DNA of 64,000 nucleotides. It comes from a virus. Both the position numbers and the translations under genes were made by a program. Positions 1-64,000 of the stretch are shown piece by piece. The notes under the pieces are model-generated. The model did not search any database. It saw only the letters and a list, made by a program, of their open reading frames with translations, and was not told the origin of the DNA. The DNA is taken from the IMG/VR virus record IMGVR_UViG_3300044982_000128, positions 1-64,000 of that record; one strand, 5' to 3'. Positions within the stretch are counted from its first letter, which is position 1; the number at the start of each line of letters is the position of its first letter.

Positions 1-91
1 CTGGTGGTGGCGGAACTTCGATCCCGCTGGATGCGGAAGTCTCGCTCGTTTAGGCTGGTTAGCCTGTCATCGTTCACCGCGGCTCCAATGT

Positions 92-133
92 CGGCGGTAG
101 CTCTACCTGACCGGGAGCTACCGCCGCTTTTTT
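92..133 (+). terminator. Rho-independent terminator
   Basis: CGGCGGTAGCTC (92-103) pairs with GAGCTACCGCCG (115-126), followed by a T run; lies after a frame ending in TAG at 51-53. Confidence 0.8.
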
Positions 134-147
134 GTAGGGAGGATAGG

Positions 148-435
148 ATGCCTCAATCGGATAGTTGGGCTGGCGCTGGTGCGCAGATGCCGTATATCGA
201 CAGGAACAGGGCTCGCGATACGTCGAACAAAAATGCGCAGCGTAGCGCAGGTTGGTACTCTAACGACGCCTATATGTCTGAGGTTGGCAAAGAAGGCATC
301 AAGCGCCAGCAGGAAAGAATGCGCGATACTGCCGATTCTGTCACCGATCCAGATTCGCCGCGCATCGCTAATCGTCGGCCGACTCGCGCGCCAGTCAAGC
401 GCACTCCACCCAAAGCAGCAGCGAAGAGGAAGTAG
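148..435 (+). CDS. small basic hypothetical protein
   Basis: GGAGG RBS before ATG 148; Lys/Arg/Pro-rich C-terminus; next gene starts 2 nt after the stop. Confidence 0.6.
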   Translation: MPQSDSWAGAGAQMPYIDRNRARDTSNKNAQRSAGWYSNDAYMSEVGKEGIKRQQERMRDTADSVTDPDSPRIANRRPTRAPVKRTPPKAAAKRK

Positions 436-437
436 CC

Positions 438-1748
438 ATGTCTCAATGGTCATTAGTGGGTGATGCTCTCATGGCGCTCCGGGAACAAGCGGCTGACGTT
501 CCTTCCGCACTTCCGGCACCTACTCTCAACGGCGTTACTCCGTCTCCGACCGGCACATTGAATATCTGGTTTACCGTTACGCAGCTCACTCCCTGGGGCG
601 AGTCTCCTGTTTCCGCAGAGATCGCGCTCACGACGGGCGCGATCGGCGCCACTTTCACTCTGACCGGAATCTGCTCATTCGCTGCGACTGCGTTGCGCGT
701 TTATTTCACTCTCGGCGCGGCAGGCGGCGAGGATCGCTATTCCGAGTACGAGATTCCTTCCAGTGGCATCGGCGCGTTCTCCCTCGCGTTCACGCTCTCG
801 GGAACCGGGACTGCACAAGGGGCCATCACGCCAGGGTTTGCGCCTACAAGGTCTTCAGCATGGCTGCCGGATACGGATGGAACGGCGCTGAGTGCAGCGG
901 CTTTGTATCGCTGGATCAACGAGGGGTTGGATTACATCTGCGGGCTTACGGATGGCATTCGCGATGTGACTGGGATTCCGAGCACAGCGGGGCAGGCTCA
1001 GTATCAGCCCATTTCCAATTGGCGGAAAATTTCCGCAGGATTTTTCGACGGCTGGCCAATCACATTCGGCAATAAATCCGACATCTTTCGCCGCTCGAAT
1101 GTTGTCGGAATCAGCGGCACGGCGGTGATGAATCAAGATTCGGTCGTTCAGCAGATCGAACTATACCCGCAATCAAGCCGGACTTCCGGGAACGGAGCCG
1201 TGGACACCGGAATCATGGATTTGCCTCTTTTACCCAACGCTGTAAACATTCCTTACACACCGGGCTCTTCCGGCTGGGTTCTTGGATTCGGGCTGGCGCT
1301 TCTCGGTCCTTACCCTGCGGATCCTTCCGCCTGCGAATTATTGTATTACTCGGGGAATCAATCCAACACACTCGGTCCTTGTACCCGTGGTATGGGGGGA
1401 ACTATCGCGCAAGGCTGGCCTAACGGAACTCCGCTGACCGAGTGCAACATCTATCTCTCTGGCTTGCGTTACCCTCTGCATTATTTGCGTGGGCAGGCAA
1501 ACAGTCAATTGAACCTTCCGCCTGCATGGATCGATGTTTTGAAGGATTATCTGTCAAGCCGATTCAAGGGCGCGGAGCAGGATCTCGAGGGACAGCAATC
1601 GTTGTTGAAAGTGGTTGAGCAAAAATGCCTTTCGATCAAGGGAAATCGAGAGGTTATGAGTCCTCGTCGCGTGCAAGTGGGTGGAGTTACTGGCCCAGAG
1701 ACCGTCTCCGGCCTCGGTGGCTACTTTGGCGGGGTCATTCTACCGTGA
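438..1748 (+). CDS. putative head-tail adaptor / tail tubular protein
   Basis: First gene of a tightly coupled podovirus-type tail operon; WINEGL and LPPAWIDVL helices typical of adaptor proteins; call is mainly positional. Confidence 0.5.
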   Translation: MSQWSLVGDALMALREQAADVPSALPAPTLNGVTPSPTGTLNIWFTVTQLTPWGESPVSAEIALTTGAIGATFTLTGICSFAATALRVYFTLGAAGGEDRYSEYEIPSSGIGAFSLAFTLSGTGTAQGAITPGFAPTRSSAWLPDTDGTALSAAALYRWINEGLDYICGLTDGIRDVTGIPSTAGQAQYQPISNWRKISAGFFDGWPITFGNKSDIFRRSNVVGISGTAVMNQDSVVQQIELYPQSSRTSGNGAVDTGIMDLPLLPNAVNIPYTPGSSGWVLGFGLALLGPYPADPSACELLYYSGNQSNTLGPCTRGMGGTIAQGWPNGTPLTECNIYLSGLRYPLHYLRGQANSQLNLPPAWIDVLKDYLSSRFKGAEQDLEGQQSLLKVVEQKCLSIKGNREVMSPRRVQVGGVTGPETVSGLGGYFGGVILP

Positions 1749-4006
1749 GTGCGAAAATAATCTCCCAACGCAAGTTCGCCAAGCTCGTTGCATCAACGGG
1801 CGCCCTTTCCCAGCCTCCCGGTGCGTTGACCCGTCTCAGCAATCTGCTTTTTACCCAACGTGGATCTCTCCAGATTGCCGATGGTTCCCAGGCCATTTCT
1901 GCTCCTATCTCTCCGGCCTCCTTAATCTCCGCCATTGCTGCGTTCGCCAACCTTCAGCCCGGTCAATTTCCCTACTACGAATTGCTGGCCTACGCTTCTA
2001 CTCCACAGCTCGCCGACGTCACCAATTTTGCGATTTCGTCCTTCGTCAACGGATCCGATAATCCTGCTGGCCCTTACACATTTGCGATTGTGGCGAATCT
2101 TGGCTCCGAGCACACTAACGCCAAAAATTCCGCAGTCACCGCGGCTCCGGGTGTTGCATTCAATACGGTCAATTTTTCGTGGACTGCGGTTGCCGGCGCG
2201 ACTGGCTACACGATCTACTACGTCTATCGGCCGCCTCTTCAGGTCTTTCCTAACTACATCTCGCTCGGCACTTCGACAGGGACCACTTTTGCTTTCACTG
2301 GCGTTCTCCCTACCACTCCGGCCGTCTTTCCTTCTCCTACGTTCAATAACACATACGAGCTTCTGCTCTACGTAGATACTGCTCTGGCCAATACCTCGCC
2401 CCAGGTGACTTTCACCGAAGTCACCGCGGGTGTGTTTCCTTTTACCCCGCCTCAACCCGCGACTCTTGCTCCCGGTTCAGTCGGATTCAACGCCTTTCCG
2501 TCCATAGCCGGCTTTTCTCCTTATGGCGGAATCAGCGGGATCGCGGGGCCACTTCCGCAACTTGTCCAATTTGCCAGCAAGTCCATCTTGATTCTGGGCA
2601 ACGGCTATCCTCCTCAGGCTTACGATCCGTCGACCGGCCCTGCCGGTCCCGTGACTGCTTTGACCAACATCTTCACGGCTGCGTACCCAACCTGGCAACC
2701 ATCTGTCGCATGGCTCACCGGATCCGTAGTCACGGATGGTGCGGGGAACTACTACGTGGCGACTCAGGGAGGCGTTTCACAAACTCCCGGTCCTCCTACG
2801 TGGGCTCCCGCTAAAGGGGCGGAGACCGCTGACGGCAGCGTAATCTGGACGTCTCAAGGGCTTATCGTCGCCTCCACTGCTCCCCGTGGTGCCGCGCATG
2901 CGGTCGCGTACGCGGGCTCGCTCTGGCTGGCCAACACTTCTCCGGCCACCACTTCCGACAACATCGACGGACCAACCTGTCTCAAGATGTCCGATTCCAA
3001 TAATCCGAACTCGTGGAATCCGGTCAACACGGCCTTTATTGGTCGAGACGATGGAACACAGCTTACCGGGTTGCAACCGTTTACAATCGCCGCACTGGGA
3101 ATCTCCCCCACCGGTTCTCTGTGCGTATTCAAAGAATTCACCACCTATCAGGTCATCGGTGTGTTTGGCTCGAGTTCCTTCGAGATCCAGCCGGCGCAGA
3201 CCAACCTCGGCTGCATTGCCGCACGATCGATTCAATTCCTGCCCGGCTTTGGCGTCGTCCGGTTCTCGCACCTTGGATTCGCGGTATTTGACGGTATCAA
3301 TGACCGGCTCATTTCAGAAGACATCCGGCCGTATCTATTCGGAGGCGTGGACTCGGAGTCTGACCTCACTCCTGTCGACCCGTCTTTTCTTTACCTCTCG
3401 CAATCGGGTCAGACCACTCAGCCACCGATGTATCTTTGCGCGATGCCGTTGCTGGGCTCTGCCGGCCAGTTGACCCGCCTGTTCGTCTACGACCTGGTGA
3501 TGAAGGCGTGGACTGTGCTCGATCTTCCCTGGCCTGTCACCGCACTCTCGGCTGTTGCGGTCGGCGAAGGATATCCGCTAGTCCTCGCCGGAAAGACCGA
3601 TGGGACAGTACAGCGGCTGCAGGCAGGCGATTTGAACTGGGATCAGAGCGCAAGCGATCAGTCAGCAGTGAATTGGTCGTTTAGAAGTCCGGATGTGTTT
3701 GGCGAGGGATCGAGCCAGCGACTCTTTTTCCAGCAGGCTGTAATCCGGGGCTACGGAAACGCAGCTATGGTCAAGTCGATTGTTGCAAGCTTATGGCTGG
3801 ATGGAAAACAACTTGGCTCGCAGGCTATCGATATTGTGCCGATGGGCGGATCGAATTTGTTTGAAGTCAACGTCAAGATTTTCCTGAATGGAGAGCGTGC
3901 GCACCTGGATATCAGCGGAAATGGCGGTGGCGCTCCCGGTGTAATCGATGCTGTCGATTGGGCCGTCTCACCAAAATCGTCACTCGCGCGGAGGATCATT
4001 GGATGA
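1745..4006 (+). CDS. tail nozzle / DNA stabilization protein (P22 gp10 / T7 gp12-like)
   Basis: GTGA overlap with the previous stop; beta-propeller-like C-terminal part (LGCIAARSI, FAVFDG, LFVYDLVMKAW); position before ejection genes. Confidence 0.65.
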   Translation: MSAKIISQRKFAKLVASTGALSQPPGALTRLSNLLFTQRGSLQIADGSQAISAPISPASLISAIAAFANLQPGQFPYYELLAYASTPQLADVTNFAISSFVNGSDNPAGPYTFAIVANLGSEHTNAKNSAVTAAPGVAFNTVNFSWTAVAGATGYTIYYVYRPPLQVFPNYISLGTSTGTTFAFTGVLPTTPAVFPSPTFNNTYELLLYVDTALANTSPQVTFTEVTAGVFPFTPPQPATLAPGSVGFNAFPSIAGFSPYGGISGIAGPLPQLVQFASKSILILGNGYPPQAYDPSTGPAGPVTALTNIFTAAYPTWQPSVAWLTGSVVTDGAGNYYVATQGGVSQTPGPPTWAPAKGAETADGSVIWTSQGLIVASTAPRGAAHAVAYAGSLWLANTSPATTSDNIDGPTCLKMSDSNNPNSWNPVNTAFIGRDDGTQLTGLQPFTIAALGISPTGSLCVFKEFTTYQVIGVFGSSSFEIQPAQTNLGCIAARSIQFLPGFGVVRFSHLGFAVFDGINDRLISEDIRPYLFGGVDSESDLTPVDPSFLYLSQSGQTTQPPMYLCAMPLLGSAGQLTRLFVYDLVMKAWTVLDLPWPVTALSAVAVGEGYPLVLAGKTDGTVQRLQAGDLNWDQSASDQSAVNWSFRSPDVFGEGSSQRLFFQQAVIRGYGNAAMVKSIVASLWLDGKQLGSQAIDIVPMGGSNLFEVNVKIFLNGERAHLDISGNGGGAPGVIDAVDWAVSPKSSLARRIIG

Positions 4007-4461
4007 GTCAAACCATCCATGCCCGCAATCTTCGCAAAGGTGAGCAAGACACTCTCCCTTCCGCTCTCCTCGATACCGGGATGCCTTTTCTTGTTCCTGA
4101 ATGGGCCTGGGTTGTCGAACCAGTCAGCATCCTTGGTCCTTTTGATCCTGTTCCGCCTCAACCCTTTGCGCTCGTCGTTTGCTCTTTCGCCCACGGATGG
4201 TTAGTGTTATGGCGCGTCCTCGCTCTTTCGCCCCTTCCCCCTCTAATCCCTCTAAACTGGTTCCTGGAAGCCCTCCCTCAGGTTTTCGCGGCGGCTCGTC
4301 TGCGCGGTTGTGTCGGTTTTTTGACGCTGCTCGCAGATAACCGGCCGGAAGAGGTCAAGATGGCTCGGATCATACAACGGATGGCCGGAGCAAAGATCAT
4401 GCCTTTTCAGGGATCGCTCGGCGCCGGATCGCTGACCGGAACCACAGAAAGCAGGAACTAG
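4003..4461 (+). CDS. GNAT-like virion assembly protein (P22 gp14 / T7 gp13 position)
   Basis: ATGA overlap; conserved position between nozzle and ejection genes; weak sequence support. Confidence 0.35.
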   Translation: MSQTIHARNLRKGEQDTLPSALLDTGMPFLVPEWAWVVEPVSILGPFDPVPPQPFALVVCSFAHGWLVLWRVLALSPLPPLIPLNWFLEALPQVFAAARLRGCVGFLTLLADNRPEEVKMARIIQRMAGAKIMPFQGSLGAGSLTGTTESRN

Positions 4462-4463
4462 AC

Positions 4464-5000
4464 ATGCCCGCAGCGCTTATTCCGCTTATCTCAGTCATCG
4501 TAGGCGCGGCCGGTGTCGGCACCAGCATTTATGAAGGCGTGCAATCCAGTGATCAGGCATCTGATGCCCAGAAGGCGCAACAACAAGCTCTGCTCAAGCA
4601 GCAACAGGCGCAAGCCAACCAGGCGAATCTAACCAAACAAGAAGCGGTCCTGGGCGCGCAGGGCCAATCACAGGAGCAAACCGGAGGGTCGCTCACAGAT
4701 TCAGGAACCGCAGCGTTGACGGATCTGTTGGCCGGGTATCCTGGTTATCAAAGTGGGTCAGGCACAAGCACAGGAACCGGTGTGGGCTCGAGCGGAGTTT
4801 CGGGTGCAAACGCAGGTGCACCGGGTTCGGCAGGCAGCCCCGACATCGCCTCAATCTTGGCGGCTTTACGCAATGGCGGTGGAGGCAGCGGGCTCGGTCT
4901 CAGCGGCCCCGGCGCTCCTGGAAATCTCTCCGGTGGCAATTGGCAGTCTCAACCCGCCGTACCGCAAAATCAGTTTGAACTCGCTAACCCGCTTGTGTAG
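4464..5000 (+). CDS. putative ejection (DNA transfer) protein
   Basis: Hydrophobic Gly/Ala N-terminus followed by a Gln/Ala-rich coiled coil, as in P22 gp7-like proteins. Confidence 0.55.
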   Translation: MPAALIPLISVIVGAAGVGTSIYEGVQSSDQASDAQKAQQQALLKQQQAQANQANLTKQEAVLGAQGQSQEQTGGSLTDSGTAALTDLLAGYPGYQSGSGTSTGTGVGSSGVSGANAGAPGSAGSPDIASILAALRNGGGGSGLGLSGPGAPGNLSGGNWQSQPAVPQNQFELANPLV

Positions 5001-5014
5001 TGAAAGGGGACCCA

Positions 5015-5662
5015 ATGGACGGACTTACTCAATTGCTATCCGCGATCCAGCCCGAACTTAAAGCGGGTACAGAAGTCGCCGGCCTTGGTTCCACAGCCTA
5101 CAATCTTTACAATCAGTACCAGAATCAGCAATATCAAAATCAGCTTCGGTCCTATGCCCAGGACCCGACGAAACTGAACGCTTATGCTGCGCAGTTCACC
5201 CAGCCACTAACGGCCGGATTGCAAAAAGGCGTGGCAAACGAAACACAGGGCTATCTCGCTTCCCGAGGGCTCTCCGACTCGCCGCAGATTTCTGAACAGG
5301 TCGAAGCGCAGGCCATCGCCCCCTACATTCAGCAGAACCAGCAACAGGGGTATCAGGACGCATTGCAGGCGCTCAATCTTGGCGGGGGCGCCATCCCGCC
5401 CCAACTCCAAATGCAGAATGGCCTGTCTGCGCTGACCAAAGCGTTTTCGCAATTGCCCGGTTCGAATCCGTATCCCGGTGCTTCCACGCTCACCAATCTT
5501 ATGCAATTGGTGAATGCAGGTAATGTCACCAATCCACCGCAAACCGCCCCATCTTATCTGGACTCGAGTAGCTACATTCCGCCTGTTCCGGACAATCAGA
5601 CTCTCGATCTGAGCAGCATTTACCAACCTGATTATGCAAGCGATCTCGCCGCGGGGAGCTAG
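5015..5662 (+). CDS. putative ejection protein
   Basis: Gln-rich helical protein with the motif LASRGLSDS, seen in internal virion proteins; operon position. Confidence 0.5.
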   Translation: MDGLTQLLSAIQPELKAGTEVAGLGSTAYNLYNQYQNQQYQNQLRSYAQDPTKLNAYAAQFTQPLTAGLQKGVANETQGYLASRGLSDSPQISEQVEAQAIAPYIQQNQQQGYQDALQALNLGGGAIPPQLQMQNGLSALTKAFSQLPGSNPYPGASTLTNLMQLVNAGNVTNPPQTAPSYLDSSSYIPPVPDNQTLDLSSIYQPDYASDLAAGS

Positions 5663-5665
5663 GAT

Positions 5666-7012
5666 ATGGGATTCTGGAATGCACTTTCTGTTCTCGCTCC
5701 GGTCGCGCCGGCTATGTCGGATGCCGCGGACCTGCGCACCGCACGGCAGCGGGATGCGGCTGATTTCGCTTCGGAGCAGGCGTTAAAGCAGGCGCAGCTT
5801 ACGACACAGAAACTGGCCGCGCAACTCGATCAGCAACGGATCACCGCGGGTAATGCCCCTTCTCAAATTCCTGGCACCAAAGACTACTATTCCGCTCCTG
5901 AAGGAAGCTGGATGCGGCCTTCCTTGGTCAACGGCGAATACAAAGCAGTCAAAATTCCCGGCCAAGCTCCCGCCGATGAGCTTAAGCAAGCAACCAAGGG
6001 ATTGAAAGATGCCTTTGATGCGATGGGAATACAAGTTCCCCCCAACGTACTCGCGGACCTTGGGTATCGCATCTACGGCGGTACCGGCGCATATCCCGCA
6101 ACCGGTATGGGAGTCGCCAAGCCGGTAACTCTCAAAGGGTCGGATGGCCAGCCGATCGGCGCCTCCTTTAGCGGAGGCCGATACTACGATTCAGAGGGAA
6201 AAGAGATTGAAAATCCAGTGCTTTGGGAAAAGCCTGTCGCCGCGCATCCACTTCCCCCTGCGACCCAATACATGCAGCTTTACACTAAAAAGCTTCTTGC
6301 CGACCGCAAACAGGGACCACCGTTAACCGCTGAAGAGACGGCGCAAATGCAGGCCAGTCTGAGTACCATGGACGAGCCGGGGATAGCGAGAATGCAGGCG
6401 CTAGGGAAAGCGTATGCGCAGTACCACATAACACCTATCACCGATGATTCTGGAGCGGCTGTAGATGTGCCGATAGCTGCGGTATTAGCGGCGAACAAGG
6501 CTGGCGCTCCGCCCCGGACTGCCGCTGCCGGTACAGCCGATGCAGCAGACAAAAAGAATGCGATGCTCGCTAACTCCGCTATTCAGCAAGTGAATCGCAT
6601 GGAGAGCATCCTGAACCGCGATCCTAACCTGACAGGGCCGGGCGCGGGACAACTGACTCAACTTCAGGTTTGGATGGGCAATCAAGATCCGGATGCACAG
6701 GCATTTTTGATGTCTTCTTTGCTTGGGTCCGAACACGGAGTCGCGGTGTTTGGCGGCAGAAACATCCACACAATTCAAGACCTGCAAAATACGCTGGGAA
6801 GTTGGAGAACCAATCCGGCCGCGTTGAAGGCCGCGCTGGGTGTTATACGAGAAACAATGACTCCTTGGCTGACAGCTAATAACAGGCTGCCGGGAGCACA
6901 ATCTGCCGCACCGAAAGGCACAGTTACGCTCAAGGCCGGCGGTAAAATTTACAACATCCCTCGCGATCAGGTAGCTGCATTCAGGAAGGACCACCCTGAT
7001 GCCAGCCAATGA
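5666..7012 (+). CDS. putative internal virion / ejection protein
   Basis: 448 aa, Ala/Gln-rich, in the ejection-gene cluster. Confidence 0.5.
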   Translation: MGFWNALSVLAPVAPAMSDAADLRTARQRDAADFASEQALKQAQLTTQKLAAQLDQQRITAGNAPSQIPGTKDYYSAPEGSWMRPSLVNGEYKAVKIPGQAPADELKQATKGLKDAFDAMGIQVPPNVLADLGYRIYGGTGAYPATGMGVAKPVTLKGSDGQPIGASFSGGRYYDSEGKEIENPVLWEKPVAAHPLPPATQYMQLYTKKLLADRKQGPPLTAEETAQMQASLSTMDEPGIARMQALGKAYAQYHITPITDDSGAAVDVPIAAVLAANKAGAPPRTAAAGTADAADKKNAMLANSAIQQVNRMESILNRDPNLTGPGAGQLTQLQVWMGNQDPDAQAFLMSSLLGSEHGVAVFGGRNIHTIQDLQNTLGSWRTNPAALKAALGVIRETMTPWLTANNRLPGAQSAAPKGTVTLKAGGKIYNIPRDQVAAFRKDHPDASQ

Positions 7013-9545
7013 CAAGTGGGCGCAGTACGAGGTTGCGTCTCCTGCTGCTAAACACGATAAGTGGTCGCAATATGAAGCCGCGCCAGCAGCGACAGTTTCA
7101 CCTGCCTCCGACCAATCTTCGCCTGATCTCACCACCAACACCATCGACCCTGCTACCGGTACCGGCTACGGTCTCTACCGCATGGGCAGTTACGATTTCA
7201 ATGCGGGGCAAGTCAGCAAGCCGGAAATCCAAGTTCCTTACAATCGCGTGCAGGACGCCCTCGCCGCAGGGTACAAGCTCCATCCGGATGAGGCTCCGCG
7301 CTACCAGCAAGACACTGCGCACAACGGCTCCTTGTCGCGTGCGACCGGTCAGGTTAAATCTCTCCTGGCGCGCATGACCGAGACGATGCCGGATACGCCG
7401 CTTGAAGGAAGTTGGTGGCAGCAGGCTAATGCCGCTGCAGGCAACGTTGAAAAACTTCCGTTCAATGTAACCAACCGAACCATACGCGGATTGGCTGGGC
7501 TACCGTCAGGGTTGGCGCAGACAGCGACGGGAATCAGTCACGGCGATTCAGCGGCGCTGGAAAGCCTGGACCCGGCGGCCATGGCTGAGAACTCCTACAA
7601 AGGCTTGCAGCAGGATACTTCCGATCTCGGCCCCATGGCCGCGCTCGGAAATCTAGGCGGCGACGCAACGACTCTTTACCTTACCGGAAAATATGGGCCC
7701 AAAGCTGTCGACGCTGTCACACAGCCAATGCTGGATGTGGTCCGGGGAGTTAAGAACATTCCCGAAAATCTCGCTCGCGCGATAACGGATACTGGTGCCG
7801 GTCCAGTAAATCGATTGGTCAAGGAAACTCAGGCAGCGAACGACAAAATTGATGTGGTAAATGAAGATCGTCTCGAGCGCCAGCGGCAGGATCAAGCTAA
7901 GGCTGACTACGATCATCGTGCTAATCTTTTGAAACTTCGACAGCAGTACGAACAGTCTGTTCGTGATGCAACCGAGAAGGCACGCACGGGAACAGCAGAG
8001 GATCGCGCCAAAGTCCAGTCGAAGAATCTGGCAGCGAAACAAAAGTACGAGCAGGATGTACGCAACGCGCAACAGAAATACACAACTAATCGTGCTGAGG
8101 CTCTTCGTGCCAACGCCGAAGCGCAGCGCGCGCACAACCAGAAGATCGGTCAGGCAGCGCAACAGAATCGCGCGGCCACCGCTGCCGAACGTGCCAAGGT
8201 TGATCAGGAAGGTAAATTGCAGGTTGGCGGGTCGCAACTGATCTACGGCCTGCGTCAGCTTGATCGTGCTCTGCGCGATCGTGCCGGCACGATGTTCGAT
8301 GCTGTGCGCGAAAAAGTCGGCACAGTGACTCGGCCAGGGGCCGATCTTGGCACCGCTGCGCGTGCCGCTCTGACCAAAATATCTGGGTCGTCCACCGTTC
8401 CCAAACCCTTCAGCGACATCCTCGGCAAGTATCCGGAGACAGATCCTGAGTTTATTGAATACCAAGGCGCACAGATTCCAAAAACCAATCGTCTTTACGA
8501 CGTGCTCAAACAGCAAGGCATGGGCACCGGTGCTCCTCCCGTTACTTTCGGTGACCTTCAAGGCTATTACACGGAAACCGGCGCGGAGCTTGCCAAAGGC
8601 ACCCTCCCTGGGGATGTTTATCTGGCCACCAAAGAACTGCACAACGCCATCGGTGACATGATGCAGGAAATGGCCAGTGGCGCCGGAGCTGGAAAAGAGT
8701 TTTGGGATTCGCGAGTTTTCTACCGGAATTACATGGATGCGTTCCATGAGCCGACTGGACCTTCCGGTTCAGGTTCCCCGATTGCTCAGACTCTTCTCGC
8801 GAAAGATCCTGCCGTCGCGGTAGACAAATTCGCTGGCGACGCAGGCGACCGCGGCATTGCTAATCTGCGCCGGTATTCAGATTCGCTGGCTAATCTTGCA
8901 CAGAACGTCCGTAGCGCTGCTCAGGAGAAAATCACGATTCCTGCGCGAAAGTCTGCTGCCGACATTTCCGCGCCCGAGGCCAAACCGGTTCCCGCTGGAG
9001 CCAATCTGCCTCTCCCCGGCGTTGTCGAACCTGTCCCTGCTCCTCGGGCGGCAAATCTCTCTCTGCCTCCGGTTCTGCCCGAAGCCGAAACGATTCCGGT
9101 TGAACTCAAACCGCGTCAGAAGATTTCCACGCCTGATTTAGTCGCTGCCCGTCGTGCTGCTGCTGAGGCTCGCGCAGGAAGAGCCCAAACTCGCGGAACA
9201 TGGGTTGCAACGTGGCCGGTCTTCCAGGCCATGCGCGCACTTTGGGGAGGCCACATCCCTTCTCTTCCTGCGATGGCGCTGGAATCGGCTGGAACATTTG
9301 CGACAACCAAAGCTGCCACTACCATGATGCGCTACCCTCCGCTGCTTGATTTTTTGACGAAGGCACGACCCGAAGATCTCGCATCAATCCCTCCCGATCT
9401 CCGCGGCGATCTTCCCGGCTTGGTCACTCTGGCTCAGCGGCAAGGGATCAAAGTGGCCCCGGCTTTAGTGGCGGCAACAGCTGGAGCGGCCAGACAACCG
9501 AGTCAACAGGTTCAGCAGCCGGTTGCGCAGGGAGCAATTCAATGA
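6999..9545 (+). CDS. large internal virion / ejection protein
   Basis: 848 aa, Ala-rich helical with a central coiled coil; N-terminal DKWAQYE/DKWSQYE repeat. Confidence 0.5.
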   Translation: MPANDKWAQYEVASPAAKHDKWSQYEAAPAATVSPASDQSSPDLTTNTIDPATGTGYGLYRMGSYDFNAGQVSKPEIQVPYNRVQDALAAGYKLHPDEAPRYQQDTAHNGSLSRATGQVKSLLARMTETMPDTPLEGSWWQQANAAAGNVEKLPFNVTNRTIRGLAGLPSGLAQTATGISHGDSAALESLDPAAMAENSYKGLQQDTSDLGPMAALGNLGGDATTLYLTGKYGPKAVDAVTQPMLDVVRGVKNIPENLARAITDTGAGPVNRLVKETQAANDKIDVVNEDRLERQRQDQAKADYDHRANLLKLRQQYEQSVRDATEKARTGTAEDRAKVQSKNLAAKQKYEQDVRNAQQKYTTNRAEALRANAEAQRAHNQKIGQAAQQNRAATAAERAKVDQEGKLQVGGSQLIYGLRQLDRALRDRAGTMFDAVREKVGTVTRPGADLGTAARAALTKISGSSTVPKPFSDILGKYPETDPEFIEYQGAQIPKTNRLYDVLKQQGMGTGAPPVTFGDLQGYYTETGAELAKGTLPGDVYLATKELHNAIGDMMQEMASGAGAGKEFWDSRVFYRNYMDAFHEPTGPSGSGSPIAQTLLAKDPAVAVDKFAGDAGDRGIANLRRYSDSLANLAQNVRSAAQEKITIPARKSAADISAPEAKPVPAGANLPLPGVVEPVPAPRAANLSLPPVLPEAETIPVELKPRQKISTPDLVAARRAAAEARAGRAQTRGTWVATWPVFQAMRALWGGHIPSLPAMALESAGTFATTKAATTMMRYPPLLDFLTKARPEDLASIPPDLRGDLPGLVTLAQRQGIKVAPALVAATAGAARQPSQQVQQPVAQGAIQ

Positions 9546-12500
9546 AAAAGCCTGTCCTCCTAGCTCTGTTGCTCCTTCCCGCGCTAGCTTCGGCTCAGTC
9601 TATTCCTGCGGGCTATATTCAGGCCACGGCCACGGTCCCGATCCTCGCCAACGGATCTTTCGGTGCCGCCTGGACCAATCTTTCTTCTTCGCCTCAGCTC
9701 GGGCTTCTTGGCTGTGTTTCAACTTTTCAGACCACTGTCAACGGAACGATCGATTCCTTTGGAAAGTTTTCTGTTCTTCTCGCCGATCCCGGACAAATCT
9801 GTCCGTCGCCTTCGACATGGACTTTCACTTTCTCCTGCTACAAACCTCCGGGTGCGTTCATCACTCCGATCACAGTCACTGGAGCGGGCAGTGTCGACGA
9901 TATCTCTGCGCAGATCATCGCTGCTGCGCCAGCAAATATCTGTCAGGGGGGCGGAAGTGGCGGGCTCAACAGTTTCACTTCAGGTCCGTTTAATCCGTTC
10001 TTTACCACATCGCTGGGCTCGGATCCGACTCACAATCCCGCGCTAGCATTTACGGCTGAATCTAACCCAACTTTTACCTTTCCCGGAAACTTCACCTCCG
10101 GTTCTGCCCCGTGGGCCGCATGGACGCTGGCGCAAGGCTCGAATATCACTCTCACGCCGAGCGGCAATACCCTGACAATTGCGGCAACTGGAGGCAGCGG
10201 CGGCTGCACAACTTCAGGCGGAACGAACCAGCCGCAGGGTGCAAACGGTTCCGGCGGATGTTCGGCGATCACAACCCAGGTTGGCGGCACAAACCTGCTG
10301 ACGCCACTTTTGCCGAACGTTGTGGGCGCGGGAAGTGTTGCGGTTACCAACCCAAGCACCAATGAGATTTTGATAACCGGAACGCCTGTCGCACTCCAGA
10401 CCGCCATTACGCCGCCCGTGAGCGGCCAATACGTCGTCATTTATCCTACCGGAGTGAGTACGAGCGGGGCGAACAACAATTGTTTAGCTCCAGTTGCCAA
10501 TCTTCTTTCTGGCTACCTGATCATGCAGCAGCACACGGGGACATTTCCGCCCAGCGCCTGCTCGATCACCTGGACGTTCACGGGCGCACTTGCGGCACAA
10601 GCCCCTTGGGTTATCCCTGCCAACGTGACTGCGGTTTACGCAGCTTCGGTCAACGCCTACGCCACCGAACCCGTAACGGTTTCAGTTGGGGAAACGGAAA
10701 CGGTTTCCGGCGTTTCGCTCGTACCCTCTGTGCCTGCTGCTGCCCAACAGCCGTGGGATCTTCAACAAACGACCTCCGGCGTGACCGGGCTGACAGGAAC
10801 TACGCTTGGTACGGCCACAATCGTGGCTTCTCTGGGGCAATCCGGCACTGCGTCTCCTTATGCCGCGACCGAGTTCTATGTGAACACTTCGGCCTTGATC
10901 GTCTACTACGCAGGTACAGCGTCGCCCGTAAATTCGAACGTCCAGGTGGCTCCGCCGCTCTGCTATATCGCGGTCTCGAGCACCCTCTGTCTCGATTCGA
11001 ACTTTCCAGCTGCGCTCAACGCAACGCCAATCTCCGGGCTCGGTGCGCCGGGTCCGAATATCAACAAGCTCCAGGCGGTCTTTGACGGGGCGAGCTCGTC
11101 GGACTGCACGACCGGCGGGGGCTCGCACTTCAATCTCTGCCAGTCAACGGGTGCGGCCTGGGTCATCTGGGGCGGTGGTGGTGGGGGCGGTGACACGATC
11201 ACAAGCCCCGGCGGAACGCTTACGGTCGGCGGGACCTCGACCAATACCACGCTTGACCTGGCGCTTGGCCATGCCAACGCCTGGAGCGCGCTCCAGGGTT
11301 ATAGTGCCGGCATCAATCTCTCCGGCGGGTCCTCACCGTTTGAGTTGGGCGGCAGCGCCGGCACGGCGGGTCAATGCCCGATCTCCGGCGGCGCCGGCGT
11401 CACCCCGAGCTGGGGCAGCTGCGCGAGTGCGGGCGTAGCCTCGATAGACACGCTGACCGGGGCTTTCACGTTCTCAGGCGCCGGCGTGAGCCATATCGGC
11501 AATGCCTACACCTTCTCGGGAACCGGCAGCGGCGTGTCCCTGCTCAACGGCCTCTCGGGAGCCCTGAGCCTCACCTCAACAGGCTCGACTGTGACCATTA
11601 CGCCCAGCGGCTCGACGATCGATCTTGAGACTTCAGGGTCGGGAAGCGGCGCGATTGCCTCAAACGCCACTTTCGTTTTCACCGGCACATCAATCAATGA
11701 CGATGACCACAATGCCCTCGAACCCCTCGTTTCAGTGAGCAGTTGGTCTACTTCAAGTTCTATCGTGTCATTTGTAAACACAGGCACGAACGGATTTGCG
11801 GCAGGCGATTGGGTAAACGCGAGGTTCTTGACCGGATGGCCTGCTGTACCTTCGGGCATGGCGCTCGGAACCGGACATACCTTGTTTCAGGTTCTGTCTT
11901 CGGGCCTGAGTGCGACAACTTTCCAAATTAATGTTGGATCACTTACTCCTGGTACCTGCCCCTCGTCATGCGGTTCGATGGCTACCGCGATGAATAACTT
12001 TCCGTTTCTTACTACAAATCGGGCATCCTTCCCGACCGCCGCGTTAGCTAATACATCAGTATTTGTTCCTGCTCCAGTGACCATCGCAGGTATCAATTCA
12101 AACTACACCGCTTACCTTCATCCCCTCAGTCCAGCAGTGACGGGTACTCCTGCTTATCTGTTTATTAACGACCACGGCAATGACGATGCGCTTTGTACTT
12201 CTCCGGCTTCTGTGCAGTCAAGCTATCAAGGCGTATTCGCAAAAGCCCATACCGATGGCTATATTGTCGTGGTAGGTACTGGCATCGTGGCTTCGTTCAA
12301 TCAGGTCACCGGCTGCGGAACCGCCTGGCAGTACTGGCTGCAGAATCACCAGTGGCTCATTAACCAGGGAAAAACCTCGCTCAACCGCTCGAGCGGGCAG
12401 TACTGGGATATTCTTGTCGACACCTCCTCGGCGTCTCCTGATGGGTTCAATACCAACTTCCTGGCTTCCTCGGGAGGCCCGGGCCCGTCCGCCGTTGAAG

Positions 12501-13243
12501 GCATGGCGAACGCCAGCGCTTCGGCGATCTACACGGGCGGTGCGACGCCGGTGAATTACAAAGGTTGGTACTGGGGTGCTCCCTCTAGTCAGGGAACGGG
12601 CGCATCGCAGGCCAACGGCTACATCTTCCAGCCGAGTGCCGATAGCGAGTTTTCGACCCTCTGGCTCGGCGCATCCGGTACCGAAATTGCCGCCGTCAAC
12701 ACGACAGACAACCGTTTCTACGTCTTCAATAAGGAAGTCATCGGCAATGGCAACAGCGACTGCCCGGCGGGCGCGATGTTTTGCGTGGGCTCGGGCGGCT
12801 ACATGCGCATCACTTCGGCCGGCGCGGCGTTTCTGACCGACATCACTGACGCCGGCGCGGCGGCGGGCAGCGGGACGAACTGCCTTCAGATTGACACGGT
12901 GGGCCACATCACGAACACGGGCGCTACCTGCACACAAGATATCTGCACTGTCACCCAAGCTCTCAGCACGACCAGCATCGCGCCGGGAGGCTTGAATACC
13001 ACAACGGCGACTTGTACAGGAGCGACCGTTGGAGATATTCCCGACTGCAAATACACGGTCAGCGCTGGGGGATCAGGGATCGTGGGCTATGACGTATCAG
13101 CCAACTCAGGCAATGTATTGACAACCGATGTGCCAACTGTGCAGAGTTCCAACACCATCACTATCAATCAGACCAGTTCTTTGCTCAACACTCTCACGTT
13201 CACTCCGGGTGCCATGTCGATGAAATGCAGGATCACGAGGTAA
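9542..13243 (+). CDS. tail fibre-like protein with signal peptide and degenerate SGNH-like domain
   Basis: MKKPVLLALLLLPALASA|Q; fibre-type repeats (GVASIDTLTGA, GVSLLNGLSGA, ITLTPSGNTLTI, VTITPSGSTIDL); FTGTSI and DHGND SGNH blocks. Confidence 0.65.
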   Translation: MKKPVLLALLLLPALASAQSIPAGYIQATATVPILANGSFGAAWTNLSSSPQLGLLGCVSTFQTTVNGTIDSFGKFSVLLADPGQICPSPSTWTFTFSCYKPPGAFITPITVTGAGSVDDISAQIIAAAPANICQGGGSGGLNSFTSGPFNPFFTTSLGSDPTHNPALAFTAESNPTFTFPGNFTSGSAPWAAWTLAQGSNITLTPSGNTLTIAATGGSGGCTTSGGTNQPQGANGSGGCSAITTQVGGTNLLTPLLPNVVGAGSVAVTNPSTNEILITGTPVALQTAITPPVSGQYVVIYPTGVSTSGANNNCLAPVANLLSGYLIMQQHTGTFPPSACSITWTFTGALAAQAPWVIPANVTAVYAASVNAYATEPVTVSVGETETVSGVSLVPSVPAAAQQPWDLQQTTSGVTGLTGTTLGTATIVASLGQSGTASPYAATEFYVNTSALIVYYAGTASPVNSNVQVAPPLCYIAVSSTLCLDSNFPAALNATPISGLGAPGPNINKLQAVFDGASSSDCTTGGGSHFNLCQSTGAAWVIWGGGGGGGDTITSPGGTLTVGGTSTNTTLDLALGHANAWSALQGYSAGINLSGGSSPFELGGSAGTAGQCPISGGAGVTPSWGSCASAGVASIDTLTGAFTFSGAGVSHIGNAYTFSGTGSGVSLLNGLSGALSLTSTGSTVTITPSGSTIDLETSGSGSGAIASNATFVFTGTSINDDDHNALEPLVSVSSWSTSSSIVSFVNTGTNGFAAGDWVNARFLTGWPAVPSGMALGTGHTLFQVLSSGLSATTFQINVGSLTPGTCPSSCGSMATAMNNFPFLTTNRASFPTAALANTSVFVPAPVTIAGINSNYTAYLHPLSPAVTGTPAYLFINDHGNDDALCTSPASVQSSYQGVFAKAHTDGYIVVVGTGIVASFNQVTGCGTAWQYWLQNHQWLINQGKTSLNRSSGQYWDILVDTSSASPDGFNTNFLASSGGPGPSAVEGMANASASAIYTGGATPVNYKGWYWGAPSSQGTGASQANGYIFQPSADSEFSTLWLGASGTEIAAVNTTDNRFYVFNKEVIGNGNSDCPAGAMFCVGSGGYMRITSAGAAFLTDITDAGAAAGSGTNCLQIDTVGHITNTGATCTQDICTVTQALSTTSIAPGGLNTTTATCTGATVGDIPDCKYTVSAGGSGIVGYDVSANSGNVLTTDVPTVQSSNTITINQTSSLLNTLTFTPGAMSMKCRITR

Positions 13244-13245
13244 CG

Positions 13246-15390
13246 ATGAACGTTCTCAAAACTGCAATCCTCGCAGCTCTTCTGCTGATTCCGTTATCGC
13301 TGGCGGCGCAGGTGTCGAACCCGCAGATCATCATCGTCAGCGCCGATCCCTCGGGAACTACACCCTGCAATTTACCGTGGCGCTGGAACGCACTGGGAAG
13401 CGGGGATATCTGGTATCCAGGCAGCCCCAGCGGCGGGAGTTGCACGTGGACACAACTTGGCAGCGGCGGTGGAGGGACCGGCAACCTTAGCGGTACACTA
13501 ACCACCAACTCGCCCTTATACGGGTCCGCAGTTCACACGGTCTCCAGCCTTCCGACGAATGTGTTCGGCAGCGAGTTCTTTGACGGAGCGGGTGATATTC
13601 CAACCATTGTGCCGCCTTTCGCGGTCGATGTGACCCAAGCACCATACAACGCAAAGTGCGACGGACATTCAGATGATTCAGCAGCGATTCAGGCTGCATT
13701 GGATAACAATCCGGCAGTGTTTATTCCAACCGGACCGTCGGCCCCCACACAATGCCAGATTCCAGAGGGGATAACACTGTGCAGTAGCAGCAACCATTTT
13801 CAATACAACGCCCTGTATGGGAATAACCAGTATCTAGGGTATACCGGCACAGGGATCGCGGTTTATCTGGGGAACTGCCCGTCAAGCGGTTTCTCAATGG
13901 TTAGGGACACAAACATAGATGCCAGCTTGTCTTCAGGGACGCCGACTGCCTTTCAAACGGGTTTGTGGGCCAATCTTATCAACGATGCTGACAGCTTGCC
14001 GGCCGATAGCACATCCATAACCTCGTCGGACCAGCACGTTTATGTCCAAAACTATAACGGCACAGGGTCGGTCAGCATGGACGCTGACGGGATCATCCTC
14101 AATTCGGTCTTCGTTGGCAATCTTACTTTTGGGGATGAGAACGACATTGTTGAGACGACTCATTTTGATGGTAAGTTGACGCTGCCCGGAGGGAACGGTT
14201 TTGTAACCGTGGATAATGCCATCTTTGACGGGGGCGTATCTGTAGAGGTCAATGCGGGTCTAGTAGTGATTGGCGGTCGGTATGCCACGGCGTCAGGTCC
14301 GGTGTTTTCGCTGGCTGACGGCTCAAGCGTGACCTTCGTCAACGCGCAAATCAACGCCGCTGGCGGGGTAGCAATTGCGCTTTCAACCGACAACGGTACG
14401 TTGAACGTGAACGGCAATGTGGTGCTCGACACCAACGCGAGCACCATTACGGGAACAGCTTCAGGTGGGGTATTGAGCGTGAATCCAACTGATGCTGCCA
14501 GCTACACACGGACGTTCGGCTATCCCACGACTACTCAGTCCAATGTCGTCGCCATAGATTCCAACGGGAAACTTTACAACAACTCGGCTCCGTCGATATC
14601 GGCTGCAAACATGACGAGCTTTCCAACCTTCAATCAGAACACCACCGGGAGCGCGGCAAAGATCACATCGAACGGCACCGCGAACCAAGTCTGGGGCATG
14701 AACTCAGGCGGTTCGGCGCAGGGATGGCAGACGGCTGCGAGCAGTAGTAAGTTCCCTTACAAGATTTTCCAAAGCGACCAGACTCAATTCGCGTCGGGCA
14801 CGTCGTGGACGTACACGTTTCCCAACGCTTTGCAGTCTTCCGGTGCCACCGCAATGTTGATCTTCGCCGCAGATGCGAGTGGATCATTTACCGGACCTTC
14901 TGGTTGGACATGTTCGATCAATGTCAGCAGCGGAACAAATTACCCGCGCCTAGTGGTTTGCATCGTCGCTAGTGCTGGGCAGACCACGGCTAGTTTCTCG
15001 GTTGCAAATACAGCATCTCCCTCTCTCCGTTTCTACGAGCTTGGCGGCACACGCACCTTCGACATAACTTCAGGAACGCAATACACGACCGGCTCGCCAA
15101 CGACCATAGGATTACCTTCAATCACACCGACCTCAGGTGCCGCCGTTTGGGCAATATGCACAGCGGTGGGCCCGAACAGCACAGGAATGACGCTCGTGCA
15201 ACTACCGCTTGGTCGGCCAGATTGGTCACCTGCCGACGTGCTGAATACGAATGCGACTGGGCGCGTTCTCCTCGGTGGGGTCTACGACTATGCAAGCGAC
15301 GGCACCGCTATTCAGCCGCCTCAACTTGAACCGTACTTCTCAGCCTTTTCAGGTAGCGGTCTTTCTTGCGCAACCTTTTCAATCAAATGA
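13246..15390 (+). CDS. tailspike-like beta-helix protein with signal peptide
   Basis: MNVLKTAILAALLLIPLSLAA|Q; pectate_lyase_3-type start VDVTQAPYNAKCDGHSDDSAAIQAALD. Confidence 0.7.
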   Translation: MNVLKTAILAALLLIPLSLAAQVSNPQIIIVSADPSGTTPCNLPWRWNALGSGDIWYPGSPSGGSCTWTQLGSGGGGTGNLSGTLTTNSPLYGSAVHTVSSLPTNVFGSEFFDGAGDIPTIVPPFAVDVTQAPYNAKCDGHSDDSAAIQAALDNNPAVFIPTGPSAPTQCQIPEGITLCSSSNHFQYNALYGNNQYLGYTGTGIAVYLGNCPSSGFSMVRDTNIDASLSSGTPTAFQTGLWANLINDADSLPADSTSITSSDQHVYVQNYNGTGSVSMDADGIILNSVFVGNLTFGDENDIVETTHFDGKLTLPGGNGFVTVDNAIFDGGVSVEVNAGLVVIGGRYATASGPVFSLADGSSVTFVNAQINAAGGVAIALSTDNGTLNVNGNVVLDTNASTITGTASGGVLSVNPTDAASYTRTFGYPTTTQSNVVAIDSNGKLYNNSAPSISAANMTSFPTFNQNTTGSAAKITSNGTANQVWGMNSGGSAQGWQTAASSSKFPYKIFQSDQTQFASGTSWTYTFPNALQSSGATAMLIFAADASGSFTGPSGWTCSINVSSGTNYPRLVVCIVASAGQTTASFSVANTASPSLRFYELGGTRTFDITSGTQYTTGSPTTIGLPSITPTSGAAVWAICTAVGPNSTGMTLVQLPLGRPDWSPADVLNTNATGRVLLGGVYDYASDGTAIQPPQLEPYFSAFSGSGLSCATFSIK

Positions 15391-17861
15391 AGCAACTTCT
15401 CCTCATCTTCGTAGCCCTGCCCCTGATGGCGCAAAGCCCGTCAGGCCTGCTGAATACCAATCGCTATCCGGCGCCGGGGTGGACAGCAGCAGGAGCGGGC
15501 ACCATACCGGCGAGAACGACGATCTGCACATCGCTCACGTCCTCGGCAACGCCTTCTGCGGTGGCCTCTGCCATCACGTCCTGTCCGTCCGGTGAAACCG
15601 TTTCTCTGGGAGCAGGGACGTACAACTGGTCAACGTCGCTCATTATTTCGGCGCAAACCCTCAACGTGACTCTTCGAGGCGCGGGACCAAAGAGCACCAT
15701 CCTGAAGTTCTCAGGCACCAGCACGAATTGCCTTGGCATCGGCCCCACGGCCATCTGTCCCTACAATGGCGACTCCAACGCTCTCGGAGGCACTTCGAAC
15801 TTCTGCGCATGGACGGCGGGTTACTCGGCCGGAACAACGGTCCTGACGGCAGGGACTTGCTCGGCGGGATCTCTATCCAATCTTCATGTCGGTTCTCTGC
15901 TGATGCTGAGCCAGAACGACGATTCGACCGACACCGGAAACGCTCTGTTCAACGGAACGACAACCTACTCGCAACAAGGAGATGGAGGAAACGTCATTCC
16001 GGGTCAGTCCCAGACTCAGCTTGTGAGCGTAACTAATATCTCGGGAACAAGCATTACCATCTCTCCCGCGATCTATGCCCCGCAATGGTCCTCGGGCAAG
16101 AGTCCGCAAATGTCCTTCTCCTCTTCCCTGCCCTTGAATGGATTTGGGCTGGAGAACCTGACCGTCGATACGTCTTCCGTTCCTTCCTCCAGCCAGAACG
16201 CGGCCATGATTCAGTTTGTCTGGGCTACGAATTCCTGGGTCAAGAACGTCTCGATGATCAACTCGACTTCGGGAGCGTTTCACAAGCATGTCTGGGTTGC
16301 CGACTCCTCGCACATCACAGTCAGGGATTCCTACATGTATGGGGCCGATCCATCTTCGGAGGGTTATGGAGTGGATTTCTGGGAGTCCGCCGATAACCTC
16401 GCCGAGAACAATATCTGCCAGCACATGCCGACCTGCGAAATCATGGAGGGGGGAGCGGGAAACGTCTTTGGGTACAACTATGCCGTCGATAACTACTACA
16501 ACAACGGCGATCCCCAGTGGCAGCAGTGCGATCAGTTCCATCACAACGCGGGAGACTATTACAATCTCTGGGAAGGCAACATCGGCATCTGCCACACCGA
16601 AGATTCGATTCACGGCACAGCTTTTGCCAATACGGTCTTCCGCAACGCTCTGAGCGGCTTCGATCCCTCGACTTCCACCACCAAGACGCAGAACAACCTG
16701 ACGTTCAACACGATGGGTTACGCGCGGTATGCAAACTACGTGGATAACGTCCTCGGATACGGCGGTCATGCCACGAGCTATCAGTACAACATGGCCTCGA
16801 CAACGGACTGCGGGATCGGCAATTCCGGCATGGTGTTTCTGTGGGGCGATACAGGGCAGATCGGGTCTGAGTATTCCTCAACCTGCTATGGCGGAACCCT
16901 GAGTCCTCCCGGCCCGGTTCCCAACGACATCGTAAGCAATGCGGGACCGGCCTTCTCTTCGATGGTCTGCGGCAACTGGGATGCTGTCACGGCCGGGATA
17001 CATACCTGCGCAACAGCTTCGAGCGCATCGACGTATCCAGGTCTTTCGAGTCCTTCAACCTCATACGCCAGCTATCCCTCGTTCTATCGCTCCGGCACGC
17101 CGGCATGGTGGAACTTCCCTTCCGGCCTGCTTGCGCCCTATCCGGGCATCGGGTCCGAAGTGACTGGAGGAAATATCTCCGGAACCAGCGGAACGGCTTA
17201 TCTGAATCCCGCAGCGAACAATTATCTCAATAACCTTGGGGGCCTGACGAACGGGTCTACGGGCTCCCTGCAATCGAGCTTCGATGGCAGCGTGTATTAC
17301 TCAGGCGCCGGAACGGTCAATCTCACGGTGGCGACTGCCGGCAGCGGGACCGGAACCATCACAGGCTCGAACTGCGCCAACGGCAACTATGCCAGCGCTA
17401 CCTCCGTCACCTGTACAGCGACGGCCACGGGCGGTTCAACTTTATCGTCGGTTGCGGGAACCGGCAGCGCCTCTGGCTGCACGTCTTCCCCCTGCACCTT
17501 CAGCCTGACCACGCCAAGCACGTATACCGCGACGTTCACGGGCGGCACGGCAACCTGCGGCAACCCTTACCAGAATGGTCCGAACTACTCAGGCAGCTAC
17601 GCAGTCCCGCCGACCATTCTTCCTTTGTCTGTCGGGTTCACTTCGCCAACCACCGGATGCGCGATGCACGCGACGTTCGATGGATCGGCACCGACCTGCT
17701 CCAGTGCTTCCTATTCCGGGTCGAGTTCGCTTTCGAGTTCGACCGTGATTCGCGTCATTGCCTGCCAGACGGCGTACACCAGTTCTTCGATCATCGGCGG
17801 GACATGGACGTTTACCGGCCTGGCACCGCCGCCCATCAGTATCATCGTGTTAGGAGATTGA
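15387..17861 (+). CDS. right-handed beta-helix protein with signal peptide and C-terminal Ig-like / FN3-associated domains
   Basis: MKQLLLIFVALPLMA|Q; VTLRGAGPKSTIL, GLENLTVD, NSWVKNV, DNLAENN beta-helix coils; HATFDGSAPT C-terminal motif. Confidence 0.7.
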   Translation: MKQLLLIFVALPLMAQSPSGLLNTNRYPAPGWTAAGAGTIPARTTICTSLTSSATPSAVASAITSCPSGETVSLGAGTYNWSTSLIISAQTLNVTLRGAGPKSTILKFSGTSTNCLGIGPTAICPYNGDSNALGGTSNFCAWTAGYSAGTTVLTAGTCSAGSLSNLHVGSLLMLSQNDDSTDTGNALFNGTTTYSQQGDGGNVIPGQSQTQLVSVTNISGTSITISPAIYAPQWSSGKSPQMSFSSSLPLNGFGLENLTVDTSSVPSSSQNAAMIQFVWATNSWVKNVSMINSTSGAFHKHVWVADSSHITVRDSYMYGADPSSEGYGVDFWESADNLAENNICQHMPTCEIMEGGAGNVFGYNYAVDNYYNNGDPQWQQCDQFHHNAGDYYNLWEGNIGICHTEDSIHGTAFANTVFRNALSGFDPSTSTTKTQNNLTFNTMGYARYANYVDNVLGYGGHATSYQYNMASTTDCGIGNSGMVFLWGDTGQIGSEYSSTCYGGTLSPPGPVPNDIVSNAGPAFSSMVCGNWDAVTAGIHTCATASSASTYPGLSSPSTSYASYPSFYRSGTPAWWNFPSGLLAPYPGIGSEVTGGNISGTSGTAYLNPAANNYLNNLGGLTNGSTGSLQSSFDGSVYYSGAGTVNLTVATAGSGTGTITGSNCANGNYASATSVTCTATATGGSTLSSVAGTGSASGCTSSPCTFSLTTPSTYTATFTGGTATCGNPYQNGPNYSGSYAVPPTILPLSVGFTSPTTGCAMHATFDGSAPTCSSASYSGSSSLSSSTVIRVIACQTAYTSSSIIGGTWTFTGLAPPPISIIVLGD

Positions 17862-18248
17862 ATGCGATTAACTGAACTTGAGCCGCAATTCATGCGCTAC
17901 GAAACACGCATCCCGGAGCCAGAAACCGGCCGCGCTCCAACTGACCTTCAGCAATATCTGCATCAGGTTGACACTCTGTCCGAAGCGCAAGGCATTCAGT
18001 TTCTTTGCCCTGTTTGCTTCCTCAAAAACAACGGGCCAATCGGAACGCATCTGATAGAAGTTTCATTCGCTGGAAGAGGAGTGGCCGACGATCAGGGAAG
18101 CCATAATTGACAAGGCCAGCCAAGCCGATGGAATACATCTGGTACGGGGTACTCGGACCTTACAACCACGCCCTCAATCCTCATCGATCCCGCCAAGCCC
18201 GCTTGCGATGGCTGGCACGGATTCATCACGAACGGAGAGATTCAATGA
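17862..18248 (+). pseudogene. DUF6527-like metal-binding protein interrupted by an in-frame TGA (18108-18110)
   Basis: FLCPVC..H before the stop; same frame continues QGQPSRWNTSGTGYSDLTTTPSILIDPAKPACDGWHGFITNGEIQ to TGA 18248, which overlaps the next ATG. Confidence 0.7.
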
Positions 18249-18661
18249 AATTCCTCTTGCTCATCCTCGTTCTGTTCGGCTGCAATCTAGCAGTTGCACA
18301 GGCGGCTACCGCCCACACCGCCACCTACTCCATCAACAATGCAGGCTGCTCAACCACCGTTGCCTGTACCGCGCAAATCTATGCGATTGTGATTCCTTCC
18401 GGGACTTGCCCCGCAATCGGGGATGCGTCCTACGTCGAAATTCAGTCAACTCTCGCGCCAGACAGCACCACAGCCACCAACGCTCACTGGGATTACGTCG
18501 ATTCCCGCTCGGTTCTTGTATCGGGGCAAATCTATTGCGCTTATGCGACTTCCACGCCTACAGGAGGTGGACCTAGCCCTGCTAGTGTTTTGTTTCAAGG
18601 AACGATTCCCACATCGACGGTAACTCTTCCAGCGCCGGGAATCAGCGTGACGTTGAAATGA
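18245..18661 (+). CDS. secreted FN3-like beta-sandwich protein
   Basis: Signal peptide MKFLLLILVLFGCNLAVA|Q; YVD..V.SGQIYCAYAT FN3-like strand pattern. Confidence 0.6.
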   Translation: MKFLLLILVLFGCNLAVAQAATAHTATYSINNAGCSTTVACTAQIYAIVIPSGTCPAIGDASYVEIQSTLAPDSTTATNAHWDYVDSRSVLVSGQIYCAYATSTPTGGGPSPASVLFQGTIPTSTVTLPAPGISVTLK

Positions 18662-18885
18662 CAGATGCAGTAACCATCGCTCTGATCGCCGCCGCCCCCG
18701 GCGCTCTCGGGTCGTTCGTAGCGGCATGGCTGGGCTGGCTGAACCGGCAGAAGATCGCCCATGTCGAGCATTCCATGAACAGTTTGCTGGATAAGCGCGT
18801 AGAGGACGCAGACCAGCTTGGGGAAGCAAGAGGCAGAGCAGCAGGAGCAGAGACGGAAAGAACGCGCAAAGAGGAGCATTCGTGA
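18658..18885 (+). CDS. single-TM holin-like protein
   Basis: N-terminal TM helix, charged tail, start of lysis cassette. Confidence 0.5.
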   Translation: MTDAVTIALIAAAPGALGSFVAAWLGWLNRQKIAHVEHSMNSLLDKRVEDADQLGEARGRAAGAETERTRKEEHS

Positions 18886-18938
18886 TGGGCTGTCCTGTAC
18901 ATAGGAGTCGCGTAACAGGCGACAGCGGAGAGTGAGCC

Positions 18939-19319
18939 GTGCCCAACTTAGGACGCAGACGGGGTGATGGAGTGGGCTATCAGCATGGGTCTGGAAGCAC
19001 TGACATGGAACTTGCGTTGGTGCAGGCCGAGGTAGAGAGAATCGGCCCCATCGTCCGCGACCACGCAGACCGCATTGATGATCTTGAGGCTTCCCGCGAC
19101 AGAATCAAGGGAATGTTCATCGTCCTCGTCGTTCTGCAAAGTCTGGTCTTCATCCTTGTAGGCGCATTGTTCGGATGGGGCTTGAATCACATGACTTTCC
19201 ACTCAGATTATGAGCCACGAGAGCCGCATTCTAGCGTACAATCTCAACCAACAGATTCGCAGATGACTCAAGATGAACCCAAGGAAATACAGGCCCCCAT
19301 CGTCAATGACAAGAGGTGA
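18939..19319 (+). CDS. coiled-coil plus single-TM membrane protein (lysis accessory)
   Basis: Coiled coil then MFIVLVVLQSLVFILVGALFGWG; start uncertain. Confidence 0.45.
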   Translation: MPNLGRRRGDGVGYQHGSGSTDMELALVQAEVERIGPIVRDHADRIDDLEASRDRIKGMFIVLVVLQSLVFILVGALFGWGLNHMTFHSDYEPREPHSSVQSQPTDSQMTQDEPKEIQAPIVNDKR

Positions 19320-19500
19320 CTGAAATGGGCACAGCTCCGAATTGCGGCGGCATTAACCAACCACCCTGCAAGCCAACCAGCGCAGATGAAACCTACACGG
19401 GCGAGCAGATGGATGCTTATGGCTGGGCCTGCTACCGGAAGGGTCTGCGCGACGGGGACAGCGGGAAGGTCCGGCAGTACCAGAAAGAGCAGGGCAAACC

Positions 19501-19668
19501 CTAGTGATGTACCAGAATCGACAGCATGTAGAACATCAGCCCGGCTGCGATGAATCGGCCCCAACCCCATGGCGACGGCGCTGGCTGGGGATCGCGGTAC
19601 ACGAAAGCGGCGATGCCGAACAGGACCAGGGCGACTACGAGACAGATCAGTGAATAGGGAGCTTCCAT
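19501..19668 (-). CDS. 55-aa two-TM membrane protein, opposite strand within the lysis cassette
   Basis: Not in ORF track; translates MEAPYSLICLVVALVLFGIAAFVYRDPQPAPSPWGWGRFIAAGLMFYMLSILVHH and fills an otherwise empty gap. Confidence 0.7.
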   Translation of the reverse strand: MEAPYSLICLVVALVLFGIAAFVYRDPQPAPSPWGWGRFIAAGLMFYMLSILVHH

Positions 19669-19732
19669 GGCGGTATTGTCACACTCCTTGAATGGGTTGG
19701 ATGAGCAAAACGAGACAGGAAGACGGTAAAGA

Positions 19733-20011
19733 ATGAAAGATTATCCGAATGCGTTCTGGGCTGGCATGTTCATCTTGTTCGCAGTCTTCCTCTCCATCAT
19801 CGCCCTCAAGATCCCCACGCAGGCGAATGCAACGATGGCCGTAATCGCCATTGCATCCAACATCGTCTCCGGGTCATTCGGCTTCATCAGCGGCCAACTG
19901 GCTTCGCGGAACGCTGTCCAGGTGCCCATCAACGACTCGACCCAACCTCCTACGACAACGACAGTCAGTGTGACGCCAAACCCTACCCCGGCGGCACCGA
20001 AAGAAGGATAG
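19733..20011 (+). CDS. two-TM holin-like protein
   Basis: Two hydrophobic helices, Pro/Thr tail, lysis cassette. Confidence 0.5.
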   Translation: MKDYPNAFWAGMFILFAVFLSIIALKIPTQANATMAVIAIASNIVSGSFGFISGQLASRNAVQVPINDSTQPPTTTTVSVTPNPTPAAPKEG

Positions 20012-20407
20012 ATGAAACGCTTCATTCTGACGATGTTCACGATCTCGTATCTCTGCTTTTGCGGGGCGGCGATAATCGACCTGACAGCCTGCACCCCGAC
20101 AACGACCACTCCAGCGCAGCTCGCACCGGGGTACAACAACCAAGTCGATCAGACGATGGGCGAAGTCCTGTCGGGAGCGCGAGCCTTTTACGTCTCAGTC
20201 CAGCAGCAAGCTCAATCGGGGACGCTGACCATGACGCCTCAAGTGAAGGCGGCTTTCAATACGTTTGCCGCGACCCTGAACGGGGCAGACGCAGCGTACC
20301 TGGTCTACCATCAGAACCCGACCGCGGCGAACCTGGCAGCGGCTCAGAACGCCGTGAACGCGGTACAGACGCAGCAGGCGGCATTGCCGCTACCGGGGGC
20401 CAAATGA
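20012..20407 (+). CDS. lipoprotein (possible spanin component)
   Basis: Signal sequence with lipobox LTAC; helical Ala/Gln-rich body. Confidence 0.5.
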   Translation: MKRFILTMFTISYLCFCGAAIIDLTACTPTTTTPAQLAPGYNNQVDQTMGEVLSGARAFYVSVQQQAQSGTLTMTPQVKAAFNTFAATLNGADAAYLVYHQNPTAANLAAAQNAVNAVQTQQAALPLPGAK

Positions 20408-20796
20408 GCACAGCACCCGCAACACCCGCACAGGCATCCTTCTGGACTACCCTCAAGTCATGGCTTCCCGCCCTTGAAATGGCAGGCAACGTCGCTCTTC
20501 TGGCATCAGGTCTAGGCGCACCGTTCGAGCCGCTCATTGCAGGCTTGGAGAACGCGGTCAATCCTCTGCTCCAATCCATCGGCACCCCGCAATCAACGCC
20601 AAACCTGCTGATGACGATCTACGCGACCATCATCGGTGTGCTGACGACCTTGAAGCAGACTCCGGGACTGCCGGCCGCTACCCTGACGCAGATCGACGCC
20701 TACATCACGGCTGCGGAAGCTGGCACGGCGGGTTACTTCCAGGCGCAGAGCGGTTTTAATCCAGCTAACTACCAACCGGTGACGCCAATCGCATAA
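20404..20796 (+). CDS. amphipathic helical hypothetical protein
   Basis: ATGA overlap with the lipoprotein gene; MSTAPATPAQASFW start. Confidence 0.55.
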   Translation: MSTAPATPAQASFWTTLKSWLPALEMAGNVALLASGLGAPFEPLIAGLENAVNPLLQSIGTPQSTPNLLMTIYATIIGVLTTLKQTPGLPAATLTQIDAYITAAEAGTAGYFQAQSGFNPANYQPVTPIA

Positions 20797-20911
20797 TATG
20801 GCTGAAGTCTATTCACGTCGCTATGGATGGCACTCGGATTATTATCCCTCCGAGGCTGAGACCGACGCAGCGATCAATGAACTAATGCTGAATTTTAAAA
20901 GGAGAAACAAC

Positions 20912-21151
20912 ATGGATCGAGTACGTGCAAAGTTCACAGTCAGCAACATCCTGAAGGATCAATACGGAAATGTTGTGGTCAAGCTCTATGCGGTCTACAA
21001 GGGCGATGAGTCAAGCCCAGAGAACGAAAGCTTTTCCAATTCGACGCCATCGGGTTCAGCTGAGTTGACCATCACCAACCCAGCAGCCAGCGAGTTTTTC
21101 GAGAAGTTGGCCGGTAAGTACGTTTACCTGGATTTCAGTGCGGCCCAATGA
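20912..21151 (+). CDS. conserved small phage protein
   Basis: AAGGAG RBS; VRAKF...ENESFSNSTPSGSAELTITNPAA pattern common in phages. Confidence 0.6.
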   Translation: MDRVRAKFTVSNILKDQYGNVVVKLYAVYKGDESSPENESFSNSTPSGSAELTITNPAASEFFEKLAGKYVYLDFSAAQ

Positions 21152-21480
21152 TTGACCCAATCCAACCCCTTACTCCCGCCGAAAGCGCCCAGCAGGAAGC
21201 CGAGGCCAACGCAGAATCTCCCCTGCACGAAGACCTGGTGGTCATCGATCAGGCGCTCGGCAAGATCATCGGTGGCGAGCCCGATATAACAATGTCCTCC
21301 GACCTTGCCATCATGGCTACACAGGACACGGGCATACGCAAGGAAATCGGCATCCTGGGGTCCGAGGCGCTGGACAAGATCGAGCCCAACCACGGAGCCA
21401 AAGCTACAGAAGCGGACCTGTTCCGAGCTGAAGCCGCGGTTGAGGTGCTGAAGAGTCAGATTGAGGCGGAGCAGAAGTGA
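21148..21480 (+). CDS. acidic hypothetical protein
   Basis: Overlapping start and stop with both neighbours. Confidence 0.55.
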   Translation: MIDPIQPLTPAESAQQEAEANAESPLHEDLVVIDQALGKIIGGEPDITMSSDLAIMATQDTGIRKEIGILGSEALDKIEPNHGAKATEADLFRAEAAVEVLKSQIEAEQK

Positions 21481-21905
21481 ACACCAGCGAGAACGGCATT
21501 GCCTTCATCAAAGGGAACGAAGGATTTGTCGCGGTTCCCAAGCCCGACAACGGCAAACTGGCGTGGGGATACGGCCATGACCAGCAGCCCGGAGAAACCC
21601 CTCCTGCCAGCCTCACAGAGCCTCAAGGCGATGCCCTGCTACGCCAAGACCTCACAACCCGCTTCGACCCTCATCTGGCCAGCCTACTGCCCGTAACGGC
21701 CACGCAGAACCAGATTGATGCGTGCTCGGACTTCATGTACAACGATGGCCCGGTGAATCTGGCGACGATGCTCTCTCATGGGTGGGACCAGGTACCTGTC
21801 CAGATCACTCGCTGGTGCTATGAACACATCAACGGGGTGGTTCAGCAGTCGCCTGGACTGCTCGCTCGCCGGCAGAAGGAACTTGCGCTGTTTCAGACTC
21901 CCTGA
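21477..21905 (+). CDS. endolysin, GH24 phage lysozyme
   Basis: GIAFIKGNEG (catalytic E), D, GYGH, QNQIDA, GLLARRQKE motifs. Confidence 0.9.
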   Translation: MNTSENGIAFIKGNEGFVAVPKPDNGKLAWGYGHDQQPGETPPASLTEPQGDALLRQDLTTRFDPHLASLLPVTATQNQIDACSDFMYNDGPVNLATMLSHGWDQVPVQITRWCYEHINGVVQQSPGLLARRQKELALFQTP

Positions 21906-22055
21906 CCATCCAGATCGTGAGGTTGTAGCCTCTCCATCCCTGCTGGATGTTCAAGACGCGCCAGCCATCGATCTCTAGTTGCTGGACTTTTTCCTGCCAG
22001 TTCTTCGCATAGCTAGTCCAACCCTCGGGAATCTCCTCAACTTTGAATTCGCGCT

Positions 22056-22748
22056 TCACTTCTCCTCCACAGGCCGCGTGTCGGGTGGGGCGCTCGGCGG
22101 TTCTGGAATGCGCTCGATGAATATTTGAAAGTCATCTCCTTCATGGAATAGCGTCTGCCCACATTCCTCATAGAATCTGAATCCGAGTTGGTTGATGATT
22201 GGCATGAGTGCTTCAAATTGGACAGCTAGTTTTTGCTCTTGCGACAAGCCATCCCAATTCAGCGCTATCGGCACTGTGCGGAGTCGTTCTTTCTCCCCCA
22301 CTATCCCTTCATGCAGAGCCGTCAGAGCCTTGATCTGCTCGGCGTGGTCGGCCAGCATGTCATTGATTGTGTCTTTCTGCGAATTGATCTCAGCCCGCAG
22401 GCACTTTTGCGTATCATCGATATCCTCAAGGGCCTCATCGTAGCCGAACAGGTTAGACCATTCTGGCGACCGTCCTGTGATGAGGAAATAGGCTTGGCTT
22501 AACGTCTCCTCTGCCCTGTCGCGCTCATCGATGGTCTGAAGGTGCTCCTTGCCCTCAATGGAAGCGTAACGGCTGAGTTCCCCTTGGAGCGCCTCGATGC
22601 GAGCCTCAGCACGGGCGATGCGTTCGATGAACTTGATGCAGCGGTCTTTGTAATGCTCCGCTGAATCACGGAGGGCGCAGGTTAGCATCTCGTCATACTC
22701 TTCGCGCAAATCTTCCGGCATGGTCTCCGGCTCACTTCTGGGTGTCAC
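22056..22748 (-). CDS. coiled-coil hypothetical protein
   Basis: GGAGG RBS before GTG 22748, in frame with the track ORF 22056..22928. Confidence 0.6.
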   Translation of the reverse strand: MTPRSEPETMPEDLREEYDEMLTCALRDSAEHYKDRCIKFIERIARAEARIEALQGELSRYASIEGKEHLQTIDERDRAEETLSQAYFLITGRSPEWSNLFGYDEALEDIDDTQKCLRAEINSQKDTINDMLADHAEQIKALTALHEGIVGEKERLRTVPIALNWDGLSQEQKLAVQFEALMPIINQLGFRFYEECGQTLFHEGDDFQIFIERIPEPPSAPPDTRPVEEK

Positions 22749-22968
22749 TAGATGCCTCCACAAAATTAGGGCACTTACAACCGTTTGTGACTGGCGCACC
22801 ACCAACTTCGCAGTCGTAGCCGAGGCAACGCGTCTTCCACGTCTCAGGCGGTCCATAGTTGCTTGGGTCCGAATCATCGACTCGGTGCCAATCTGATGGA
22901 TGCCCACATCTTGCGCACTTTCGTGCACGCAGTTTCGTGTTCAAGTCTTGCGGCTCACTTCTGGGTGT
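22728..22968 (+). repeat. 18-bp direct repeat CGGCTCACTTCTGGGTGT (22728-22745 and 22951-22968)
   Basis: Exact duplicate read from the sequence; brackets ORF 22732..22974. Confidence 0.85.
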
Positions 22969-22974
22969 GCTCAT
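22732..22974 (-). CDS. small Cys/His zinc-finger-like protein
   Basis: CARCGH....H ... CLGYDC ... CKC. Confidence 0.6.
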   Translation of the reverse strand: MSTPRSEPQDLNTKLRARKCARCGHPSDWHRVDDSDPSNYGPPETWKTRCLGYDCEVGGAPVTNGCKCPNFVEASSDTQK

Positions 22975-23347
22975 CCCTGACCTCCGCTGAAAGCTGCTCT
23001 GCTAGTCCGTTTGCAGCAGCATAGGCGTCGATCCATCCGTTCGCCGATTCGAGGATGAAGTAAATTTCCATATTGCCGGTCGTCATGCTGCATCGCAAAC
23101 GCCATGTTTCGGATTCATCTATGACTGTCAAAATAGGCTTCAAGTCCCCAAGAACTTCGGCTACGAAGTAGATTCGGAATGGTTGGAATCCATGTCCACA
23201 ACAAGACGAAATGGTTTCAATTCCAGGTAAGAGATTTAAGGCATCACAAATGGGGATACACTCAGGGTCCATCCTATTCTCGTACACTACAGCCCTCTTG
23301 CTTGTGGGGTTCATCTCTCGGTCTCCCTCCTTTTCCTTAACGTCCAT
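22955..23347 (-). CDS. hypothetical protein with SSCCGHG motif
   Basis: MDPECIPICDALN..PGIETISSCCGHG, a pattern recurrent in phage proteins. Confidence 0.55.
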   Translation of the reverse strand: MDVKEKEGDREMNPTSKRAVVYENRMDPECIPICDALNLLPGIETISSCCGHGFQPFRIYFVAEVLGDLKPILTVIDESETWRLRCSMTTGNMEIYFILESANGWIDAYAAANGLAEQLSAEVRDEHTQK

Positions 23348-23602
23348 TTTGGCGTCTCCTTCTCACTGCGATCCTTTCAGTGAATCTCGTCCGACCATCC
23401 ACGTAAGGTCATGTGGCGCTGCACTTTCATCATGCCGCCACAGTCAGGCTGTGGGCATTGTCCCGAATCGTCGCCGTCGCCGAGGCAGTCGCCAAAACCA
23501 CACTCAAAGCCACAAAGTGGGCACTTCATTGGGACTTCAGTGATTGAGCGCACAGGTTCCGTCATCTCTCTCCTTACACTCCCTACGTCAACCTCGGCGA
23601 TG

Positions 23603-24181
23603 TCACTGCTGAACAGTTACGGGGATCGTGACGGTCTTGCTTTCGCCCGGTTGAATAGTGCCTAGGTTGAATGTTTGGGCAGGCGAATCGTCCTGTTCCT
23701 GTTTGCAGGAGTACACTTTATCTCCAAACTTCACGAAGCCGTCCTGCGGGCTGCGCTGACATAGGAATTGATCACTGTCTACATCGAATCCTGCTTCCGG
23801 CACAAGCGTATTAATTTCATAGCAGGCAAAGAAGCGATTGATCTCAACAGGCACATCGCGGTAAGCACCGTGAGTGAAAGAAATTGCTCGCTCAGGTGAT
23901 CCAACGGGACATTCCTTACATGAGTATGGGTCATCTTTGCAGTCGAATGCGTGCTTATGCATCTCGTAGTAGTCATGACGCACGGTGGGATGAGCGCCAT
24001 TTTGGAATATCACTGGCTTGGGTTTTACAGCCGCTATGATCTTCTCAGGTACCGTTGTGGGTTGATCTTCTTGTGTGAGCGGTGCGGCTGGATCAGCAGG
24101 CTTACTCACATAGGAACATCCTGCCAACAGCAGGACTGGAACAAACAATGCTATTTTCATGAATTTCTTCTTCTCGTTCAT
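23603..24181 (-). CDS. lipoprotein
   Basis: MKIALFVPVLLLAGC lipobox. Confidence 0.6.
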   Translation of the reverse strand: MNEKKKFMKIALFVPVLLLAGCSYVSKPADPAAPLTQEDQPTTVPEKIIAAVKPKPVIFQNGAHPTVRHDYYEMHKHAFDCKDDPYSCKECPVGSPERAISFTHGAYRDVPVEINRFFACYEINTLVPEAGFDVDSDQFLCQRSPQDGFVKFGDKVYSCKQEQDDSPAQTFNLGTIQPGESKTVTIPVTVQQ

Positions 24182-24350
24182 CGCAACCTCGGACTCTCTT
24201 TGCAGTACGGCATCAGCCGCAGACACGGACTCGGCTTGGCCTGCGCCGTCAGAAGCTCTTTCTCTTCCTGCTGGCTCAGGGCGGTGATGTGCTGGACGTC
24301 CTGCGGGCGGAATGCCTGGCAGAAGCTACAGCGGGGGAAGGTCTTTGCGA

Positions 24351-24743
24351 TCACTTGTTCCATGGCTTGAAGTTCCTCAGCAAATCTATCGCTGGCCATT
24401 GCCCATCAAACAGCAGGCAGCGGTCATCGATTGAAACGAATGCGGGTGGTTTTTCTTTCGGAAACGACAAGTGCAGCGGCGTGTCCTCTGGCGGCTTGTT
24501 CCCCCGAGAGCGCCACAGTTTTCTCTGCTCGATAAACCACCAAGTCATTGCCTCAACACCGCCGTCTTGATGACTACGCGAGGAGAAAATCTGCACATCG
24601 AAGTGCTCCTTAGCCGCTTCAAGGAACTCGAATAGGCCGGGGACGTATTCATCAGGAATGACTGCGGCCCCCTTCCATCCGCTCGTGTACTGATGGCACA
24701 CACCGTCAAAATCTAGACATAGAATCGGCTTACTATCGGGCAT
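24351..24743 (-). CDS. HAD-superfamily phosphatase-like protein
   Basis: ILCLDFDGV motif I, IFSSR motif II, KP...SIDDR motifs III/IV. Confidence 0.8.
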   Translation of the reverse strand: MPDSKPILCLDFDGVCHQYTSGWKGAAVIPDEYVPGLFEFLEAAKEHFDVQIFSSRSHQDGGVEAMTWWFIEQRKLWRSRGNKPPEDTPLHLSFPKEKPPAFVSIDDRCLLFDGQWPAIDLLRNFKPWNK

Positions 24744-25184
24744 GTTGTTTTTCCTCTGCTTGCCCGGCCTGCAAATTGATCTGTCCATAGGGCCGGAGCA
24801 CGAGCTTCGTCGGGCTGATATCGACCACAGAAAAATCTGTGTCTTTGATGGTTACCTTCTCGCCGATGGCAAATACCTTCCAGCCTCGCGCGTATGCCCT
24901 CAGCAAGTCCTCATCGTTTGCGGCAGGTTCAAATCTGTTAGTTTCTGGGTTCATCATGTCGATTGTCCTCCGCAGCCACTCCGCTGCCGGTGATCTTCGC
25001 GTAAGCGAATCTGGCAATCTCTTCCGCGTGAGGCACGGACGCCTGCACAGAGAAAACGGCGTACATCTTCTCCATGTCGTTGATCTGCCACCATTGAACC
25101 CCACCTTCGACAGGATGGGCTAATACGAAACGATTTTCCATGTTGCTCCTTCACTCACTCGCCACCCAGATCGACAGGCGCGGT

Positions 25185-25424
25185 TTACTGTGGGAAGTTT
25201 TGTATGCGGGCCTCCAGCACCGTCACGTACTCCGTGAGCGCAAAGATTGCGGTGTTCATGATGGCGACCTGCCGAAACAGCCGTCCTTGCTCATCCTGCG
25301 GAAGTCCCTTGAATACTGATGCGCCAAAGAAGGCTTCCAGTTTTGTGGCTCTGTCTCGCGTTGTGCTCAGAAATGTTCCTACCTCTGCTTGCTCGTCAAT
25401 AACTCTCTGTTGATGTGGTTGCAT
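25185..25424 (-). CDS. crAss001_48-like conserved phage protein
   Basis: HQQRVIDE...LEAF...LPQDEQGRL.RQ..IM...Y..VLEARI pattern. Confidence 0.6.
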   Translation of the reverse strand: MQPHQQRVIDEQAEVGTFLSTTRDRATKLEAFFGASVFKGLPQDEQGRLFRQVAIMNTAIFALTEYVTVLEARIQNFPQ

Positions 25425-25815
25425 GATTCATCTCCGTTTGCGACAACTCCGTCGCCGGTTTCCCTGCATCCCGTAAAGGATCGCCAGCCCCGCTAAAACA
25501 CCAAACTGTCGTTCTTGGTGAAGCATTTGAGGCAGCAGGGTTGCTTGTAGTGCTGGACCCAATCGCCTCGGTCTGTTGGCGTAACATCGGTAGCCTCTAT
25601 CTCGCAAGTAGCCTTGTCGCCACTGCCACAAAGCTCGCAGTCTGGCAGCTTCTCGCTGTCATCTTCATCCTCCTATGAGTTCCTTCCCCATCTCAACTGC
25701 GATCCAGAATCAAGTAAAAGATTGCCAGCCCCGACCCTGCCACGATGAGCGCGGCTATCCACCAGAAACGATGGCGATATATCCAGATCACAGGTTCTCC
25801 TGGCTGCTTGTCGAC

Positions 25816-25950
25816 TTATTTTCCATAAGCTCTCGTTGTCCTCGTCAGAACTTTATTCACTAATTCGGTAAGAGTCATCTGGCGTAGCGCGGCCAACGCT
25901 TTCAACCGCGCCATCAAGTCGTCTGTAATTGGAATCTGCAACTGCGCCAT
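25816..25950 (-). CDS. 44-aa ribbon-helix-helix DNA-binding protein
   Basis: Not in ORF track; MAQLQIPITDDLMARLKALAALRQMTLTELVNKVL matches the RHH strand-helix-helix pattern. Confidence 0.75.
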   Translation of the reverse strand: MAQLQIPITDDLMARLKALAALRQMTLTELVNKVLTRTTRAYGK

Positions 25951-25956
25951 GGATTG

Positions 25957-25985
25957 AAAGTACTATTAGTTCTACTAATAGTCAA
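25957..25985 (-). promoter_or_regulatory. sigma70-type promoter with palindromic operator
   Basis: TTGACT-N17-TACTTT on the minus strand; perfect inverted repeat ACTATTAGT-tct-ACTAATAGT (25962-25982) covers the spacer. Confidence 0.7.
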
Positions 25986-25999
25986 TCGGCTACAAAGAT

Positions 26000-26203
26000 T
26001 TATTTGCAAGCTCTCGGCTTGACGAATTCCATCATGATTCTCCTGGCGTCTTCATATCCGGTCACGTCCGATTCACGGTACATCACCCGCCGGTTCAGCT
26101 TGACGTAGGGGCAACCCTTCCCCTGGCTGCGCAGATTGGCCAGATAGCTGCGGGATGTCGACCATCGCTTCGCGAGTTCATCGGCGGTGAGGAGTCGGTT
26201 CAT
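26000..26203 (-). CDS. excisionase/AlpA-like HTH DNA-binding protein
   Basis: LLTADELAKRW....YLANLRSQGKG.PYVKL.RRVMYRESDV. Confidence 0.8.
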   Translation of the reverse strand: MNRLLTADELAKRWSTSRSYLANLRSQGKGCPYVKLNRRVMYRESDVTGYEDARRIMMEFVKPRACK

Positions 26204-27294
26204 GAAAGAACCTCTGCGAGAATACGGTTGTTGGCTATGGCGATGTACTCGTTAGCGTAATCCAAATCTATGCCGATAAAGCTGAAACCTTCTCTCAAAG
26301 CCGCTACGCCTGTGCTTCCGCTGCCGCAAAACGGATCAAGGACCACTCCGCCGGGAGGAGTCACAAGTCGGCACAGATACTGCATCAAGGCCAAGGGCTT
26401 TACAGTCGGATGGGTGTTGCCGGGACCGCGCTCGGATTTGCTGGCTTTAGCGCAATAGAAAAATCGAGCTGCGGAGCCTTGATCCAGACGACGCGCGCCC
26501 GGCTTCATTTTGAAACCGACCAAACCTTCGTTGTCAGAATCTCGAGATGCTTCTTGCGAGCCTCGTTTCATTGCGCCGTAGCAGTTTTGTGTTTTGCGCT
26601 GTTCTGCATTGGTCGAAGCGTCGGCTATTTGGCCGGGAGCAGAAGGGAAAGCGGAAAGAACTTCATCGCTGCCGTCATGAATCAAATTGGCAGGCCAACG
26701 GCCATCCTGTGTTTGACCGTTGTACTCAATCCCGCCTTCTTCTGGACGCCAATTGCCGCCTGTTTTATTCAAAGTAGCTCCGGGTTTTAGCCTCGTCACG
26801 GTGTATGCGTAGCCTTTTGCATCGTTAGCATGGACACGGCACCCATCGATATTGATCGCTCCGGTTCCCCACTTCAGAACGTTCGATGCAACTGTTTCTT
26901 CCAGCGGCTTCCTCGCGACAACAATAGGTTCGTGCGCCGGTTTGAGAGCGGTTCCCCACCCTTCTCGATCCCCATCCAAGTTATGTGATTTCGGAAAACC
27001 GCTTCCGTATAGCCACATAATCTGATCGCGAATTTCAAACCCCGCGTCCTCAATTGCGCAACAAATTCGATGGTAAGTTCGCGATCCACCAAACGCGAGT
27101 AAATAGCCTCCGGGTTTGAGAACACGAAGGCATTCGCTCCATATTAGGACGGAGTGCGCGCTTCCGTTCTGGTCCCATGCTTTACCCATAAACCCGATTT
27201 CATACGGAGGATCGGTGACAATGGAATCAACAGAGTTCTCATCCCGTTCCTGCAGCCTCACCAGCGCATCGCCTTTTAAGATCATTCCGGCCAT
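26200..27294 (-). CDS. DNA methyltransferase (N6-A/N4-C, beta class)
   Basis: VTDPPY, HPTVKP, VLDPFCGSGSTG motifs. Confidence 0.9.
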   Translation of the reverse strand: MAGMILKGDALVRLQERDENSVDSIVTDPPYEIGFMGKAWDQNGSAHSVLIWSECLRVLKPGGYLLAFGGSRTYHRICCAIEDAGFEIRDQIMWLYGSGFPKSHNLDGDREGWGTALKPAHEPIVVARKPLEETVASNVLKWGTGAINIDGCRVHANDAKGYAYTVTRLKPGATLNKTGGNWRPEEGGIEYNGQTQDGRWPANLIHDGSDEVLSAFPSAPGQIADASTNAEQRKTQNCYGAMKRGSQEASRDSDNEGLVGFKMKPGARRLDQGSAARFFYCAKASKSERGPGNTHPTVKPLALMQYLCRLVTPPGGVVLDPFCGSGSTGVAALREGFSFIGIDLDYANEYIAIANNRILAEVLS

Positions 27295-29447
27295 GGCGTG
27301 GACCCCCCGATGTAAGTATCGAATTCCTGCCGCAAGTCCTCAAGCGGCGCTTTGAAATACGCATAGCTCGTGTCCCCGTCCGCCAGACGAGTGCCGAGTT
27401 TTTTCTTCTCGAAGCCGGGAGCCATTTGACGGAGAATCTTTCCGAAGTTCACATCATTGGGCAGGCGGCCCTTGATGTTGCGGTTTCCGACCCAGCGCCG
27501 TAAGGCATCTCTCAATCGATTGCTTGGGATCGTATCCGGCCATTCTCCTCCCCAGTCTCCCCCTGCAATCGTGCCGGCCGAGAGGGTGTCGTACCACCAT
27601 TGCTGGACAGGTTCCAAGGACGAAATCTTCTGCGAAACGAGTCCGGCCGTATTCGGAGCCTGATTGACATCCTGCGTAATCTTGTAATCCATGAGGTAGC
27701 GAAGCAGATGGGCTGCACCTCCCTGTTCGTCGAGGCCCACGCGCATCTCCGTGAAGTACTGCCTGTCCTGCCTGCGGCCTTCTCCCACCTCGAACACAGC
27801 CCAGCGGCGCTCGTCTTCGCTGGCGGGAACCAGCCATTCCTCGTTGCCGATCACGACTACGCGCGTCAGGTTCCGGACGGTATAGGATTCCTTACCCTTG
27901 GGCTCGATTACGTGCTTCGCGCCTGTGACCAGATCCTTGACCACGCCCTCGCACTCTTTGTCCCCGGACCAGAAAGCTTCGTCCAGAATGAACAGCAAAG
28001 AGTATTGAAGGTGAGCTGTGAAATTGCTCACGAGGTACCGGCGCCGGGCCGTGGTCATGGCGTGGCCGCCGAGCAGTTTGCTGACGCGCTCGACCAGCGC
28101 ATTCTTGCCTACGCCCTTCCCGCCGCGGAAGACAATCGCCACCAGGGGCTTCTCGTATGGCTTCTGAATCAGATGCGCGAACCAGCAGGTCAGCCAGTCC
28201 GCCAGGTTCTTGTCCTTGTTGCAGATGTTCTCGAACAGATGTTCTTTCCAGCGCTCGACCATCGGGTGATCGGGAGAGTCGGCGGGCTGGACAGAGAATC
28301 CGTGCCACATGTTGTACCATTTTTTGTCCACAGTGAGCCCCGGTTCGAACACTACCCCGTCATAGCTTCTGCGTCCTAACCATTCCATCCACAGTTGTGC
28401 CACGGCCTTGCTTTTGTCCCCGATCTGCAATTTGTTCGCAGCGTTCATGTCGAAGAAGGACTGCTTGTTCATCATGTGAAAGACATACGCTCCGTCGGGG
28501 CTCGTAGTCTCCCACAAAATGTTTCCGGTTCCTCCGGAGAAGACAAAAGCAAAACGCTCGTTGAACTTTCCAAATGGATGATCTTTCGGTGGTTCTGGAA
28601 CAGGTTCAGGGATCGGCGGGAAGATCGCCTCGGGAGCTGCAACACCGCTAATCTCTCTTCCATACTTGAACGCATTGCGGACCTTAGCTTCAAGTTCTTC
28701 TTGAGACCAAGGGGGCAGGCAGCGCTCGTTCCAGGAAGCGAGCAACGTGAGCGCTTGATCGGCGTCACAACCTAGGTCTTTCAAATGTAGAGCGACTTTG
28801 TAGGTCGCGTCATCACCCCCCTGACCTTCGATGGCAATCGGTGCGGTAGAGAGCCAACTTGCAGCTCTCTTAACAGCTCGATTAGGGTCAATATTAGGAA
28901 GAGCTTTAACTGAAATCTCATTACGACTACAGGCTTGACCGAGGCGCTGCACAAGCCACTCTGGAGCCTCCGCAATGTTCTTCGTGCTCGTTATTTCATA
29001 TTCTTTGCCATCGATTATCGAACTTGGCCCAAGTACGTAACCGCCCAACGATCTTGTGTCGAGCCCCGAACCGAGGGTGTCTACTCCTTGTCTTAATGCC
29101 TTAAGAACATGGTAGAAGACGTGCTTCCCACCACTTGGTGTTCGCGTTTCAAAAGTTGGTGGGAAAGTAAACCCATCCATCTCCAATTGGAGAAGACTGA
29201 GGTCGCCTCTTTTACCACGTTTAACATCCACATCCACGACAAGCAAAGCGCCGTCCGCGCCAAAGCGACTTGTACTTATGCCTACGTTTTTAGATTGACC
29301 GTTCCACCAGATCTTAATCTGCTCTGGGTCCGTGGTGGCTTTATTCGGAAAATCTTTAATAGCTGGCAATTTAGTTCCGACTCCGCATGGGAAAACGAAG
29401 AAGCCGCTGTTAGCCAAGCGCAACGCGAATTCGGCTTGTTTCGTCAT
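27282..29447 (-). CDS. bifunctional primase-polymerase fused to SF3-type (DUF5906-like) helicase
   Basis: Prim-Pol motifs VVDVD, TPSGGKHVFY, DTRSLGGYV; PriCT-like region; Walker A GGKGVGKN, Walker B ILDE. Confidence 0.9.
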   Translation of the reverse strand: MTKQAEFALRLANSGFFVFPCGVGTKLPAIKDFPNKATTDPEQIKIWWNGQSKNVGISTSRFGADGALLVVDVDVKRGKRGDLSLLQLEMDGFTFPPTFETRTPSGGKHVFYHVLKALRQGVDTLGSGLDTRSLGGYVLGPSSIIDGKEYEITSTKNIAEAPEWLVQRLGQACSRNEISVKALPNIDPNRAVKRAASWLSTAPIAIEGQGGDDATYKVALHLKDLGCDADQALTLLASWNERCLPPWSQEELEAKVRNAFKYGREISGVAAPEAIFPPIPEPVPEPPKDHPFGKFNERFAFVFSGGTGNILWETTSPDGAYVFHMMNKQSFFDMNAANKLQIGDKSKAVAQLWMEWLGRRSYDGVVFEPGLTVDKKWYNMWHGFSVQPADSPDHPMVERWKEHLFENICNKDKNLADWLTCWFAHLIQKPYEKPLVAIVFRGGKGVGKNALVERVSKLLGGHAMTTARRRYLVSNFTAHLQYSLLFILDEAFWSGDKECEGVVKDLVTGAKHVIEPKGKESYTVRNLTRVVVIGNEEWLVPASEDERRWAVFEVGEGRRQDRQYFTEMRVGLDEQGGAAHLLRYLMDYKITQDVNQAPNTAGLVSQKISSLEPVQQWWYDTLSAGTIAGGDWGGEWPDTIPSNRLRDALRRWVGNRNIKGRLPNDVNFGKILRQMAPGFEKKKLGTRLADGDTSYAYFKAPLEDLRQEFDTYIGGSTPWPE

Positions 29448-30262
29448 GACATCATCCCAAAGTAAAGCGCGACCTTCAGCAATTCTTCAGGAGAGGCGTT
29501 TGTTTTTATCCTATTAGCTCTCCAGGAAATGATTTCGACATTACCTTTCACATAGCCTAGCTCCGGAATACGCCTATCGAGAGATGCGCTGTTTGGAGCC
29601 AATTTTCCGTCTTTAAATTCGTAGTCAAGAACCGTTCCAAAAACCGGGCATAAAACCGGTAATTGAATATCCTCTAGAGAAAGGTTACAAGGTATGCCTC
29701 TTTGCTTTGCCCTGCCGTAAACACGCTTTAGTATTTTCGTGGCTCGACCTTTCGGTGTTTTAGACCACAAGCGAAGCCAAGCGCGATTTCCATCGTTGGA
29801 AATCTGCTTGTGGGTTTGGTAATACTGTCTATCTTTACGTGCCAAGCATATCTTGCACTGTGATCTAAAGCCGCCGGCCTGCTGCTTTCTTACACAAAAT
29901 TCAGTTAGGGATTTCGTCGTCCCGCACTTGGTACACGTTTTTTCTTGCATACCAGGTAATAACGCCGTTTTGTCACGTCTTTTTTTCCTACAAGATCGGC
30001 ATTGCGATCCGGCGTCGATTTTACGGCTCTCGTTTGTGTAAAATTCAAACACTGGTTTTGTTTCTCTACACATAGGGCAGAGTACAGCCCCATGTACCGC
30101 TGGAGACTTTCCTAAAGCTTTATTTTCACGACGCCACTTTGCACACCAATTCATACATTCCTTACAACGAGATTGCACAGCACCGTTGGCAGTTTTATAA
30201 AATTCCCCTAAAGGCTTTATTTCTGCGCAGCGCGAGCATCGTTTTGCTTGAGTCTCCGTCAT
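29444..30262 (-). CDS. HNH-type homing endonuclease with three zinc-finger repeats
   Basis: Three CxxC...K...EF...CxxC repeats; C-terminal CPVFG...SLDRRIPELGYVKGNV...ANRIK. Confidence 0.8.
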   Translation of the reverse strand: MTETQAKRCSRCAEIKPLGEFYKTANGAVQSRCKECMNWCAKWRRENKALGKSPAVHGAVLCPMCRETKPVFEFYTNESRKIDAGSQCRSCRKKRRDKTALLPGMQEKTCTKCGTTKSLTEFCVRKQQAGGFRSQCKICLARKDRQYYQTHKQISNDGNRAWLRLWSKTPKGRATKILKRVYGRAKQRGIPCNLSLEDIQLPVLCPVFGTVLDYEFKDGKLAPNSASLDRRIPELGYVKGNVEIISWRANRIKTNASPEELLKVALYFGMMS

Positions 30263-30588
30263 CTTTCTTTCCAGGGCTGGCCCGGTGATTCGTGCGCGGC
30301 CTGCGCTCTGAAGTGCGCTTTCTCGTGGGATGAAAACAGGTACTCGATCACTGCGTAATTCGCAGCATCGAGGCAGTTTTCAGTGTTGCCGGACTCTTTG
30401 TACATCGCCATGCGCTTCTTCACACCCTCTGCGGCATTCGCGCTGTCTGGGAACTTGTCGCTCATGTTCCCGTACTTGAAATGGCTCATGGCCATGCGAT
30501 TCACCATCAGTTGCAAGGCGTCGAGATAGTCCTTGAGTTCAGACTCTTCGTCGATCACCTGGTCCGGAATGTCGATGGTGAATTTCAC
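30259..30588 (-). CDS. all-alpha nucleotide pyrophosphatase-like phage protein
   Basis: NRMAMSHFKYG ... GNTENCLDAANYA pattern; GTGA overlap with the upstream gene; function tentative. Confidence 0.4.
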   Translation of the reverse strand: MKFTIDIPDQVIDEESELKDYLDALQLMVNRMAMSHFKYGNMSDKFPDSANAAEGVKKRMAMYKESGNTENCLDAANYAVIEYLFSSHEKAHFRAQAAHESPGQPWKER

Positions 30589-30999
30589 GCGAACGGGCCT
30601 TTCTTCGGGTCCGGTTTGATCTTCTCCCCGCACTTGCTGCACCGGACTTCGCGCTCTTCGAAGTCAAACAGAATGCGCTCGCCCTCGTCGATGTTACGGG
30701 TGCAGGAGACGCATTCGGATTTGTATTTGGCGGTTATCCAGTTCACGTGGCCCTCTCTTTCTCGATCTTCGCCTTCGTCACCTGATATTGCTCTTTGTTC
30801 CAAATGAGCAGACACAAATGAAGCTCGTTGTTCATAACCGCGCCGATCACATTGCCTGCAACGCCGATGGTAATGTCAGTATCCTTGCCTTTGTGGACTG
30901 CGTTCATGTGGCGCAGGTTTTCTGAAGTTGCAAGACGAATATCGAGGTTGTCATCGCACATCCGTTTCAATACATCAAAAGAACTGATCTTGGTTTCAC

Positions 31000-33057
31000 T
31001 CATCCTTTTCTGTACCTCTTCGCGTGGAACCCTTCCGCAGCCAATGGCAGTCCCTTTGCCCACAGCGGCGTCGTTGACATGATTTCTTCCATCCGCTGTA
31101 AAGCCCACTCGGCGCGATCCTGCCGGACTTCTGCTACGGCTTCGTCGTGAACGTGCATGACTATCTCTATTCCCTCGGCTTCAATGAAACGCATCGCGTC
31201 GGCCAGCAGATCACGCGCGATCGCTTGCGTCATGTTCTCAGCCAGCGAGCCGCCGTAGGTTGAGACCCTTTGCCAACGGCCCTTGCTGTTCGGGTCAGGC
31301 AGTGTCTTTGCTTTCTTTTTCTGAGTCTGATCCACGACCGTCATGAAGGTCAATTGTTCTTTTTCCTCGCCCCACGGAGTCGTAACCATTCTCAGCTCAG
31401 GGTAGGGGTAGCACAGGGCACGGCCGCTGGGCAGCAGAGCCCACAGGAAGGAACCCGACTTGCGGAACTTCACCTGACGACCGCCAGCGCCGGCGTAATG
31501 GACGCCGCCAGTCTTCATGGCGCAGGCTGTTGCCTCTTCTAATTCCCACCAATACCGCACAATTTTTTGATTTGCTGCGCGCCAGGCCAATTTGATGTTT
31601 TCGGCTTCTTCGTCGGTAATTTCGACGCTATATGTGCGGGCCATAGCCTGAAAACCGCCGACGCCGGAGCCAAATCCGAGGGCGAGAACCGCGACCTTCC
31701 CGCTCTGTCTCTGGGCTTTGGTGACCTCTTCCAAAGGCACATGGTAGATGGTAGACGCAGCGTGCTCGTAGATGAGCCCGTGAGTCCTGAATACTTCCAG
31801 CACGCTCTCCTGTCCAGCCAGCCACGGTAGTACACGAGCCTCGACAGCGGAGAAGTCGCAGGCGACCAATTCATTTCCTTCGCCTGCAATCAGCATCCCG
31901 CGAAGACAATCCGAAATCGCCGCCATGGCCGGTCCATAGAACAGGTCGAGTCTTTCCTTATCGCCCAGCATCGAGAACATGGCCTCGATGTCCTCGAAGG
32001 TGATTCCCGGTCTGCCTCTAAAAAAATTCTGGGGTTGGACTCCGCGGCCTCCCCATCGGCCTGTGGACGCGGCGTGGTACTGGTGCATGTTCCTTAACCG
32101 GCCGTCCGCAGACGCCTTCTCCCGCATGGTGACCAGTTTCGCCGTACTGCTCTTGGCGGCCTCCTGGCGAAGTTCGAGAGCGCGGCGCACGTTTGGAGGC
32201 ATCGGAGTCACCCACGGCGGAAGCTCGTCATCCGCAGTCTCAGCGAGCGCCTCGATCACATCCGCCTTGGCCAGGCCGTCCATCTGAACGCCTTGCGCAG
32301 CGATCCACTTGCCGAGTACCTGGACTTCGTTACAAGACCCGACCACGCCGCCTGTGACCCGCAGCATCTCTGCGTTCAGCCGCTTTTGCTCGGACTGGAT
32401 AATCGCGATCGCCTTATCGGCGCTGGCGAGGTCGCACATAACACCGCGGTTGTTGATCTTGTAGTCGAGTTCCCACAAGGCGCATTCGGACGGGGACAAT
32501 TCCATCAGACGCTCAAGGCAGGAAAGCTCCGTCCTCACGTCCTGCTGGTTGTACTCGTAGACCCTCATGAACTTGTCGAGGCTCTCGACATCGCGGCGCC
32601 ACATTGTCCCGTCTTTCTTGGGTTTGCTTAGTTGCAACATGATCCTGTGGCCTTCAGCGTCCTTGCGCTGGTCGACGCCCAGGGCAGGCGCAGCGTCCTC
32701 CAGAGCGCCCGGCAGGGCCATGGCGTAGGCGCGCACCATGGAGCAGCGGACCTGAGAGATGGGAAGAGGCTTCCAGCCGTATTTGTGCACTGCGCAGAGG
32801 TTCCAAAGAGCCAACTCGAAAGCTGCGTTCCAAGCGGTCAAGATCCCACCGAGAGCGAGGTGCTCTGTTATCTCTTCGGGAAATCGTTCACCCTCTACCC
32901 AAGTCTTCACGTGTTCTGGATCGGGGCCGTAAGAAAAGCAGTGTATACCTGTAGATTTATGCGTCGCGTAGTTATGCAATCCCGCTTTCTTCAGGTCCAC
33001 TTCGGAATATGTTTCCTTGTCAAAACCCATCGATCGCATGGAAATGGCCTTACTCAA
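31000..33057 (-). CDS. DNA polymerase family A with 3'-5' exonuclease
   Basis: DKETYS, WNAAFE, YNQQDV exonuclease motifs; TGRW, DFSAVEAR, RQSGKVAVLALGF, HVHDE polymerase motifs. Confidence 0.95.
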   Translation of the reverse strand: MSKAISMRSMGFDKETYSEVDLKKAGLHNYATHKSTGIHCFSYGPDPEHVKTWVEGERFPEEITEHLALGGILTAWNAAFELALWNLCAVHKYGWKPLPISQVRCSMVRAYAMALPGALEDAAPALGVDQRKDAEGHRIMLQLSKPKKDGTMWRRDVESLDKFMRVYEYNQQDVRTELSCLERLMELSPSECALWELDYKINNRGVMCDLASADKAIAIIQSEQKRLNAEMLRVTGGVVGSCNEVQVLGKWIAAQGVQMDGLAKADVIEALAETADDELPPWVTPMPPNVRRALELRQEAAKSSTAKLVTMREKASADGRLRNMHQYHAASTGRWGGRGVQPQNFFRGRPGITFEDIEAMFSMLGDKERLDLFYGPAMAAISDCLRGMLIAGEGNELVACDFSAVEARVLPWLAGQESVLEVFRTHGLIYEHAASTIYHVPLEEVTKAQRQSGKVAVLALGFGSGVGGFQAMARTYSVEITDEEAENIKLAWRAANQKIVRYWWELEEATACAMKTGGVHYAGAGGRQVKFRKSGSFLWALLPSGRALCYPYPELRMVTTPWGEEKEQLTFMTVVDQTQKKKAKTLPDPNSKGRWQRVSTYGGSLAENMTQAIARDLLADAMRFIEAEGIEIVMHVHDEAVAEVRQDRAEWALQRMEEIMSTTPLWAKGLPLAAEGFHAKRYRKG

Positions 33058-33104
33058 AACAAAAAAGTGGGGAGGCTCACACCTCCCCCTAACCCAACCA
33101 CAAA

Positions 33105-33680
33105 TTAGCCGAAGATCGAAGTTGCGGTCTTCCCGTTCGCAGCCCCGGCGGGCACATCGACCGGCTCGAACGCCTTGCTGGCGGGAATGCGGCCGTTGCC
33201 GAGGGGATCATCGTCGCGCAGCTTCTGCACGTTCTGCAGGCCGAAGCTGACGCCCTTGTTGCCGGCGGTGTCGTATGCGAAGGCACGCACCTGGCAGCGG
33301 TACCATGCGCCTGAGTAGACGTCCGCGTCGTCGATGATGTCCTGCAGCTTGTTGTCGACAATACCGGGACGGCGGTCCTCGTTCGCAGAGAAGGACATGA
33401 TCACCCAATCATCACCGATGCCGACGATAGGGGCTTCAAGTTCCTCGTTGATGCGGAACGGAGAGCGCAGGGTTTTGGGGATCTTGTCGCCGAACTTCTC
33501 AGTGGCGGCTGCCTGAGCTTCCTTCTTGAGCGCGCTCAGATCCGCCTTGGGCGGAAATGCAGCGCGGATCGAGAACTTCGGCTTGCTGGTAGAACCATCC
33601 GCGTTTTTCATTGCGGTGGCGCGGAAGACACTGATGAAAGCGGCTCGGAACTCAGGCGTGATCAAATTTTCGCTTGGCAT
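33105..33680 (-). CDS. DUF2815-type single-stranded DNA-binding protein
   Basis: VYSGAW...AYDTAGNKGVSFGLQNVQKLRDDDPLG; APSE-like synteny with PolA and the Cas4-like gene. Confidence 0.85.
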   Translation of the reverse strand: MPSENLITPEFRAAFISVFRATAMKNADGSTSKPKFSIRAAFPPKADLSALKKEAQAAATEKFGDKIPKTLRSPFRINEELEAPIVGIGDDWVIMSFSANEDRRPGIVDNKLQDIIDDADVYSGAWYRCQVRAFAYDTAGNKGVSFGLQNVQKLRDDDPLGNGRIPASKAFEPVDVPAGAANGKTATSIFG

Positions 33681-34126
33681 GTGTTGCTCCTTTGTGTTTG
33701 TCGGTTGAGGGTTGTGGTTGTCGATGGGCTTAGGAGCGCGATGCTCAGGGCCTTACGAAATTAGTCTTTGAGGTATTGAGTAACCGGAGTGGATTCCAAG
33801 ACTTCGATAATCTGAACTCGGTCGCAGGAGATCCGAATCTCCATATGTGGATGGAACCTCTCTGGGTGAGCATTCAGAAACTCGACCACCAGGTTGGCTT
33901 TCTCAAGAAGCATTCTCATTGTTTCGCTTGAAGTCATTCCAGTATCCTCTTTCTGCGTGGCGCTGATGCCCAACAGCACATATGCTTCTTCCAAAGCCCA
34001 AAAAATATGTGCACGCTTACTGCCCATCCGGCTGATTACCTCAGTTTTCTTTCTAACAGTGAAGCGATGTAGAGAACGCCCGCGCAAATGAAACCTAGAG
34101 CAAAGTAAATCATTCGAGTACCCCTT

Positions 34127-34447
34127 CTACGAATCTGTCAAACGCAGAGAGACAACTTCAATCTCTATGGTCTTGCGTTCAGGAACGTCTTTGATTTCGG
34201 TCCAACGTTCCTCGCCCGTATCCATAGAGTCCCAGGAAGTTGGGTATGAAACTTTGTTCACATGCACCCCGCGACGCCATTGGATGAGCGCGTTCTGAGC
34301 CGATTTCTGCGATGGAAAAAGTCGTACTGGCTTATCCTGAGTCGGCTCTTCCGGTTCATCCATCGAATAACCGCGCCGCTGATTGGGACGGCGAAGAAAG
34401 AACTTTTCAGTTCCTTTCACACGGAGCCCGAAGTACACCATGTTCAT
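34127..34447 (-). CDS. hypothetical protein
   Basis: ATGA overlap with the Cas4-like gene. Confidence 0.55.
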   Translation of the reverse strand: MNMVYFGLRVKGTEKFFLRRPNQRRGYSMDEPEEPTQDKPVRLFPSQKSAQNALIQWRRGVHVNKVSYPTSWDSMDTGEERWTEIKDVPERKTIEIEVVSLRLTDS

Positions 34448-35670
34448 TCGAGTATCCCCGCTAAAGTCGTCTCTGCGAATGCCGCCTTTGCATCGATCCT
34501 CACCGGATCGCGCTTGTCTGAAACATGCACCAGGGTGTGGCCGCTGGATTTCTTCTCCACGAATGGCTCGAGCACAGCGGCGCGTTCTTTGGCGTTCTTA
34601 CCCGGTGCCATCTTCTCAGCATCGCCAATGCCGATCAGCGTGGGCTGCTCCCAAATTTCGAACGGACTGCAACCCAAAGCCTTCACCAACTGAGGCGAGA
34701 TGTCGGCCCTTGAAGTCTCCTCTTTCCACTTGCGGATAGCCTGTTTGTCCACCAGCTTGTAGTCAGGGATCTCGATGCCCTTCTCTGCTTCGCCGTAAGC
34801 GAACTCACGGGTGTTCTTGATCCATGCCTCCAAGATCGGCATGAAGTCGAGAGCACGAGCGAGAGCGAGCGGGTCGTAGGCTGGCTTGGTCAGAGCTTTG
34901 TCAGGAGAGAGGACTGTAGGTTCTGAAAATACCTGCTTGGCCAAAGCCTGCGCCCTGTTTTTGATCGCAGGACACTTGGGGGATGCGGCGCACCAGCGGC
35001 AGCCTTTTTCGGAAGGTTTGAGAAAGTTGTCTTCCCAGCCTTTCGAACCTTTGGCCGTTTCAGCCAGTTCGGCTCTGCCCACTGCATCCAGCACATCTGC
35101 ATGCAGGTCCAGAAGATCCGCGACGTCGAAGTCCACGCTGCGAATGAATCCGTCCGGGTGGTCGTAGCGCGGCTGTACTATCCCAATGTTGATCGTGCGC
35201 GCCGGCAGCTTCATCGTGAGCAGCGTCGCCAAGGCATAGATGCGGAGCTGGACGTTGCGTTCCACGTTGACGACTACGCCGGCGCCGTACTTCAGATCGC
35301 GCACGTAGAGAGTATGCGAATCCGGATGCCAGGTGATGAAGTCAGCAGTGCCGTAGACGTCCGTGTTGACCGCGACCTGTTTTTCAACGTAGACCTTCGG
35401 ACCTTTGACCCGGATGCATTCTTCCACGTAGGTTTTTACGTGCTTGTGAATCTCAGTTTCTTCACCGGGGGAGGGTGTTGGGGTCGCACCATGTTGCGCA
35501 AAGTGAAGCAGCAGCCACTTCTGCGCGTAGGCGTGGGCTCGCGTACCCTCGTCGGCGTACTCGGACTCGGACTCAGGCATGCCTTCGGAGAGCACAACAG
35601 AGCCGGGGCAGGTCATCCAGCGGTCCGCTCCCGATGGGGGTAGCTTGGAATGGAGAGAGGGACTACCCAT
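34444..35670 (-). CDS. DUF2800 Cas4-like / PD-(D/E)XK nuclease
   Basis: PSGADRWMTCPGS, GTRAH, GTAD, DLKYG, QLRIYA, CRWC.....C. Confidence 0.9.
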   Translation of the reverse strand: MGSPSLHSKLPPSGADRWMTCPGSVVLSEGMPESESEYADEGTRAHAYAQKWLLLHFAQHGATPTPSPGEETEIHKHVKTYVEECIRVKGPKVYVEKQVAVNTDVYGTADFITWHPDSHTLYVRDLKYGAGVVVNVERNVQLRIYALATLLTMKLPARTINIGIVQPRYDHPDGFIRSVDFDVADLLDLHADVLDAVGRAELAETAKGSKGWEDNFLKPSEKGCRWCAASPKCPAIKNRAQALAKQVFSEPTVLSPDKALTKPAYDPLALARALDFMPILEAWIKNTREFAYGEAEKGIEIPDYKLVDKQAIRKWKEETSRADISPQLVKALGCSPFEIWEQPTLIGIGDAEKMAPGKNAKERAAVLEPFVEKKSSGHTLVHVSDKRDPVRIDAKAAFAETTLAGILE

Positions 35671-35804
35671 TGGTAAGCCTCCCTTTAGAAAGAATCCGTG
35701 GTCGTGGTCTAAATTCTAAATACCCTACGATCAGACCGTAGAATGTGCCTACCACGAATCCCCAAAAAGCACGATCAATTCCGCTAAATCCAATCCAATG
35801 AAAG

Positions 35805-36338
35805 CTACCCATTGAGCGTAGCTGCAAGCTCATTCAGCTTGGCGGACTCCAGAGCAAGAGCCTCGGTGACTCGGTTGCATCCAAAAGCGCGCAGCTTCTC
35901 GATCGCGTCTTCCATGCTGTGCCGTGCGATGTAGCCGTTGAGCAGGGCGCGTAGCTGGTCCGCGTCGATCTTAGCTGAGTCGTTGACGGGTTGGGCAACA
36001 GCGATTTCGGCCCGCGCAGCGTCAGCGGCAGCCTTGCGCGCGGCTTCGGCGGCAGCGAGTTGATCTCCGACGGTGGGGGGTGCAGCAGCAGCGGCGGCCT
36101 GGTCGGCAGCGATCTGCTCTTTGGTGCGGCGGGTGCGCTTTGTTGTGGTTTCGGTTGTGGGCTCGACAAGGACGGGGCCACTGGATGTTTGTTCAACGCT
36201 GGCCTTGAGTTGTTCGTGGAGAGTGGTGGGGGCTGGGGTGGGTTGTTGGGAGGGCTGACCGTAGAGAGTGGACAAGAACACAAGGAGGGCTTGCGCTTCA
36301 CTTGGGTTCATAGAAGCAGTGTCAAATTGGATGTTCAT
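35805..36338 (-). CDS. Ala/Pro/Thr-rich replication-module protein
   Basis: Usual first gene of this module; low-complexity linker and small C-terminal helical domain. Confidence 0.6.
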   Translation of the reverse strand: MNIQFDTASMNPSEAQALLVFLSTLYGQPSQQPTPAPTTLHEQLKASVEQTSSGPVLVEPTTETTTKRTRRTKEQIAADQAAAAAAPPTVGDQLAAAEAARKAAADAARAEIAVAQPVNDSAKIDADQLRALLNGYIARHSMEDAIEKLRAFGCNRVTEALALESAKLNELAATLNG

Positions 36339-36445
36339 TTTCGGGTGTGCCTTTCAGTAGCTGAGTGTTGCGGGTTGAAATTGTGAAATAACTGTACGTC
36401 ACTAATCTGGAGTTTGTCGAGAGGAAAAATTGGAAAAATTTCAAG

Positions 36446-37810
36446 TCATAATATCTTCGCCAGTTCCCGCATTTTTTTCGTCAGGACATCTTGAACGTGT
36501 TCGTCGACACTTCCGTACAAACTGAAGATTCGAGCGCGAACAGGATTCCGCTGGCCGATGCGACAAAGACGCATGACAGCTTGGGCATTCAAACTTGGAA
36601 CCCAATCCTGTTCGCAGAATATTGCCTCGTCACAAACGTTCTGCAAGCCGTCAACACCGGTTCCCATAGCAGCTATGTTACCCAGTATGAGTCTCACAGT
36701 TGGATAAGATTGGAAGCGATCAATGTTGGGCTGGCGCTTCTCCGCAGGAGTATCTCCGGTGATGGTAAGAGGGTTAAATGATTTCAATTTTTCAGTCAGC
36801 CACTTGATACCGATTTTGTGAATGCCGAAGACAACGAGCTTGGATATTTGGTTGGTAGTAAGATCTTCTGTTATGGCGTCGGAGATCGCGGGGAGTTTTG
36901 CCATCAGAGTGTAGCGACGGAGAGTAGCCAAACTGCTGGCCATAGATTCAAGAGTGGCAAGCTGAGAGTTGTCGTCACCACTGAGCGCTTCCCGGAGTTG
37001 AGCGTCAGCTTGCGTGATCTGTGGGATCATCGCTAGAAACTCAGGCACCATCGCTGCATTGGATCGCGGAACCGTGATAGTCTCGAACATCGGCTCTTTG
37101 AGATCAGGCTGGACCTCTGCTTTTGAGCGACGAAGCATGAAGGGCTCTAAAATCTTCTGAAGTTCTTCGACGTGCTTATGTTTAGAAAATCTGAAACCGT
37201 GCTCGCTATCGAATCCTTCGCAGAAAAAATACAACCAGTCCTGGTAAGGCATATCGGTGAGCCCAGCCGATCTAACATGGGTCCAGAGTTCTCCCGCATG
37301 GTTCAATGCCGGCGTTCCAGTCAGTCTCCAAGTGCGGGTAGCCTTTGTGATGAGCCCGGCGTACCGCTTGCCGGAGCCGTAAATAGCACGGGTTCTATAT
37401 CCACTGGTGTTTTTAGAAACCACATACCTGGATTTTAGTGCGTGAGCTTCGTCGACGATAAGTACGTCCCATTGGACCGACATCAGCAAATCGAGATGCT
37501 TGACCACAGCATCATAAAAAATAATTACAACTCCGAAAGTTCGCGGAGTATCGCCGGGCATGCAAATCTGAAGCGGCCGATCCATCGGGCTGAAACGCTC
37601 GAACTCCCTGGCCCACTGGACCCTCGTGCTCGCAGGACACACCACAAGTATGTTGGCGGCAGCCACGAGGTCGACGCCTCGGATAGCAGTCCCCGTCTTG
37701 CCCACGCCTGGCACGTCAGCCAGAAGAGCTTGAATGCGAATCTTCAGCCATTCTGCGCCAGTGGTCTGGTAGTCGAAAGGCTGAATGAGCGGCGCGCGGT
37801 AGGGGATCAT
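36446..37810 (-). CDS. SNF2/HARP-like helicase
   Basis: ADVPGVGKT, VDEAH, LTGTP, GTGVDG, QAVMRLCRIGQ. Confidence 0.9.
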   Translation of the reverse strand: MIPYRAPLIQPFDYQTTGAEWLKIRIQALLADVPGVGKTGTAIRGVDLVAAANILVVCPASTRVQWAREFERFSPMDRPLQICMPGDTPRTFGVVIIFYDAVVKHLDLLMSVQWDVLIVDEAHALKSRYVVSKNTSGYRTRAIYGSGKRYAGLITKATRTWRLTGTPALNHAGELWTHVRSAGLTDMPYQDWLYFFCEGFDSEHGFRFSKHKHVEELQKILEPFMLRRSKAEVQPDLKEPMFETITVPRSNAAMVPEFLAMIPQITQADAQLREALSGDDNSQLATLESMASSLATLRRYTLMAKLPAISDAITEDLTTNQISKLVVFGIHKIGIKWLTEKLKSFNPLTITGDTPAEKRQPNIDRFQSYPTVRLILGNIAAMGTGVDGLQNVCDEAIFCEQDWVPSLNAQAVMRLCRIGQRNPVRARIFSLYGSVDEHVQDVLTKKMRELAKIL

Positions 37811-38303
37811 TTAGGACCTTGCCCACTCCCCGTTTTTGAAATCCAAAGTCCTCGCATAAATTTCATCCTGCTGCTCCGTCGTGATCTGGACACCAGGGCA
37901 CTCGGATGCGAGCGATCCTTCAGCGCCGCCACAGACTGAGCAAATAAACAGATTGCAGACGTTGCAGCCGTAGGGACCGCAATCAAGATCGGGCGGATGT
38001 GTGGCTCGTGTGTGAGAAGTCATCGATTCTCCGTACCTTCCTGATAAAAATCAACACACATCGACGCGCCGTCGAGCCAGCGGACCGTTCCGTTTTGCTG
38101 ATAGGCACGCTTAACTTTCATGCGCGAGCTATATGGTGCGTACTCCAGCACTCGGTACAAAACGTCGTATCCCGAAGTGGTGTAGCGAATGAGCGTGCCA
38201 ACTGGATAAGCAAACCGAACCGCAGCAACAAAATCTTCTTCGGCTTTCTTCAAGCGTAAGCGAGACCGTTCCAATTTGGTCAGTCTTATTTCAGCTTTGA
38301 CCA

Positions 38304-38804
38304 TCACAACCATCCTTTCGAATTTGCATAGTGGCGGCTCAGTAACGCAGCCTCAGCTCGTCCATCATCTTTCACTCTTTTGAACTCAGTCACATTCGCT
38401 GGCCACAACTTAGCCGCCAGTTCCCGAGCCCGCGTTTTGTTCTGGTCCTGACTCTCGCCGACCAACTTTCTCAGGCCGACAGCACTTTTCCAAACATTCG
38501 GGCTGATCAGTTCCATCGGAACACCCATGGCGCCCAACACCCCGTGCACCACGCCGGCACTGCGGCCGAAATTGAAAGCGCCGGCCTGCCGGGGCATACT
38601 GGAGACGTTCTCCACTACAGCGACGATTGAACCTCTGCTCATCGACTTCGCCAGATCCACGATCATCGCCACGCCTTCCGGAGATACTTTCCCGTCAATC
38701 GTCAGCATGTCCCAGATTTGAATTTTTCGAGTCGCAATTTCATACAGGCAGAAAGCGCCGGAGAGCCCTGGGTCACAGGAAAGAATGTAGCGGGGCGGCG
38801 TCAC
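38304..38804 (-). CDS. RuvC-like Holliday junction resolvase
   Basis: CDPGLSGA, VVENV, AFNFG, DDGRAEAAL. Confidence 0.85.
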   Translation of the reverse strand: MTPPRYILSCDPGLSGAFCLYEIATRKIQIWDMLTIDGKVSPEGVAMIVDLAKSMSRGSIVAVVENVSSMPRQAGAFNFGRSAGVVHGVLGAMGVPMELISPNVWKSAVGLRKLVGESQDQNKTRARELAAKLWPANVTEFKRVKDDGRAEAALLSRHYANSKGWL

Positions 38805-39023
38805 CGCCTTATTCCTAAAGCTTGCTCAACGGCCGTATAACTGAGCCCCGAGACCGTAATCTTTCCGGTAGAAATGTACAGATTCACCGTGGTGGCGTCA
38901 GCTAGTTTAAGGGTCCAGCCATCCTGTATCGGCTTACAGACAGTCCAAAACATACCGAATTGCTCTAAGCGTGTTTTGAGTCTCGTCATTACTTCCGGCT
39001 CCGGGGAGACGACATCGTCGATC

Positions 39024-39251
39024 TCAGCCATTAGCTTTGCCTTTCTTCACCCAAAGAAGCTGGTATCCCAGTCCGGCCGCCACCTTCACACTGATTGTCT
39101 GGTTGCCTGAGCGCATGGACCGCAGATGTGCTGAGTCCACACCCAACTCCCGCGCGGCGCGCTCGCCGTTGCCATGGCCGGCCATGCGCCGGTCCAGAGC
39201 TGCGAGGACTTCATGGTCGTTGACAGGGCGCATTACCGCGGATTCCCCCAA
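39024..39251 (-). CDS. Cro/XRE-like HTH protein
   Basis: RAARELGVDSAHLRSMRSG helix-turn-helix; true start may be 39233. Confidence 0.65.
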   Translation of the reverse strand: MGESAVMRPVNDHEVLAALDRRMAGHGNGERAARELGVDSAHLRSMRSGNQTISVKVAAGLGYQLLWVKKGKANG

Positions 39252-39795
39252 TAGTGCGGAACGTGAGGCAACAGGTGAATGACGTGAATCCCAACAGTAA
39301 ACAAAATCAGATATGTCATGTGGTCCTTTCTCTTACTGAACTGTAATCCTTACTTTGCCTTCGGCACACTCGATTTCGACGAATCGTGTACTCTGCCGGT
39401 TCAAAATCGGCGCCAGCGGGAGCAGAGATCCAGACTGGCATTTCTCGCAGCGCTGCCGGTCGGATCCGACCCAGTTGCAATCCTGGCAAAGATTGGCGAC
39501 GTCGAGATTCATCGAAAGACCAGCCAGATCGCGCCGCAGGAGATGAGACCGCAAATCCAGCCGATGGCCGTAATGCAGACGGTCTCCAGCAGATTATGGG
39601 GTTTGACCGGCAACACCTCGCCTCGAACCAGCAACTCTTCGTAAGGGTAGGGCTTGCAACTCGCGCATTGGAACGTTTCGAAGTATGCATCTTCACAGGT
39701 TGCTGCTGCTCCGTCGTGGAAGACTTCGGCGCCGCAGACGCAGTGGTGGACGTGGTAGTACTCGACGTTCTGGTCGATGGGGGTGAGGGTGATCT

Positions 39796-40575
39796 TCATC
39801 GGGATTCCTCTTTCAATTGCGAACAGGAACGAGACAACCACAATACTGCAGCCGTAAACGGGACGGCCAGAATCAAATCGAACAGGTAGTGTTGTCCGCT
39901 GCCAAGTGTCGCGAGCACCGTCAGGATGGCGAATGCTACGCCGGCAATGGCGCCTGGGGTCCAGCGCCTCAGAAACCATAAACAGACCAGCGCGGAACTC
40001 ATGTGCTCGCTTGGTACTCCGTTCGGCGGCGCATGCAGGATTATAGGGTGCGCGGCGTGCGCGGCCGTGATCGGCGGCAGAATGTGTGGCAGAATGGGGA
40101 ACGTGGGGAAGGCGTACACCGGGCCGCAGACCGGCAGGATGAGGTAAAAGACGACGCCGGCCGAATAGAGCAGCACGAACGTCCTGGCCACGGCGAGTGC
40201 TTCTCGTTCTCCCTGGCGGATCAAACAGATTGCAAAAGCCAGAAACATTGCAATCGGCATCAGACCATAAGCGACGGAGAGCGTGTCTTTGACCCACGAG
40301 TGCGCAAACACAACCTGCCCCAAGCGAAAACTCGGCTCCCCGAAGAAGGAGTCGAACCGATAAATGTAGAGGTCATATTTGAAAGGCCGCAACGGGCTCA
40401 TAGCGTTCGCAATCAGTTGTGCGGCCATGCCGGCGGGAACGACCAGCAGAACAGCGCAAAGCAGCCATTCGGTACGCCTGCGGCCAGTTGATGGGGAGGA
40501 GAACCAGCAGAAAGCCAGAGCGGGAACGATTATAGCCAAAGCGGCAATACTCGGAAACGCAAGGAGGAAGTTCAT
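39796..40575 (-). CDS. PAP2_3 / Aur1-like membrane phosphotransferase
   Basis: About six TM helices; YLILPVCGP, NGVPSEH and GQHYLFDL match the PAP2/Aur1 catalytic motifs. Confidence 0.8.
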   Translation of the reverse strand: MNFLLAFPSIAALAIIVPALAFCWFSSPSTGRRRTEWLLCAVLLVVPAGMAAQLIANAMSPLRPFKYDLYIYRFDSFFGEPSFRLGQVVFAHSWVKDTLSVAYGLMPIAMFLAFAICLIRQGEREALAVARTFVLLYSAGVVFYLILPVCGPVYAFPTFPILPHILPPITAAHAAHPIILHAPPNGVPSEHMSSALVCLWFLRRWTPGAIAGVAFAILTVLATLGSGQHYLFDLILAVPFTAAVLWLSRSCSQLKEESR

Positions 40576-40889
40576 CGTGTGTTTCCTTTGATCGTGTCGA
40601 ACATCCGCTGACGATCCTCCGCGGGGAGAACGACGATGGTGACGAGCGCACCAAAAAGGAGAGCGAAGAAGACAGCGACCACAAAAGCGCGAATGACATG
40701 CATGGGTGCGTCTTTCATCGTTGCGGTCTCCCGTTCCCGTTGAAATTGCTGCGTCGAATACTCGCCAGCACACAAAGAGCGCAAGCAGCGAAACCAGCCA
40801 GGAACCCGAAAGCGACGCATTGAATGAGGGTGTTTGTCATGTTGAAATAACCTTACAACAGAATGCTGTGTGTTGTCAATAGTAAAGTT

Positions 40890-41243
40890 TCAAGAAAATA
40901 TGTCGGGAGCTGGATCGCTGGTAGTTGTGTTGTTGGTGGAAGGATACACCTTGCCGGCGCCTATGTAGGAGTCTTGTTTCTTCGGAGCTGGCAGGGGTTT
41001 GGGGGGAAGTTTTCCTGTGACCGTGACCTTGAGCCATGGGCCTTCCTCGATGGTTTGGACACGGAAGCCGGCTTTCTTTGCCTCAGCGTGGATCGTCTTC
41101 GGAGAGAATTTCGCTTTGGGGGTACGGAAGATGCCGCCGACTCCCATCAATTTGAAATTCGATTTGAAAAACTCGGTGGGCCGGTTGCTGCCCCTGATGG
41201 GATCGACGCGATCGTCATCCCAGTCCGTGTTTCGTCTCGCCAT
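40890..41243 (-). CDS. small basic protein, paralog 3 of a tandem trio (ends PDIFS)
   Basis: GGAGG RBS; F..M..G.....A......vrV core shared with its neighbours. Confidence 0.7.
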   Translation of the reverse strand: MARRNTDWDDDRVDPIRGSNRPTEFFKSNFKLMGVGGIFRTPKAKFSPKTIHAEAKKAGFRVQTIEEGPWLKVTVTGKLPPKPLPAPKKQDSYIGAGKVYPSTNNTTTSDPAPDIFS

Positions 41244-41254
41244 GGCGTCCTCCC

Positions 41255-41665
41255 TTAACTGAAGATGTCCGGTGTGTTGTTGGGCTGCGGGTTCCGTCGC
41301 TTCTTCGGCGCCGATGGATCCGGCGGGTAGTGCCGAGTCTTGAAGTACCGGACATGGCCTGGGACGATCTCAGACATCACGCGCTCCCTCTGCGGGCCGA
41401 GAGATGTGACCCGGACCGTATCGAGCGCCGGATGCTCCTCGATCTTTATCCTGACCCTCGCGTTATCGGCCGCACCTTGTATCCTGTTCCGGTCCGCTTT
41501 CACTGTCATGCGAACCAGGAGGTCCTGCCCCTTCGCCATTCCAATGAACGTCTTCAGCAGGTTCGCCCGGGTGTTCTTGAAGCGCACGACGTGAGTGTAC
41601 GGCCGGGAGTAGGGAACAACGACCAAAGGCCGGCGGAGCGCGGTCTTGAATTTGCCTTTGGTCAC
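41255..41665 (-). CDS. small basic protein, paralog 2 of a tandem trio (ends PDIFS)
   Basis: GTGA overlap; shared core and tail. Confidence 0.65.
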   Translation of the reverse strand: MTKGKFKTALRRPLVVVPYSRPYTHVVRFKNTRANLLKTFIGMAKGQDLLVRMTVKADRNRIQGAADNARVRIKIEEHPALDTVRVTSLGPQRERVMSEIVPGHVRYFKTRHYPPDPSAPKKRRNPQPNNTPDIFS

Positions 41666-42024
41666 TTCAGAGGCTCCCCGAAGATGTCGAGACCGCCGTT
41701 GAAAATGGTTTTCGACGTGGCTGGTTTGGACTCTCTGGCTACCGCGGCTTTTATCGCGGCTACTCGGGGATCGTCCTCGGCAGCAGAACGGCGTGAGCGC
41801 TGTGCGACGGGCTCCGGGCCGTCAACCCGCCACACGCGAAGAGTGCCCTGGTCTGTGGCGCGAATTGTAATTTTCACGTTGGCCAAGCGGGCGGATGCGT
41901 ATGCGCCGGGTCTTTTATCCTGGGGGATCTCAACGCTTTCCCCCCTGCGCATGCCGCGCAAAACGTTCGTAAAGCCCCGCAGTCTCGCATCCGGAATAGG
42001 AATGTCTCTTTGAACTTCGTACAT
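41662..42024 (-). CDS. small basic putative DNA-binding protein, paralog 1 (DIFG near the end)
   Basis: GAGGTG RBS; YEVQRDIPIP...LRGMRRGESVEIP...LRVWRV pattern common in phage proteins. Confidence 0.7.
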   Translation of the reverse strand: MYEVQRDIPIPDARLRGFTNVLRGMRRGESVEIPQDKRPGAYASARLANVKITIRATDQGTLRVWRVDGPEPVAQRSRRSAAEDDPRVAAIKAAVARESKPATSKTIFNGGLDIFGEPLK

Positions 42025-43333
42025 CTGTCACCTCGTGTGTATAAATAGCATACACGCCTTGCTGTGATTTGAGCGTATTTGTCGGCGAGAAAGTCAAATA
42101 TTTTTTGTCCGAGTGTTGGCAAACGGCGCAGAAGTATCGACTGTATGTTGTATTTTTTACGTAACAAAACGGTCTTATGCAGGTCTATTTAATGCTTTAA
42201 GGACACTTGCTTGCAGTCTTATCTAAGCTTGGATACCGTATGCTTACGAACTCGATTACGTATAACATTGGCTTAAACTCGTTCGCTTTTATGTCGCACG
42301 TATGTCGTGAAAACCAGCGTCTGCTAAGTCAGACCTAGAAGCCGGAAGCGCGCATAGGCGAAATAAGGATAATGCAACCAAGCACATTCCAAGTAAATGC
42401 GAACCGACGTACCGGGGCCGGATTGTACACGTAAATTTTCATGGATATTAAAACACACAAACATACAAAACAACAAAAAATCCTCTTATTATTTTAATTG
42501 AATTGAATCTTCTCTTAGAATAAGTAAAGAGTATAGTAAAAGCTTTGTTTTCAATGCTGATTTTTTCTACGTGAAGATTGCACTTTCCACGTAGCAGTCG
42601 GAATCGACGATTTGAAAGCCTGCCGTTGGGCCTCAATTTCGCCTTTGTCTGTTGATTTTAAACGTACTTACCCTAAAGCCAGGGCCAGTATCCCCAGGAT
42701 CAGCGCGAGGAGAGACCAGCCGAGGGCTCGAAGGAGGTGAGGGAGATGGGTCACAGTTCACCCGTCTTCAGGTAATCGGCGTACCAGCCGCGGACTATGG
42801 ATGCCCATTCGGATCGATCGCCGTGAGGGCCTTGAAACACTTCTCGACCGCGTTTGAATTCGCGAATCTTCTTGATGGCCATCTTTCGGACTTCGCCTTC
42901 CCAGATGAATTGGGACAGGCGGATGACTTCCTGCCACTCGCAATGGAAGGTGAACTCTTCGAGGGATAGAGGTTGGGCTCCGCTCAGGTTTTCCATCAGT
43001 GCACTCCCACAGGCATCTCGTTGCATTCGATCGTCGCCTTTACGATCCGGTCACCGTCGTGTGTGAAGTTGACTTCGACGTTTGGCCGGCCGTTGGTCAC
43101 AACGCAGGGTGGAATCTGGATTTCTTCTTTCCATTCGCCCGCGGCTAGTTGTGGCTCCGTGACGAAAGGCTTCTCTGCCGTGCTTTGGTGCCTTTCTGTG
43201 CTCGTTACAGCCGTTGTGACGAATAATCCCACTATTCCGATGACCAGGCCTGCCTGCAGGGCCACGCCGCTCCATTTCTCTCGTTGGGTCCAGTTCATTT
43301 TGCGCCCCCGTGGGAACACTCGAGCACCAAAGG

Positions 43334-43443
43334 GTAAGACTTACAAGGCCACTTCTCGCGCGAGTAGGGCGCTAACACGTCACTGCCAATATTTCAGACA
43401 GTCCATTGCATAGTCCTTTCCCAAGTGGCCTTGTAAATCTTAC
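43334..43443. repeat. 21-bp inverted repeat with one mismatch
   Basis: GTAAGACTTACAAGGCCACTT (43334-43354) vs AAGTGGCCTTGTAAATCTTAC (43423-43443). Confidence 0.85.
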
Positions 43444-43451
43444 TGTTTAAA

Positions 43452-43517
43452 TCTTCTTACAATTCCATTTTCTTGTCAATACTCTATTTTGACAAAAGTC
43501 CACTTTTCCACTATCTT
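43452..43517. promoter_or_regulatory. back-to-back sigma70-type promoters
   Basis: TTGACA-N17-TATCTT on + (43489-43517); TTGACA on - near 43474-43479 with a weak -10. Confidence 0.6.
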
Positions 43518-43524
43518 TCCCACA

Positions 43525-43920
43525 ATGCCCGCATCCGTTCATCCGACTCGCAAACCGGCAAGCGCTAAAGCACAAGCGCGTATCGGCGTGTTGCGAGCTA
43601 GTAAAAAGGATCCTGTTGAGCTGACTTGGGAGCAACAAAAGGTTGCTGACCAGTGGTACTGGAAGTTTTGCCAGCGCTGGGGGAATGACTTGCCAGTGTG
43701 GCGCTGTGCGATTCTTAAGGGAGTAGCTCGGAGATTGGCTGTAAAGCCTGTACCGGTCGGGTTTGGTCGGTCCCTGCTTAATCATCGGGGTGCGAACGCT
43801 CTCGCTCGCCGATGCCGTGCACAAGGCGTACAGCATCCCCGTATCGTTGCAATGCGCCGCGGGCAGGAATGGAAACGGGCAGGACGGTCTAAATTACCCA
43901 CCTGCCAGCTTCCGGTCTAG
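43525..43920 (+). CDS. very basic hypothetical protein
   Basis: ATG 7 nt after the -10 box; Arg/Lys-rich; sole rightward gene in a leftward block. Confidence 0.55.
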   Translation: MPASVHPTRKPASAKAQARIGVLRASKKDPVELTWEQQKVADQWYWKFCQRWGNDLPVWRCAILKGVARRLAVKPVPVGFGRSLLNHRGANALARRCRAQGVQHPRIVAMRRGQEWKRAGRSKLPTCQLPV

Positions 43921-44261
43921 TGCTCTTTACTCGCCACGGTCTGAACACTTCCCGTCCGTCTACCTTTTCATACTCATCGGATGCATAACCGTTGCGTTTC
44001 ATCCACGGGTAAAGTTCCGCAAGGCTAGGAAAAGCTGGCGAAATTGAACGCTCTTTTCCGTTTTCATATTGACTGAGAAACGTTGCGGTATCGCCTGTTT
44101 CAGGTACGGTGCACTGGACCTTAATGTAAAATTCGCCATTTTGCTTCATTGGGTCATCTCTCTTTCGCTTCGGTTAAACCTGCGTAAACGAGTCCATGTT
44201 TTATTCTCATTTCGATAGTTCGATAACCATCGAAATGATAATGTGTCTTAAATCTTTCAAA

Positions 44262-44657
44262 CTACGCGACTTGCTCTCGATTCAGTTCCAAGCGCTGCAG
44301 TTCGACCGCGTGAAAGTACAGTGTCTGAAACTTGCCAGTGACCGATTGCGAGTCGAAGGAATGGCCCTCGTACGCGCGTGCGACGTCTGCTAGGTAAAAG
44401 CATTTGACCGTCTTGTTGCCATTCGTCCGGCTATCGAATGTTTCCATGATGACCGCATCACGCATGCGCGGAGAGAACGCCAGTTGCCAGACCCATGAGT
44501 CGCCCTCGTGATAGACGGATCCGACTCGGGTCAACTCTCCCCACTTGCCGGGCCCGCGTGCGATTGCAGTCAGAATGAAATGGTAGGCGAGCCGCTCACG
44601 TTCCGCTTGATTTTTGACGTCGACTACAGCTTGGTGTGCCGCAGAAAGCTTTCGCAT
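44262..44657 (-). CDS. hypothetical protein
   Basis: GGAGG RBS; part of a leftward early-like cluster 43889-45463. Confidence 0.55.
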   Translation of the reverse strand: MRKLSAAHQAVVDVKNQAERERLAYHFILTAIARGPGKWGELTRVGSVYHEGDSWVWQLAFSPRMRDAVIMETFDSRTNGNKTVKCFYLADVARAYEGHSFDSQSVTGKFQTLYFHAVELQRLELNREQVA

Positions 44658-45850
44658 AATATCCTCCGCTCTCCGACTTTCTCATCCTAGGCTTGAGACT
44701 AGGCAACGGTGCGTTACGGCCGTACAGCCAATTCAGGGATTGAATAGCGGCGAATAGTTCCGCGCGCGTCAATCGGCCGTGTTCCGGCGAGAGACCGTTA
44801 GCTACATGGTTCATCGGATTCCGCGCGTTTTCCAGCTCCGCCCACTTGCGCGCGGTCGCTCGAGACGGGGTAATCTCGGAGCTGGTGTTTATGCCCCATT
44901 GCGTTACGCCTTGATAGCTTCCCTTGCGAACTACCTTTGAGAGTGTCATAGCAGACTCCGAATGAAATTACATGCGTCTTGACCGTATTTGCGTACGATC
45001 GCCTCTGCTGTGCTTTCGTTTTCGTTTGGTTTGATGAATTCATCAAACTTGATTACGTCGAGTTTTAGCAAGCCTTCCCAGTAGTCTTCAAGTTTTACAC
45101 CGAATACGCTGCGGAAACGTTCGGCGTCTTCAGTGCGGGGTGGAGAGGATTTGATCATGCGCTCGGTTAAGAATCGTTGTGCGATTGGTAGACGTTCGGC
45201 TGCTGTGCGGGGTAGTTTGTAAGTCATGACATCACCGTCTCAGCAGCACATTTCACGGCATCGATCAGACTTGGGCGCGGTTTGCTCAGGTCAACGTGAG
45301 AGAAGGACCCATCTAATCCGCCCTTCCATTCTGTAGGCTCACTGATTACCTTGAACCAATTACGTCCTGCTTTCGGGTTCCATACTTTGCGAACTACCGC
45401 CTTTGGGTACTTCGCTCTTACGATACTTATAGCTTCGGAATGAGTCATCGGCTCACCTCGCATTCATAACCCTATTACAGTTCCTCTCTCTTGTCAATAG
45501 GCCCTTACAATCTTTTTTGACTCGCCTTGTCTATCTGGCGTACACCCATAGCGAACGTGAGCCAGATCGGGCAATCGCGTCCAACTAAAGCGGGATTCCT
45601 TCACCTTGACACGGATGGGGGAGTTCCTAAGAATCTAGATGGACAATCGGACGCGCACCAGCTCGCCGGCGCCAGTGTCGACGTCCGAATACCCCCTATG
45701 GAGTCCCCACTCTGGAAAGTCGAGCCCCCTCTCGCCGGCCGGATACGGGGCTCTCTTCTCCTTCTAAGAGGGCATACAAAATATTCAAAATTTTCTAGGT
45801 TGCAAACAAACCAAGTTGTGTTACGGTGGTTCTCGGAAAGGAAAACAACA

Positions 45851-46411
45851 ATGAGGATCACTATCACTGAAGCCTTGCAGGAAATCAAGACTCTGGTCGC
45901 CCGCATCCAGAAAAAGCGGGAGTCGGTCAAACCATATCTATTGAGAGATAGCCGTATTAAAGATCCTTTCGATAAGGACGGTGGCGTGGAAAAGTTCATT
46001 CGTGAGGAGAGGCAGTCTATCGGCGATCTGGAGGCCCGGATCATTACTATTCGGACTCAGATTCAAACATCAAATCTCGCCTCGGCTTTAGCTATTGGGG
46101 AAACGACTCGCTCGGTTGCTGAGTGGCTCACCTGGCGCCGGGAAATCTCCAAAGGTCAGAAGGAGTTTCTGCAGGTGATCTGGCAGTCTATCCAGGCCAC
46201 CCGGCAGCAGGTTCAGCAGAAGGGAGGCCGGGTGGTGGCAAACGTGGCCGTGTCCACATCTGTCGCTTACACCCAGGACACTCCTCCGGAGGTCTTAGTG
46301 GGAGTTGACGAACAGGGTTTACTCAAGGAGATCGAGGCGATGGAAGAGACTCTTGGCGTGCTTGACGGTCGTTTGAGTCTCTTCAACGCAACTACCACAA
46401 TCGAAATTTAA
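45851..46411 (+). CDS. DIP1984/septicolysin-like coiled-coil protein
   Basis: AAGGA RBS before ATG 45851; ITEAL..IKTL..RI N-terminal helix, IQTSN mid motif, SVAEWL, C-terminal LDGRLSLFNATTTIEI. Confidence 0.65.
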   Translation: MRITITEALQEIKTLVARIQKKRESVKPYLLRDSRIKDPFDKDGGVEKFIREERQSIGDLEARIITIRTQIQTSNLASALAIGETTRSVAEWLTWRREISKGQKEFLQVIWQSIQATRQQVQQKGGRVVANVAVSTSVAYTQDTPPEVLVGVDEQGLLKEIEAMEETLGVLDGRLSLFNATTTIEI

Positions 46412-46417
46412 TCGGTA

Positions 46418-46716
46418 TTCCGCTTTCGGTAGCGAAATGGGATAACAATGAGGATTTGTCAAACTAGCTCAATTGGTAGAGCGGTCGATTTTCAATCGAC
46501 AGGTAACAGGTTCGATTCCTGTGCTTGACTGTCTCGCTAGAGACTTTGATGAAGAAGCTGAAAGTTAAATTCTGAAAGCTGCTTTGCTCAAGTCTGAACA
46601 CTGAAAGAGAACAAGATGCTCAAAACCCTTCGTAAACCCGGCGGCGCTGGAGACAGAGCCGATGTCCTTCCTCAAAGGGGCATTCTCAGGGTGAAGGCAG
46701 CAACTTGGAAGCGGAA
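46418..46716 (+). ncRNA. ~300-nt structured ncRNA with embedded tRNA-like domain
   Basis: Terminal helix TTCCGCTTTC (46418-46427) / GGAAGCGGAA (46707-46716); several internal hairpins; no credible + strand ORF. Confidence 0.7.
46458..46530 (+). tRNA. tRNA-like element, anticodon TTC (Glu), no encoded CCA
   Basis: Cloverleaf: GTCAAAC/GCTTGAC acceptor (one mismatch), GCTC/GAGC D-stem, GTCGA-TTTTCAA-TCGAC, ACAGG-TTCGATT-CCTGT. Confidence 0.8.
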
Positions 46717-47526
46717 ATGATTGAATCGGAAGGAAGGCTGTTCTCGCGTGGAAACCAAAACTAAAAAATGGAAGTTCGCAGGCAGCCTGCCTCCGGTTCT
46801 CATCATGAGCACCGGTCACTATCCGCTGGCCGGCGGGGCCGAACCGGGATTCGACATCTCAAAAATGCAGCTGGACGATCGCATTCTGATGAAGCAGGTT
46901 TTCTACACTACGCCAAAGCGGATTCACGGCTTGCTCCATTATGAAAGCCCGACCCAACTCTTTTTTGTCGGCTACGATTGTGTCTTGTGCGGCGAGGTTT
47001 TCCTGGTGCCGGATTCTGTCAACAACATACGATCTTTAACAGATGCGATGGAGCACGGATGCACGGCGTCGCCCGCCGACAGCATTGCCTACTACAAGCA
47101 CACGGAGCCCAAGCCGTGACCCTCAAGATCTTCCACAAACTCGTCTGCCTCATAAAAGGCCACTCGAAGACCCAAGAGCCCATGGTCTTCTTCCGTTCCT
47201 GGGATTCCCTTCACGAGATCGGTTCTCTCCACTGCAGGCGCTGCGGTGCGATGCTTGGTGAGTACCGAAGGAACATATCGGAGCCAATATGACCCCAGAA
47301 ACTCTGCACGCCCCACACGGAGCCCAGACTTACACCTGCCCCAAGTGCCACCAAACTTTCGCCGCGCTTTTTCTTTTCAACCGCCACGCCAGAGAAGTGC
47401 ACGGAGATCGTAAGATATGACCCGCCTTTTTCATTTCGTCTGCTGGATCCGCACCGGCCATGAGTGGGTCGGAAACTTCGATCATATGTTCTGTTTCTGG
47501 TGTGGCAGACCGAGAAAGGCCTCTCG

Positions 47527-47901
47527 ATGAGCAAGATTGTGATTCCTGGGGGAATGCGGGAAGCAGTCAACAAGGATGTTCAGCAAGCACCTTGGCTGGA
47601 TGATGGATTCCTTTTGTCGGTGCTCGAAGCTGCGCTGCGTTGGTTGAGCGAGAATCCTGTTGTGCCAAATCGCATACAGATGCAGGACGTTGAGGCTGCG
47701 GCTCATCACGAGCCCTTACACACAACGAAATGGTTGAGCGATATTTTGGTGGAATGGCAGCGTCGCATGTTCCTCGCTCCTGAGCCGAAGATACCTGAGG
47801 GGATCCAGGATTTGCTTTACGATCCCAAGGACGGCCCTACAAAAATGGGTCGCAACGATGCTATTCTTGAGGCCTTCTTCCGGGGAAAGGCCTCTCGATG
47901 A
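47527..47901 (+). CDS. hypothetical protein
   Basis: ATG in frame with track ORF 47464..47901; ATGA overlap downstream. Confidence 0.5.
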   Translation: MSKIVIPGGMREAVNKDVQQAPWLDDGFLLSVLEAALRWLSENPVVPNRIQMQDVEAAAHHEPLHTTKWLSDILVEWQRRMFLAPEPKIPEGIQDLLYDPKDGPTKMGRNDAILEAFFRGKASR

Positions 47902-48190
47902 GCACGAAGCGCCGCGGCAACCCCAACTGGGGCCGGTCTGTCGATCAGATGCCCATCATGCCCGTTTCACCTTCCGGCTGGGACATGCTTCTCTACCGGC
48001 TTAACCTGAGTCCGGACAAGGCGCTCAGTAATCCGCAGGTCAGGGATTATATCCTCAAGCACCATCGCAATCGATTCGTCCCCGAGAAGGTTCTCGAACA
48101 TTTTTCGCTTGATACCCGCTTCTTCGATTGATCAAATCAACTCACCCGTCTTTCACGAATTCAGTGTACGATTCTCAGTGGAGTCCAAAC

Positions 48191-48733
48191 ATGGCTCATG
48201 ATCGTTACCTTCTCGAACTGCTCGACACCTGCCTCAAGACGATCGAGCGCCAGACCAGGCGCCTGGACCACGAGGCTCAGGAAGATCGTGAGACCCTCCG
48301 CCTGATTCAGCACGAGCTACACACCATCGCAGAAGAGCTTCAGTCCCCTCCCACTCTGCCTCCCCCGCCGCCCTCAAACCTCGCAACCAGCATCAGTTTC
48401 AAGGAGACCTCTATGCTTCCGACCACAGGTGGCAACACCCTTGTCTACACCGGCACTCTGGCCCCCGCGGGTTCAGTATTTGCGCCGGACGCAACCTTCA
48501 CTGTTTCAAGCAACGATCCGGCTGTCCTGCCCACCGTGGACGCGACCGGCTTGATCGTCACCGTTCCGCTGCCTACCGGCTGGGTGGAGTCGACGACCAC
48601 TCCTCTGGCCATCGCCTACACATCCGCGAGTATTAGTACTGGCCAGACGTTGACTGCGACGATTACACCGAGCGCGCCGCCTCCGCCTCCCCCGGTCTTG
48701 GCAACAAGCATCGGTTTCACACAAACGACCTAG
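48191..48733 (+). CDS. coiled-coil plus Ig-like protein with possible nested start at 48413
   Basis: GGAG RBS at 48180; internal AAGGAG-N6-ATG; repeated PPPP..LATSI.F motif. Confidence 0.6.
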   Translation: MAHDRYLLELLDTCLKTIERQTRRLDHEAQEDRETLRLIQHELHTIAEELQSPPTLPPPPPSNLATSISFKETSMLPTTGGNTLVYTGTLAPAGSVFAPDATFTVSSNDPAVLPTVDATGLIVTVPLPTGWVESTTTPLAIAYTSASISTGQTLTATITPSAPPPPPPVLATSIGFTQTT

Positions 48734-49150
48734 TTCTCCCTGCAGCGGCGCAAGTCTGACGCATGGACACCGTCGCTGCAAACGGTTCTCGGACCTAAAC
48801 CGAGTGGTGGAGGGACGGTCACCACGATGCCCCCAAGTTAAGCATGTCAACGCTGTAGGGAAGTGATTTCGGACGCGGGTTCGATTCCCGCCATGTCCAC
48901 CAACAAGCCCTTGCTGCGCGGGGCGGCTATTGATACGTCAATCCGTGATGCAGAGTTCAAGGGCTTGTTTGTGGGCATGCCAAGGTTTCGACGGAATCAG
49001 CGAACTCCAGTTTCATGCCGGGATTGATGCTCACCGTAACGAGAATCAAACTGCAACTGCGGAACCTTTCGCATTGCCGATGGCTGCCTAAGAAACAACC
49101 ATCCGAGGTTTGGCCGCGTTCCTTGTCAAAGAATACGCGGTAAAGGAAAG
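48734..49150 (+). ncRNA. ssrA: circularly permuted (two-piece) tmRNA
   Basis: T-arm GCGGG-TTCGATT-CCCGC then CATGTCC-A-CCA ends at 48902; the partner 5' end GGGCATGCCAAGGTTTCGAC starts downstream at 48973; G3-U70 pair; tag frame 49059-49091 AEPFALPMAA-stop. The start of the acceptor piece is approximate. Confidence 0.9.
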
Positions 49151-49177
49151 GGCTCCAGCTTCGGCTGGGGCCTTTTT
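49151..49177 (+). terminator. Rho-independent terminator after tmRNA
   Basis: GGCTCCAGC-TTCG-GCTGGGGCC-TTTTT. Confidence 0.9.
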
Positions 49178-49178
49178 G

Positions 49179-49207
49179 TTGACAATACATTCCAATCGTG
49201 ACATGAT
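49179..49207 (+). promoter_or_regulatory. sigma70-type promoter
   Basis: TTGACA-N17-CATGAT, 6 nt before ATG 49214. Confidence 0.65.
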
Positions 49208-49213
49208 TAATCC

Positions 49214-49825
49214 ATGACCCGCGATCCCATCCCCCCGCTTCCACCTCAAATCCTTTCTACACAATCTCTGCTCGCCGCGCGCGATCTGCTTTCTCCGGCT
49301 GACTTCCGCCTGCGCCTGCGCAAGACCCTGCTGGCCAACCCGAATCTGACTCTGCTCCAGGTGGCGCGGGAACTCAAAGTCACCCGGCAGTGCGTCGGCG
49401 CCATCGTCGGCCGCCTGAACCGTTCCACCGGCAAACCCGCGATCAAGCGAGAGCAAGCCAAGGCCAAGATGGCCGAGCTGCGCGCCATGGTAGCCGCCGG
49501 CGAGTCCGCGGAGCATGCAGCGAAGGAACTGGGGATCAGTCTGGGCCAGGCGATGACGCTGGGCTTTCGATCAAAGGCTGTGCGAGCGGTCCACGGAACG
49601 CAGGCGCGATCGGCCGCCGGGTGCGGTTGCTGGCGTTGTCGACGCGCGGCAGGTATTGCTGTTCCACGTGGAACAAAGATGGATTCGCGAGCGAAGGCTG
49701 AGGTTCTCGACCTTTTGGCCTACGTGGACCCGGATTCGGGAGAAGGTTTGAGCCAGAGACGAATCGGCGAGATGGTCGGTGCAGGGCAGGCTGCGATTTC
49801 GAGGATTGCGAGGGCAGCGGAATGA
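49214..49825 (+). CDS. multi-HTH DNA-binding protein
   Basis: Three HTH-like segments (TLLQVARELKVTRQCV, HAAKELGISL, SQRRIGEMVGAGQAAISRI) and an HG...GCGCWRC zinc motif. Confidence 0.7.
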   Translation: MTRDPIPPLPPQILSTQSLLAARDLLSPADFRLRLRKTLLANPNLTLLQVARELKVTRQCVGAIVGRLNRSTGKPAIKREQAKAKMAELRAMVAAGESAEHAAKELGISLGQAMTLGFRSKAVRAVHGTQARSAAGCGCWRCRRAAGIAVPRGTKMDSRAKAEVLDLLAYVDPDSGEGLSQRRIGEMVGAGQAAISRIARAAE

Positions 49826-50739
49826 GAGACGTCTCAATCAATGAAGTGTTCACCTGGCGCGATGAATTTGGTCTCAAAGCGAAGGAAGCATTCGGCGGCT
49901 GGCGCGTGGACGTGAGCCCGCAGACCTACAGCGAGCTAAAGCAGCGGTGCGATCGGTGGTTTGATAGTCAGAATACGCTCAGTCTGATGCCAGTGCCGCT
50001 GAATGAGATCACGGTTCACATGGTCAAGACAGGTGAGGTGCCGGACGGTGTGCTGCGCGCCTGCGGGTGTGGTAAAGAGGTCAATCGTGGCTAAGGCACC
50101 TATCCTCTGGACTCAGTGGGGAGAGCACGCCCGATCGATCCTCGAGCAGTACAACGCTCATCACGCGCATAGCGCCAAGCTGGGTTGTAGGTTCCACGGT
50201 CCTCACTTCGTGACCTACGAGTGCGGTGAATTCAAGCTCATTCCCTTCGGCGCTTACGCCGACGACCGGTACTCGTTCGAGTGCCGCCCGGAGTTCCTGC
50301 CCGGCGTGGAAGAGCCTCTGTGGACGTTTGTGGTGATGTGTTAAAAGCGATTTCCTCAAACTTTCCTCTTGCATGGTTTGCAACTATCACCTACACTGGC
50401 TCTCGTAATGCCCGACAAGTCCCCTACCACCGATACGGAGAAGCGCCTGCTCTGGCTGGTTCGCGATCTTGTAGCGCAGGATTGTGTTGATCGAACGGCT
50501 GACGACTTTTCATGCGATGACCCGATTCCTGTTTTCTCCCAGTTCATCGGCAAGTACGCCGAGGCAATCGCGCTGCTTGCCGAGTACGGCCTGGTGACCG
50601 ACCTGACCAACAACGGCGACCGGGTCGTCAGCGGGAAGCTGCTGTCGTTGATGAAGACGGCAGAAGTGCTGCAGACTGGAATCTTTAATCCGCGGAAGGA
50701 AGAGGCGTTTCAAATTTCGCCTGAGATCGGAGACCATTT

Positions 50740-51279
50740 ATGAATTTCGGCAGTGTAGACTCGCCCAGAACGGTCAAAGCTTTGAATAAATTGGCGGAGT
50801 TCTTGGAGATGGAGAATTCTGTCCGGTCCATCAAGGCCGAACTCGCTCACGGCAAAGTTGTAACTCGCGATCGACAGACGGGCAAAACCACAGCTCTACT
50901 GGAGTTTGTTCACGAGCACGATCCAGCCAATATGATTATTGTCTGCTGCAACCACATCACGAAAGATTTGATTTCGTGTCGTTACCGAGAGATGTTTCCA
51001 GAAGACGCGCGACCGTCTGTGATTTCGATACATAATGTCAACGACAGCGATGTGCGCGGGACCAATCGTAAATGGGTCACCGATGAGGTCTGGCCGGCTG
51101 CAGTGGTAAGGAGAGCCCGGAGTTACAGTTGGGCTGAATACGCCGGTGGTGTTGGAACTCCGATGTGTATGGACGCCTTTAGCGGTCAGTGGTTGACCGG
51201 AGAAGAAACAGAAAAACCGGAGTCTCCGCAGCCTGTGTTTACGCAGGTCAGTGACGGAAAGAGAAAAAGTAATGGCTGA
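50740..51279 (+). CDS. small P-loop NTPase-like protein
   Basis: RQTGKTT Walker A and VTDE Walker B. Confidence 0.6.
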   Translation: MNFGSVDSPRTVKALNKLAEFLEMENSVRSIKAELAHGKVVTRDRQTGKTTALLEFVHEHDPANMIIVCCNHITKDLISCRYREMFPEDARPSVISIHNVNDSDVRGTNRKWVTDEVWPAAVVRRARSYSWAEYAGGVGTPMCMDAFSGQWLTGEETEKPESPQPVFTQVSDGKRKSNG

Positions 51280-51634
51280 CGTCATCCGTCTCGATCCCTG
51301 TCGCAGTAAAGTTTTCTCCTGGATCGAGTTCAACTCTGATGCTCCTGAAGTAAGGGATGAAGCTACAAACCGTCTGATTCAACCCCAAGGGCCTGCGATC
51401 ACGGCCCGGTATCGTACCACAGGTATGGAAATGACTGCTTGGCCTATCACCGAGGACGAGGCGCGCAGGATCATGCAGCCCGGCGCTGAGTTCGATTACT
51501 CTTCCGGTCGTGCCTGGAGCCAGATCGTGATGCCTCACAAGTCCAAGAGAATGGTCAAGAGCGGGCAGAGACAGGAAACGGTCAAGCAGCGGGAAGAGAC
51601 GGAACAGCGTGCGGGGAGAAGGTGGTTGGCGTGA
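51272..51634 (+). CDS. KTSC-like domain protein
   Basis: SKVFSWIEFN ... ARYRTTG ... SSGRAWSQIV resembles the KTSC pattern with insertions. Confidence 0.4.
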   Translation: MADVIRLDPCRSKVFSWIEFNSDAPEVRDEATNRLIQPQGPAITARYRTTGMEMTAWPITEDEARRIMQPGAEFDYSSGRAWSQIVMPHKSKRMVKSGQRQETVKQREETEQRAGRRWLA

Positions 51635-52012
51635 GTGTGATTGTCAAGCAGGAAGAAGGTCTGGAAGTTCCGGCAGAGATTTTTGCCAAGGCCATCGTAA
51701 AAATCAGCGATGGTTTGGAGGGCTGGCGGCGTGCGGGTATGAAGAGACACGCGCTGATCACGTTACTGGTCGCCAGTACGAAAGTCTGTAAGAGAGATGT
51801 CGAGTTGGTGCTCCTGGGGATTGACGGGTTGAAGAACACTTATTGCTTGCCTCCTGCGCATTCAGAGAAGGTAAAGAAGTGAAGCGCACCCTCACTCCCG
51901 CCGAACGTCAGATCGTTCTTCGCCGGCTCAAGTACGGGCCTGTTCTTTCGCGTGAGGATTTGGCCAGCTACGTAACAAAGATTTGCCAGGAAGTGAAGAA
52001 AGGGAACTCAAA

Positions 52013-52333
52013 GTGAAGATCGTTTCAATTGTCATTCTGGCGTTTGTATTAGGACAAGCGCCTCCGCCCGCAGAAAAACCCCCCACTATTCCCATGATCC
52101 TTCTCAAGGATTTCTACGCTGCCGACGCAGGCCAGTAGCGAGCCCAGCGTCAGGTCGATCAGGCCCAACAGGCTCTCCAGTCTGCCAGTCAGTCCTGGAA
52201 GCAGGCAGTGGACGCGATGCAGAAGGTGTGCGGGGAGAAGTTCCAATTGGCGCAGGATTCCGTGACTTCAGATCCGGTGTGCAAAGCGAAACCGGCGCCT
52301 GTGCCTGCAGCTAAGCCAGCGGAGAAGAAGTGA
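52013..52333 (+). pseudogene. secreted coiled-coil protein interrupted by an in-frame TAG (52136-52138)
   Basis: Not in ORF track; MKIVSIVILAFVLGQ...DAGQ*RAQRQVDQAQQALQ...VCGEKF...DPVCKAKPAPVPAAKPAEKK. Confidence 0.7.
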
Positions 52334-53028
52334 GAGGACAGATATGACAACTAAAAAGAAAAGCATGGCACAACTCGGGATTGAGTTGGCAGATGAGCAT
52401 ATTTCTAGGAATACTCTTGATCATGACGAGACTCTACGAGGGACTGCTCTATCTCTTGCTTGTCGGTACTATGTCGAGACCATCGTCAAGGACGGTGATC
52501 TTTATCGGGAAATGGTGCGTGATAATCGCGTGCTTAAGCCTGCTACTTATTGTGGGGTTATTGAAGTAGCGTTGGCTTTCGAGGCCTTTATCAAAGGAGA
52601 AATAAAATCTACCCACGACGCTATCACAGAAACGGAATTGGAAGAAGTGACTGAAAATGATCGAGTGACGCCATCTCCGGAAGTTGAGCTATGAGCCCGC
52701 GCCCTCGACTTCTGAAGACGCAGTGGGATCAAGACTCAATCAGGGTCGAGGTGAAAGCTGCCGGCGTCGTCGATGAGCCGGAAAATCAGAAAGTCATGGA
52801 AGCATGCCTCGGCGAACTCAACGAAGTCAGAATGAGAGTTATGGTAGGCTCATACGGCCCCGGCACGGAGGACAAGGGGAAGGCCCGCTACTACTGGCTC
52901 TTGGGAGAGTCCGCGTCTGTGCACTGTCGCGATCTGGAAACCGCCGATTGGTTTAGAGAAGAATTGCTAAAGTGGCTGAAGTCTCTTGACGGGATAAAAC
53001 TGGAACGGGTCGAGGACGAGGCGGCGCA

Positions 53029-53583
53029 ATGATCCGTACAATACGCCCCTGGCAAATATTCGAGCGGCTTCAGGAGAACGAGATTCGCCTGCTTATTCCG
53101 ACGCGCCGAAGTTCCGAGACCCGTTCGGTAATGATGCTTGAAACCGCTCTCCTTGTTGCAGTCGCGCGCAAGGCGCGCGTTCAGACCATTCTTGAAATCG
53201 GAACGTCCCACGGATACACCACGCTTCATCTTGCACGCAACACCGACGCCCGGATCACCACGGTGGATGTAGTCGAGCCCGGCGTCCGGGTATATAGGGG
53301 CGAACCCGAGGAGTCGCGGATCACGGAACTTTGCCAGGACTCGAAGACCATTTCGATTCGCAATTACGAGATGGTGTTTATTGACGGGGACCATTCTATC
53401 GAAGGTGTGCGCGAAGATACGAAACTCGTTTTCCAATGTTCCCCCCTGGTAATCGCGTGGCATGATTATGGAAATCCCATCGAGCCTGAAGTTAAGCCGT
53501 ATCTCGATAAAGTCAGTGAGGCGTATGAGCTTTACCACGTCGAGGATTCGTGGCTTTGCTTTTGGTTCAGGGAGGGATTGTGA
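53029..53583 (+). CDS. class I SAM-dependent methyltransferase (Methyltransf_24-like)
   Basis: ILEIGTSHG, FIDGDHS, WHDY motifs. Confidence 0.85.
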   Translation: MIRTIRPWQIFERLQENEIRLLIPTRRSSETRSVMMLETALLVAVARKARVQTILEIGTSHGYTTLHLARNTDARITTVDVVEPGVRVYRGEPEESRITELCQDSKTISIRNYEMVFIDGDHSIEGVREDTKLVFQCSPLVIAWHDYGNPIEPEVKPYLDKVSEAYELYHVEDSWLCFWFREGL

Positions 53584-54173
53584 CCGCTCCCGTCTGTATC
53601 TTCATCGTCTCGGCATTCAATCGGCCGACGGAGTTGAAACTCTGTCTGTTGTCTCTCGTACTTCAATCGAGAACTGACTGGCTTGCAATTGTCACGGACA
53701 ATGCCAACTCGTCGACATACCGGGATCTGAACGAAGAGGCCGTCAGATGGGTCGGGGACGATCGAATCCAGTATCACTACACTGGCGACCGTGCGAACAA
53801 TTGCTACTCCTCGGCTGAGATCGGGGCTTCGATGGTCGCCGGCGGATGGTTGATTTTTCCGAGTGATGACAGCTACTATTGCCCGGAATGCCTCGAAAGA
53901 ATGCTGGAAGTCGAACAGGATGCCGATTGCATTTTCTGTGATGTTTTGTATGATCGCAGGCTCGCTGGCCGTCGCGCAGTTCTCTCGACGGAGCCTCGTG
54001 AGGGGGCGATAGACAAGACCTGCTTCGCGGTTCGTCGTGACAAATTCATTGGATTTCCGGATCAGCCTGCGGACGGCCGCTCGTCTCCTGCTGACGGTAA
54101 GGCAGTCGAGCGGATGGTTGCGATGGGGTATCGGATGAGGCACGTTGCGGAGGTTTTGTGCGTGCACAATTGA
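53580..54173 (+). CDS. glycosyltransferase family 2
   Basis: IVSAFNRP..L..CL.SL..Q, VTDN, FPSDDSYY. Confidence 0.85.
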   Translation: MTAPVCIFIVSAFNRPTELKLCLLSLVLQSRTDWLAIVTDNANSSTYRDLNEEAVRWVGDDRIQYHYTGDRANNCYSSAEIGASMVAGGWLIFPSDDSYYCPECLERMLEVEQDADCIFCDVLYDRRLAGRRAVLSTEPREGAIDKTCFAVRRDKFIGFPDQPADGRSSPADGKAVERMVAMGYRMRHVAEVLCVHN

Positions 54174-54175
54174 GC

Positions 54176-54241
54176 TATAATGGGGGAACCGAGAGTGTCA
54201 CCTCTCGGCTCATGTCTCATCGATCTGGAGGATCGACTATG
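54176..54241 (+). promoter_or_regulatory. -10 box and structured leader with RBS-sequestering hairpin (copy 1)
   Basis: TATAAT, hairpin CCGAGAG/CTCTCGG, then TCGATC-TGGAG-GATCGA-CT-ATG. Confidence 0.7.
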
Positions 54242-54904
54242 ACCACCCCAAAGAAAACTCTACCACGAGATTTGACCGGCATGGTGTTTGGTCGGTTGAC
54301 TGTAATTGAACTAGACCACCACAACGAGCGTGGGGTGAGCTATTGGAAGTGCCAATGCGAATGTGGCATCACAATCGTGACAAGTAAGTATTCTCTTCTT
54401 CGCGGATACACGCAAAGTTGCGGTTGTATTCGCAGTGAGCAGGCCAGACAACGGCGCTTGAAGCATGGTATGGCCACTATGGGGGCACATGGATGGGTAA
54501 GTCGAACCTATCGTATATGGATGGCCATGCGCACTCGTTGTACAAATTCTAAAGTTCCTCATTACCACAATTACGGTGGTCGGGGGATCAGTATTTGTTC
54601 TGAGTGGAACGATTTTGCCGTCTTTTTGCGCGATATGGGTGAGTGTCCTGTTGGTATGTCCATCGATCGATTTCCAAATAACGATGGAAATTATGAACCA
54701 GGGAATTGCCGGTGGGCTACTCGATTAGAACAACGTCTCAACCAGCGCAAACGTACACATTGTCCGCAGGGGCATCCTTACGTTTCTGGTGACATAGATT
54801 ATCGAGGCAGGCAGTTTTGTAGGCCTTGCAAAAACGCTCATGAGCAACGGCAGCGTGCTCGGCGTAAGCAAAAACAGTTGGAGGCCAAAAATGCCTGCAT
54901 TTAA
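54239..54904 (+). CDS. HNH-type homing endonuclease
   Basis: DLTGMVFGRLTV, WKCQCECG, SCGC, YGGRGI, SIDR..NDGNYEPGNCRWAT, THCPQGH. Confidence 0.9.
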   Translation: MTTPKKTLPRDLTGMVFGRLTVIELDHHNERGVSYWKCQCECGITIVTSKYSLLRGYTQSCGCIRSEQARQRRLKHGMATMGAHGWVSRTYRIWMAMRTRCTNSKVPHYHNYGGRGISICSEWNDFAVFLRDMGECPVGMSIDRFPNNDGNYEPGNCRWATRLEQRLNQRKRTHCPQGHPYVSGDIDYRGRQFCRPCKNAHEQRQRARRKQKQLEAKNACI

Positions 54905-55742
54905 GCTTGTGATTGCAGTTCTTACTGCGCATCATCCGTCGCGTTGGCACCGCCGCCAAGTCGCTAAGCAGAATTTCCTTAAGGACTGTCCGATCCCGTA
55001 CAAATTTGTTTTTGGAGATGCGGTACGCGTGGGGGATTGGGATTACACCGGTCTACGTGACGAGGAGATTTTGCACGCGCCTGGTTCTGATGCTAAGGAT
55101 CATTTGCCGTTGAAGAACCAGGCTGCGTTTCGGTGGGCTTTGGAGCAGGGCGCCGACGCGATTATCCGTGTGATGGACGATACCTGGCTAAATGTGGATC
55201 GCATGCTCAAGGCCGGTTTGGAGCAATTCGATTTGGCCGGAGCGTTTCCGATGAAGTTCAAGTTGGGAGGAACTTTCAGCGTACCATGGCTGCGGATGGG
55301 GTATCCGCACGGAGGCTGCGGAATCTGGCTTTCGCGTAAATCAATGGAGATGTTGGTAGCTGATGTTTGGGATCCAGACTATCTTAAGTCTTGGCCTGAG
55401 CGAATGGATGTGGGGTGGGGCATAACTTATCCAACTCCGAAAATTTTTTGGGACGACCATTGGGTTGGCGAGGTGCTGCAGGGAAATTTAGCTTACGACG
55501 ATCCTTTACGCAGCCAACCGTGGGCTGCGTATACGGCTAACGGTATTTCTGTTTTTGAGGATGAATTCTTGTTTTATAACGATGAGATTGAGCGGCCTCT
55601 TACTGTCCATGATCCGGGGGTTCACAAAATTCAGTCCAGAGATATGGATGACGTGATTGAGCAAGCGAGGCAAAGAAATCTTGTGGCGAATGTACTAAGA
55701 AATCCTTTGAATGTAATCGATGCGGAGCCTACCAATGCCTGA
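54891..55742 (+). CDS. GT31/Fringe-like galactosyltransferase
   Basis: LPLK...FRWA, VMDDTW, YPHGGCGIWLSRK, WDDHWVG match GT31 motifs. Confidence 0.8.
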   Translation: MPAFKLVIAVLTAHHPSRWHRRQVAKQNFLKDCPIPYKFVFGDAVRVGDWDYTGLRDEEILHAPGSDAKDHLPLKNQAAFRWALEQGADAIIRVMDDTWLNVDRMLKAGLEQFDLAGAFPMKFKLGGTFSVPWLRMGYPHGGCGIWLSRKSMEMLVADVWDPDYLKSWPERMDVGWGITYPTPKIFWDDHWVGEVLQGNLAYDDPLRSQPWAAYTANGISVFEDEFLFYNDEIERPLTVHDPGVHKIQSRDMDDVIEQARQRNLVANVLRNPLNVIDAEPTNA

Positions 55743-56250
55743 TTTCAATCTTTTTCAAAGAGTCGGCGATTTCTTTGAAATGCGCAAGACCTACAGACAA
55801 CAAGCTCTCAAGGCCCTCCGCAAACGTGAAGGTCTTCCGTCCCCTGTCGATCAAGATGGCGTCCCACTCGAAACTCGTTTCGACGATCAGGGCAACGCGC
55901 ACTATTACAACGCATCCGGCGAGAAGCAGGAGCATGTCCTCTTCGCTGGTGCAGGCAAGGACGGCAAGCCCGGATCGTTCGCTGTCGGCACACGCAAGCA
56001 GGAGCCGCGCGAGCTGGCCGATGCATCCTGGCACTCCGAGTCTGAGTTCCAAATCCTCGACGTCGCAGAAGACGGACGCAAGCTCTCTGATGAGTTGAAA
56101 GACCTCGACCGCGACTCTAGTACGTTTGAACGATCCGAAAAAGTTTCCCACGGTGATGCAGGCGAGCAGGCACCGGAGTTGCATCTGGCGAATACGAGTG
56201 ACGAAGAGATCGACGAGACGCTGCAGAAGTTTTTGAAGCGGGGGTTGTGA
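55735..56250 (+). CDS. acidic hypothetical protein
   Basis: GGAG RBS; overlaps both neighbours. Confidence 0.55.
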   Translation: MPDFNLFQRVGDFFEMRKTYRQQALKALRKREGLPSPVDQDGVPLETRFDDQGNAHYYNASGEKQEHVLFAGAGKDGKPGSFAVGTRKQEPRELADASWHSESEFQILDVAEDGRKLSDELKDLDRDSSTFERSEKVSHGDAGEQAPELHLANTSDEEIDETLQKFLKRGL

Positions 56251-56711
56251 TGGGTTGCTTGGAAGACGATATCGATTACGCGTTGCGCGTTCAACGAGGT
56301 GAGATCAAGTTGCCTCCGCCACGGCCAAAGATTGTTTGCCTCTGTGGGTCCACGCGATTTCGCGATCAGTTCATGCAAGCGAACTATCGTGAGACGTTGA
56401 AGGGGAATATTGTTTTGAGTGTAGGCTTTTACGTTCATGTTGCAGATGAATGCCCGAACTGCGATGCGTCGCAGAGCTTCGCGAAAGAACAAAACGCTGA
56501 AGGTCCGCAGGGAAAATGCTGGTGTTGCGGTGCAGATCTCGGTTGTACTCCGGAGCAGAAGATTGCTTTGGATGAATTGCACAAGCGCAAGATCGATCTT
56601 GCCGACGAAGTGTTTGTGCTGAACGTCGGTGGATATATTGGTCAGAGCACGCACAGTGAAATTGAGTACGCTATCGCGCATAGAAAACCCGTGCGGTATT
56701 TGGAGTCGTAG
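56247..56711 (+). CDS. nucleoside 2-deoxyribosyltransferase-like protein with zinc-ribbon insertion
   Basis: IVCLCGSTRF, HKRKIDLADEVFVLNVGGYIGQST..EIEYA....KPV; inserted CPNC...CWCC. Confidence 0.7.
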   Translation: MMGCLEDDIDYALRVQRGEIKLPPPRPKIVCLCGSTRFRDQFMQANYRETLKGNIVLSVGFYVHVADECPNCDASQSFAKEQNAEGPQGKCWCCGADLGCTPEQKIALDELHKRKIDLADEVFVLNVGGYIGQSTHSEIEYAIAHRKPVRYLES

Positions 56712-57244
56712 AACGATGGGCCACAGCACTTCCAAGCCGTACAGTAAGTGGAGTGATTCAGGCCGTGTGCTCTTTTTTCAGCATCGCTGGAGCAATTTGG
56801 ATCGTTTTTCTTTAGCGCTCGAGCGTATGTGGGAAGAACAGGAACGCATCCGTGCAGCGGATATGATGGCGAATCGTTTTGTGACTGAGTATTGGCCTCA
56901 GATTGAAGTGGCTGTGTTGCCGCCGATCGATGGGTTCAGTACTTGGGATGTGATTAGGCACAGATCGAAGCAGCGGGATAAGTGGGTAAGTCTTTTGCAG
57001 GAATTCTGGAGGGAGAGAGTCTGATGGCTGACCTTTTCATCTGTCCTGATTGCGAACAGGCCACAGCGACTCAGCCTGATTCCCTCTGCGCGACTTGTCA
57101 GCAGTGGCGCGATCAGCGTTTGGACGAGATGGATTCCGAATATGAGGACCGCCTGGCAAGGCAAGCTCGCCGACGCATGAAGCCGAGCGAGAGATTCGCT
57201 GAAGATTTGTCGGATATGGTGAAGGCCGTGGAACGGAGCAGACG

Positions 57245-57895
57245 ATGAATAGGAAGCCAACCGCATACGAATATCTAGTCTCAATCGTCACTAAGGTCAA
57301 CACGAATGTCTGTATAGTATGGCCGTTCCATATTGATAAAGGCGGGTATGGGCGTATTATGGCGCCAAAAATCTTTGGTGAAAGACAGCAGTTTCTTGTG
57401 CACAGATTAGCGTATAGGGTTGCGTACGGTAAGTGGCCTACTCCAAACGGGCTTCACAGTTGTGACAATCGTGCGTGTTTCAACCCCCGTCATATTTCCC
57501 CTGGAACTCTCAGGGAAAATACTGAGGATATGGTTGCCAAGGACAGGCAGGCTAAGGGGGAGAGAACTGCTCTTTCCAAATTGACATATGAGTTGGTGGA
57601 ACAGGCACGAAGGGAATATATTGGCGGCCTGACTTGTGAGCAATTAGCCACTCGATATGGCGTGAGTGGTCATACCATGAACACGGCAATTTCCGGAAAG
57701 ACTTGGAAGCATGTTCCCAATCCGGTTAGAATGCGTCCTCGTCACAGACCTCCCGCCACGCACTGTTCGTACGGTCATCCGCTTACTGAGGGGAATTTTT
57801 ATACGATACGTCGGCGGCGCGGGGTTACATGCAGGGAATGCAAGATTTGCTCCAGTAATAAATATAAAATTCGTAAGTTGAAACGAGGTAAGTAG
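57245..57895 (+). CDS. HNH endonuclease
   Basis: VHRLAY, LHSCDNRACFNPRHI..GT..EN; C-terminal HTH and THCSYGH. Confidence 0.9.
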   Translation: MNRKPTAYEYLVSIVTKVNTNVCIVWPFHIDKGGYGRIMAPKIFGERQQFLVHRLAYRVAYGKWPTPNGLHSCDNRACFNPRHISPGTLRENTEDMVAKDRQAKGERTALSKLTYELVEQARREYIGGLTCEQLATRYGVSGHTMNTAISGKTWKHVPNPVRMRPRHRPPATHCSYGHPLTEGNFYTIRRRRGVTCRECKICSSNKYKIRKLKRGK

Positions 57896-58665
57896 TGTCA
57901 GATAGCATTGAATCCGTTAAACCGATTCTTACTGTGATTGACGACGAGGGCGACCTGGTTATCTCTTCTACCGGTCCGCGCGGCAAGGAAATGGCCCACG
58001 CAGTTCTTGCGTTGGCTAACGGCGCTAGGAAGGCCGTGGTAATCCAGGACGGTGAGATGAAGGTACTCAAACGAGGGACAGCGGCAGAGAACGGGATAGA
58101 AGCAAACGGCAAAGCCCCAGCCCCGCCTCCAGCGCGTCGGCCCACGTCTCCCGCGCCAGTCGAAACCGGCCCCGACATTCAGGACTCCTACATCTCCGAT
58201 CTGGAATCCGGCGTCACAGGCGAACAGGCCATGGGAGAGAAACCATCCCCCACTCCCGGCCCCTCCGATCCAGTCGCTATTCCAGCCAAGAAGCGCAAGC
58301 CAGTCATCTACCAGGATGCCGCTGCGCCACCCGCGCCGGAGCTGGCTGAGGCGGAGATGGACCGGCTTCTTGCAGAAGCGCAGCAGGCGGAAGCGGACGC
58401 GGCCAGAGTCGCCGAGGACCAACGGTTTCAGCGTCAGCAGGCGGTGCAGGTTCAGGTGGAGCCCTCTGACGTTCCTGCCGAGCAGCCGGCAGAGGCGGCA
58501 AGGCCGCGTCGCCGGGAGCGCCAGCTTGCGACCACAGGCAGACCCTGCGGCCGCTGCGGCGGTGGTGGGAAGATCGTCGGAGACGCTGGATTTGAAGGGT
58601 CCTGCCCTGTGTGTCACGGTGAGGGCCAGGTGAAGACGTGGGATCGATCGTTGAAGGTTCGTTGA
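57895..58665 (+). CDS. Pro/Ala-rich protein with C-terminal DnaJ-type zinc finger
   Basis: CGRCGGGG...CPVCHGEG. Confidence 0.6.
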   Translation: MSDSIESVKPILTVIDDEGDLVISSTGPRGKEMAHAVLALANGARKAVVIQDGEMKVLKRGTAAENGIEANGKAPAPPPARRPTSPAPVETGPDIQDSYISDLESGVTGEQAMGEKPSPTPGPSDPVAIPAKKRKPVIYQDAAAPPAPELAEAEMDRLLAEAQQAEADAARVAEDQRFQRQQAVQVQVEPSDVPAEQPAEAARPRRRERQLATTGRPCGRCGGGGKIVGDAGFEGSCPVCHGEGQVKTWDRSLKVR

Positions 58666-59014
58666 TCGCAAGTGGAGTAAAGTGGAGTACAGTAGATTGC
58701 AAACCAATCGGAGTACGTCTGATGGTCTGGGTAAAGTCTCGTACTTTGGAGTTCGATGAAGAAGGATCGACTAGACGGATTACCACGCGTATCCGTGAGG
58801 ATGGGTATTTGTTTTATCAAGGGCAGTCGGATTACCATCATACATTCCCTTTCAAGGATCAGCAGTATCGCTTGGAACAACAGTTTGTGCGGTTCAGTCA
58901 AGAAATGCCAGATACAGGCCAATGGACGGTGGCTGATTTTGATGAAGATTTCGAGGAACGTCTGGTGTCGATGAAGGCGAAGGAAGTGTTTCCAGGGCAG
59001 GAGGTTGTTGTCTA

Positions 59015-59617
59015 ATGGCCGCACTGCCCGATTCCGCGCTTCCTCTCTGTGATAATCCGCAGCACCCTGCCGGTTTGCCGCGGAAGATGATCTATCTTCA
59101 GACCAAGGATCACGCGCATGTGTTCGGCTGCCAGGCGTGCAAGGATGTGAACCGCAAGCTCTCCGTCCGCGTGATGACCGACCAGTTTTTCAAACGGGAA
59201 GTTCGTAAGACCCTCGCCGCATTGGGTCAGCTTCTCCGAGGGCCAATGCAGAAGCGCAAGCGCTCCCCTTTCGAACTCGGCCTCATGCGGGAGATGGCGC
59301 TCGATGCTGCGCGCGCCAATGCGCGTTCTCGCACGATCGACTGGGACCCCGAGCACCGGCGTTCCCGTGACGGCAAGTACGAACTGGTCGAGTACAAGGA
59401 ACTCGGCGAAGGCGCGTTGCGCATTCAGATGGCCATCGATGGCAAGCTCTGTCCACAGATGGACGACCACGTAGCTTCACGAGAAGAGTTCAGGACCGAG
59501 GAAGAATATTGGAGTAGAGTAGCGCGCGGGAGCGAGTTGATTTTGCATTTGTACGGCGATCCGAGGAATCCATTGACGCCGGAAGAGTCGGCTTTGAGAG
59601 AACAGGAGACGTTTTGA
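59015..59617 (+). CDS. hypothetical protein with N-terminal Cys/His cluster
   Basis: CDNPQH...CQAC; coupled to upstream stop. Confidence 0.55.
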   Translation: MAALPDSALPLCDNPQHPAGLPRKMIYLQTKDHAHVFGCQACKDVNRKLSVRVMTDQFFKREVRKTLAALGQLLRGPMQKRKRSPFELGLMREMALDAARANARSRTIDWDPEHRRSRDGKYELVEYKELGEGALRIQMAIDGKLCPQMDDHVASREEFRTEEEYWSRVARGSELILHLYGDPRNPLTPEESALREQETF

Positions 59618-60488
59618 GATGAGATTCACGATTGAGGTAGTTGTATTCTTTGTTTCGGTTTGGTCAGCGTATCGTCTTGGCAAGATGGAGACTGCGAGGT
59701 TTGTTTGGAACCTGCTGTCCAATCGAAGAACTGAAGGGATGGCCGAGGCTGTATGTTTGTACTGCGCGATAATGAACCCCAACATCCTGCGCCGGAACGG
59801 ATGGAAGTGTGTGGATGACGCGTGTCTTGCACTTCGAAGTAAAAAGGAATTGGTGGACAACATCTGATGACTTACACATACGCCATTCTCGAAGTCAGCC
59901 ATGCAGCTTACGTTGAAATCAAATCGAAGTTGGAAGCGGCAGGATACTCCGATCAATTCCATGATGACCGTGACGGCGACGGGGTTGTCATCGACATGCA
60001 CGGCATCGCTTTGAAAGACGAAGGAGAATCTGTTGTGTCTCCTGCTCCAACTTCAGATCGCGCCCGTATTCAGGTTCTCCTTGCTCAGGCAATTACCGCA
60101 CGTCTCAAGGAAGAAGTTATCGATGAAATTCTTCCGAAGCCGAGTATCGCTGAACTGGAAAAAATGATAGATGACGCTGAGAAGGAAGGTAAAGAACTCG
60201 GCAGATTAATGCCTTCCGGTGAGATCATGCGCAGCCATCCGAAACCTGTGTTTGCATCTGATTTGGCTGATGCTGTGCTCTCGGCACTTCAGAGCAGCGG
60301 CTTTGAGATTGTGTCCAGTAAGCAGAAACGGCGAACTGTCTTGGATGCTCGGTCGATGTGCAGACCGGGAGACGAACCTTTAGCGTAACCTCCGGAGCGC
60401 GTCCCGCCGTCCTCAGCGGAGCTTAGCATGGATTTAAGTGCGGTGCAATACTTAATCAGCAATCGTTCTTTGAAAGGACCATACTCAG

Positions 60489-61010
60489 ATGTCGAAACTC
60501 GCAGCAGTTCGCACCGGTCAGGCCACCCAGGGCATCGGCGCTGTTCCTAACGGAACTCCAGTCACCATTGACGATCTCGATCCACCTCCGGTCATCAATC
60601 CCCGCTCTGCGCACTCTGCCGCGGCTGCGACGGTGACGGCTGCATGGTTGTCGCTTGAAGCCAAAGAGATCGAGGTCAGGAACTACTTCCGTTCCATCGC
60701 CGTGTCGTCAGGCTTGGAGATGCTGGCGAAGATGAGGAAGCAATGCGATATGGCTGCTGAGTCGCTTCAGGGCCGCATAGACGAGGACAACACGCAGCGA
60801 TGCACTGGCTGCGGGAAGACGCTCGAGGAACTGCGGAAGACGCAATTCCTGATGATGGGCGCCGACACCGATCCTGAAACCGGTGTTCCTGTGCCGTATC
60901 GCTTCTGTGGTCCGATGTGCATTCGTGAACGCAACAAGGAACGGATGCTGCCGAAGGAAGAGAGAAACAAGCTGCGGTTTGACGGTCAGGACATGGGTGA
61001 CATTCGCTGA
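60489..61010 (+). CDS. hypothetical protein with TRASH-like zinc finger
   Basis: CTGCG...FCGPMC; AAGGA RBS. Confidence 0.55.
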   Translation: MSKLAAVRTGQATQGIGAVPNGTPVTIDDLDPPPVINPRSAHSAAAATVTAAWLSLEAKEIEVRNYFRSIAVSSGLEMLAKMRKQCDMAAESLQGRIDEDNTQRCTGCGKTLEELRKTQFLMMGADTDPETGVPVPYRFCGPMCIRERNKERMLPKEERNKLRFDGQDMGDIR

Positions 61011-63053
61011 TGGCTCGAAAAATTCATCACGACATCCATGTACCCTATAAGAAGCTGGGTGAGTTGTCCCCTGCCGAGTTGCTTGCTGTCGAAGGTCCGA
61101 AGTTCGTTACAAAGGATCACAAGACTTTGGCTGTTTTGATTTCGCATGACAAGTGGAAGAAGTTGAACCATGGTCTACCTAACGTTAATCCTCACAAGGT
61201 TATGAAATTTCTTGTTGGGGAGCAAAACTACTTAGTTATTCCTGTCGAGCGCTACGGTTCTACGCTGTTTCAAGCTAAGCCGGAAACGGGATTGATGATC
61301 TTTACTGGTATACCAAAAAAGAAAGCTAAGTCATGAGCCAAAAGTACGAAGACATCCTCAAAAATTCTGTCGAGAAGCTCTCCCTCGGCCCCAACGATAT
61401 TCTCATTGTGAAGTCGCAGGAAGCGATGTCTACCTTTTTGGAGATGACGCAGGCTGGCATCGGCTTTTCTCAGTATGCGAATCCGATTCTGCTCGTCCCC
61501 GGCGGTCTGGAGAAGGCAACGCGGGAGGATCTGCTGGACGCGATCCGGATTCTGGATGAGCAGGAAGCTCAGATGGGAAAGAACGAAGCAGAGGTTTCAC
61601 GGATCATTACGGATTTGCATGGGCCGATGATCAGGAAGGCTCAATGAAAGAGACATTGTGGAGAGCAGCGAAGTGGAATCGGATTACGTGGCTGTGCGAT
61701 CGCTCAGACTTTTTAGCGTGGCGTCCATGTGAAAATGGTGGGGGTATAGAAGTGCTGGCCTACAACTACGCATTGCTTCAAATTCCGTCTGGAGACGGTC
61801 TTTTCTCTGTTGAGATTGCTCCGTCATTGGAAGCTATCGGCGGCAAGTCTGATGAAGCGCCAGTCTAAATTCGTCATCACTAATTCGGTTCCTTCGGTAG
61901 ATGAAATGGGCCGTCGTCTTGGGATGAGCAAGCGGCGTATCGAGAGAGTAAAAAAGATCATGGCTGCGAAGCCTTCGCAAAGAAAGGTTCAATAATGTCA
62001 ATCCATTCTATTCTTCATCCGCGAGTTCCTTGTTGCGCGCTGATCTTTCTCGACCCCGCCCATCAGTCAAACACCTATTGCCAGCGTGAACTGGGCCACC
62101 CGGACGAGGCAGTGAAGGGCTTCCCCGGCGGGCACAACATTGTCGATGCGCCTCCTGTAGGAAAGAAATGACCAAGCCTCTTTCGCCTTTGCATCGTCCG
62201 CTGGATATCATCGACGCCAGTGACATAGGAGAGCCCTACGTCCCTCCTTCTCCTCCTCCGATCCCCTCGCGCATCGCGCGTCTCGCCCAGCTTGATTCCC
62301 ATTCGCTCTCCGGGCGCCAGCACTCGCTCGGCCCCGGCGGGGCGTCAGCGATGTTCACGCAAGCGGTGCAGCGAGCGTTGGTTGAAGAGATGGCTGCGCA
62401 GTTGCGTCTTTCGCCAGTCGAGACAGAAGGTTACGACAGCGAAATTGGTAAATGGGCACAAGCAATCATCGCAGCATTTTGTGAGGAGTAGCCCCATGTG
62501 CTCGATATGTGACAGCTTCAAAAAGCGAACTGGGTACGCAGGACAGAAGTATGCGGTTTACTACACGCGAGATGGTGTTGAGTCCAAGATGGGCTGGCAG
62601 AATCAAGCATCCGGTGGATTGGAAGACTCCGCCAAGTTGATGCCCGGCGTGACGGCGACGCGCATCGCAGAGGTCGAGTGCTGCCAGATCGAATACGGTA
62701 AGGAGCACTGCGGTGGTGATTGTACCTGTCATGTGTGCGCACCCGATTTACACGAGCGGGATGCAGCTTTGGAGAAGGATTGATGGACTCCATCTCTCCG
62801 GTCCTGACAGACGCTGAAGTCCTCGCCGAGCAGGTCGTCGCGCTCGGGCAGGATGAATTCTATCCGATCGTGGTTGCTCGGGTGATCTTCGAGGGCGGGG
62901 CTCTGGGGTCGTTAGTCCGGTTTCGGTTCAGTGATGCGGAGCGGGAGTTGATCGCGGCGGGTGCTGATTTGATATTGGGGCAGCCGCATCACGGTCCGAT
63001 GATGCCAGTCAGTCTGCAGTTGGCGATGCCGGGAGAGTATCCCTCGAATGAGG

Positions 63054-63120
63054 TATAATTATGGGGTCAGGGAGCTTGAACTCCCGGCCAAGACCTCATC
63101 GTTCTGGAGGAACGACTATG
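63054..63120 (+). promoter_or_regulatory. -10 box and structured leader with RBS-sequestering hairpin (copy 2)
   Basis: TATAAT, hairpin GGGAG/CTCCC, then TCGTTC-TGGAG-GAACGA-CT-ATG. Confidence 0.7.
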
Positions 63121-63612
63121 ACCCCACAAAGAGCATACCGCATTAAAGAGGCAGTCTGTTATTTTACAGACAAAAACAACAAGCGTGCTGTGATGCGCGA
63201 TGTTGTATTGGGAGAAGTCATCACTCCGCGGATCGAGCATATTTTCTCCAAAGGTCAGTGCCACGCTCTTGCAGTCGCGTTGCATGAGATTCTTGGGTGG
63301 GAAGTGATGGGCGTGTATAGTTTTTGGGGCGACGGTCCTCGTCACACGTATCATTACGTCATTCAGTGCCCGGATCATCGTGGTGATGCGGACATTCATG
63401 GAATCCGTTGTCTCGACCACGGTTTGCGAAAGGCGAATGTAGGCGTGATCCTCGGTGGAAGGGTTAGAGGATTTTTGCCTCCAGCAATGAACTTCGCCAG
63501 ACACTACGCCAAGATTATTGCTCCTGAGATTCAGAAGCAGTGGGATGCTCTGAAAGCGGGGAAGTCCAAGCCTCGGTGGACGTTGTGTTCGGAAGGATAT
63601 GACGATAAATAA
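63118..63612 (+). CDS. hypothetical protein with possible Cys-His-Asp triad (papain-like fold)
   Basis: FSKGQCHALAVALH ... H ... DIHG. Confidence 0.5.
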   Translation: MTPQRAYRIKEAVCYFTDKNNKRAVMRDVVLGEVITPRIEHIFSKGQCHALAVALHEILGWEVMGVYSFWGDGPRHTYHYVIQCPDHRGDADIHGIRCLDHGLRKANVGVILGGRVRGFLPPAMNFARHYAKIIAPEIQKQWDALKAGKSKPRWTLCSEGYDDK

Positions 63613-64000
63613 TGCCCCTCGATCTTCAACACGTAGAAAAATTCTTTACTCGTCTGCACATAAGAGATAGAGATGAGGGAACGTTTGTCCCTTTCACACT
63701 TCGTCCTCAGCAGCAAGAGATATTTCACTTAGCTAAAGAGCATCTGGCGCGGCGTCGTAGATTATTTATTATCTTCCTCAAAGCTCGTCGTCTCGGAATT
63801 TCTACGATTGCGACAGGACTTGGGCAAGCACATTGCATTGCACATCCTGGGTCGATGGCTCGCTGCATTGCACAGAATGCGAAAGTAGCCTCCGCTAACT
63901 TCGAAATGGCCAGCAGTTTTTTCAAGGATTGTCGTGACCTATATCCCGGTGCAGCTAAGCCCACCAAGTCTCTACTTGTATGGCCGCATTCTGACGGACC
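63612..64000 (+). CDS. terL: terminase large subunit, 5' part (truncated by window end)
   Basis: Not in ORF track; MPLDLQHVEKFF...FTLRPQQ...IIFLKARRLGISTIA carries the terminase Walker A (KARxxGxST). Confidence 0.85.
   Translation, partial: MPLDLQHVEKFFTRLHIRDRDEGTFVPFTLRPQQQEIFHLAKEHLARRRRLFIIFLKARRLGISTIATGLGQAHCIAHPGSMARCIAQNAKVASANFEMASSFFKDCRDLYPGAAKPTKSLLVWPHSDG

What the first reader, a model, noticed from the sequence alone, without database searches (positions are those of the whole stretch)
45851..46716. Candidate new RNP system: DIP1984-like coiled-coil gene plus a ~300-nt closed ncRNA
Seen: 6 nt after the stop of a 186-aa coiled-coil gene begins an RNA whose ends pair (46418-46427 with 46707-46716). 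It encloses a full tRNA cloverleaf, a hairpin (GTCTC-GCTA-GAGAC), an unpaired A-rich repeat tract and a multi-stem 3' domain (CCTTC..ACCC/GGGTGAAGG, GGCGCTG-GAGA-CAGAGCC, ATGTCCTT/AAGGGGCAT). Knowledge: the protein pattern resembles the DIP1984/septicolysin-like family, which is oligomeric and of unclear function; tRNA-like modules inside larger RNAs occur in YrlA Y RNAs and GOLLD. Inference: a co-transcribed protein-RNA pair forming a ribonucleoprotein, for example a tRNA decoy against anticodon nucleases or a scaffold. It is the first unit of the rightward arm, suggesting early expression.
Basis: partly seen in the sequence, partly recalled or inferred. Interest (0 to 1): 0.9.

Follow-up and report, generated by a model that had tools for sequence, protein, structure and literature searches.

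The report
Knotted heptad-repeat phage RNA with partner protein
Right behind a small helical phage gene lies a real, expressed, about 300-base folded RNA with two knots, a track of 7-base repeats and a tRNA lodged in a variable loop; the same gene-plus-RNA pair recurs unannotated in hundreds of phages including model phage T5, and its job is unknown.

Summary
Window 46418-46716 encodes a structured RNA. It has a 13-bp closing helix, two pseudoknots, a four-helix 3' domain and a track of 7-base repeats, all supported by covariation in 42 related phage loci.

Four soil and wetland metatranscriptomes each hold one 212-286 nt contig that lies wholly inside the RNA, tRNA included. None covers the neighbouring genes.

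The RNA is always linked to the 186-aa gene, which is the only conserved neighbour. The protein has the DIP1984 fold (3KDQ, Z 10.7) but fails the Pfam and NCBIfam models. It belongs to the phage T5 T5.085 family, mislabelled "tail fiber".

The pair recurs in T5, PVP-SE1, Bacillus, Pseudomonas, Vibrio and Lactococcus 949 phages. There the RNA sits in unannotated gaps and matches no Rfam family.

The tRNA is an optional passenger: about 17 anticodons, fragments only in other relatives, none found in the six cultured-phage gaps read. This weakens the tRNA-decoy idea. The 12-nt copy of the gene's start is unique to this phage.

The best reading is an undescribed protein-RNA particle. Physical binding is inferred, not shown.

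Earlier notes of this scan reached the same class in at least six other genomes.

The parts
45851..46411 (+). 186-aa partner protein gene: T5.085 family, PHROG 1491, DIP1984-like helical fold
   Evidence: ORF. phrog_1491 E 3.6e-16. More than 170 metagenomic homologues. hhalign against T5.085-like proteins gives 98.6% probability, E 1.4e-15. AlphaFold2 pLDDT 87.5. 3kdq_A Z 10.7.
46418..46716 (+). The whole structured RNA, about 299 nt including the nested tRNA
   Evidence: Covariation. Metatranscriptome contigs cover 46432/46443 to 46713-46715 in 3 studies.
46418..46430 (+). P1 closing helix, 5' strand. It pairs with 46703-46716, with 46706 bulged.
   Evidence: 83% paired in 42 sequences against 36-56% slid. 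Several pair types per position.
46431..46438 (+). Conserved junction (family consensus AGCGAAG)
   Evidence: Present in all 42 loci. Also seen as UUAGCGAAG in PVP-SE1.
46439..46442 (+). Pseudoknot PK2, 5' strand GGGA. It pairs with TCTC at 46684-46687.
   Evidence: 96% paired. The second pair is AT in 23, GC in 10 and GT in 6 sequences.
46449..46454 (+). Pseudoknot PK1, 5' strand TGAGGA. It pairs with TCCTCA at 46669-46674 in the loop of hairpin Pd.
   Evidence: These are the highest covariation scores of all 5'-3' column pairs. A 5-9 bp helix with unrelated sequences is found in 39 of 42 loci and in cultured phages.
46458..46530 (+). tRNA-Glu(UUC), no encoded CCA, nested in the variable loop of the RNA
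   Evidence: ARAGORN. Rfam tRNA 64 bits. In relatives the same site holds tRNAs of many identities or tRNA fragments.
46531..46544 (+). Small hairpin GTCTC-GCTA-GAGAC in the variable region
   Evidence: Read from the sequence. Not conserved in relatives.
46551..46621 (+). Heptad track: about 8-10 units of AAAGYUN
   Evidence: Identity at lag 7 is 0.42 and at lag 14 is 0.37, against 0.26 when shuffled. Spacing between units peaks at 7, 14, 21 and 28.
46622..46702 (+). 3' core. It contains AAAAC, Pa (46627-31/46693-97), Pb (46636-39/46689-92), Pc (46642-61, GNRA loop GAGA at 46650-53), Pd (46662-83), the conserved UCUCAGG and the conserved GGCAGC.
   Evidence: RNAalifold finds 23 pairs, 20 with compensatory changes. 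Model R1 and the pair counts.
46703..46716 (+). P1 closing helix, 3' strand
   Evidence: The RNA-seq contigs end at 46713-46715.

Best explanation
This is a self-contained two-part phage module. It consists of a small helical protein, probably dimeric (T5.085 family, DIP1984 fold), and a dedicated RNA of about 250-375 nt.

The two ends of the RNA come together in a compact core. The core has closing helix P1, two pseudoknots, a four-helix junction with a GNRA hairpin, and invariant single-stranded motifs. The core presents two peripheral elements:
- a conserved single-stranded track of about 8-12 heptads (AAAGYUN);
- a tolerant variable loop.

I infer that the RNA accumulates as a stable molecule and that several copies of the protein bind it, most likely along the heptad track. 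This would give a ribonucleoprotein that works in the phage's tRNA/tmRNA gene island.

In this phage's clade the variable loop has captured tRNA genes, here tRNA-Glu. These are passengers, not the working part.

Shown: the RNA structure, its expression as a discrete species, the strict genetic linkage, and the breadth of the family.

Inferred: physical binding, the heptads as binding sites, and any cellular target.
For: RNA structure
- 3' domain: 23 pairs, 20 with compensatory changes. 94.6% paired against 35-45% slid, and 0 of 500 shuffles reach the score.
- P1 and PK2.
- PK1 is kept with unrelated sequences in 39 of 42 loci and in T5, PVP-SE1, WRP3, SE131, Deep Blue and phiPsa374.

Expression
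- Four metatranscriptome studies each hold one 212-286 nt contig that lies wholly inside 46432-46715 and runs continuously through the tRNA. Nothing lies on the flanking genes.

Linkage
- The R1 model hits 43 of 47 sources that carry the protein. Three of the four misses are truncated contigs.
- All 4 MAG loci also hit.
- RNA-first order occurs in L032 and L049, and the linkage is kept.
- A search by RNA motif found the full RNA only where the protein is present.
- No other neighbouring gene is shared across 53 loci.

Breadth
- Protein homology to T5.085-like proteins: hhalign 98.6%.
- 731 cultured phage records carry a homologue.
- Each of the 9 cultured loci inspected (six genera plus three Lactococcus 949-group phages) has an unannotated gap downstream. 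Each gap contains P1, heptads and the AAAUCC...GGCUG core.

Heptads
- Period 7 in both clades.
- The tract is among the best-conserved parts between WRP3 and 949, which are 83% identical over the region.

Protein oligomer
- Complex prediction supports a symmetric homodimer: score 0.73, best of 3 controls 0.02.
- That mark was reached by 20 of 30 proteins solved as pairs of one chain and by 1 of 23 solved as single chains.
- The runs agree in at least 91% of contacts, and the partner's pLDDT is at least 87.
- My own alignment was used, so the counts hold only roughly. A like structure (3KDQ) is solved, so the pass may come from memory.
- Invariant Arg, Lys and Trp residues (R18, K22, R32, R54, R63, R68, W92, W95, R96, R118) would suit RNA binding. 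This is inference.
Against: - No direct evidence that protein and RNA touch.
- The protein fold has no known RNA-binding relative and no known function.
- A two-fold symmetric dimer does not obviously read a directional 7-nt repeat.
- The RNA core is elaborate enough to act on its own, as a ribozyme or an RNA-only assembly.
- In 3 of 4 runs the RNA contigs start at 46432, just after the 5' strand of P1. The mature RNA may therefore lack that strand. This could mean processing, or it could be a library artefact.
- Contigs cannot give true ends or expression levels.
Confidence: 0.6

Rival explanations
1. The RNA is the machine and works without stably binding the protein. It could be a self-processing ribozyme or an RNA-only multimer like ROOL or GOLLD. 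The neighbouring protein would then be a chaperone, a regulator, or merely co-regulated.
For: - The double-pseudoknot core has invariant unpaired nucleotides and a GNRA loop.
- Three independent RNA contigs start at the same base, 46432. That is the junction between the 5' strand of P1 and the invariant AGCGAAG, as a cleavage would give.
- Like GOLLD and ROOL, the RNA sits in phage tRNA islands and can enclose a tRNA (my own knowledge of Weinberg 2009, and PMC12286853).
Against: - The strict one-to-one linkage with one protein family, in either gene order, is unusual for self-cleaving ribozymes. Weinberg 2017 (PMC5737381) makes this argument for other motifs.
- No Rfam ribozyme family hits.
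- The shared start at 46432 may be loss of the 5' end in library preparation.
Confidence: 0.2
2. The RNA is a cis-acting element of the protein's own transcript. It could be a 3' UTR stabiliser, a processing signal, or an autoregulatory operator that titrates the protein.
For: - The RNA usually starts 6-20 nt after the stop codon.
- In Lactococcus, Pseudomonas and Bacillus phages it is followed by an intrinsic terminator, so it ends the transcription unit.
- In this window a 12-nt copy of the gene's start region lies in the RNA.
Against: - The RNA lies upstream of, or up to about 1 kb away from, the gene in L032, L049, L044 and L069.
- RNA contigs cover the RNA but not the gene.
- About 300 nt with two pseudoknots and a repeat track is far more than a stabiliser needs.
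- The 12-nt copy occurs in 1 of 42 loci only.
Confidence: 0.1
3. The RNA is a tRNA decoy or tRNA-supply device against host anticodon nucleases, or a maturation platform for the nested tRNA.
For: - A tRNA or tRNA-derived anticodon stem-loop or T-arm occupies the same loop in most members of this soil and wetland clade.
- The module sits among tRNA and tmRNA genes in distant phages.
- Phage tRNAs are known to counter tRNA-cleaving defences (my own knowledge).
Against: - There are about 17 different anticodon readings, so no single nuclease target is mimicked.
- About half the relatives keep only fragments. In L017 the tRNA lies outside the RNA.
- I saw no tRNA in the six cultured-phage gaps that I read (T5-like, PVP-SE1, phiPsa374, Deep Blue, JSF10, SE131). 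ARAGORN was run on WRP3 and DT57C and Rfam on all seven loci.
- The conserved parts are the core and the heptads, not the tRNA.
Confidence: 0.07

Closest known systems
VIPR systems: Vipr RAMP protein plus vrRNA (bioRxiv 10.64898/2026.04.26.720920)
   Same: A minimal, phage-encoded protein-plus-RNA module. The RNA carries 9-16 short tandem repeats and is capped by a conserved structured domain with a pseudoknot. It lies in long 'empty' intergenic DNA beside the gene.
   Different: - The protein here is a four-helix DIP1984-like bundle, not a RAMP/RRM protein.
- The repeats have period 7 (AAAGYUN), not period 5 (YNNGG).
- The repeats are conserved within lineages rather than hypervariable, so nothing points to a programmable guide.
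TRAP on the trp leader and HutP on hut mRNA: oligomeric proteins that read evenly spaced RNA triplets (my own knowledge)
   Same: A single-stranded RNA track of evenly spaced short motifs that could be read by one protein subunit per repeat.
   Different: - Those are host cis-regulatory leaders bound by beta-rich ring proteins that sense a ligand.
- Here the track is part of a stable, knotted, stand-alone RNA, and the partner is a helical dimer.
- Binding is untested.
GOLLD and ROOL RNAs (Rfam RF01998, RF03087; PMC12286853)
   Same: Ornate phage or prophage RNAs found beside tRNA genes. GOLLD sometimes has a tRNA nested in a variable region (my own knowledge).
   Different: - GOLLD and ROOL are two to three times larger, are RNA-only homo-oligomers, and have no dedicated protein gene.
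- Their covariance models give no match here.
YrlA-type Y RNA with Ro60/Rsr (Rfam RF02553)
   Same: A non-coding RNA with paired ends and a tRNA-like module that forms an RNP.
   Different: - There is no YrlA match in the RNA.
- The tRNA module here is optional.
- The partner has a different fold.
- No Ro60 gene was looked for beyond the ORFs that I scanned.
Stable RNAs of unknown function in phage tRNA clusters: T4 species 1 and 2 (my own knowledge), and T5 'rnaX' as annotated in DT57C
   Same: Stable small RNAs of unknown role encoded in the tRNA regions of large lytic phages.
   Different: - The T5-clade copy of this RNA lies directly behind T5.085. It is not the annotated rnaX, which lies about 1.6 kb further on.
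- No relation to the T4 RNAs was tested.

Membership tests
T5.085 / PHROG 1491 protein family (labelled 'tail fiber protein') | Full-length sequence homology to the family profile | tested here: met
   phrog_1491 E 3.6e-16. hhalign of A1 against 8 T5.085-like proteins gives 98.6% probability, E 1.4e-15, over 185 columns.
DIP1984 / DUF6847 (PF20935; NCBIfam DIP1984 family) | Match to the family's sequence model | tested here: not met
   No Pfam hit at E <= 0.1. No NCBIfam hit. No PDB sequence hit, either with the single sequence or with the profile. Only 16-25% of members of neighbouring Atlas clusters carry PF20935.
DIP1984 / DUF6847 (PF20935; NCBIfam DIP1984 family) | Same fold as the solved C. 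diphtheriae protein 3KDQ | tested here: met
   VIA-align gives 3kdq_A Z 10.7 with 152 of 152 residues aligned, the only match with Z >= 8. Foldseek probability 1.00, E 0.016. For helical bundles a Z under about 13 is not decisive.
tRNA (RF00005) | Cloverleaf covariance model over the gathering score | tested here: met
   46458-46530 scores 64 bits against a gathering score of 29. ARAGORN calls tRNA-Glu(ttc). There is one A-C mismatch in the acceptor stem and no encoded CCA (sequence).
GOLLD, ROOL, YrlA, ribozymes and every other Rfam 15 family | Covariance-model match to the RNA outside the tRNA | tested here: not met
   Gathering-threshold scan of the window gives only tRNA and tmRNA. A permissive scan of 46380-46760 at E <= 10 gives only chance snoRNA/miRNA rows. 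The same holds for 7 cultured-phage loci.
   No match in this genome, DT57C or Deep Blue. Only chance-level rows (E 0.3-0.5, under 19 bits against a cut-off of 76) in WRP3 and PVP-SE1.
VIPR | RAMP (RRM, G-loop, thumb) protein | tested here: not met
   The model is four long helices plus a small sheet. The best fold match is 3KDQ, and no RAMP appears among the matches.
VIPR | Pentamer YNNGG repeats with hypervariable NN between close relatives | tested here: not met
   Period 7. The tract is conserved between WRP3 and 949 and across 444 T5-like records at 88-99% identity.
Type III toxin-antitoxin (ToxIN-like) | Endoribonuclease toxin plus a tandem-repeat antitoxin RNA upstream of it | tested here: not met
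   No PADLOC hit. The protein is a helical bundle. The repeats are 7 nt long and lie inside a larger knotted RNA, usually downstream of the gene.
Ribonucleoprotein (protein physically bound to this RNA) | Direct protein-RNA contact | not testable with these tools
   Only genetic linkage and a predicted protein homodimer are available.

The most novel reading that the evidence does not exclude
The T5.085-family protein and this knotted heptad-repeat RNA form a previously unknown, very widespread class of phage ribonucleoprotein. It would be present in T5, rV5-like, Bastille-like and 949-like phages. Protein dimers would polymerise along the 7-nt track, anchored by the pseudoknotted core. The particle would act on a universal host target tied to translation or RNA turnover. 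The shared RNA start at 46432 could mark a self- or RNP-guided cleavage that frees it from the mRNA.
Probability: 0.3. Interest if true: 0.9.

Novelty: categorically new. Interest (0 to 1): 0.8.

Why it matters
A structured RNA of this complexity, with two pseudoknots and invariant unpaired nucleotides, usually does demanding biochemistry.

This one comes with a dedicated partner protein whose fold (DIP1984/DUF6847) has never been given a function.

It sits unannotated in over 700 sequenced cultured phages, including T5, which has been studied for 70 years, and dairy and Salmonella phages of practical importance. The protein is mislabelled 'tail fiber' in the databases.

Because T5, PVP-SE1 and the lactococcal 949 phages are in culture, the question is directly testable. 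The pair can be deleted, pulled down and imaged.

The finding also shows that phage tRNA genes can lodge inside another RNA's variable loop. That bears on how phage tRNA islands evolve.

Tried and rejected
The closest relatives (P0001-P0006, 80-93% identity) could therefore not be examined.
- Single-sequence folding gave z = -1.1, which is uninformative.
- The PDB sequence searches, with the single protein and with the profile, gave nothing. PADLOC gave nothing.
- 'The RNA mimics the gene's translation start': the 12-nt copy AACAATGAGGAT is real in this window but occurs in only 1 of 42 loci. It is not a family feature.
- A local hairpin CUUCG/CGAAG as an alternative to P1: covariation favours P1.
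- A 21-nt motif scan of IMG/VR gave 8 extra hits without the 3' domain or the protein. They look like chance or unrelated matches.
- R1 scores cultured-phage RNAs only at 8-15 bits. Homology of the RNAs across clades therefore rests on shared architecture, shared motifs and the position of PK1, not on a significant model score.
- The supplements of Fremin 2023 (PMC10690425) are not held. Whether its 10,006 candidates include this RNA could not be checked.
- Literature searches for DIP1984, septicolysin, DUF6847, T5.085 and T5p083 found nothing on function.
- RAGATH-27 does not match here.
- Only 4 loci were found in bacterial genome collections, all MAG contigs, so no host can be named.

Full report
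**What is there**

The window is 64 kb of a complete 76.8-kb phage genome with terminal repeats, taken from IMG/VR.

At 45851-46411 lies a 186-aa ORF. Six bases after its stop a non-coding stretch begins and runs to about 46716. ARAGORN and Rfam call a tRNA-Glu(UUC) at 46458-46530.

Folding the single sequence is not better than shuffles (z = -1.1). The case therefore rests on comparison with relatives.

**Relatives and RNA structure**

The protein has more than 170 metagenomic homologues of about 186 aa. A profile search of IMG/VR gave 46 loci.

Protein identity is only 34-61%, yet the DNA behind the gene is visibly conserved.

- An alignment of the 3' part from 12 loci folds into four helices: Pa, Pb, a GNRA-capped hairpin Pc and a hairpin Pd. 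It has 23 pairs, and 20 of them show compensatory changes.
- A covariance model built from it (R1) hits 43 of 47 sources at E 1e-27 to 1e-9. Three of the four misses are contigs that end too early. The fourth is the most divergent protein (L047).
- On the 43-sequence alignment, 94.6% of cells are paired against 35-45% with slid partners. 374 cells changed on both sides, and no shuffle of 500 reaches the score.

I anchored the 5' part on its invariant AGCGAA motif and scored all 5'-3' column pairs.

- The closing helix P1 is window 46418-46430 with 46703-46716, with one bulge. It is 83% paired against 36-56% slid, with several pair types per position.
- A four-pair pseudoknot PK2 joins GRGA to UCUC (46439-42 with 46684-87). 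It is 96% paired, and its second pair is AT in 23 sequences and GC in 10.
- The strongest covariation of all belongs to pseudoknot PK1 (46449-54 TGAGGA with 46669-74 TCCTCA in the Pd loop). 39 of 42 loci have a 5-9 bp helix there. The sequences are unrelated: CGCGGA/TCCGCG, ATAAGCAA/TTGCTTAT, CACACG/CGTGTG and so on.

Between the variable region and the core lies a track of AAAGYUN heptads.

- Identity at lag 7 is 0.42 and at lag 14 is 0.37, against 0.26 when shuffled.
- Spacings between units peak at 7, 14, 21 and 28.

**Expression**

Seventeen soil, wetland and root-zone metatranscriptome runs hold a small share of the words of 45700-46900. I laid four runs from four studies.

- Each gave exactly one short contig (272, 282, 286 and 212 nt).
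- Each contig lies entirely within 46432/46443 to 46642/46715, with no loose ends.
- Each runs continuously through the tRNA.
- Nothing lies on the protein gene or on downstream genes.

The tool rates shared contig ends across studies as a weak hint, and contigs cannot give levels. Even so, the simplest reading is a discrete, stable RNA of about 285-300 nt that still contains the tRNA.

Three contigs start at the same base, 46432. That is just after the 5' strand of P1. This could be loss of the 5' end in library preparation, or a real processing site. I leave it open.

**The tRNA is a passenger**

The RNA is 253-357 nt long in the 42 loci.

- 22 loci carry an ARAGORN-detectable tRNA at the same site, about 40-60 nt from the 5' end.
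- These show about 17 different anticodon readings. Four have abnormal anticodon loops.
- By eye, the other loci keep pieces of tRNA there: anticodon-type stem-loops, T-arms or a D-arm.
- In L017 the tRNA lies after the RNA.

The site is therefore a tolerant loop that has repeatedly held tRNA genes. This argues against a specific decoy.

**Linkage**

- Clustering all ORFs of 53 loci shows that the protein gene is the only conserved neighbour.
- In L032 and L049 the RNA lies upstream of the gene. In L044 and L069 it lies 0.5-1 kb away. The pair is kept although the order changes.
- Searching IMG/VR by an RNA motif found the complete RNA only where the protein is also present.
- The four hits in bacterial genome collections are MAG contigs. 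All four have the RNA.

**The protein**

- Pfam, NCBIfam, PADLOC and PDB sequence searches give nothing.
- PHROG 1491, labelled 'tail fiber protein', matches at E 3.6e-16.
- The AlphaFold2 model (pLDDT 87.5) has four long helices and a small sheet.
- Its one clear structural match is 3KDQ, an unknown-function protein of Corynebacterium diphtheriae. The scores are Foldseek probability 1.0 and VIA Z 10.7 over all 152 residues.
- A homodimer prediction passes its controls: 0.73 against 0.02. The mark was reached by 20 of 30 true homodimers and by 1 of 23 monomers. The pass may come from memory of 3KDQ.

**The family is far wider than this clade**

tblastn of the window protein finds weak hits only in Lactococcus 949-group phages. 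In WRP3 the gene is followed by a 487-nt unannotated gap. The gap contains:

- an 11-14 bp closing helix;
- heptads;
- AAAAAUCC-CUAG...CUAGGCUGU;
- then an intrinsic terminator.

Between WRP3 and PMBT69 the closing helix carries three compensatory changes.

The WRP3 protein in turn hits 731 cultured phage records. These include T5-like, PVP-SE1/rV5-like, Pseudomonas phiPsa374, Bacillus Deep Blue and BCP78, and Vibrio JSF10. PVP-SE1's own annotation names T5.085. Profile comparison of the two protein sets gives 98.6% probability.

In all 9 cultured loci that I opened, a gap of 340-560 nt follows the gene. Each gap shows:

- a closing helix of 7-21 bp;
- a heptad tract, with lag-7 identity of 0.50;
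- the AAAUCC...GGCUG core;
- in 7 of the 9 loci, a PK1-type pairing in the hairpin loop at the same relative position, with a different sequence in each clade.

The T5 copy (AY587007 43059-43419) is unannotated, as are nearly all of 444 T5-like records.

The module commonly sits in the tRNA island. There are 12 tRNAs directly upstream in Deep Blue, and tRNAs flank it in PVP-SE1, JSF10 and PMBT69. A tmRNA lies within about 3 kb both in WRP3 and in this window.

No Rfam family covers the RNA in any of these.

**Reading**

The RNA class and its tie to one protein family are shown. That they form a particle is inferred from the strict linkage in either order, the stable accumulation of the RNA, the conserved single-stranded periodic track and the predicted oligomeric protein.

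I put this at 0.6. The rivals are:

- an RNA-only machine or ribozyme (0.2);
- a cis element of the protein's mRNA (0.1);
- a tRNA decoy or maturation device (0.07).

The closest published analogue is VIPR. It is a phage RNP whose RNA has pentamer repeats capped by a pseudoknotted tail. However, its protein is a RAMP and its repeats are hypervariable guides. Here the heptads are conserved within lineages.

**Prior notes**

After I had reached T5.085 independently, a word search of this scan's notes showed that follow-up agents had reported the same gene-plus-RNA class in at least six other genomes. These are AI notes, not independent evidence.

One note says that the first 86 nt of a gut-phage copy match Rfam RAGATH-27. 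That model does not match here or in four cultured phages.

I found no paper that describes the RNA or the function of the protein. The 2023 catalogue of 10,006 candidate phage RNAs could not be checked.

Noticed in passing
window 48842-49091 (ARAGORN 48810-49182), + strand: The phage encodes a circularly permuted (two-piece) tmRNA. Rfam tmRNA_permuted scores 94 bits against a gathering score of 47. The tag peptide is ATAEPFALPMAA. It lies 2.1 kb downstream of the RNA. Lactococcus phage WRP3 also has a tmRNA within 3 kb of its copy of the module.
   Followed up: partly
window 46432 (5' ends of RNA contigs): Three metatranscriptome contigs from different studies begin at exactly 46432. That is the base after the first A of the invariant AGCGAA and just 3' of the 5' strand of P1. 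It is either loss of the 5' end in library preparation or a processing or cleavage site. Unexplained.
   Followed up: no
L056 (Lactococcus phage WRP3, NC_027341) 855-933 and 2698-2772: A skipping-rope RNA (RF02924, 72 bits) lies directly after tRNA-Asp. An unannotated tRNA-like T-arm remnant lies upstream of the T5.085-like gene. Together with the tmRNA and the tRNAs this forms a dense RNA-gene island.
   Followed up: no
L067, L068, L073 (IMG/VR contigs, e.g. 3300009128_000003): The 5' motif GCCTTCGGTAGCGAAGCGAGAGAAG occurs closed directly by CCGAAGGC as a small hairpin. There is no 3' domain and no partner protein nearby. It is either a chance match or a minimal relative.
   Followed up: partly
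GenBank/RefSeq phage records, e.g. NC_027341 gp101, NC_016071 gp082, NC_031056 Blue_209: The T5.085-family protein is propagated as 'tail fiber protein' through PHROG 1491. Its fold is a DIP1984-like helical bundle and it lies in early or tRNA regions. The label looks wrong.
   Followed up: partly
L027, L030, L040, L041 (nested tRNAs): ARAGORN reports nested tRNA-like genes with 6- or 8-nt anticodon loops (anticodons given as 'tt', 'tc', 'atcc'). They are either decaying tRNAs or tRNA mimics.
   Followed up: no
window 46717-46764: An ATG directly after the 3' strand of P1 opens only a 15-codon frame. In several relatives the GGAGG of that P1 strand sits 5-8 nt before the start of a real downstream ORF (L009, L010), so P1 could mask that ribosome-binding site.
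   Followed up: no

Follow-up and report, generated by a model that had tools for sequence, protein, structure and literature searches.

A phage-borne two-piece tmRNA gene, probably a divergent form of the betaproteobacterial type, located in front of a resident phage terminator

The locus and the parts of the permuted gene

The stretch of DNA analysed here (the window, 64,000 nt) comprises bases 1-64000 of the virus record IMGVR_UViG_3300044982_000128 from IMG/VR, which is 76,838 bp long, has direct terminal repeats (DTR) and is rated 100% complete. The genome carries a replication module with PolA, primase, helicase and exonuclease, no tyrosine integrase was found across the complete 76.8-kb record, and the phage is virulent-looking. 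PolA is 55% identical to that of Ralstonia phages, which may be taken as a weak hint to a betaproteobacterial host; when it was compared to bacterial genomes, the only matches were in Firmicutes prophages at 31-41%, and these allow no host prediction. The provirus record L011, whose permuted tmRNA has a similar tag end, contains no related polymerase. The locus of interest is located on the plus strand between two protein genes. The upstream gene (48128..48733, stop codon TAG at 48731-48733) encodes 201 aa without a match to any Pfam family, while the downstream gene (49214-49825) encodes an HTH/sigma-70 region 4-like protein according to Pfam. The latter is preceded by a promoter-like sequence, TTGACA-17-(TG)CATGAT at 49179..49207, which was detected by a promoter scan and is kept in relatives. 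It lies outside the tmRNA and marks the end of the unit.

Between these genes, ARAGORN called a permuted tmRNA (tmRNA*) at 48810-49182 with the tag ATAEPFALPMAA. The Rfam model tmRNA_permuted (RF04321) matched 48842-49091 over its full length (model positions 1-213) with 94 bits, well above the gathering score of 47, while the standard model RF00023 reached only 34 bits (gathering score 47), confined to the 3’ tRNA-like half and with nothing resembling pk3 or pk4. In addition to the score, the locus has the features expected from RF04321: the CCA half is located upstream of the 5’ acceptor strand and is connected to it by an intervening segment (IVS), the G3-U70 pair is present, and a stop-terminated tag ORF follows the pk1 position. 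SmpB was found nowhere in the whole 76.8-kb genome, so that its absence, first noted for the window, holds beyond it. Thus, the ARAGORN and Rfam matches, together with a complete phage record without SmpB, bear out the preliminary description of a phage-encoded, circularly permuted two-piece tmRNA without smpB.

The acceptor piece (48842..48902), as defined by the RF04321 and RF01850 alignments and the sequence itself, contains the P2 3’ strands GCATG (48842-48846) and TGATTTC (48864-48870), the T-arm (48875-48891), the acceptor 3’ strand CATGTCC (48892-48898), the discriminator A (48899) and an encoded CCA (48900-48902). It is followed by the IVS of 70 nt (48903..48972; fold z = -2.9), which would be removed on maturation. 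The IVS is closed by a stem of 11 bp (48903-48913 / 48958-48968), or by the perfect 12 bp reported previously if the pair A48902-T48969 is counted. The 5’ part of the coding piece (48973..49052, Rfam alignments) starts with the acceptor 5’ strand GGGCATG (48973-48979), which pairs with CATGTCC, giving G3-U70, and harbours the SmpB/D-loop-like region GGTTTCGAC as well as the P2 5’ strands GGAATCA (48993-48999) and CATGC (49014-49018), which pair with TGATTTC and GCATG, respectively. In line with the preliminary description, the sequence and the RF04321 alignment place the 3’ end upstream of the 5’ end, and the G3-U70 pair and both P2 pairings are intact, as are all tRNA-like identity elements.

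At the pk1 position, Rfam predicts a hairpin (49019-49036) with one mismatch in its 4-bp stem, and a second stem between TTGAT (49024-49028) and ATCAA (49045-49049) is possible. The score of the corresponding knot was reached by 123 of 500 shuffles. The pk1-like element proposed before is therefore only weakly supported from this single phage sequence. The tag reading frame (49053..49091), which had been proposed previously, was recovered by ARAGORN and in the Rfam alignments. Read from a GCA resume codon it encodes ATAEPFALPMAA and ends with the stop codon TAA at 49089-49091; the Rfam alignment sets the resume codon at GCG 49059 in the same frame, resulting in the 10-aa tag AEPFALPMAA. The resume codon is ambiguous because of a 6-nt tandem duplication, AACTGC-AACTGC, at 49049-49060.

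Downstream of the tag an H-type pseudoknot, pk2, is located at 49104..49141. Its stem S1 is formed by CGAGG (49104-49108) and CCTTG (49121-49125), its stem S2 by GCCGCGT (49113-49119) and ACGCGGT (49135-49141), and loop 3 is TCAAAGAAT. At the level of RNA the order is thus CGAGG, GCCGCGU, CCUUG (49121-49125), UCAAAGAAU and ACGCGGU (49135-49141). A blind scan of the window for H-type knots recovered exactly this structure as the best one, with a score matched by 5 of 500 shuffles, and the hairpin which RF01850 places at pk2 is fully paired in the phage sequence. The knot with the CCGCGT/ACGCGG stem claimed earlier is therefore present; the conserved partner of its CCUU loop is the upstream CGAGG at 49104-49108 and not AAGGAA at 49143-49148.

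Since a permuted order could also arise by misassembly, we considered this possibility. Words sampled from the stretch were searched in sequencing runs, where the largest share found was 0.10, and contigs from soil metagenomes were compared. Contig X4 record 16 covers 48731-48943, where leader, acceptor piece, CCA and part of the IVS follow each other, with approximately 92% identity, and contig X2 record 9 covers 48756-48892 with approximately 96% identity. In contig X1 record 3 (1569 nt, 18x depth) the acceptor piece (48839-48903) is followed by the coding piece (48968-49051), again in the permuted order, and 86 unrelated nt replace the 64-nt IVS core. Because these independent contigs carry the same arrangement, an assembly artefact was rejected. 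Searches for still closer relatives or a donor gave little: BLAST of the insert described below against all 150 fetched loci returned T-arm matches only, a metagenome scan for a donor or close relative yielded two contigs sharing the universal T-arm and acceptor only, the phage-style layout pattern had no match in bacteria, and the RNA run X5 contained relatives and the universal T-arm only.

Insertion into a phage operon and proposed maturation

Two viral contigs (L022 and L023) contain both flanking genes with 74-77% amino acid identity and lack a tmRNA, and eight further viral contigs contain the upstream gene at 49-70%, also without a tmRNA. The comparison with L023 shows how the gene is embedded. 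The intergenic order of L023 is TAG-TTCTCCCTGCAGC-AAGAAAAGG-terminator-TTGACA, and that of the window is TAG-TTCTCCCTGCAGC-[48747-49141]-AAAGGAAAGGG-terminator-TTGACA. The left junction TTCTCCCTGCAGC (48734..48746; alignment read by eye) is thus resident intergenic sequence common to both phages, and the tmRNA corresponds to a 395-nt insertion, 48747-49141, the right end of which coincides exactly with that of pk2, the final element of the inserted DNA. Downstream of it, 49142..49177 is present at the same place in L022 and L023. This part contains AAAGGAAAG, followed by a terminator detected by a terminator scan (stem 49151-49159 / 49164-49172, loop TTCG, T5 at 49173-49177), and in the two tmRNA-less contigs the terminator is found at the same site with a compensated stem. 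According to the comparison of L023 with the window, AAGGAA and the terminator (49151-49177) are therefore resident phage sequence, reused as the 3’ end of the coding piece, and the terminator stands in for the terminal hairpin of the tmRNA lineage described below. The terminator hairpin attributed to the coding piece in the preliminary description does exist, but was not acquired with the gene. As read from the aligned junctions, the insertion site is between the stop codon of the upstream gene and the terminator of this gene.

How the phage tmRNA is transcribed, processed and charged, how it makes use of host SmpB and what its benefit is, we can only infer. The promoter scan revealed no promoter-like site in front of the tmRNA gene. 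The precursor would be transcribed by read-through from the upstream genes of the rightward operon and would end at the resident terminator. The closing stem of the IVS could present both ends as in a tRNA precursor, so that host RNase P may cut 5’ of G48973, and 3’ processing may trim the acceptor piece to the encoded CCA (48902). An additional cut near 48839-48842 would separate the acceptor piece from leader and upstream mRNA. The two pieces are predicted to be kept together by the acceptor stem and the P2 pairings. The tmRNA could then be charged by host AlaRS via G3-U70 and brought to stalled ribosomes by host SmpB and EF-Tu, where the tag (A)ATAEPFALPMAA would be added or, with GCG 49059 as the resume codon, (A)AEPFALPMAA. 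A likely benefit is that ribosome rescue is kept up during infection, for example upon host transcription shut-off or when defence nucleases cut mRNA.

Alternatively, the gene could have been captured recently as a passenger and now be decaying or unused, or it could be a decoy which titrates host SmpB or AlaRS without tagging. The closest phage relatives live without a tmRNA, pk1 is weak, an own promoter is missing, the tag ends with PMAA instead of the usual LAA, and the resume site carries the 6-nt duplication. Moreover, a phage tmRNA consisting of the TLD only (DS6A) inhibits the host tmRNA (PMC4131195, PMC11915505). However, all identity elements, pk2 and the IVS stem are intact, and so is the tag, which is in frame and ends with Ala-Ala and a UAA stop. 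Further, the tRNA-like domain and the pk1 region (48973..49052) are 92-95% conserved in contig X1 record 3, although IVS, leader and tag are replaced there, and because of this the functional core looks constrained. We therefore regard a passenger or a decoy as unlikely.

Break point and lineage

The preliminary description proposed that the break point is unusual, resulting from an independent permutation between pk2 and pk3. To judge this, the architecture of the betaproteobacterial (beta) lineage was rebuilt from real gene sequences. The comparison set comprised more than 120 bacterial permuted genes, mostly from Rhodocyclales (Dechloromonas, Azonexus, Thauera, Azoarcus, Accumulibacter, Propionivibrio) and also from Gallionellaceae, and about 17 viral contigs from IMG/VR in which the gene is arranged alike. 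The Rfam model of this lineage, RF01850 (beta_tmRNA), aligned to the phage gene with all of its 331 positions (48798-49175; 63.3 bits, E = 1.3e-18). This is below its gathering score of 84, but RF01850 was the best of the lineage-specific models of the clan.

The layout of pk2, whose loop motifs are those of the Rhodocyclales and viral beta-type genes, recurs across 38 non-redundant genes. In these genes S2 is fully compensated (GCUGACUG/CAGUCAGC, GGGGGAAU/AUUCCCCC, UGCAGGUUGUU/AACAACCUGUG, GCAUU/AAUGC and others) and S1 co-varies (CGAGG/CCUUG, UGAGG/CCUUA, UGGGG/CCUUA). The bacterial sequence after the tag is CCG(G/A)GGC-UGCUG-A-GCCUUGUUACCAAAGA-CAGC, followed by the terminal hairpin, and the pk2 signature common to the Rhodocyclales genes and the phage gene is C(G/A)GGG...CCUUGU..A..AAAGA. 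A second shared feature is the position of the IVS stem: in 108 non-redundant genes (15 viral, 93 bacterial) it begins 0-2 nt downstream of CCA and stops 3-6 nt upstream of G1. Its median length is 10 bp in the viral and 8 bp in the bacterial genes, as compared to approximately 5.6 bp for shuffled sequences, and the stem sequence changes from gene to gene in a co-varying manner. In the phage gene the stem begins directly after CCA and stops 4 nt before G1 (offsets 0 and 4). Finally, two-piece tmRNAs typically have PK1 and PK2 on their coding piece, a break after pk2 being the norm (PMC3985003). Based on the RF01850 alignment, the shared pk2, the IVS-stem rule and this typical composition, the break after pk2 is the known one, and the claim of an unusual break point was abandoned.

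A tree was calculated from the core of the mature RNA, with IVS, leader and post-tag region removed, using 107 non-redundant rows and no alpha or cyano outgroup. In this tree, which accordingly is to be read as one of the sampled rows only, the phage gene groups with the viral genes L008, L004, L016 and L007 (support 81/86) on a long branch, and it is excluded from a clade of 75 chromosomal Rhodocyclales rows (95/88). Its mature-RNA core is at most 57% identical to that of any sampled gene. Because of this low identity and the long branch, the placement is only moderately supported. It groups the gene among phage-borne genes of the beta type and, together with the shared beta-type features, speaks against an independent permutation. 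Thus, the gene most likely belongs to a permuted lineage already described, whose break point is the same.

One argument for a separate origin was the region ahead of the acceptor piece, in which pk3/pk4-like elements had been proposed (48784-48834). If so, the gene would represent an independent fourth permutation, in which a one-piece tmRNA was broken between pk2 and pk3 and kept pk3 and pk4 on its acceptor piece. Indeed, a GC-rich leader of 95 nt with hairpins (48747..48841), which arrived with the insertion, precedes the acceptor piece. It is kept in close relatives from two soil metagenomes, in one of them with a change from G.U to G-C in the first stem. The strong divergence of the gene and its score under the RF01850 gathering score are in line with this view, too. 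However, the fold of the 108 nt ahead of the P2 strand is not more stable than that of shuffles (z = -0.83), and knot potential is at the level of chance, since the best H-type knot in 48781-48841 was matched by 125 of 500 shuffles and the leader knot scan by 276 of 500. In contig X1 record 3 a related tmRNA is preceded by unrelated sequence upstream of 48839, and contig X4 record 16 has a 7-nt deletion in 48815-48828, inside the proposed hairpin. RF00023, as mentioned above, finds nothing similar to pk3 or pk4, and the end-to-end RF01850 alignment, the pk2 signature and the IVS-stem offsets shared with the beta lineage, as well as the normal break after pk2, all argue against an independent event, which we consider very unlikely.

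In Rhodocyclales there is no leader: a sigma-70 promoter (TTGAAA, 17 nt, CATAAT or TACCAT) abuts CATGGTTGTAATTCC. Because the promoter is located directly in front of it, the acceptor piece of these bacteria begins at the P2 strand, and the model positions 1-51 of RF01850 correspond to promoter DNA rather than to RNA structure. Judged from the compared sequences, the leader appears to be no conserved part of the tmRNA, and its assignment as pk3/pk4 is not supported. A degenerate tRNA in the leader was also considered and rejected, as there is just an 8-nt resemblance (CCAAGTTA) to the junction of tRNA-Leu and tmRNA in phage Mendera, and neither ARAGORN nor Rfam calls a tRNA.

Most likely, then, this is an authentic two-piece tmRNA of the betaproteobacterial type in a divergent, phage-borne form, which was acquired as a 395-nt insertion and would mature as proposed above. 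The number of origins of tmRNA permutation is not changed by it. Its value lies elsewhere: the boundaries of the insertion can be read exactly against sister phages without a tmRNA, the phage’s own terminator is found in place of the terminal hairpin of the lineage, and neither a flanking tRNA nor a promoter defines the 5’ end of the acceptor piece. The locus thus represents a natural experiment on the minimum needs of a two-piece tmRNA cassette within a foreign transcription unit.

Comparison with known two-piece tmRNAs

Catalogues of tmRNAs encoded by phages go back to the mycobacteriophage cases (PMC4131195). In the count of Buchholz et al. there are 133 unique phage tmRNAs, 53 of them two-piece, and this work also showed that the alpha, beta/gamma and cyano lineages are common to bacteria and their phages (PMC9004378). 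In the 2025 tmRNA database, 79 sequences are from phages and 11,946 are permuted (PMC11915505), and the processing of tmRNA into two pieces has been described (PMC3985003, PMC11915505). The beta-type lineage goes back to Sharkady & Williams 2004, as cited in PMC9004378 and PMC3985003. Since PMC9004378 and PMC11915505, as well as the ssrA annotation of Menderavirus, document two-piece tmRNAs of phages as a known kind, the gene described here is a divergent new example among them.

With the chromosomal beta-type genes of Rhodocyclales (RF01850) it shares the order acceptor piece, hairpin IVS, coding piece, and a coding piece made up of a pk1-position hairpin, the tag, pk2 and a terminal hairpin. 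It differs in the T-stem (GCGGG instead of GGGGG), in the length of the IVS (70 nt as compared to approximately 29 nt), in the 95-nt leader at the place where Rhodocyclales have a promoter before the P2 strand, in the tag (ATAEPFALPMAA instead of ANDE(R/Q)FA(L/V/I)AA), and in the use of the resident phage terminator instead of an own terminal hairpin. With the one-piece tmRNA (RF00023) it has in common the tRNA-like domain, G3-U70, the Ala-Ala end of the tag, the pk1 and pk2 positions and the presumed dependence on SmpB, while the circular permutation and the apparent absence of pk3 and pk4 set it apart.

Comparable genes occur in the Stenotrophomonas phages Mendera, Bhz51 and Marzo, which carry an annotated two-piece ssrA and, like the phage described here, no SmpB. 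The ssrA of Mendera/Bhz51 is the closest match in annotated phages, with 74% identity over 122 nt from the T-arm through the IVS to the 5’ acceptor; it is permuted as well and exceeds the RF01850 cut-off with 92 bits. Common to the Mendera-like genes, the IMG/VR copies and the phage gene are a T-stem reading GCGGG, the beta-type pk2 and a long IVS of 56-113 nt that is closed by a stem. Most phage-borne copies reach the gathering score of RF01850, whereas the phage gene does not. Further, in Mendera and in the viral contig L153 a tRNA located directly before the acceptor piece defines its 5’ end; in our phage no comparable flanking tRNA was found next to the acceptor piece, and its place is taken by the protein gene and the leader. 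The ssrA of the Methylophilales phage Melnitz is different, as it is of the alpha type and linked to a glutamine riboswitch (PMC9004378). As to bacteria, genomes of Stenotrophomonas, Herbaspirillum and Cupriavidus with a permuted copy also hold a strong standard ssrA (192-216 bits), and thus permuted cassettes enter hosts with a one-piece tmRNA, while one Azonexus genome contains the permuted form only.

That the locus is an attP-type mimic of host ssrA for site-specific integration is extremely unlikely. Integration into tmRNA genes is frequent and ssrA fragments are often found in phages (PMC4383910, PMC9004378), and the provirus record L011 harbours a permuted tmRNA whose tag ends similarly, with ALPMAA. 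However, the complete genome with its direct terminal repeats lacks a tyrosine integrase, the gene is complete and no 3’ fragment, and none of 185,579 species genomes contains its exact 3’ half (32 nt).

It is tempting to speculate, although we give this idea a slim chance, that phage-borne beta-type tmRNAs form their own mobile clade, which would spread among phages whose hosts have either form of tmRNA, as a cassette based on RNase P and 3’ processing that fits into any operon, and that in this phage the co-inserted leader of 95 nt and the unusual ...ALPMAA tag confer a phage-specific function. If this were true, such tmRNAs might, for instance, re-route or spare tagged proteins in the conflict with ribosome-stalling defence nucleases rather than act as a plain back-up of ssrA.

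Sequence features in and around the window tmRNA gene

At the left junction of the 395-nt insertion (48747-49141) that constitutes the two-piece tmRNA gene, a 10-bp stem (48741-48750 / 48771-48780) spans the border, its 5' strand being resident sequence and its 3' strand part of the insert. In a relative (record 9 of sequencing run X2), the G.U pair of this stem is replaced by G-C (48773 T>C). The stem could serve to process or stabilise the 5' end of the acceptor piece, or it could have arisen by chance.

In the coding piece, a 6-nt tandem duplication (AACTGC-AACTGC, 49049-49060) is located exactly at the resume codon, resulting in two in-frame candidates: GCA at 49053, with a tag of 12 aa, and GCG at 49059, with a tag of 10 aa.

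Directly 3' of the terminator we found a strong promoter-like site of the extended -10 type (TTGACA-17-TG-CATGAT, 49179-49207), which is kept in the sister phages lacking a tmRNA. It drives the gene at 49214-49825, whose 203-aa product has HTH and sigma-70 region 4 matches and is possibly a phage transcription regulator.

The promoter contained in the Rfam beta_tmRNA model

Consensus positions 1-51 of RF01850 (cUUGAag...17 nt...UAuAAU...) match the chromosomal gene's sigma-70 promoter, which lies approximately 45-85 nt 5' of the T-arm in L033, L041, L110, L042, L053 and other loci. The first approximately 51 positions of the model are a promoter and not transcribed RNA; its "5' leader" should not be counted within the acceptor piece.

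Diversity of permuted tmRNAs in phages, metagenomes and bacterial genomes

The Mendera-like Stenotrophomonas phages harbour their two-piece tmRNA inside a tRNA array (L003:4511-4600, L001:2800-2975). The tRNA-Leu(tag) ends with CCCACCA, the acceptor piece follows 4 nt on (AGTT-ATGGTTGT), and a tRNA-Thr is located 3' of the coding piece. With this location, all ends of the tmRNA would be freed by tRNA processing.

A further permuted tmRNA, on a metagenome contig (VFSW01419888.1, L153:608-1142), has a tRNA-Met directly 5' and an intervening segment of 113 nt. Its predicted tag, at 31 aa (DTEKMTASKQVARKAKVIAFPAKTSAMQIAA), is exceptionally long.

In contigs of a ~92% relative from runs X1 (DNA) and X5 (RNA), window positions 48830-48902 are joined to 48983-49021, and just 13 nt (TGAGGGGCCGTCC) separate the CCA from the GGTTTCGAC region. 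This arrangement would amount to a permuted tmRNA whose acceptor stem differs and whose intervening segment measures about 3 nt. It was found in a metatranscriptome, too.

Some genomes with a permuted copy also contain a standard ssrA, and the tags of these copies end unusually: with ...AYGT, ...AVGT or ...AFGT in the Oxalobacteraceae (Herbaspirillum, Duganella and Noviherbaspirillum; L084, L051, L096, L097, L098, L103, L122), and with ...LLVA, ...LLAA or ...LRVA in Stenotrophomonas (L066, L108, L118). Probably, the copies in both groups are second tmRNAs carried by prophages, and their degradation signals are non-canonical.
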